Origin: a virus
Length of the DNA stretch: 18,786 bases
Direction: 5' to 3' (one strand)
UHGV virus genome: UHGV-1689787
Shown here: piece by piece, positions 1 to 18,786 of the stretch
Numbering within the stretch: position 1 is the stretch's first letter
How the letters are laid out: the number at the start of each line of letters is the position of its first letter
The notes under the pieces: generated by a model
Databases searched by the model: none
What the model saw: only the letters and a program-made list of their open reading frames with translations
Told to the model about the DNA's origin: nothing
Made by a program: the position numbers and the translations under genes

Positions 1-998
1 ACTGGGGAGCACTGCAACACCAGTACCTCGCCGAGCATGCTAAATCCGGTATTTCCCCCAAAGACTGGTGTGAAGCGCAGGGACTGAATTACACATCTGC
101 GCGGCGCTACATTAAAAAGCCAACTGCGCAAAAAACTGCGCAAAAAACTGCGCAGAAGAAAGAGCGCAATGCGCAGACTGAACAAGCCGCCGAAACTGCG
201 CACCATGCGCAACCACCAACCGATGCGCAGACCGATACACAGGAAAGTGCGCAACCCTTCAACCTGCGCAATTACGGCCTTAACGATATGCAGATCAGAT
301 TTGTCGAAGAGTATCTTCTAGATCTGAACAGGACCGCTGCATACAAGCGGGCTGGCTACAAAGGCGAAGGTAATACGGCTTACGTTAACGCCTCTCGATT
401 GCTAAGGAATGCTAAGGTCAACCAGGCAATCCGCGACGCGCTGGACGAACGCTCGCGAAGAGTGAAGGTAACGCAGGATGAAGTATTGAAATGGTGGTGG
501 GATATTGCGACGGCGGACGCCACGCAACTGACCGAATATCACCGCGGCTGTTGTCGTTACTGCTGGGGCTTCGGCCATCATTACCAGTGGCGTGACGCTG
601 TCGAGTTTCAGGAGGCCAAAGAAAGGATTGAGGGGAAGGAAGGGGCCAGGCAACCAGAGGATACCGGCGGCTATGGCTACGACGGAACGCTGGACCCTAA
701 CCCGGATTGCCCGCGCTGCAATGGCGTTGGGATTGGGCGCTCTGTAGTCCACGATACGCGCGATTTAGCTGGTGCTGAGCTCAGGCTATTCGCTGGGGTT
801 AAAGAGGGTAAATCTGGTCTGGAAGTGATCACCCGCAATCAGGATGAGGCCATGAAGATGGTCGCGCAGCACCTAGGCATGCTGAAAACCAAGACGGAGT
901 TAAGCGGGCCGAATGGTGAACCTATCCAGCACAGCCACTCTGTAAGTGCGGAGGACCTCACTGATGAGCAACTCGCCGCAATTATCGGCGGTAAGTAA
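1..998 (+). CDS. terS: Terminase small subunit, 5'-partial (frame opens at nt 3 and continues upstream of the window); C-terminal Terminase_2-like domain preceded by an HTH-like N-terminal segment and an Ala-Gln-rich linker
   Basis: Frame 0 has no stop from nt 3 to the TAA at 996-998, so the listed 288 start is an internal Met. Nt 3-287 translate to WGALQHQYLAEHAKSGISPKDWCEAQGLNYTSARRYIKKPTAQKTAQKTAQKK..., which resembles the N-termini of enterobacterial prophage small terminases as I recall them. Residues from 288 (QIRFVEEYLLDLNRTAAYKRAGY...VTQDEVLKWWWDIA) match the Terminase_2-type small-subunit signature. It sits immediately upstream of the large terminase. Confidence 0.8.
   Translation, partial: WGALQHQYLAEHAKSGISPKDWCEAQGLNYTSARRYIKKPTAQKTAQKTAQKKERNAQTEQAAETAHHAQPPTDAQTDTQESAQPFNLRNYGLNDMQIRFVEEYLLDLNRTAAYKRAGYKGEGNTAYVNASRLLRNAKVNQAIRDALDERSRRVKVTQDEVLKWWWDIATADATQLTEYHRGCCRYCWGFGHHYQWRDAVEFQEAKERIEGKEGARQPEDTGGYGYDGTLDPNPDCPRCNGVGIGRSVVHDTRDLAGAELRLFAGVKEGKSGLEVITRNQDEAMKMVAQHLGMLKTKTELSGPNGEPIQHSHSVSAEDLTDEQLAAIIGGK
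120..272. repeat. Cluster of 9 copies of the palindromic hexamer TGCGCA (plus 2 AGCGCA variants), including a 12-nt tandem repeat (ACTGCGCAAAAA, about 2.5 copies), inside the terS coding region
   Basis: TGCGCA starts at 125, 137, 149, 170, 197, 206, 224, 248 and 265 (9 in ~146 bp). Eight lie in one codon phase (NNT-GCG-CAR) and one in another (CTG-CGC-AAT). The preceding codon ends in T in all eight in-phase copies (ACT x4, AAT, CAT, GAT, AGT). Confidence 0.6.
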
Positions 999-2382
999 GC
1001 AGGCAGCAGCCAGGGAACTACTCAAGCGGCGCAATGCGCGGAACAGCCTCCACGACTTCATTCAGTACATAAACCCCGAATACATCACCAGCAAGTTCTC
1101 TCAGACGGTTTGCGACGCTCTGGATCAGTTCCTGCTGGATATGATGAATGGAGTGCGCCCGATACTGATTCTCGGTGCGCCGCCGCAGCATGGTAAATCG
1201 GATATCGTTTCGCGTTACCTGCCAGCGTATTTCTTCGGAAAATATCCTGAAATGCGCGTAGGTGCGCTGTCCTACTCTGCTGACCTTGCCGGGGATATGA
1301 ACGCCGACGTTCAGCGCATTATGTCCACGCCGGAATACCGCAACATATTCCCTGGCGCCTGGCTGGGCAATAAGCCGGCTGATGGTGTGGCCGTAAAGCG
1401 TAACACTGACGAATTCGGCATAGCCAACCATAAGGGGACGTATGTTTGTGCGGGGGTAGGCGGTCCGTTAACGGGTAAGAAAATCGATCTCGGTATCATT
1501 GATGACCCGATAAAAAACGCCAAAGAAGCACTTAGCCCGACAACTAAGAAATCTATCTGGAACTGGTACGTTTCCACGTTCAAAACGCGTCTGTCGAAAA
1601 ACAGCGGCGAAATCATCATGGCGACCCGCTGGGCGACAGATGACTTATCCGGGCGTGTAGTGGAAATCACGCCGCGCGCTAAGGTGCTGGCGTTCCCTGC
1701 AATCAACGAGCAGGGTGAAGCGCTGGTTCCAGAGTTGCACCCAAAAGAGAAACTGCTCGAAACCAAAACCATTCTCGGGGATTACTTCTGGTCTGCGATG
1801 TATCAGCAGTCACCAAAACAGGCTGGTGGCTCCATCTTCAAAGACGAATGGATCAAGTACTACCTCCCGAAAGACTTGCCGACCAACTTCGACATCGTCG
1901 TCCATAGCTGGGATATGACCTTCAAAGACAGCGAGGGGACCGACTACGTTGTCGGCCAGGTATGGGGCAAAAAGGGCGCAAACGCCTACCTACTTCACCA
2001 GGTGCGCGCGCGCATGAGCTTCACCGCAACGCTGAAAGCCGTTAAACGCATGGCCGACGAATACCCCAAAGGCTTACGTAAGCTGGTGGAGGACAAAGCC
2101 AACGGCCCGGCGGTTATTGATTCACTGAAAAGCACCGTTGCGGGGCTCGTTCCCGTTGAACCGGACGGCAGCAAAGTAGCCCGCGCGCATGCGATCACCG
2201 CTGTATGGGAAGCGGGTAACGTTTTCCTTCCCCATAAAGACATCGCTCCGTGGATCACCGAGACGGTTGAGGAAATTACCACGTTCCCTGTTGGCGCGAA
2301 CGATGACGTTGTCGATGCAATGACGCAGGGGTTACGCGATTTGTATCAGAGAAAAACACTCAGCCCACTGGACATCATGTAA
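964..2382 (+). CDS. terL: Terminase large subunit (ATPase and nuclease)
   Basis: 472 aa from ATG 964, which has a GGAGGA Shine-Dalgarno at 950-955; the GTG at 946 is an alternative start. P-loop-like motif ILILGAPPQHGKSD near the N-terminus and an acidic motif (DDVVDAMTQG) near the C-terminus, consistent with a terminase nuclease domain. Size and position after terS fit. Confidence 0.85.
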   Translation: MSNSPQLSAVSKQAAARELLKRRNARNSLHDFIQYINPEYITSKFSQTVCDALDQFLLDMMNGVRPILILGAPPQHGKSDIVSRYLPAYFFGKYPEMRVGALSYSADLAGDMNADVQRIMSTPEYRNIFPGAWLGNKPADGVAVKRNTDEFGIANHKGTYVCAGVGGPLTGKKIDLGIIDDPIKNAKEALSPTTKKSIWNWYVSTFKTRLSKNSGEIIMATRWATDDLSGRVVEITPRAKVLAFPAINEQGEALVPELHPKEKLLETKTILGDYFWSAMYQQSPKQAGGSIFKDEWIKYYLPKDLPTNFDIVVHSWDMTFKDSEGTDYVVGQVWGKKGANAYLLHQVRARMSFTATLKAVKRMADEYPKGLRKLVEDKANGPAVIDSLKSTVAGLVPVEPDGSKVARAHAITAVWEAGNVFLPHKDIAPWITETVEEITTFPVGANDDVVDAMTQGLRDLYQRKTLSPLDIM

Positions 2383-3725
2383 TGACGAGAAAAAATATCG
2401 TTGGTCGTCTGAATGATGGCCTGGTTAGCTTAATGACCTCGCTCGGCGAGAAGATCGGAGCGGTACGGTACAGCAGCACAAGGCCAGATGTGCCGGATAA
2501 AGAACTTCTCGCGATGTATAAAAAATCGTGGGTGGTGAAAAAGTACATCAACAAAACCGCTGACGACATGCTGAAGTTGCCCCGTAAATTTTCGGGCGAT
2601 GTCGATAGCTCCATAACCAAGCGCATCGCAGACGCTGAAAAAGAACTGAAATTAAACTCAGTCTTTCACAGCGCGCTGGGATGGGCCTCTCTGCTGGGTG
2701 ACTCGCTAATCGTGGCTATCACTGATTGTGCCGATGATCAGATTGCCTTGCCGCTCAATTTGCAGAGCGAAGATATCGTTAAATTCCTGGTGTTTCGAAA
2801 AGGTGAGTACACGCCGGACAGTAAAGTCATTACCGACATACGTTCGGACTGTTTTGGTGAGCCGCTGACGTATCAACTTGATGTCGGGACAAAGCAACTC
2901 AGGTTTCACCACTCCCGCTGCTGCCGGACAAAACTGGGTAATCACAGTATTAAGGATCGCGCGAAGTTTGGCACGTCAGACCTTCAGGCGCCCTACGAGC
3001 ACATCAAAACGTTCGACACTGCAATCCTGAGCACCGGCGACACCATTCAGGAAGCGAATGTCGATGTTCTGTTTATCCCCGGCATGAATAACCAGATCTC
3101 AGCGGGTCAGGAAGGACAGGTGCGCGAGTACGCCAGGGTGATGAAGGACACCAAATCTTCAACCGGGATGTTATTGATTGATGCTGGTGATACTCAGGCG
3201 CAGGGGCGCTATGAGCAAAAAAACGCGCAATTTACCGGACTGTCGGATGTGATCAGCAAAATGGCGATTGTACTGGCCGGGGCGCTGGACAGACCGATAA
3301 CGGTTCTGTTTGGTGAGTCGGCCAGCGGGTTCAGCAGCGGCGAGGAAGATAACAAATCCTATTACGAGACGATTAACGGCCTGCAGGAGTCCCGTCTTCG
3401 CCCTATGCAGGATTTCGCCGATCAGTTCACGCTGGACAAACTCGCCATTACGGAAAGCCTTACCTACGAATATCCGACAATCGACAGCATTAACGAAGCA
3501 GACGAAGCTAACCGGTTTAGCCAGTATGCGACGGGCTTCAATACGCTGGTAACGTCGTCAATTCTGACGGAAGAAGTCGCAATCAGAGAGATGATTAACC
3601 GCGGCGTGCTGAAGACGGTCACCGAAGAAGAAATTAAGGGGATCGTCAGCGCTGGCGGTGATTCTGGTTCATGGGGGAGTTATGGAACTCAAACTGCTGC
3701 TGGAGCGCCAGCAGGGGCGGCGTAA
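2382..3725 (+). CDS. Portal protein (DUF1073-like, by recall)
   Basis: 447-aa ORF whose ATG overlaps the terL stop (TAATGA, 1-nt overlap), in the canonical portal position between large terminase and head morphogenesis gene. Family assignment is from memory and position, not a search. Confidence 0.65.
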   Translation: MTRKNIVGRLNDGLVSLMTSLGEKIGAVRYSSTRPDVPDKELLAMYKKSWVVKKYINKTADDMLKLPRKFSGDVDSSITKRIADAEKELKLNSVFHSALGWASLLGDSLIVAITDCADDQIALPLNLQSEDIVKFLVFRKGEYTPDSKVITDIRSDCFGEPLTYQLDVGTKQLRFHHSRCCRTKLGNHSIKDRAKFGTSDLQAPYEHIKTFDTAILSTGDTIQEANVDVLFIPGMNNQISAGQEGQVREYARVMKDTKSSTGMLLIDAGDTQAQGRYEQKNAQFTGLSDVISKMAIVLAGALDRPITVLFGESASGFSSGEEDNKSYYETINGLQESRLRPMQDFADQFTLDKLAITESLTYEYPTIDSINEADEANRFSQYATGFNTLVTSSILTEEVAIREMINRGVLKTVTEEEIKGIVSAGGDSGSWGSYGTQTAAGAPAGAA

Positions 3726-4533
3726 GCCTCGCCGCCGGAGGATGCGCCCCCCAACACCGAGTAAGCGCGCAGAGGTCTGGTACCGGGACAGGCTGACGGA
3801 TTTCATCGACAGCATGGTCCTGACGTTTGTTAACGAGCTGGGCAAGCCTGCGCTCACCGATGCTCCTGATAGCACACCTCTCTCGATTACGACGCGTCTT
3901 GCCGCTGTCATGCAGCGTCTGGCGAGCATTTCAATTCAGGAGGTCGCCGCCCGACTCTCTGCCGGATTCGTTACGCGGGCAAACCTGCAGAACAAAGAGC
4001 AGACGCAGCGCACTTTCTCTCAGGCTTTTGGGATTGATCTGACCGGGATGCTCGGCGATGGCGCGATAAAGCCAGAAATGGAAAAGGCGGTTAATGACAA
4101 CGTTGACCTGATCACCTCCATCCATACCGACTTTATCCACGATATCGGCGCGGCGGTTTTCGAGAACATGAAAGACGGTGGCCGACATGAAAACCTCATT
4201 GACCTGATTAAGGTGCGTGGGGAGGTCACCCGCAATCGTGCAAGGTTCATCGCTCGTGACCAGACATCAAAACTGAACGCAGACCTGACTGAAGCTCGCA
4301 ATGTGGCGCTTGGACTTGACCTGTATGAGTGGGGAGGTACTGGCGACGAACGTGAACGGGAAAACCATTTCGTTCTGAACGGCATGCTTTGCAAATATTC
4401 GGATCCGACAGTTTATTCAGACGACGGCGGTAAAACGTGGAAGAAACGTTCCGCCATCGGAGCATTTATCGGTAAGCCAGGAGAAGACTATCAATGCCGG
4501 TGCCTGGCTCTCCCTTACGTCTCATGGGATTAA
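3658..4533 (+). CDS. Head morphogenesis protein (Mu gpF / SPP1 gp7-like minor head protein)
   Basis: 291 aa if started at GTG 3658; an in-frame ATG at 3682 follows a GGGGGAG run but with only ~2 nt spacing, so the start is uncertain. C-terminal region (NRARFIARDQTSKLNADLTEARN...YEWGG...HFVLNGM) resembles the Phage_Mu_F domain. Arg-rich N-terminus (RRKPRRRRMRPP). Overlaps the portal 3' end by 68 nt. Confidence 0.7.
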   Translation: MILVHGGVMELKLLLERQQGRRKPRRRRMRPPTPSKRAEVWYRDRLTDFIDSMVLTFVNELGKPALTDAPDSTPLSITTRLAAVMQRLASISIQEVAARLSAGFVTRANLQNKEQTQRTFSQAFGIDLTGMLGDGAIKPEMEKAVNDNVDLITSIHTDFIHDIGAAVFENMKDGGRHENLIDLIKVRGEVTRNRARFIARDQTSKLNADLTEARNVALGLDLYEWGGTGDERERENHFVLNGMLCKYSDPTVYSDDGGKTWKKRSAIGAFIGKPGEDYQCRCLALPYVSWD

Positions 4534-4536
4534 TCA

Positions 4537-5682
4537 ATGAAATGGAAACGAACACCGCAGGGGTATGTGATTACCACTGCGACGATCACCCGCTCCGGAC
4601 CGATTGAATATTACGGTCACGAGCTGGGGCTCACTGGCAGCGATGCCAACAAAAAAATCACTGTTGTCCGCACTCTCGACGAATTATCAAAACCTGAAAC
4701 ACTCGCTTCATTCAATGGCCTCCCGTTCACCATAACGCACCCCGACGACGGGGAAGTCACCGCCACTGACCACAAAGACAAAGCATCCGGGCATATAGCC
4801 AATACCCGTATCGAGGGCGGCGAGGTGGTCTGCGACGTTTATCTGACGGATGCCGTTGCAATTAAGACGCTGGAAGAAACGGGGATACGTGAAGTATCCG
4901 TTGGATATGAACCTGCTGAACTCGAGGAAAGAGGCGGGAAGTTTTACCACATCAACATTCGCGGCAATCACGTCGCGGGCGTGGCAGAGGGGCGCTACGG
5001 GCCTCAGTGTAAGTTAAACGATAAAAAAGGTAAGCCGATGTTCAAAACATTAACTGACGCCCTGAGTTTCCTGAAGGGCAAAAAACTGAAGGATGCGGAC
5101 GGTGCAGCGCTAACTCCTGACGAACTGGTCGGCATGATCGCCGCGCTGGAAAAAGCACTGGAAGAACTCCAGGGGCAAGGGACTGACGAGGCGACGGCAA
5201 AGGCTCAGGAAGTGTTGGCGCAGCTCGCAGACCTGAAAAAGCAACTGGAAGGCATGACGGGGGCACCATCGCCGAACGATGAAGATCCTGCCGCTGGTGG
5301 TGACGACAAGGATGCGAAAATCACTGCGCTGGAAACCGAAAACGCCGATCTGAAAGCGAAAATTAAAACGCTGGAAGAAGAACTGGAACAGCTGAAATCC
5401 GGCAATGAAACCAGCACCACGCTGGCAGACGCGAAAGCCCGTTTCCCTAAAGTCAGCTTCAATGATGCCAAATCAGCGCGTGACGTGCGCGCCGCCGTAC
5501 TGGTGAGCACTAAAGCATTTAACGATGCTGAGGTCAAAGTAATGACTGACAGCGAAGTCCGCGCGGCTTATGCAGCCATTCAGGCCACCTCGAAGCCACG
5601 CAGTGAAATCGGTGCTCATCTGTTTAACGACTCCGCGAATAAAAGCACTAAAACCGCAACTCAACGCCTTGGGGGTAAATAA
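4537..5682 (+). CDS. Putative capsid scaffolding protein (DUF2213-like N-domain plus coiled-coil)
   Basis: 381 aa. The central and C-terminal part is strongly heptad-like and charged (LEKALEELQGQG...ALETENADLKAKIKTLEEELEQLKSG), typical of scaffold proteins. Located directly upstream of the capsid genes. Confidence 0.55.
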   Translation: MKWKRTPQGYVITTATITRSGPIEYYGHELGLTGSDANKKITVVRTLDELSKPETLASFNGLPFTITHPDDGEVTATDHKDKASGHIANTRIEGGEVVCDVYLTDAVAIKTLEETGIREVSVGYEPAELEERGGKFYHINIRGNHVAGVAEGRYGPQCKLNDKKGKPMFKTLTDALSFLKGKKLKDADGAALTPDELVGMIAALEKALEELQGQGTDEATAKAQEVLAQLADLKKQLEGMTGAPSPNDEDPAAGGDDKDAKITALETENADLKAKIKTLEEELEQLKSGNETSTTLADAKARFPKVSFNDAKSARDVRAAVLVSTKAFNDAEVKVMTDSEVRAAYAAIQATSKPRSEIGAHLFNDSANKSTKTATQRLGGK

Positions 5683-5684
5683 CT

Positions 5685-6176
5685 ATGACTTTCGGATTCA
5701 CTGACTGGGATGGTGCCGACGGCACTATTAAACCAGGTTCAATCAAACGCGCTTCCAGCTCGAACGACAAAGTGTGGGGCGAAGAGAATCTGACCGAAAC
5801 AAAGTTGCCCTACGGCACGTTCGTAGCGGTCAACCCTGACGGCGGCGTGATGCCACTCGCAGCTGGCAAACGCATTCATGGGATTGTGGTGCGTGATATC
5901 TACGGTGATGGTGCACCGCACAATAAGCAGGTCAACGTCGGGCATTTTTCCCACGGCGATTGTGTTGGCGCGCTGACAGTCGATGACGCTGATTTTACTC
6001 GTGGCGCGGCGGCTTACATCGTGGCGACGGGTGCCGATGCCGGAAAGGTGACGACAGAAGCAGCCGGAAATATTGATTTGGGTTACTGGGTGGAAGATGT
6101 GAGCGCGGGTAATAACTGCGTGGCTATCACCCTGGGCTACGTACAACAGGCAGTTCAGCAGACGGAAGGAGCATAA
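5685..6176 (+). CDS. Capsid-associated protein of unknown function (possible decoration or cement protein)
   Basis: 163-aa ORF tightly packed between the scaffold gene and the major capsid gene. Gly/Ala/Val-rich. Function inferred only from position. Confidence 0.45.
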   Translation: MTFGFTDWDGADGTIKPGSIKRASSSNDKVWGEENLTETKLPYGTFVAVNPDGGVMPLAAGKRIHGIVVRDIYGDGAPHNKQVNVGHFSHGDCVGALTVDDADFTRGAAAYIVATGADAGKVTTEAAGNIDLGYWVEDVSAGNNCVAITLGYVQQAVQQTEGA

Positions 6177-6179
6177 CCA

Positions 6180-7148
6180 ATGCCTATGGAATCAGCAGAT
6201 TTCGAAGAAGTGCTGCAGGAAGCGCTAACTGAGCGTGATATGCAGTTGCAAGAAAAAGAACTTCCAGAGATCAACATCGGTGAAGCCCTCCCGGTTAAAG
6301 ACGGCCTGGATTTTTCTCTGGAATATGTGGATTTCGGCGTGTCAGAAGTGGTCGGGTCGGTTAAAGACGGCATCATTGGTAACAAAACCAACAGCCTGAA
6401 AACCATTGATAGTGAAATCGAATGGCTGAAAGCGCCTGTTGGCCAGTGGGCTAAAGCTGCAACCTGGACTCAGCAGGAACTGGAGAAGATCGCACGTCTG
6501 AACATCAACCTGCAGACCAAAAAGCAGGATGATCTGTATGCCAACGCCCTCGCTACCATTCAGTATGCCGGTTACGTCGGCCATCGCGGCGTTAAAGGTC
6601 AGGAAGGGTTGCTGACAGGGACGAAAGTACAGCTTATCACCGACACGTCAGGCAAAACCATTGCCGAAATGACCTCTGATGGGTTCGTGAAACTTGTGCT
6701 GGATGCTTATAACGCGGCATGGCGCAAATCCGGCTATCGTATCCAGCCAACGCATATCGCCATGGACGCCAGCGACTTTATGCTCGCCATGCAGAAATTC
6801 GACCCGAATCCGATTGTTGTGGGTACTGACCTGCTCCCGATTGCGGCGATGGATCGCATTATGGCGGCGCTGCGTAAGGCTTCTGGTAATGAGTCTTTCA
6901 ACATTACTTTCGTGAAAGTCCCGAGCAATTACGCGGTAGGTATCAAATCGGGTAAAACCCGCCTGGCAATCTACACCTACGAAGCCGATTACATCGAAAT
7001 GGAAGTGCATATGCCAGAACTGCTGGCAGCACGACAGCGTGATCTGCTGACCTATGAGTGTGGTTATCGCTCTGCCTTCGGTGGCGCGATGTGGAAACAG
7101 CCGCAGTCCGCGGTGTATGTGGATTACAAATCCTCTCCGGCAGAGTAA
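6180..7148 (+). CDS. Major capsid protein (DUF2184-like, by recall)
   Basis: 322 aa, with a GGAAGGAG Shine-Dalgarno 8 nt upstream of ATG 6180. Size and position (after scaffold, before neck genes) fit a major capsid protein. Confidence 0.65.
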   Translation: MPMESADFEEVLQEALTERDMQLQEKELPEINIGEALPVKDGLDFSLEYVDFGVSEVVGSVKDGIIGNKTNSLKTIDSEIEWLKAPVGQWAKAATWTQQELEKIARLNINLQTKKQDDLYANALATIQYAGYVGHRGVKGQEGLLTGTKVQLITDTSGKTIAEMTSDGFVKLVLDAYNAAWRKSGYRIQPTHIAMDASDFMLAMQKFDPNPIVVGTDLLPIAAMDRIMAALRKASGNESFNITFVKVPSNYAVGIKSGKTRLAIYTYEADYIEMEVHMPELLAARQRDLLTYECGYRSAFGGAMWKQPQSAVYVDYKSSPAE

Positions 7149-7162
7149 TCACAGGGGGTAGC

Positions 7163-7525
7163 ATGGATTTCACCGTTCGTTACCCCGAGTTCGCCAGTGT
7201 TGCCCCTGCTCGAATAGAAGGGGCGCTACAGGATGCAGCAAACCAGATGAGCCGCAAAGTATGGAACAAGCTCTATGAGCAAGGGCTTCATGCTTTAGCG
7301 GCACATCTTCTTTATGCATCAGGTGCGTTAACCCCTTCCGGAAATTCCAGCGGCAAAACTGCCCAGTCAATAACCAGTCGTTCAGTGGCTGGATTGTCTT
7401 TAGGGTATTCCGCCCCGGATGCCGGGTTTGGTCCAAATCACGATGGTTATGCCTCCAGTTCTTACGGCCAGGAATACATCAGGTTACGTAAGCTGGTGGG
7501 CGTCCACGTGCTGGCGATTCGTTAG
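7163..7525 (+). CDS. Head-tail connector / adaptor protein (DUF4054-like, by recall)
   Basis: 120 aa from ATG 7163, preceded by AGGGGG. The longer 7058 start would overlap the major capsid gene by 90 nt and is rejected. Small protein immediately after the capsid gene. Confidence 0.5.
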   Translation: MDFTVRYPEFASVAPARIEGALQDAANQMSRKVWNKLYEQGLHALAAHLLYASGALTPSGNSSGKTAQSITSRSVAGLSLGYSAPDAGFGPNHDGYASSSYGQEYIRLRKLVGVHVLAIR

Positions 7526-7540
7526 GGCGGAGTGTTTCTC

Positions 7541-8113
7541 ATGACGCCAGAAGAAACCTTAAGACTAACCACGGAATATCTGAAGAACCTTCAGGCGATG
7601 AAAACCCATTACGTCGCCGTAGGTTTGCCAGCGGGCAAGGTGGGAAATAAAACCCACGATGACGGAACATCGATAATTGAGATCGGGGCGGTTCACGAGT
7701 TCGGTGCTGAAATCGATCACCCTGGCGGGACGGGGTATATGGCAACCGGTGGAAAAGCTACGTTTACCCGCAAGACCTTCATGGGTCCGGTTAGCGGATT
7801 TACAGCGGCTCACAAGATAACGATTCCTGAACGATCCTTTCTTCGCGCTCCTTTCACCCTCAAAAAGTCGGAAATTAACCGGGCAATCGAAAAGGCCTGT
7901 GAAGCCGTAGGCTCCGGGCGTATGGATGCTGACACCGCATTAAATTTGATAGGCGCGACGGCGCGAAATATCAGCGTGAAGGCCTTTGAGACTGCCGGGT
8001 ATGGCACGTGGTCAGATATCACTGCTGCAACTAAAAAGGCTAAAGGATCGTCTGCGCCGTTAATTGATACAGGCGCCCTGCGTGGTGCCATAACGTGGGA
8101 GGTTCGTAAGTGA
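7541..8113 (+). CDS. Putative neck / head-tail joining protein
   Basis: 190 aa from ATG 7541 (AGGGCGGAG upstream); the GTG at 7532 is an alternative. Contains an IPERSFLRAPF motif reminiscent of HK97 gp10-type head-tail joining proteins (recall, uncertain). Confidence 0.45.
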   Translation: MTPEETLRLTTEYLKNLQAMKTHYVAVGLPAGKVGNKTHDDGTSIIEIGAVHEFGAEIDHPGGTGYMATGGKATFTRKTFMGPVSGFTAAHKITIPERSFLRAPFTLKKSEINRAIEKACEAVGSGRMDADTALNLIGATARNISVKAFETAGYGTWSDITAATKKAKGSSAPLIDTGALRGAITWEVRK

Positions 8114-8466
8114 GCGACTTATCAGACCTTGATATGAGCGACGCGTTAATCGGCTGGGAACAGCCTGTAAAACTCAAAACCCGCACTGAAACCACCATCG
8201 ATTTTGAACCGGTCGTGACTGTTAACAGCCAGGACATTCTGGCGGTGGTGCAAAGTGCGAACAAAGAGAATCTGACGCTGGATAGCCTGGACTGGTCGAA
8301 AGAATATCTGCTGATTCATGCACGGCTGAAAATTGAAACCGGTCAGTTTATTGAGAAGGGAGGCAAGGACTACAAAGTCGTGTCCCCGGCCGATTTTATG
8401 GATTACGGATTCTGCGCTGTCATCGCCGAGGAAACCCGGCTCCCGCTACTGGTGCCAACGCCATGA
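8110..8466 (+). CDS. Putative neck / tail completion protein
   Basis: 118-aa ORF. GTG 8110 overlaps the upstream stop (GTGA) and follows a GGAGG about 8 nt upstream. Positioned between head and tail sheath genes. Confidence 0.4.
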   Translation: MSDLSDLDMSDALIGWEQPVKLKTRTETTIDFEPVVTVNSQDILAVVQSANKENLTLDSLDWSKEYLLIHARLKIETGQFIEKGGKDYKVVSPADFMDYGFCAVIAEETRLPLLVPTP

Positions 8467-8951
8467 CACAACCCCATCTGAAAGCTGTCGCGCGTTTCGT
8501 ACGTGACCTTCTGGACTACGACGAGCAGCTGATCAAGTTCGACCGTCGGAACGTGCAGGCGTCCGACTTTTCCACCAGTTATATCGTGGTAAACGGCTCA
8601 CTACCGCAATCAGTGCTGGCCCGTGGCCAGCGCTTTAATGGTGACGCGGAAGTGATGACTTATAGCGCCTCAGTGAGCCACGCGATTGTCCTGGAGTTTT
8701 ACGGGGATAAGGCTTACGTCAACGCTGAAAGCTTCATGATGCTGAGTGAAAGCCAGCACGCGAACGAACTGCGCCGCACGCATTCACTCACCATCATGGC
8801 CGTCTCAAACATCATCGATGTGGGGCAACTCCTGGGGCAGTCCCACGGTAATCGTGTTCACCTGAGTTTCAATGTTCAGTATGCCCCTGCGCGGGACGTG
8901 CAGACACTGCGCATCGATACGCCGCAGTTTCAATTTTTAGAGGACAAGTAA
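8463..8951 (+). CDS. Putative tail terminator / sheath-proximal neck protein
   Basis: 162-aa ORF with start overlapping the upstream stop (ATGA). Immediately upstream of the sheath gene. Function inferred from position only. Confidence 0.4.
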   Translation: MTQPHLKAVARFVRDLLDYDEQLIKFDRRNVQASDFSTSYIVVNGSLPQSVLARGQRFNGDAEVMTYSASVSHAIVLEFYGDKAYVNAESFMMLSESQHANELRRTHSLTIMAVSNIIDVGQLLGQSHGNRVHLSFNVQYAPARDVQTLRIDTPQFQFLEDK

Positions 8952-10454
8952 ATGTCGGCATCAATTAATAACGTCATTAATGTGACGCTTCTCGAAGAGG
9001 GACGGGCGGCGGCGCGAGATAACATCAACGTTTGCGCAATTCTGACCAGCCAGACGGGGGTATTGAGCACTGCTGAACGCTGGCGTTCATACAAAAGCGC
9101 ATCTGCTGTCGAACAGGACTGGGGGGCTTCTTCAGTCACCGCAGCTTTTGCGAATGTGTTTTTCGGGACCAGTCCTAACCCGGTATCCGCGGGCGGCACG
9201 CTGATCGTCGGTTACTGGAACGCTGCCGGGGAAACGCTGCCTGCGACCAGCGGTGTACTGCGTGGCGGTGAGATTTCTCAGGCAGTCGTACTGCCAGCGT
9301 TACGCGAGAAGTCTGACTGGTCATTCAGTATTGAGATTGACGGCACTAAGCACGATGTGACTGAAATTAATGGCATGACGGCGACGACACTGGCAGATGT
9401 CATCGCCCAAATCCAGGCGAAAATTACGCCAGATGTTGCATCGGTTGTTTTTGATGGCAGCCGTATAGCGATTACCAACAAATCGACAGGGACTAACTCT
9501 GTTGTTGGTTATCCGACAGTGCTGGATGGTGGCTCTTTTATTGGCGATCTGCTGGCGGTTGCGGAGGGTTCCGGCGCTTCGCTGGTAAACGGTAGCGCAT
9601 CAACTGAGATTTCACCGGAAACACAACTGGAATCTCTCAGCAAACTCAAAGCGCAGGTCAACGTAAAAGGCGCGGCCTTCATCGACAAAATTCTCGATGC
9701 GCAGGTGCCGTTGATCGCTTCATGGGCTAAAGCGAACGCGGTAATCGTGTATGAGACATTTACCGGTTCGGCAGCTCTGGAAGTTGATCCGACTAACCCG
9801 GCATGGGCGGTAACACTCGCCAGCCAGAGTAATTTCCGCATGCTCTACAGCAAAACAGGCAACCGGAAATTTGGTGTTAGCTATATGGCGCGCACGCATA
9901 CCGTTAATTTCAACGGAGAACGCACTGCAATCACTTTGCACCTCAAAACGATGAACGTGCCGGCCGAAAGTTATGAGCAGACGGAGATCGACAAAGCGAA
10001 GCGTGTAGGTCTCGACATCTACACCACGATTAAAGACGTTCCCTGCGTGCTGTCGAGCGGTGCTAATGATTTTGTCGACAACGTCTATAACCTGATGGCC
10101 TACGTTGACGCAGTGCAGACGGATTCCTTCAACCTCCTTAAAACTACGCCGACTAAAGTCCCACAAACCTATTATGGCGTTGATCAGTTAGAGGACTGTG
10201 TAGAGAAAACCACGCATGGGTTTGTGAAGGCTGGGGTGTTCAATCCGGGTACCTGGACGCTGCCTGACTTCTTCGGGGATCGGGATATGTTTCTGCGAAA
10301 TATCGAGCAAAACGGGTATTACGTGCTGGCCGGTGACCTGAAAGACCAGTCAACCGCAGACAGGCAGGAACGCAAATCCCCGGTTGTTCAGGTAGCAGTG
10401 AAGAATGCTGGTGCTGTTCACAGTGCCGATATCATCATCAATTTCAATAAATAA
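8952..10454 (+). CDS. Tail sheath protein (DUF3383 / XkdK-like, by recall)
   Basis: 500-aa ORF with a GAGGA Shine-Dalgarno 8 nt upstream. Followed directly by a ~140-aa tube-like protein, a chaperone and a tape measure gene, the canonical contractile-tail order. Confidence 0.65.
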   Translation: MSASINNVINVTLLEEGRAAARDNINVCAILTSQTGVLSTAERWRSYKSASAVEQDWGASSVTAAFANVFFGTSPNPVSAGGTLIVGYWNAAGETLPATSGVLRGGEISQAVVLPALREKSDWSFSIEIDGTKHDVTEINGMTATTLADVIAQIQAKITPDVASVVFDGSRIAITNKSTGTNSVVGYPTVLDGGSFIGDLLAVAEGSGASLVNGSASTEISPETQLESLSKLKAQVNVKGAAFIDKILDAQVPLIASWAKANAVIVYETFTGSAALEVDPTNPAWAVTLASQSNFRMLYSKTGNRKFGVSYMARTHTVNFNGERTAITLHLKTMNVPAESYEQTEIDKAKRVGLDIYTTIKDVPCVLSSGANDFVDNVYNLMAYVDAVQTDSFNLLKTTPTKVPQTYYGVDQLEDCVEKTTHGFVKAGVFNPGTWTLPDFFGDRDMFLRNIEQNGYYVLAGDLKDQSTADRQERKSPVVQVAVKNAGAVHSADIIINFNK

Positions 10455-10464
10455 GGAGCGGTAA

Positions 10465-10896
10465 ATGTCTCAGATTGTTATCAGTGCAGATACCGCGACC
10501 ATCGTTCTGAATGGGCGAATCATCACGGATATCGCTGCGGGGGACTACGTCACGCTGACGCCATCCAATCCGCTTACAAGCCGCGCCAATAGTGCGAATA
10601 ACGGCGTCACAATCTCGGGGCGTGTTGATGCCGGGGTGCATGTGATGGTGATACGTGTCCAGAAATTTTCTAACGATGATATCTGGCTTAACCAGCAGCG
10701 TACCGCCGCGATCCCCGTTGTCTTTAACGGCTCAGTTAAAGAGTCGTTCGTGCGCGACGGCGCGGCACTGAAGGAAACCTACGATCTTCAGGCCGGTTCT
10801 ATCACCACACAACCGACGCAAACCAAAAACAACCAGGACGTTAACGCACTGATGGAATACACCATTGAGTACCGCAATGTCGTGCGTAATGTATAA
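10465..10896 (+). CDS. Tail tube protein (DUF3277 / XkdM-like, by recall)
   Basis: 143-aa ORF with a strong AAGGAG Shine-Dalgarno, directly after the sheath gene. Confidence 0.6.
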   Translation: MSQIVISADTATIVLNGRIITDIAAGDYVTLTPSNPLTSRANSANNGVTISGRVDAGVHVMVIRVQKFSNDDIWLNQQRTAAIPVVFNGSVKESFVRDGAALKETYDLQAGSITTQPTQTKNNQDVNALMEYTIEYRNVVRNV

Positions 10897-10904
10897 GGTC
10901 AGAT

Positions 10905-11318
10905 ATGTCTAAAGAACAGCAGAAAAAAGCACTCGAGATGATCAAGGCGGTCTACGATGACGGTTTTGCTGAAATCAACGGCAACCGCTACGACTTTGCT
11001 GCGATGACACACAAAAAACGCCGCAAGGTTTTTGCCTTCTTCACAGGCATTGCCTCTGAGTTATCGCGGCAGTCTCTTGAGTTTCTGGACTCAGAGCGAT
11101 TTGAGGAAATTGAACGCCTGATGTTCGATTACGTTCTGTTTGACGGTGTGCAACTGTCTAAGCAGCCGGAACACTTCGAATCCTACCCTGGTGATTACGT
11201 CATGCTAATCACAACAGCGCTTCAGGTTATCAGCCTGCCTTTTATGGGCGGGAGCAATATGAACTCACGTTCAGAAGCTCCAGACGTTCAGAAATTTACG
11301 TTAAATCCTCGAACATAA
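10905..11318 (+). CDS. Tail assembly chaperone (candidate upstream partner of a -1 frameshift product)
   Basis: 137-aa acidic protein between the tube and tape measure genes. The -1 frame is open across its 3' end (see feature 11327..11484). Confidence 0.5.
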   Translation: MSKEQQKKALEMIKAVYDDGFAEINGNRYDFAAMTHKKRRKVFAFFTGIASELSRQSLEFLDSERFEEIERLMFDYVLFDGVQLSKQPEHFESYPGDYVMLITTALQVISLPFMGGSNMNSRSEAPDVQKFTLNPRT

Positions 11319-11326
11319 GCGACGAC

Positions 11327-11484
11327 ATGAGCATGTATCTGGCGCTATCAAAGGCCGGATACGGCCCCTATCACGAACTTGTTAAATTAGACACACCAGA
11401 GCTGTTTGACATGCTTGAGTTCGAGAATATCAGCGCAGACATTCAACACTACGAGATGGAGAAGGCGCGGAATGGCGATAGTTA
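11327..11484 (+). other. Short -1 frame ORF bridging the chaperone and tape measure genes; candidate frameshift extension or independent small gene
   Basis: The frame that is -1 relative to the chaperone is open from 11195 (after a TGA at 11192-11194) to the TAA at 11482-11484. It contains ATG 11327 (MSMYLALSKAGYGPYHELVKLDTPELFDMLEFENISADIQHYEMEKARNGDS) and ends overlapping the tape measure start. Confidence 0.3.
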
Positions 11485-13268
11485 ACGAGCTTATTACCAA
11501 ATTCGGTTTTATCGGTAATCTGGCGCCGCAGGAAACCTTCAATGCAAATCTGAAAGCATCTATTGGTTTGCTTGCCGGGCTTGGAGCCGCTATCGCCGGT
11601 TCGGCTGCGGGGGTTGCTGGCTGGGTGACGTCTGTCAGTCAGTCTATTGATCCGCTGGTCCAGTTCTCCCGGGAAACGGGGGTGGCGATCGAGACCGTTC
11701 AGTCACTGGGTTACGCGGCGTCTGTAAATGGCTCAAGTGTTGATGCGTTGCAGGCTTCGCTAGGTGAGATGACAAAAAGAGTGGGGGAGTTCGTTTCCAC
11801 CGGTGAGGGGGAGGCGAAAGACGTTGCGGAAAGGCTGGGCCTTCAGTTCAAGGATATGAACGGGCAGGTAAAAAACTCCGATGTGATATTTCGTGAACTG
11901 GCCGACAAACTGCACGGCATGAGCCAGGCAGAGAAGTTTTCTGTTCTGGATAAGATGGGTATCGACCGTTCCATGGTGCAGTTGCTATCCATGACGGGCG
12001 AAGAAATATCTTCGTTGCAGAACAAGGCCGAGGCGCTTGGTGTTGTCACGCAAGACCAGGCCGATCAGTTTGCAGCCTACAACGATTCTCTGACAACGCT
12101 GGGGAAAGGCTTTGATGGTATCAAATTTCAGGTTGCCGTCGGATTTGTGCCGGTACTGAAAGACCTGGTGGATGGGTTTACGGACTTTCTCATTGCTAAT
12201 AAGGATCTCATCAAAAACGGGCTGGCCCATCTTGGGGAAATTATCTTCTCCGTTATGGGTATGATCCGTCGCTTCCTGCCGATTATTGGTCTTATTACCA
12301 CCGGATTTGTAGCCTGGAAAATTGCTGCTATAGGACTTAGAGCGGTGCTGGCAACCATATTCTCTCCTGTCGTACTGATCACTGCCGCCATTATCGCTGT
12401 CGTTCTTGTTATCGATGATTTGCTGACGGCTATGGAAGGTGGCCAAAGCGTTATTGCTGATTTCTTCAAAGATAACTGGGGAATAGATATTGTTCCCGCA
12501 CTGAAAGAGGCGAAAGCGTCGCTCATGGCTTTCATAAACTACGCTATTGGCGTGTTTAAACCGCTTGCTGATGCGATTGCCTCCATGTTCAGGATGGTGT
12601 GGCATCTCATCACAGGTGCGTTTACGGGTGATTTTCAGGGTGCGATGAAGGATGCGCAGAATATCTTTGATTCTCTTATAGCGTTTATCACTGGTGCATT
12701 TGGTGTCGTTGGTGATGCGATTAAATACGTGTTTGGCGATGCCGGCGCGTTTGTCGTTGATGTATTCACTACTGCCATCGAAAACACGAAGCTGATGTTC
12801 TCAGCACTATGGAAGTTAGTCACTGGCGATTTTGAAGGTGCATGGGGGGATGTGGTAAAAATCTTCGATAACGGCGTCGAACTGATGAAAAAACCATTCA
12901 CGGCTTTTATTGACTGGGCGAAAAACATCTTTGCTGGGCTGGGGGAATACATCAGCAATATTATCAGCAACGCTGCTTCAAATGCCTGGAATGCGACAAA
13001 GTCATTCTTCGGGGTCGGTGAGGATGAACAGCAGCAGGGAGTAACCGGCGGCGGTAACGGCGGCATGAGTCCTGGTGGTATTCCTTACGGCATGAATGCT
13101 GCGGTGGGACTCGGTGGTGGTGGCGTGACAAGCAATTCAAGCGTCAGCCAGCAGAACACGATTCACATCAACACATCCGATCCGGTTGTCGCCGGGAATA
13201 CTGCGGCAGATAGCCTGCAACAAAACATGAAGGATGCCAACCGGTTGAGTGGCAGAGGAGGTCGGTAA
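11472..13268 (+). CDS. Tail tape measure protein
   Basis: 598 aa from ATG 11472 (GAAGG upstream); an alternative ATG at 11406 gives 620 aa. Long hydrophobic central segments (IIGLITTGFVAWKIAAIGLRAVLATIFSPVVLITAAIIAVVLVI) and a Gly-rich C-terminus (GVTGGGNGGMSPGG...VGLGGGGV). Position after the chaperone fits. Confidence 0.75.
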   Translation: MAIVNELITKFGFIGNLAPQETFNANLKASIGLLAGLGAAIAGSAAGVAGWVTSVSQSIDPLVQFSRETGVAIETVQSLGYAASVNGSSVDALQASLGEMTKRVGEFVSTGEGEAKDVAERLGLQFKDMNGQVKNSDVIFRELADKLHGMSQAEKFSVLDKMGIDRSMVQLLSMTGEEISSLQNKAEALGVVTQDQADQFAAYNDSLTTLGKGFDGIKFQVAVGFVPVLKDLVDGFTDFLIANKDLIKNGLAHLGEIIFSVMGMIRRFLPIIGLITTGFVAWKIAAIGLRAVLATIFSPVVLITAAIIAVVLVIDDLLTAMEGGQSVIADFFKDNWGIDIVPALKEAKASLMAFINYAIGVFKPLADAIASMFRMVWHLITGAFTGDFQGAMKDAQNIFDSLIAFITGAFGVVGDAIKYVFGDAGAFVVDVFTTAIENTKLMFSALWKLVTGDFEGAWGDVVKIFDNGVELMKKPFTAFIDWAKNIFAGLGEYISNIISNAASNAWNATKSFFGVGEDEQQQGVTGGGNGGMSPGGIPYGMNAAVGLGGGGVTSNSSVSQQNTIHINTSDPVVAGNTAADSLQQNMKDANRLSGRGGR

Positions 13269-14074
13269 TGGGGATTCTAGACGGCCTCATGCAGGCGCAA
13301 TCTTCTGGCAAAGATACTGTTAAAAAGGTAGGGATCGGCGGGTTCTCAATGTTTGCCCGAGTGAGCGATGCTACTGAATACCCGTCTCAGGTTCCTGTAG
13401 ACGTGCTGGAGGATGGCAGTAACGCGTCAGACGACATTATCAATGGCCCGCTGACGATAAAAATCAGCGGTGTTGTTGCCGATATTTTTGTCGATGCGAA
13501 ACCAAACTCTTCTTTTAGCCTGATGCCAGATTATTCGAAGTATGGTGAGGTGCTGGAGTACATCCCCGCAAAGACGCAGCAGCAGTTGCAAAAAATGAAT
13601 GAGATTGCCGACCGCGCAGAGCAGGCCATCTTAAAGGCAAAACGCCTGGCTGATAAAGGAGCCGACCTGTTTGGGCTGGTGGGCAACCCGTCTACTGGTG
13701 GCGCTAAAGGTATACGCGAGCAATTTCTCGACTTCATTGAGGGGGTGTACTACGGCAAGCAGCTTATTTCCGTGGAGGTGGATTATCGCACCCATGAAAA
13801 TATGGCGTTAAGCGGCCTGACCATCAGTACCGACAATCAAACGATGGAAACTAAGTTTGAAGCCAGTTTTACAAAAATCACCTTCACGCAACTGACTACC
13901 GCACCGATTGAGCAGCACTTCAAATCCCCCTCGGCAGCTGCTAAATCAAAAACGGCGGGCGTTGCTAATAAGGGGGCGCAGACGCCCGCTGATAATTCTA
14001 AAAAAAGTAACGGGACCAGCCAGTCAAAATCAGTCATGACCTCGTTAAAAGGGGCGGCGAAATCTTTATTCTAA
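13268..14074 (+). CDS. Tail / baseplate-associated protein of unknown function
   Basis: 268-aa ORF with a GAGGAGG Shine-Dalgarno; its start overlaps the tape measure stop. Lys/Ser/Ala-rich low-complexity C-terminus. Confidence 0.5.
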   Translation: MGILDGLMQAQSSGKDTVKKVGIGGFSMFARVSDATEYPSQVPVDVLEDGSNASDDIINGPLTIKISGVVADIFVDAKPNSSFSLMPDYSKYGEVLEYIPAKTQQQLQKMNEIADRAEQAILKAKRLADKGADLFGLVGNPSTGGAKGIREQFLDFIEGVYYGKQLISVEVDYRTHENMALSGLTISTDNQTMETKFEASFTKITFTQLTTAPIEQHFKSPSAAAKSKTAGVANKGAQTPADNSKKSNGTSQSKSVMTSLKGAAKSLF

Positions 14075-14086
14075 TGAGAGCAACGT

Positions 14087-14422
14087 ATGGATCCGATAAC
14101 CAACATCACTGACGAACCTATCCAGCGGCATGTTCTGATTTTTGACCGTGGTGAGGCTGTGGTCACTATTCGTTATCTGCCTACGGTTGAAATGTGGAAA
14201 ATGCGCGTGGAGTACAACGGTGATTACATCGACGGCGTGAAGCTGTCCCTCGGGACGCTACATTTTCGGCACAAGAACTGGCCTTTCGACGTTGTGTTAC
14301 TTTGCGCTGACAATTCCGGCATTGACCCATATCGGGCAGACGACTTCGCCAGTGGTCGCATCGAAATGTATCTGGTCACGCCGGAAGAGATGATTGATAT
14401 TCGCGGGGGAGACGTGCCGTGA
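14087..14422 (+). CDS. Small tail / baseplate protein of unknown function
   Basis: 111-aa ORF between two baseplate-region genes; its stop overlaps the next start (GTGATG). Confidence 0.45.
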   Translation: MDPITNITDEPIQRHVLIFDRGEAVVTIRYLPTVEMWKMRVEYNGDYIDGVKLSLGTLHFRHKNWPFDVVLLCADNSGIDPYRADDFASGRIEMYLVTPEEMIDIRGGDVP

Positions 14423-15366
14423 TGGATACTTTTTACCGTGATTATCGGCTGACGGTGGGGATCGGCAATCAAGCAGTGATTATCGAGCCACCGATCACCG
14501 TGTCATTCAAGGCGCTGGAAACTGTGGACAAGAAGTCACTCGGCAAGCTGAGTGTGTCCATCAACGGGCTAAAGCCTTCCACGCGTCTGCAATTGCTCAA
14601 GTCCGAAGATGAAGAGAAGTATATCCCCGTTCGACTCGAGGTTGGTTACGACGGCAAGCTGCGCCAGGTATTTCAGGGTTCGGTTAAAAGCGGAGCAGTA
14701 AAGCGTGAGGGGGCGATCCACATCGTCAGCCTGGAATGTGAAGACGGTGGCCACGACTATATCAACGCTTTCACATCGCGCACGGTACGCGGGAAAGATC
14801 AGGTCGTCGATTCTGTCTTGCAGGATATGCCAAACACGAAAAAAGGCTCTGTGACGAAGCAACAAGCACTCATCAGGCCGAAGGTTCTGGTAGGTAGCTC
14901 CAGTAAAATTCTTACCGATACCCTTGCGTCCGACGAGTCATTTTTCATCAAAGATGAGCGCGTCCACATCCTCAAGGCTAATGAGGTTACATCGGGTAAC
15001 ATTCCAGTCGTGAATGCGCGTAGCGGTCTGCTAAATACGCCTCAGGCAACGAAGATTAGCGCACAGGATGACGGGGGGAAGAAAGCCAAGATGCCAACCA
15101 ATGAGCCTGATACGGATCCGGCAGGCAAAAAAGATACTGACTCGAGTACCTTAGCCAAATCCTCGAAAGGGCAGATCGTATTCGATACGAAACTGAATCC
15201 TATGCTGGTGATCGGTGGGCTTTGCGCTGTTGAAAGCGTGACGAACCCCGCGTTAAACGGGGTTTATAAGATATACCAGATTGAAACCAGCGGGCAGAAC
15301 AACGGGGCAGCCTGGTATCAGAAGGTGGTATGCCAGCCTGCCGGAAATTACTCAGTTGTTAACTGA
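14419..15366 (+). CDS. Putative baseplate hub-like protein
   Basis: 315-aa ORF in the position that XkdQ-type hub proteins occupy in PBSX-like tail clusters (recall). Its 3' end overlaps the stop of the minus-strand moron by 15 nt. Confidence 0.45.
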   Translation: MMDTFYRDYRLTVGIGNQAVIIEPPITVSFKALETVDKKSLGKLSVSINGLKPSTRLQLLKSEDEEKYIPVRLEVGYDGKLRQVFQGSVKSGAVKREGAIHIVSLECEDGGHDYINAFTSRTVRGKDQVVDSVLQDMPNTKKGSVTKQQALIRPKVLVGSSSKILTDTLASDESFFIKDERVHILKANEVTSGNIPVVNARSGLLNTPQATKISAQDDGGKKAKMPTNEPDTDPAGKKDTDSSTLAKSSKGQIVFDTKLNPMLVIGGLCAVESVTNPALNGVYKIYQIETSGQNNGAAWYQKVVCQPAGNYSVVN

Positions 15367-15885
15367 AGATTTTACTTCTTGCGTTACGCTGGAATTGGTT
15401 TTTTCTGGTGGGTGACGATCTGAAAGCCAGCCAAGAGCAAAAATAATGACTGTGAGAATAAAAATTTTCTCGCCTATTGAAAACTTCACCTTACCACCTG
15501 CATTTTTAAATGCCGTTTTCTCCTCGGTTGATAGTTTTCTAAATTGCTTATGGGTTAATACCATGACCAATGGGCGAGGTGGTTGAATATCTTCCTGACC
15601 ATCCTCTAACAACGTTGAGTCCGAAAAGAAACCAAGCCGCTCAGGTGCTTGTTCCTCTACGTTCTCAGCGTGTTTACCGGTGGAGTTCTTTTGACCCGCG
15701 AGCAAGTTTCCACTCGTGTAAGACAAACCGGTACCGGGAATGCCTGCGGTTGCCTTTACCCCTTTTTTACCAACGTTCAGGGTAGCACCAGCCTTACCAA
15801 TTGATGCGCTAGTAATGCCTGTTTTACCTATGTTTATATGAATGCCTGGTGCAATTTTGATGCGCTGTCTGAATTTGAATCCCAT
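15352..15885 (-). CDS. Moron: DUF4236-like protein with a C-terminal transmembrane helix (candidate superinfection-exclusion or defence protein, function unknown)
   Basis: Only sizeable minus-strand gene in the window, 177 aa. N-terminus (MGFKFRQRIKIAPGIHINIGKTGITSASIGKAGATLNVGKKGVKATAGIPGTGLSYTSG) matches the DUF4236 pattern as I recall it (GPG and GIPGTG motifs). C-terminal hydrophobic stretch (KIFILTVIIFALGWL). Own strong Shine-Dalgarno (AAGGAG 8 nt before the ATG). The 3' half is AT-rich relative to its flanks. Confidence 0.7.
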   Translation of the reverse strand: MGFKFRQRIKIAPGIHINIGKTGITSASIGKAGATLNVGKKGVKATAGIPGTGLSYTSGNLLAGQKNSTGKHAENVEEQAPERLGFFSDSTLLEDGQEDIQPPRPLVMVLTHKQFRKLSTEEKTAFKNAGGKVKFSIGEKIFILTVIIFALGWLSDRHPPEKTNSSVTQEVKSSVNN

Positions 15886-16000
15886 GAGTGACTCTCCTTA
15901 GTATTAAACGCTGGCGCAGGTTCGCTCTACGGCGATTAGTATGAGTATTTATCTAGCCATCCATTGAACCCACTCTGGCGGTTTTTTATGGGCTTAATTT
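15886..16000. promoter_or_regulatory. Divergent intergenic region holding the moron Shine-Dalgarno and probable promoter, and the upstream region of the baseplate spike gene
   Basis: 115-bp non-coding gap, the largest clean one in the window apart from the 153-nt chaperone-TMP gap. On the minus strand: AAGGAG Shine-Dalgarno, and an AT-rich tract (CTAGATAAATACTCATACTAAT) with several -10-like hexamers 35-55 nt upstream of the moron ATG. No convincing -35/-10 pair could be fixed by eye. Confidence 0.4.
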
Positions 16001-16618
16001 ATGATCGAAGAACTTCACGACACTATCGGCCTGGGTGTTGAATTTGCTCTGGCCGATGTTCACACCATTGTTGTCGCAAAAATAACGTCTGTAAATGACA
16101 AAACAATCAGTTGCGTCCCCGTTATCAATCGGGTTGTGAAAGGGAGCAGCAAGCAACTCCCAGAGTTCATTGAAGTCCCCCCGGTAATTTTGCAAGGCGG
16201 TGATAGTTATATCGCCGAACCAATTGCGGCTGGTGACTATTGCCTCGTCCTTATCTCTGAGCGTTGTTATGACGCTTGGTATGCGGGTAGCGACTTTGTT
16301 TCACCACTTGAAATGCGTATGCACGATTATTCAGATGGCTTCGCTCTGTGTGGGGTTAACCCACAGGCTACCGCGATCAATATCCCTAAGAAGAACAGGA
16401 TGATGAAGGGGGATTCTGACCACGAGGGTGATTTAAACCTCACAGGAAATATTACCCAGAAAGATGGTAAGACGACTCTGGAAGAATGCGATGTTCTGAA
16501 TGTACTTCAATATTCCCAGGTAAAGACAGGCGGTAAGTCTGGGGTGTCTGGTTCATTTCGAAGCGATGACGGGAAAACAATCACAGTTACCAACGGTATT
16601 GTCACGGAGATCTCATGA
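16001..16618 (+). CDS. Putative baseplate central spike / hub protein (gpV or gp138-like by position)
   Basis: 205-aa ORF immediately upstream of the DUF2634-like and Baseplate_J genes. No obvious Shine-Dalgarno before ATG 16001; an in-frame TAA at 15995-15997 bounds the ORF. Confidence 0.5.
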   Translation: MIEELHDTIGLGVEFALADVHTIVVAKITSVNDKTISCVPVINRVVKGSSKQLPEFIEVPPVILQGGDSYIAEPIAAGDYCLVLISERCYDAWYAGSDFVSPLEMRMHDYSDGFALCGVNPQATAINIPKKNRMMKGDSDHEGDLNLTGNITQKDGKTTLEECDVLNVLQYSQVKTGGKSGVSGSFRSDDGKTITVTNGIVTEIS

Positions 16619-16995
16619 TTGTTTCAGCACTTGATAAAAATGACGACTGGGGATTTGGGCGCGGGAAGGCAAACTATATAACTGGCGGTGCTGCTATCGC
16701 GCAGAAAGCCAAATGCCGGATCCGCTCGTTCAAAAACGATAATCCTCTCAACATGGATGACAACATCGACTGGCTTTACCTGTTATCAGAGAAAAACACC
16801 GAGCAGGAGATTCTGCGGGAGATAGAGCGCGTGACGCTGGCGACGGATGGGGTTATGCGCATTACCGCTCTGGCGATGGAGGTCAATAAGGCCACCCGGT
16901 CACAAAAAATCGAACTCAGCATTGAGACCGTCTATGACCAGCAGACGATCACCTTCCCGGTCAACGGAGCGTTGAAGAATGGCACTACAGTTTAG
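16615..16995 (+). CDS. Baseplate wedge protein (gpW / gp25-like, DUF2634-like by recall)
   Basis: 126-aa ORF with start overlapping the upstream stop (ATGA), immediately 5' of the Baseplate_J-like gene, as in PBSX-type clusters (XkdS position). Confidence 0.55.
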   Translation: MIVSALDKNDDWGFGRGKANYITGGAAIAQKAKCRIRSFKNDNPLNMDDNIDWLYLLSEKNTEQEILREIERVTLATDGVMRITALAMEVNKATRSQKIELSIETVYDQQTITFPVNGALKNGTTV

Positions 16996-18160
16996 CGACA
17001 ACGGCCTTGAGACAAGCACTCTCCGGGAGTTATTTCAGGAACTGAGCGACGGATATAAGGGAATTTATGGTCAGGATATCGATTTAGACCAGGAATCTCC
17101 CGACGGTCAACGCGTGGCAATCGAAGCTCAGGCTCGGGCAGATATTGAAGCCGCGCTGCAATGGCTTTATTCCCAAATGGACCCCGATTTTAATACTGGT
17201 GATATGCAGCAGATTATCGCCAAACTTCACGGGCTTTTCCTTCGCCCCGGCTCCCGGTCTCAGCGTGACCTTAAAGTCACAACAGACAGGCCGGTGCTTC
17301 TCTATAGCGGGTACAAGATACGGGACCAGGCAAATCAGGTCTGGGCTATCCGACAGGACGTGACCGTTCCGGCGGGCGTCACAACAGCCACCTTTTTTGC
17401 TCAAAACTTTGGGAAAGTTACTGGGCTTGTGAACGACACCTTCACTCAACTCACACCAGAACCAGGGATTGTGAGCATTATCTCTGATTCCGCGGTTGTG
17501 GTCGGTCGGGATGAGGAAACGCCTGAAGAATTCAGGCAACGCCGGAACCGGTCGCTTGAGAACCCGGCAACAGGTAGCACTGGGGCGGTTTTCGCTAAAG
17601 TTGCTCAACTGACAGGTGTAATTGATCTGAATATCGGAGAGAACGACACAAAAATTGATAATCCGACGACGGGTATCCCGGCCAATTCAATATGGCTGGT
17701 CGTTGAGGGGGGAGCGATTTCAGAAATTGTGGAGGTGATGGTTAAACAGAAAGGCGGTGGAACGGGAACGAAAGGCAGCATAACCGGACGTTTTACCGAG
17801 ACCCTGATTCGGCCTGACGGCACTTCATTTCTGATAGCCCATGAACTTCAGTTTGATCGGCCCATCTATAAGCCGCTTCATATCAGGCTTAATGCCCGCC
17901 GGAAGATTCAAAGCGAACCGATAGATATCGATACTCTCAAAAAATCTCTTGCATCACGCACCATGCATATTGGTGAGTCTGTGGATGCCAATGAATTTTA
18001 TGAGAATGGGTATGGGGTAGGACGGGTAAATTTTGTGCTGACCAATCTGCAAATTAGCAGTAATGGGGCAGATTACACCGATGCTGAGTTATCGCCAGGC
18101 TTTCAGGGAAAGTTCACGTTGAGTGTGGAAAATATAGACGTTAACGAGGTGGTCCAGTGA
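16979..18160 (+). CDS. Baseplate J-like protein
   Basis: 393-aa ORF. Size and N-terminal region are typical of the Baseplate_J family; sits between a gpW-like and a DUF2612-like gene. Confidence 0.75.
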   Translation: MALQFSDNGLETSTLRELFQELSDGYKGIYGQDIDLDQESPDGQRVAIEAQARADIEAALQWLYSQMDPDFNTGDMQQIIAKLHGLFLRPGSRSQRDLKVTTDRPVLLYSGYKIRDQANQVWAIRQDVTVPAGVTTATFFAQNFGKVTGLVNDTFTQLTPEPGIVSIISDSAVVVGRDEETPEEFRQRRNRSLENPATGSTGAVFAKVAQLTGVIDLNIGENDTKIDNPTTGIPANSIWLVVEGGAISEIVEVMVKQKGGGTGTKGSITGRFTETLIRPDGTSFLIAHELQFDRPIYKPLHIRLNARRKIQSEPIDIDTLKKSLASRTMHIGESVDANEFYENGYGVGRVNFVLTNLQISSNGADYTDAELSPGFQGKFTLSVENIDVNEVVQ

Positions 18161-18786
18161 ATGACGACATCATTAACCGCTACACGCTAATGCTCATCAA
18201 ACAATATTGGGAAAAGAAAAAAGCAAGATCAGAGATACAGGCCATGCTCAGGCACTGGCAAATCATCGCCGATTTTATTCGTAACCCAGATAACTTTGAT
18301 CTCGACCGGGTTACCGGATACCGGCTTGATGTCATTGGCCGGATAGTCGGCCTTCACCGTAGTGTGCCTGCTGTTATTGCCCGTGTATTTTTCGGGTTTG
18401 ACGGACATCTGAATACCGCAGGCTTCGACAGTAAATCTAATGCGGCGTATGTCGGCGCACCTTTCTACAGCAAGTTTTCGCCGGCATATGGTGACTATCA
18501 ACTGGCTGACAATGAGTATCGCAGGTTCCTTCGGGTCAAAATTGCGCGAAACGCCGCAGGTGCAACGATAGCGTCAGACGATCGGGTCAGCCTGCAGGAT
18601 GTTATACAGACGGCTTTCAACGGCGAAGCTTACGTGACCGACAGAAAAGACATGACGCTTGCTTTGAACGTTTCGCCGCGGGTATCAGTTGAAGAGTTAC
18701 GCCTGATTGTGAAGCTTGGCCTGCTGCCGAAACCTGCGGGCGTTCGATACGATTATTTTTATCAGGTGACTCCTGGTCTGACATTC
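18157..18786 (+). CDS. Tail / baseplate protein (DUF2612-like, XkdU-like), 3'-partial
   Basis: Open frame from GTG 18157 (overlapping the upstream stop, GTGA; alternative ATG at 18190) to the end of the window with no stop, so it is absent from the ORF track. Translation (...YWEKKKARSEIQAMLRHWQIIADFIRNPDNFDLDRVTGYRLDVIGRIVG...) resembles DUF2612 proteins that follow Baseplate_J. Confidence 0.55.
   Translation, partial: MNDDIINRYTLMLIKQYWEKKKARSEIQAMLRHWQIIADFIRNPDNFDLDRVTGYRLDVIGRIVGLHRSVPAVIARVFFGFDGHLNTAGFDSKSNAAYVGAPFYSKFSPAYGDYQLADNEYRRFLRVKIARNAAGATIASDDRVSLQDVIQTAFNGEAYVTDRKDMTLALNVSPRVSVEELRLIVKLGLLPKPAGVRYDYFYQVTPGLTF

Follow-up and report, generated by a model that had tools for sequence, protein, structure and literature searches.

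What is a dense cluster of one palindromic hexamer doing inside the coding sequence of a small terminase gene? The window analyzed here, the whole 18,786-nucleotide stretch of virus genome UHGV-1689787, opens with such a cluster of TGCGCA, and an earlier note had offered it as a candidate pac site recognized by the small terminase (TerS). Our analysis indicates that the TGCGCA array is probably the recognition part of the pac site of this phage, from which packaging would be initiated.

Inspection of the window reveals 14 copies of TGCGCA, nine of them at 125-270 and only 5 in the other 18.6 kb. Dinucleotide shuffles predict 8.24 copies per window, or 0.064 per 146 bp, versus the nine observed (Poisson P(>=9) = 4.7e-17), which bears out the claim of the earlier note that the copies cluster beyond chance. 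Across 100 first-order Markov simulations, the biggest cluster of any hexamer per 150 bp held 3-5 copies, and in the real window the densest cluster of any hexamer is TGCGCA itself, with 9. Gaps between the copies are no more than 27 bp, and the first copy begins 6 nt past the end of the N-terminal HTH module listed in Table 1. One-mismatch variants occur as AGCGCA (163-168 and 74-79) and as TGCGCG (98-103). The earlier note had placed two AGCGCA variants within 120-272; the one at 163-168 does fall there, and the other, at 74-79, sits outside it in the HTH-coding part. The perfect 12-bp tandem repeat has one unit more in the window than in most close relatives, as judged by alignment, and accounts for three TGCGCA copies, leaving six unexplained by duplication. 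GATC is absent from all nine copies.

The array is also present in related genes. Among 69 relatives, terS nt 126-300 averages 5.67 copies per locus, a 54-fold excess over the rest of the same loci. The core spacing of 9/12-12-14-7 is kept across relatives, intervals of 12, 14, 7 and 9 bp being the dominant ones; in relatives the copy corresponding to window position 163 is an exact TGCGCA coded GTG/CTG/TTG/ATG CGC A. When 27 close relatives of the window type, carrying 5 to 9 copies, are aligned, the columns conserved at 90% or more are the hexamers, with variable sequence between them; the copies at 248 and 265 lie in such columns, and those at 197-229 have been gained and lost.

Table 1. 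Features at the start of the window, in window coordinates.
Feature	Position	Strand	Remarks
terS (small terminase)	1..998	+	frame 3, stop codon 996-998; window begins 13 nt into the gene
Extra N-terminal three-helix HTH module, PacA-like	3..119	+	residues 6-44 of the full-length protein
Predicted recognition helix Y35-I42	90..113	+	helix 3 in AF2 models; Arg39 codon CGG at 102-104
Predicted disordered, low-complexity linker-coding region carrying the array	120..251	+	AF2 pLDDT <50, fragment residues 40-83
12-bp tandem repeat AACTGCGCAAAA	122..154	+	perfect, 2.8 units (TRF)
Proximal hexamer block	125..175	.	TGCGCA starting at 125, 137, 149 and 170, plus degenerate AGCGCA at 163; 12-14-7 core layout
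Distal hexamers	197..270	.	TGCGCA starting at 197, 206, 224, 248 and 265
Canonical Terminase_2 body with its own SF6/SPP1 G1P-like HTH	279..899	+	Pfam, phmmer
terL (large terminase, Terminase_6N/6C)	946..2382	+	Pfam; overlaps the 3' end of terS

The gene holding the array was called a small terminase gene in the earlier note, and both Pfam and annotated homologues agree. The reading frame (frame 3) runs open from position 3 to its stop codon. Homologues in RefSeq and GenBank bear the annotation terminase small subunit and begin, with MAKPDWG, 13 nt before the first position of the window, and Pfam Terminase_2 (PF03592) matches aa 93-299 (E=3e-27, 96.4 bits versus a cutoff of 26.1). A weak phmmer match to SF6 G1P (3zqp, 4zc3; E 0.09-0.13) spans residues 90-169, colinear with the Pfam match, and the AF2 helices at 95-135 of TerS have pLDDT 74-90. 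Because SF6 G1P aligns to residues 90-169, the first ~45 residues of TerS constitute an additional domain, to which no Pfam family was matched. In the structural work the model of this N-terminal domain alone was usable and the model of the whole TerS was of low confidence; Foldseek with the latter gave no significant match. The linker-coding region between the two domains displays a strong A>T skew. Beyond TerL, for which no sequence relative was found in the PDB, lie genes for a DUF1073-type portal and a Mu-F-like protein (Pfam). Relatives of TerL detected by tblastn include T1-like coliphages, cluster-B-type mycobacteriophages and Microbacterium phages, and the groups concerned (T1-like, actinophages) are known as circularly permuted, headful packagers. 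We infer headful packaging for the window phage indirectly, from its Terminase_6 TerL, from these relatives and from the DUF1073-type portal and Mu-F-like protein.

To describe how array and N-terminal module occur together, 2.9 M viral contigs were searched without regard to protein for the core TGCGCA-N6-TGCGCA-N8-TGCGCA-N-TGCGCA, which yielded at least 120 loci. Among the 120 array-layout matches listed, 119 carry the HTH module 8-35 nt upstream, 118 of them fitting the module pattern and one having a Tyr35Cys change; in the remaining match the module is cut by an insertion. That is to say, the array is linked exclusively to the HTH among the 120 matches listed. The family is large: it takes in 2430 TerS homologues and more than 549 IMG/VR loci, its prophages occur in genomes that represent 68 species, and 252 phage records, Stx-converting phages included, belong to it. 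Array hosts range from Vibrio and Aeromonas to Enterobacterales. In 323-aa TerS relatives the array takes the form of 5 + 3 copies with ~160 bp between.

To compare modules with motifs, loci with the N-terminal module were gathered from viral contigs (80), from a one-genome-per-species collection (70) and from named phages, 148 being non-redundant. In the 210 nt past the HTH, Arg39 loci (A-R-R-Y-I-K) carry a mean of 5.37 TGCGCA and 0.06 TGCGAA, versus 0.14 TGCGCA and 5.57 TGCGAA/TTCGCA (minimum 4) for Lys39 loci. Arg39 is paired with TGCGCA in 119/119 and Lys39 with TGCGAA in 21/21, and residue 39, located in predicted helix 3, is the only one among 40 HTH columns with complete mutual information with motif class. 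The Arg class includes Aeromonas phage phiARM81mr, Vibrio phage douglas 12A4 and prophages of Brenneria, Providencia and Xenorhabdus; the Lys class includes Klebsiella phage RothC, Yersinia vB_YenM phages and prophages of Gallibacterium and Aggregatibacter. An intact R-type gene of Psychrosphaera (L154) is an exception, being without TGCGCA.

Inspection of the remainder of these proteins indicates that motif class tracks residue 39 and not the TerS body. Over residues 6-38 the Lys-type proteins are no closer to each other than to Arg-type proteins, and both classes occur on each of three bodies: Terminase_2+Cys4 (R95/K2), RothC/Stx-like (R2/K13) and phrog_32222 (R12/K1), where bodies were typed by motif, single-linkage BLAST clustering having merged all of them into one. 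We considered Lys39 as a by-product of TGCGAA lying over codons 38-39 and rejected this, the hexamer being present there in just 5 of the 21 K-type genes. Because the Lys39 and Ala38 codons vary synonymously, K39 is no by-product of the DNA motif. Since codon 39 is only ~20 nt from the array, close linkage of two ancient haplotypes, and not repeated co-adaptation, could account for part of the perfect R/K association. Nor is specificity fixed by residue 39 alone, because P1 has Arg there yet reads TGATCA. We consider it quite probable that the N-terminal HTH reads the hexamers.

A homologous module heads PacA of phages P1 and D6. In hhalign comparisons, the profile of the module (A4), which is a diverse one, aligned to D6 PacA 1-74 with a probability of 97.9% (E 4.5e-13, 43 columns colinear from residue 1) and to P1 PacA 1-64 with a probability of 92.1% (E 6.1e-7). 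BLASTP against D6 PacA gave 31% identity (E 1e-10), the PacA N-terminus itself has sub-threshold Pfam matches to HTH_23 and HTH_28, and BLASTP of the window TerS against PacA found no similarity outside the HTH motif. The P1 pac site comprises 161 bp within pacA, holding seven TGATCA/G hexamers with Dam sites, an IHF site and a cleavage site; it is Dam-regulated, and synonymous recoding of its hexamers reduces packaging of the phage genome (PMC10028697, which summarizes the P1 pac work of Sternberg & Coulby 1987 and Skorupski et al. 1994). In the P1 record, hexamers at pacA nt 194-228 and 324-347, with one more at 375, flank cleavage at nt 276-285. The D6 pacA gene has GATC-containing repeats at nt 314-450, and in Stx phages of the VT2-Sakai family the module (49% identity, helix A-R-T-R-I-K-M) is directly followed by four YGATCAT at 12-bp spacing.

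An HTH that binds the array might instead serve terS/terL autoregulation, as a roadblock or by translational control, with the true pac site elsewhere. The HTH linkage and the residue-39 covariation fit this too, and the array is located in the 5' third of the first gene of the operon. SPP1 supplies a precedent, in that binding of G1P at pacL overlaps its own promoters. We nonetheless consider autoregulation as the sole role unlikely, for the homologous P1 array is a mapped pac cleavage region and the window array lies inside an ORF, well 3' of any promoter or RBS. One array could, however, serve both roles.

The array could also be addressed by a reader other than TerS, such as a host or phage regulator, a methyltransferase or a restriction system. 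TGCGCA is an FspI site and contains the HhaI site GCGC, and since the arrays of P1, D6 and Stx phages contain GATC and P1 pac is regulated by Dam, coupling to methylation does exist in the wider family. Such a reader is nevertheless quite improbable for TGCGCA: it would have to account for perfect covariation with a residue of the adjoining HTH, for an array found exclusively beside that HTH among the 120 matches listed, for hosts as far apart as Vibrio, Aeromonas and Enterobacterales, among which we know of no common methylase, and for a K-class motif, TGCGAA, that is non-palindromic.

To separate the DNA word from the peptide it encodes, each hexamer was considered in its codon phase. In frame 3 the array reads TAQKTAQKTAQKKERNAQ..TAHHAQ..DAQ..SAQ..NLRN. 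The earlier note described the copies as encoding x-Ala-Gln, which is correct for most in-phase copies, one in-phase copy encoding Ala-His. Two of its other observations recur in our reading: all eight in-phase copies are preceded by a T-ending codon (ACT x4, AAT, CAT, GAT, AGT), and the copy at 265-270 is in a different codon phase (CTG CGC AAT). Among homologues the hexamer occurs in all three phases, namely nnT GCG CAn, nTG CGC Ann and TGC GCA (Cys-Ala). The 671 hexamers of 125 non-redundant Arg-type loci comprise 508 x-A-Q/H, 132 [L/M/V]-R-x and 31 C-A, and in the nTG CGC Ann phase the residue shifts among Val, Leu and Met with TG constant. In the linker, 93% of x-A-[QH] tripeptides are spelled nnT GCG CAn, versus 29% in control ORFs taken from these loci; the preceding wobble position is T in 96% versus 46%, and Thr is ACT in 221/234 versus 8/27. 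Ser in the linker is AGT (60) or TCT (59), which belong to separate codon families and share the final T. These codon counts come from relatives that are phylogenetically non-independent, and the effect is large. In the K class, TGCGAA is coded x-A-N in enteric genes and Asn-Cys-Glu, not x-Ala-Asn, in the Pasteurellaceae (Gallibacterium, Aggregatibacter), where the copies all have one orientation.

A comparison of homologous genes, which the earlier note had asked for beforehand, therefore finds the hexamer staying while peptide and codon phase diverge: conservation across 148 non-redundant relatives lies in the DNA word and not in the peptide. The refuting outcome named in that note, an AQ peptide kept with freely varying synonymous codons, did not arise. 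Because the hexamer persists through changes of peptide and of phase, selection would act on the DNA. The suggestion in the earlier note that the hexamer itself is selected thus gains the support of phase and wobble statistics in relatives, and we are all but certain that the hexamers are under DNA-level selection. Selection at the peptide level for a flexible (T/S)AQK linker, with the hexamer arising from codon bias and recent 12-bp slippage, would draw on the perfect tandem repeat that yields three copies, on the predicted disorder of the linker and on GCG being a common Ala codon (54% of control A-[QH]). It is very improbable given differing peptides in three codon phases, the excess of wobble T over controls, [V/L/M]-R retaining TG despite amino-acid change, and a TGCGAA that is read as x-A-N in enterics and N-C-E in Pasteurellaceae. 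An action of the hexamers through mRNA or single-stranded DNA secondary structure is scarcely credible, since the fold of 110-285 (-52.9 kcal/mol, z = -4.6 versus shuffles) is judged a trivial effect of repeated palindromes, the single-orientation K-type arrays of Pasteurellaceae are not self-complementary and are equally clustered, and no credible Rfam match was found.

The best reading of the locus is, in our judgment, likely to be a P1-type pac cassette with a new hexamer specificity and no Dam site. In the mechanism that we propose, an extra PacA-homologous HTH would be tethered via a ~45-residue disordered linker to a ring-forming Terminase_2 body, and the DNA coding for that linker would carry the 5-9 copies of the hexamer read by the HTH, with Arg39 of the recognition helix helping to specify C at hexamer position 5. 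Several HTHs per TerS oligomer would bind several hexamers cooperatively on the concatemer; the bound array would mark the spot, TerL would cut nearby, and a headful packaging series would start. Binding and cleavage near the array are what homology to P1 would lead one to expect. Reader and target may travel together between unrelated TerS bodies, and because both are encoded within ~300 contiguous bp, the cassette would move as one.

Several observations count against the pac reading. A lone HTH does not usually target a palindromic 6-mer, the IHF consensus WATCARNNNNTTR has no match anywhere in the window, the window array has no obvious hexamer-free gap of the P1 cleavage type, and one R-type gene is without TGCGCA, as described above. 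Literature searches found no virion-end, footprint or genetic results for phages of the TGCGCA class. The record of vB_EcoP_phi345, which splits terS at its ends, was set aside as a mapped terminus, the record having been set to start at terL.

A broader reading would make HTH and linker-encoded array a portable cassette, borne by at least three TerS bodies and built on the same module that heads P1/D6 PacA and Stx TerS, in which the change from Arg39 to Lys39 together with a one-base change of every hexamer, from TGCGCA to TGCGAA, creates mutually orthogonal packaging specificities; we regard the case for this as evenly balanced. What is probably new is a hexamer-repeat pac cassette of the P1 type that lacks Dam and IHF features, is joined to a Terminase_2 TerS and has a candidate one-residue specificity switch. 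A literature search, not exhaustive, found no paper in which other small terminases are tied to TGCGCA/TGCGAA arrays or to the N-terminal domain of PacA; a paper on Yersinia temperate phages holds no packaging data, and nothing useful was found in the literature on Stx phage packaging and the PacA HTH.

Few pac sites are known, and they are usually unpredictable from sequence. The array would allow pac to be predicted from sequence in a large family of prophages and phages, would connect these phages in evolution to the P1 pac paradigm, and would supply a candidate protein-DNA specificity switch in which R39/K39 is paired with C/A at hexamer position 5. Should the cassette reading be true, sequence alone could suffice to locate pac sites throughout the family. 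One use would be in packaging-orthogonal phagemid systems, which have already been built with recoded P1 pac (PMC10028697). Others would be to predict where lateral or generalized transduction starts and to scan hosts for pseudo-pac clusters.

Comparison with known packaging systems places the window array among several partial likenesses. At lambda cosB, repeated short R elements are read by the N-terminal HTH of the small subunit gpNu1. The window shares the repeated short elements and an N-terminal HTH as the putative reader; in contrast, lambda is a cos system whose 16-bp R elements lie outside coding sequence and depend on IHF, and no test that we ran detected homology between gpNu1 and the N-terminal module. 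In SPP1 and SF6, pac and the 5' part of the small terminase gene overlap, and the oligomeric ring shows many HTHs to multiple sites. The TerS body of the window is likewise a Terminase_2 with a G1P-type HTH. G1P, however, is without the extra N-terminal HTH or linker, and its recognition is described in PMC4737164 as relying on multiple sequence-independent contacts, whereas an exact hexamer is conserved in the window family. P22 has its pac site inside small terminase gene 3 and packages by headful; the pac site of ES18 is not yet known (PMC11260489). The likeness to P22 is the position of pac within the small terminase gene, and the differences are a single asymmetric site of ~22 bp instead of an array and an unrelated TerS fold family.

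The sister arrays of the K class and of VT2-Sakai Stx phages share the module and a motif array immediately after it, often at 12-bp spacing. They differ in motif and helix, with TGCGAA(T) and Lys39 in the K class (RothC, Yersinia vB_YenM phages, Pasteurellaceae prophages) and YGATCAT with A-R-T-R-I-K-M in the Stx phages. Differences from P1 are also evident: the window hexamer is TGCGCA instead of TGATCA/G and without GATC, hence without Dam control; there is no IHF consensus and no clear HEX4-gap-HEX3 bipartite layout in the window, although the 323-aa relatives have their 5 + 3 copies; the protein body is a Terminase_2 TerS instead of the PacA body; and the partner is a Terminase_6 TerL instead of PacB. 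Despite these differences, P1 and the window both concentrate short hexamers in some 160 bp of coding sequence, within the 5' third of the gene for the recognition subunit and just past DNA coding for a homologous HTH. The analogy with P1 drawn in the earlier note proves closer than proposed. Because a homologous domain and the hexamers occupy equivalent positions in the two genes, the window array is the positional and architectural counterpart of the experimentally defined pac site of P1, written in a different word.

Inspection of the loci whose TerS carries the PacA-like HTH module with Lys39 in the predicted recognition helix reveals arrays of TGCGAAT, frequently within the 12-bp palindrome TGCGAATTCGCA. 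These arrays, found in Klebsiella phage RothC (L002, ~585-650), in the compared loci L066-L083 and in Yersinia phage vB_YenM_30.14 (L161), represent a 183-fold enrichment of TGCGAAT versus the remainder of the same loci. In Pantoea sp. BAV 3049, a terS of the Arg39/TGCGCA type and one of the Lys39/TGCGAA type are present in a single genome (L098, L108), a pairing that fits co-resident prophages whose packaging signals do not cross-react.

A Psychrosphaera sp. contig (L154, terS from ~2486) encodes an intact Arg39-type module that is followed by three copies of AAGTTAA and by neither TGCGCA nor TGCGAA. This is the only intact Arg39-type gene in the set without any TGCGCA, where locus L071 retains two copies. 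Several prophage terS genes contain frameshifts or stops, and the decayed copies (L223, L105, L125, L128 and L147) differ in the hexamers left to them, with 5-7 in L125 and L128 and only 1-2 in L105 and L147. In L223 (~6730-6950), an inserted element interrupts the HTH module and the array is still present.

Alignment of relatives indicates that the window carries one 12-bp AACTGCGCAAAA unit more than most close relatives. The additional copy in each of three other loci (L007, L050 and L146) differs from the extra unit of the window, and slippage therefore seems to change the copy number of the repeat units.

Features of the window in and beyond the array are collected below. Initiation at the in-frame ATG could in principle produce a TerS isoform lacking the PacA-like HTH and linker; an obvious Shine-Dalgarno sequence was not seen at this codon. 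The Cys-rich insertion looks like a zinc ribbon placed inside the small terminase. Its residues C183, C184, C187, C236 and C239 show no variation across 41 homologues, and the AF2 model has low confidence in this region. The overlap of terS and terL is annotated as 35 nt in RefSeq homologues, versus the longer overlap given by the window ORF. The TCGACA/TGTCGA cluster lies at the upper edge of chance, with five copies reached in 10% of simulations.

Positions of features in the window
Feature	Window position	Details
12-bp AACTGCGCAAAA units	122-154	
In-frame ATG in terS	288	ORF 288-998, 236 aa; just 3' of array, ~10 nt into Terminase_2 match
Cys-rich insertion, CCRYCWGFGHHYQW ... CPRCNG	549-719	TerS fragment residues 183-239, within Terminase_2 body
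terL ORF start (GTG)	946	53-nt overlap with terS end (946-998)
TCGACA/TGTCGA cluster	~9988-10130	5 copies within 150 bp, in putative sheath gene

Repeats containing GATC were observed in genes that encode relatives of the module. The terS gene of phage VT2-Sakai (L160, 2139-2186) holds four YGATCAT(G/A)A repeats at a spacing of exactly 12 bp, as does L159; these repeats code for IDHEIDHKTDHEIDH and adjoin the homologous HTH directly downstream. The array is a candidate P1-like, Dam-containing pac array of VT2-Sakai-family Stx-converting phages. PacA of phage D6 (L166, 892-1400) is a bridge between P1 PacA and the module of the window, and its gene carries the GATC-containing repeats ATGATCC and GGATCAT at nt 314-450, more downstream than those of P1 pacA.

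What the first reader, a model, noticed from the sequence alone, without database searches (positions are those of the whole stretch)
15352..15885. Minus-strand DUF4236-like membrane protein inserted within the baseplate gene block
Every morphogenesis gene in the window is on the + strand and tightly packed, except this 177-aa gene, which is antisense to the late operon between the hub-like gene (14419..15366) and the spike-like gene (16001..16618). It has its own strong Shine-Dalgarno and an upstream AT-rich promoter-like region, and its stop overlaps the convergent upstream gene by 15 nt. The protein combines an N-terminal DUF4236-like domain (GPG and GIPGTG motifs, recalled from the family description), a charged linker and one C-terminal transmembrane helix. 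Opposite-strand insertion in a structural module is the classic signature of a moron expressed from the prophage, and membrane-anchored morons are often superinfection-exclusion or abortive-infection factors. DUF4236 has no assigned function that I know of, so this is a candidate uncharacterised single-gene exclusion or defence determinant. The specific function is inference.
Basis: partly seen in the sequence, partly recalled or inferred. Interest (0 to 1): 0.8.

Follow-up and report, generated by a model that had tools for sequence, protein, structure and literature searches.

The report
Membrane-anchored DUF4236 moron in prophage baseplate
A real, conserved accessory gene sits backwards between two baseplate genes of an E. 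coli prophage; it encodes a small inner-membrane-anchored protein of an unstudied family (DUF4236) that most likely helps the lysogen keep out other phages, but this has not been tested.

Summary
Window 15352..15885 (-) is a genuine 177-aa gene. It matches Pfam DUF4236 end to end (E 5e-19), has an AAGGAG ribosome-binding site, and overlaps the convergent hub gene by 15 nt. It is the only minus-strand gene in the morphogenesis block of an E. coli prophage found in 5 of 5,426 complete genomes.

Comparative genomics shows it is inserted cargo (a moron). In isolated relatives (Yersinia fEV-1, Vibrio VBM1 and 1.052.A) and an Advenella prophage, the hub and spike genes overlap and the slot is empty. 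Other relatives carry DUF4236 alone, DUF4236 plus a secreted orphan protein, that protein alone, a DUF4236-less anchor-plus-periplasmic-domain protein, or mnt-DUF4236 // arc-ant. This last layout mirrors P22 sieA-mnt // arc-ant. The gene has foreign composition (GC3 39% against 47-64%) and is under strong purifying selection.

The protein has a strongly basic, amphipathic six-strand beta-meander in the cytoplasm, an acidic linker, a basic juxtamembrane motif and one C-terminal TM helix. Across the family, 124 of 140 representatives are membrane-anchored in this way.

No promoter was found with confidence. There is no hit to any defence or solved-structure library, and the searchable literature says nothing about the domain. 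Superinfection exclusion at the inner membrane is the best guess (about 0.4).

The parts
15352..15885 (-). DUF4236 moron CDS (177 aa plus stop)
   Evidence: RefSeq WP_000505900.1 'DUF4236 domain-containing protein'
15715..15879 (-). DUF4236 domain, residues 3-57. Predicted six-strand amphipathic beta-meander; residues 1-60 carry net charge +9; predicted cytoplasmic
   Evidence: Pfam; AF2 pLDDT about 85; alternating hydrophobic and basic/polar columns in 133 family members; charge
15571..15705 (-). Acidic linker, residues 61-105. Predicted disordered, variable, and deleted in some homologues
   Evidence: AF2 pLDDT below 50; alignment A2, deleted in P0016 and P0018; higher pN
15472..15570 (-). 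Conserved basic juxtamembrane motif, residues 106-138 (LTxKQFRKLSxEEKxAFKxAGGKVKFS)
   Evidence: alignment A2; also occurs without DUF4236 in P0261 and P0262
15418..15471 (-). Single C-terminal transmembrane helix, about residues 139-156
   Evidence: hydropathy; AF2 helix 137-157
15355..15417 (-). Short variable tail, residues 157-177, predicted periplasmic. Its last codons and stop overlap the hub gene 3' end (15352-15366)
   Evidence: the same position carries an extra 2-Cys domain in Salmonella and Pantoea variants
15894..15899 (-). Shine-Dalgarno AAGGAG, 8 nt upstream of the ATG
   Evidence: sequence
15886..15942 (-). Leader conserved with the Salmonella mnt-DUF4236 intergenic region; part of the cassette
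   Evidence: blastn junction mapping and alignment
16067..16095 (-). Only sigma-70-like match upstream of the gene (TTTACA-17-AACAAT), inside the spike gene 5' end. Weak and unverified; a matching site exists in Pantoea
14419..15366 (+). Left border of the slot: baseplate hub gene (E217_GP41-like)
   Evidence: homology with relatives ends at about 15351-15362
16001..16618 (+). Right border of the slot: membrane-puncturing spike gene (PF18352 N-domain)
   Evidence: homology with relatives resumes at about 15980-16000

Best explanation
The gene is a moron: horizontally acquired cargo inserted antisense between the normally overlapping hub and spike genes of a temperate, lambdoid-mosaic myovirus prophage. 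It is not part of the virion. Its product inserts into the inner membrane through one C-terminal helix. The short tail faces the periplasm, and the conserved parts face the cytoplasm: the strongly basic, amphipathic DUF4236 beta-sheet and the basic juxtamembrane motif. Most likely it is made in the lysogen and acts at the cytoplasmic face of the inner membrane to stop superinfecting phages. It would do this by interfering with the channel or the DNA as the genome crosses the inner membrane. That would make it functionally analogous to P22 SieA, HK97 gp15 and T4 Imm, though not homologous to them. Shown here: gene reality, domain identity, insertion and variable-slot status, foreign composition, purifying selection, predicted anchor. 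Inferred: topology, expression from the prophage, and the exclusion function and its mechanism.
For: Insertion: the slot is empty, with hub and spike genes overlapping, in fEV-1, Vibrio 1.052.A, VBM1 and an Advenella prophage. Variable cargo occupies the same slot in Citrobacter, Kluyvera, E. coli 1506, Pantoea, Yersinia and Salmonella, while the flanks stay 80-95% identical. Composition: GC 43.6% and GC3 39%, against GC 47-52% and GC3 47-64% in neighbours. Selection: pN 0.08-0.13 in the domain against pS 0.53-0.88. Position: in Yersinia and Salmonella relatives the gene lies directly downstream of an Mnt homologue and opposite Arc-Ant. This is the same topology as sieA-mnt // arc-ant in P22, where SieA is an inner-membrane injection blocker (PMC10883804). 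Other DUF4236 genes occupy classic lysogeny-expressed or moron sites: behind an HTH_3 repressor-type gene (function assumed from the domain) next to the integrase; between tail chaperone and tape measure in phiCD38-2 and an Acinetobacter prophage, which is the HK97 gp15 site (PMC3594210); antisense before the spike in temperate Klebsiella phage GZ7/RCIP0034; and in a TA/Abi-rich island. Architecture: 124 of 140 family representatives have a TM segment after the N-terminal domain and 69 are pure tail-anchored proteins; the median charge of the domain is +10. Rare fusions to Mrr_cat nuclease and HIRAN DNA-binding domains, through TM segments, hint at a membrane-DNA interface role.
Against: No experimental datum exists for any DUF4236 protein; one paper in the library contains the term, and I did not read it. 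There is no PADLOC, NCBIfam or PDB relative. There is no sequence similarity to SieA, and Pfam reports no YebO or Imm match. No convincing promoter or terminator was found, so prophage expression is assumed. The periplasmic tail, where an incoming tail tip would be met, is short and poorly conserved. DUF4236 proteins also occur in large Klebsiella (137-149 kb) and Brevundimonas (313-357 kb) phages whose lifestyle was not checked, and co-oriented within structural operons, so lysogeny-specific use is not universal.
Confidence: 0.4

Rival explanations
1. Abortive-infection type effector. DUF4236 senses or oligomerises on a phage cue, and the membrane-tethered amphipathic sheet and TM helix then damage the membrane. 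The infected cell dies without yielding phage.
For: The same N-terminal domain is joined to TM helices in most members and to an Mrr_cat nuclease or HIRAN domain in a few. This effector-swap pattern is familiar from defence systems (own knowledge). The strictly amphipathic beta-sheet cannot be a soluble monomer. A relative sits among Abi_alpha and TA genes.
Against: It is a single gene with no partner or antitoxin and is presumably made constitutively in lysogens. There is no PADLOC hit. The strands have only 4-9 residues in the AF2 model, probably too short to span a bilayer.
Confidence: 0.15
2. Lysogenic-conversion factor unrelated to phage defence. It would be a membrane protein that alters envelope or stress physiology of the host, for example tolerance to colicins or antibiotics, or a stationary-phase role like the tail-anchored ElaB/YqjD proteins.
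For: The moron status is established but says nothing about function. The tail-anchored, basic cytoplasmic domain architecture resembles ribosome- or membrane-binding tail-anchored proteins (own knowledge). Family members occur outside obvious prophages.
Against: The gene is strongly tied to phage genomes: nine PHROG families share the domain. It recurs at sieA-like and gp15-like positions. It also occurs in large Klebsiella and Brevundimonas phages, although their lifestyle was not checked.
Confidence: 0.2
3. Accessory function in the phage's own lytic cycle at the membrane, such as lysis timing, genome entry or replication anchoring, rather than a prophage-expressed function.
For: DUF4236 genes are co-oriented with structural genes in phiCD38-2 and an Acinetobacter prophage, and are present in 137-149-kb Klebsiella and 313-357-kb Brevundimonas phages.
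Against: Here the gene is antisense to the late operon, so late transcription cannot express it. Closely related viable phages lack it. It lies behind mnt in Salmonella and Yersinia relatives.
Confidence: 0.12
4. Virion or baseplate component, or a spurious antisense ORF.
For: Only its location inside the baseplate block.
Against: Opposite strand; absent from relatives with an otherwise identical baseplate module; membrane anchor; Pfam match and purifying selection exclude a chance ORF.
Confidence: 0.03

Closest known systems
P22 SieA (superinfection exclusion A)
   Same: An antisense gene wedged between late or injection genes and convergent with the upstream late gene. In Yersinia and Salmonella relatives the DUF4236 gene has the same place relative to mnt // arc-ant as sieA has in P22. 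Small predicted inner-membrane protein of about 165-180 aa whose conserved part faces the cytoplasm; for SieA this is the FxRYPxEAxxFNK motif (PMC10883804).
   Different: No sequence similarity. SieA has three TM helices and no beta-rich soluble domain, whereas this protein has one C-terminal TM and a 60-aa basic beta-meander. The host phage is a contractile-tailed myovirus, not a P22-like podovirus, so any target would be a tape-measure or spike channel rather than gp7/16/20. The phenotype is untested.
HK97 gp15 moron (YebO-like) superinfection exclusion protein
   Same: The prototype moron: a small single-pass inner-membrane protein encoded inside the tail operon that blocks genome entry (PMC3594210). 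DUF4236 genes of phiCD38-2 and an Acinetobacter prophage occupy the very same chaperone-to-tape-measure site.
   Different: Unrelated sequence; Pfam reports only DUF4236. The window gene is antisense and sits between hub and spike. It has a much larger cytoplasmic domain.
T4 Imm, lactococcal Sie2009 and S. thermophilus Ltp (membrane-associated injection blockers; own knowledge)
   Same: Small phage-encoded membrane or membrane-tethered proteins that prevent DNA entry. The Sie2009 and Ltp genes lie between the repressor and integrase genes, like the DUF4236 gene in element L017-L019.
   Different: No homology was detected by Pfam or PADLOC. Ltp and Sie2009 act from the outer face of the membrane, whereas here the conserved mass is predicted to be cytoplasmic.
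Pfam PF14020 / DUF4236 family, including PHROG phrog_18347
   Same: True member: a full-length domain match. The best PHROG match is phrog_18347 (E 5.6e-79), which has no assigned function.
   Different: The full-length subfamily (domain plus acidic linker plus basic motif plus TM) is rare. Only 4 of 6,732 matching 50%-identity clusters reach E<=1e-30. All seven examined genomic places (window, L003, L006, L009, L022, L024, L025) lie in this one prophage slot.

Membership tests
Pfam DUF4236 (PF14020) | HMM match above the gathering score over the whole domain | tested here: met
   69 bits against a cutoff of 27, E 4.9e-19, profile positions 1-55 of 55
Moron (Hendrix/Juhala sense) | Present between two genes that are adjacent in otherwise related phage genomes | tested here: met
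   Hub and spike genes overlap directly in fEV-1, Vibrio 1.052.A, VBM1 and an Advenella prophage. Junctions map to about 15351-15362 and 15980-16000
Moron (Hendrix/Juhala sense) | Nucleotide composition differs from the neighbours | tested here: met
   GC 43.6% and GC3 39.3%, against GC 47-52% and GC3 47-64%
Moron (Hendrix/Juhala sense) | Own promoter and terminator | tested here: inconclusive
   No sigma-70 match in the intergenic region. One weak 9/12 match inside the spike gene. No intrinsic terminator. Counts are at chance level
Moron (Hendrix/Juhala sense) | Expressed from the repressed prophage | not testable with these tools
   Needs strand-specific RNA-seq or a reporter fusion in a lysogen
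P22 SieA family | Sequence homology to SieA types A-C, including the FxRYPxEAxxFNK motif | tested here: not met
   BLASTP best E 0.036 over 23 residues; motif absent
P22 SieA family | Three-TM inner-membrane protein | tested here: not met
   A single hydrophobic segment at 137-157
P22 SieA family | Blocks DNA injection by related phages | not testable with these tools
   Requires plating, DNA-entry and escape-mutant experiments
HK97 gp15 / YebO family | Sequence match to YebO-like proteins | tested here: not met
   The Pfam scan at E<=1 returns only DUF4236
Known anti-phage defence systems (PADLOC-DB v2) | Match to any defence-protein HMM | tested here: not met
   0 families at E<=1
Tail-anchored (C-terminal single-pass, N-in) inner-membrane protein | No signal peptide; one TM near the C-terminus; positive charge on the N-terminal side | tested here: met
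   By prediction only. Hydropathy and charge; AF2 helix; variants with a 2-Cys C-terminal domain, and a DUF4236-less anchor-plus-domain protein in the same slot, fit an N-in/C-out topology. Experimental topology is untested
Virion structural protein of the baseplate | Co-transcribed with and conserved alongside the baseplate genes | tested here: not met
   Opposite strand; absent or replaced in relatives

The most novel reading that the evidence does not exclude
DUF4236 defines a large class of phage- and mobile-element-borne proteins that has not been studied experimentally. At least 6,700 clusters at 50% identity match it, and most are about 100-aa tail-anchored proteins. On this reading they guard the cytoplasmic face of the inner membrane with a strongly basic, amphipathic beta-sheet and block or intercept incoming foreign DNA. 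No characterised superinfection-exclusion or defence protein works this way. The hub-spike slot of this prophage lineage would then be a hotspot where such exclusion modules are shuffled: the DUF4236 head, the basic anchor, the periplasmic 2-Cys domain, the secreted orphan protein and immI.
Probability: 0.25. Interest if true: 0.8.

Novelty: new member of a known kind. Interest (0 to 1): 0.55.

Why it matters
Prophage morons encoding small membrane proteins are a proven source of superinfection-exclusion functions, but only a handful of families are understood (SieA, gp15, Imm, Ltp, Sie2009). DUF4236 is widespread. It matches 6,732 clusters at 50% identity, nine PHROG families share the domain, and it occurs in temperate phages, in large phages whose lifestyle was not checked, and in integrative elements and cassette islands. 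The searchable literature holds one paper that mentions it, which I did not read. This locus gives a clean entry point: a single gene with defined insertion borders, natural empty-slot and domain-swap variants, and a cultivable temperate phage (Klebsiella GZ7/RCIP0034) carrying a minimal version in the same slot. If exclusion is confirmed, it would add a new protein family and possibly a new cytoplasm-side mechanism. It would also improve annotation of thousands of hypothetical phage genes. If not, it remains an ordinary moron of unknown role.

Tried and rejected
- Near-identical DNA in isolated phages: none found.
- Defence and naming libraries: PADLOC and NCBIfam gave no hit.
- Homology to P22 SieA: rejected.
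- phiCD38-2 AcrIB2: I checked whether this validated anti-CRISPR is the DUF4236 gene. It is not; acrIB2 lies downstream of the lysis genes.
- Rfam over the whole window: no RNA family.
- Promoter and terminator scans in the window and in three relatives: only chance-level matches.
- Genome-contig scan with the spike alignment: only 3 loci. Most comparative power came from exact-protein lookups instead.
- Pfam and PHROG on the alternative secreted cargo and on the periplasmic 2-Cys domain: no significant family (only sub-threshold DUF3106 and DUF7266 matches, E about 0.06).
- Virion component and chance ORF: considered and rejected (see rivals).
Full report
**1. The observation**

Window 15352..15885 on the minus strand is an ATG-initiated ORF of 177 codons.
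- AAGGAG lies at 15899..15894, 8 nt before the start codon.
- The 3' end overlaps the convergent hub gene (14419..15366) by 15 nt.
- Pfam DUF4236 (PF14020) matches residues 3-57 over the entire 55-position model: E 4.9e-19, 69 bits against a cutoff of 27. GIPGTG is at residues 48-53.
- The best PHROG match is phrog_18347 (E 5.6e-79, no function assigned). Eight further PHROG families share the domain.

| Window coordinates | Gene |
|---|---|
| 11406-13268 | tape measure |
| 13268-14074 | Dit-like protein |
| 14087-14422 | Pam3-gp18-like plug |
| 14419-15366 | E217_gp41-like hub |
| 16001-16618 | membrane-puncturing spike (PF18352 N-domain) |
| 16615-16995 | wedge / sheath initiator |
| 16979-18160 | baseplate J |

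The window is 99.5-99.9% identical to a prophage present in 5 of 5,426 complete E. coli genomes. In RefSeq this gene (WP_000505900.1, 'DUF4236 domain-containing protein') is the only minus-strand gene of the block. All five copies are 100% identical, even where the hub gene is 98.8% identical.

The sigma-70 scan finds nothing inside the 115-bp intergenic region. It finds only a weak 9/12 match (TTTACA-17-AACAAT, 16095..16067) within the spike gene's 5' end, plus no terminator. These counts are no better than shuffled sequence. A matching site exists at the equivalent place in Pantoea, but the spike coding sequence there is conserved anyway.

**2. It is inserted cargo**

In the closest isolated phages the hub and spike genes overlap by a few bases and the slot is empty. 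These are Yersinia fEV-1, Vibrio 1.052.A and Vibrio VBM1. The same holds for an Advenella prophage.

Within Enterobacterales prophages of this lineage, the hub 3' end and the spike 5' end stay 80-95% identical to the window. Homology breaks at about 15351-15362 and resumes at about 15980-16000. The slot content varies:

| Slot content | Where seen |
|---|---|
| DUF4236 gene alone | window; E. coli L024; Pantoea L006 |
| DUF4236 followed by a signal-peptide orphan protein | Kluyvera L009 (L025 has a 122-aa downstream gene whose identity was not checked) |
| That secreted protein alone | Citrobacter L008; E. coli 1506 L002, cut by IS1 |
| 147-aa protein with only the basic motif, TM and a 2-Cys periplasmic domain, no DUF4236 | Yersinia L026-L028 |
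| Mnt-like gene then DUF4236 on one strand; Arc-like then Ant on the other | Yersinia L003-L005; Salmonella L022 |

The gene has GC 43.6% and GC3 39%, against GC 47-52% and GC3 47-64% in its neighbours. It is more diverged from its orthologues (73-81% nt identity) than the flanks are. These are the defining features of a moron.

**3. It is a functional gene**

Homologues covering at least 88% of the query, at 53-92% identity, occur in E. coli, Kluyvera, Salmonella, Pantoea and Yersinia. Every one of the seven genomic places I examined lies in this slot and in this orientation.

Synonymous sites are saturated (pS 0.53-0.88 in the DUF4236 domain). Non-synonymous divergence differs by region:
- DUF4236 domain: 0.08-0.13
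- basic motif plus TM: 0.10-0.33
- linker: 0.15-0.58
- C-terminal tail: 0.11-0.72

**4. Anatomy of the protein**

- Residues 1-60 carry net charge +9. AlphaFold2 models them as a six-strand antiparallel beta-meander with pLDDT about 85.
- In 133 family representatives the strands alternate strictly between aliphatic and polar/basic positions, with G-K-x-G turns. The sheet therefore has one fully hydrophobic face and one basic face. It must either pair with another copy or lie on the membrane.
- Residues 61-105 form an acidic linker. It is predicted disordered and is deleted in P0016 and P0018.
- Residues 106-138 hold a conserved basic motif (LTxKQFRKLSxEEKxAFKxAGGKVKFS).
- Residues about 139-156 are the only hydrophobic helix.
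- Residues 157-177 form a short variable tail.

Several features together predict an N-in/C-out, tail-anchored inner-membrane protein whose conserved mass is cytoplasmic:
- There is no signal peptide.
- The N-terminal side of the helix is basic.
- The Salmonella and Pantoea variants carry an added 2-Cys domain after the helix.
- A DUF4236-less anchor-plus-domain protein occupies the same slot.

**5. Family-wide picture**

A full-library phmmer search finds 6,732 clusters (50% identity) at E<=1e-3. Only 4 reach E<=1e-30, so the full-length architecture is rare although the domain is common.

The domain is almost always at the extreme N-terminus. Of 140 representatives:
- 124 have at least one TM segment after the domain;
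- 69 are pure tail-anchored proteins (median length of all 140 representatives, 127 aa);
- the median net charge of the first 60 residues is +10.

Other partners include SH3_3, zinc ribbons, TM2 and Excalibur. Rarer partners, joined through TM segments, are an Mrr_cat nuclease and a HIRAN DNA-binding domain.

**6. Where DUF4236 genes sit elsewhere**

- In temperate Klebsiella phage GZ7/RCIP0034 a 105-aa tail-anchored DUF4236 gene lies antisense just upstream of the spike gene. This phage has the same lambdoid-early and E217-like-tail design, with integrase and CI.
- In an integrase/primase element it lies directly downstream of an HTH_3 repressor-type gene, next to the integrase.
- In C. difficile phiCD38-2 and an Acinetobacter prophage it lies between the tail-chaperone region and the tape measure. 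This is the site of the HK97 gp15 moron (PMC3594210).
- In Aliivibrio it lies among CcdAB, TacAT and Abi_alpha cassettes.
- It also occurs in 137-149-kb Klebsiella phages and 313-357-kb Brevundimonas phages. I did not check the lifestyle of these phages.

**7. Mechanism**

The strongest functional clue is positional. In the Yersinia and Salmonella relatives the gene follows an Mnt homologue (35% identity to P22 Mnt, E 1e-9; phrog_795) and faces Arc-Ant. This reproduces the P22 arrangement gene16 | sieA - orf59a - mnt // arc - ant | gene 9. [quoted passage not shown]

Junction mapping shows that the 1.63-kb ant-arc-mnt block is an indel between the spike start and a conserved 57-nt DUF4236 leader (15886-15942).

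I therefore favour a prophage-expressed protein that acts at the cytoplasmic face of the inner membrane against superinfecting phage genome entry (about 0.4). Every step from 'expressed in the lysogen' onward is inference.

The rivals are:
- an Abi-type membrane effector, 0.15;
- lysogenic conversion unrelated to phages, 0.2;
- a role in the phage's own lytic cycle, 0.12;
- a structural part or chance ORF, 0.03.

Against the favoured reading:
- there is no promoter evidence;
- no defence-library hit;
- no similarity to SieA, gp15 or Imm;
- the periplasmic tail is poorly conserved;
- the domain occurs in large phages of unchecked lifestyle.

**8. Comparison with what is known, and novelty**

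The protein is a true member of Pfam DUF4236. By three of the four moron criteria I could test (insertion between adjacent genes, deviant composition, and independence from the late operon by orientation) it is a moron. It is not a member of the SieA, YebO/gp15 or any PADLOC family. It may work like them.

One paper in the searchable literature contains the term DUF4236. I did not read it, so I cannot say what it reports about the domain.

I rate this a new member of a known kind, namely tail-module morons encoding small inner-membrane proteins. The interest is moderate. The gene itself is already annotated, and morons of unknown function are common. What is new is the family-level picture: a tail-anchored, basic, amphipathic sheet, repeatedly captured at lysogeny and moron sites, with modular shuffling in one slot. 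This makes a large unknown family directly testable.

Noticed in passing
L003 4481-5937 and L022 2361-3931 (slot between spike and the DUF4236 gene in Yersinia and Salmonella relatives): A complete P22-immI-like module sits inside the baseplate block of these myovirus prophages: an Mnt homologue, an Arc-like repressor and a P22_AR_N antirepressor around a divergent control region. Relative to the window it is a 1.63-kb indel.
   Followed up: partly
L008 4617-4979 (-), L009 4055-4441 (-), L002 19714-19980 (-): Alternative slot cargo: a 120-aa signal-peptide protein (MKKLICIAGLLFATASIAGPY...) with no Pfam or PHROG family, restricted to Enterobacterales. In E. coli strain 1506 it is truncated by IS1, which also removed most of the prophage.
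   Followed up: partly
L026-L028 5001-5444 (Yersinia prophages): The same slot holds a 147-aa protein made only of the basic juxtamembrane motif, the TM helix and a 2-Cys periplasmic domain. This is the window protein's anchor without DUF4236. The Salmonella and Pantoea 248-252-aa variants carry both heads, which points to modular domain shuffling in one hotspot.
   Followed up: partly
window 15967-15978 (-) and L003-L005 5942-5953: The exact 12-mer CCAGAGTGGGTT lies just upstream of the DUF4236 leader in the window, and a few bases (about 5 nt) after the mnt-like stop codon in Yersinia. It occurs once in the window (0.07 expected). It may be a scar showing that the E. coli arrangement arose by loss of ant-arc-mnt.
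   Followed up: partly
L029 34054-34371 (Klebsiella phage GZ7) = L016 4001-4318 (RCIP0034): An isolated temperate phage of the same design carries a minimal 105-aa tail-anchored DUF4236 gene antisense just upstream of its spike gene. This is a ready experimental model.
   Followed up: partly
proteins P0143, P0095, P0124 (from the representative search): DUF4236 is fused, through TM segments, to an Mrr_cat restriction-endonuclease domain or a HIRAN DNA-binding domain. These are membrane-anchored DNA-directed architectures of unknown context.
   Followed up: partly
L003-L005 11295-12095: A NUMOD3-domain (homing-endonuclease-like) gene lies antisense between the sheath and tube genes of the Yersinia prophage. 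It is a second insertion in the same tail module.
   Followed up: no
window 10905-11485: Two small ORFs (137 aa and 52 aa) lie ahead of the tape-measure gene, and the second overlaps its start. This looks like a tail-assembly-chaperone pair, possibly with a programmed frameshift.
   Followed up: no
L001 26628-28713 (downstream of the window in strain NADC1036): Oppositely oriented tail-fibre and tail-fibre-assembly genes lie next to a small serine recombinase. This suggests an invertible host-range segment like those of Mu and P1.
   Followed up: no
L008 3671-4616: The hub gene of the Citrobacter murliniae relative is split into two ORFs, so that prophage is probably defective.
   Followed up: no
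window 15352-15366: The last residues of the hub protein differ among relatives according to the cargo junction (...NYSVVN here, ...SVIK or ...KVIG elsewhere). The insertion therefore rewrites the hub C-terminus.
   Followed up: partly
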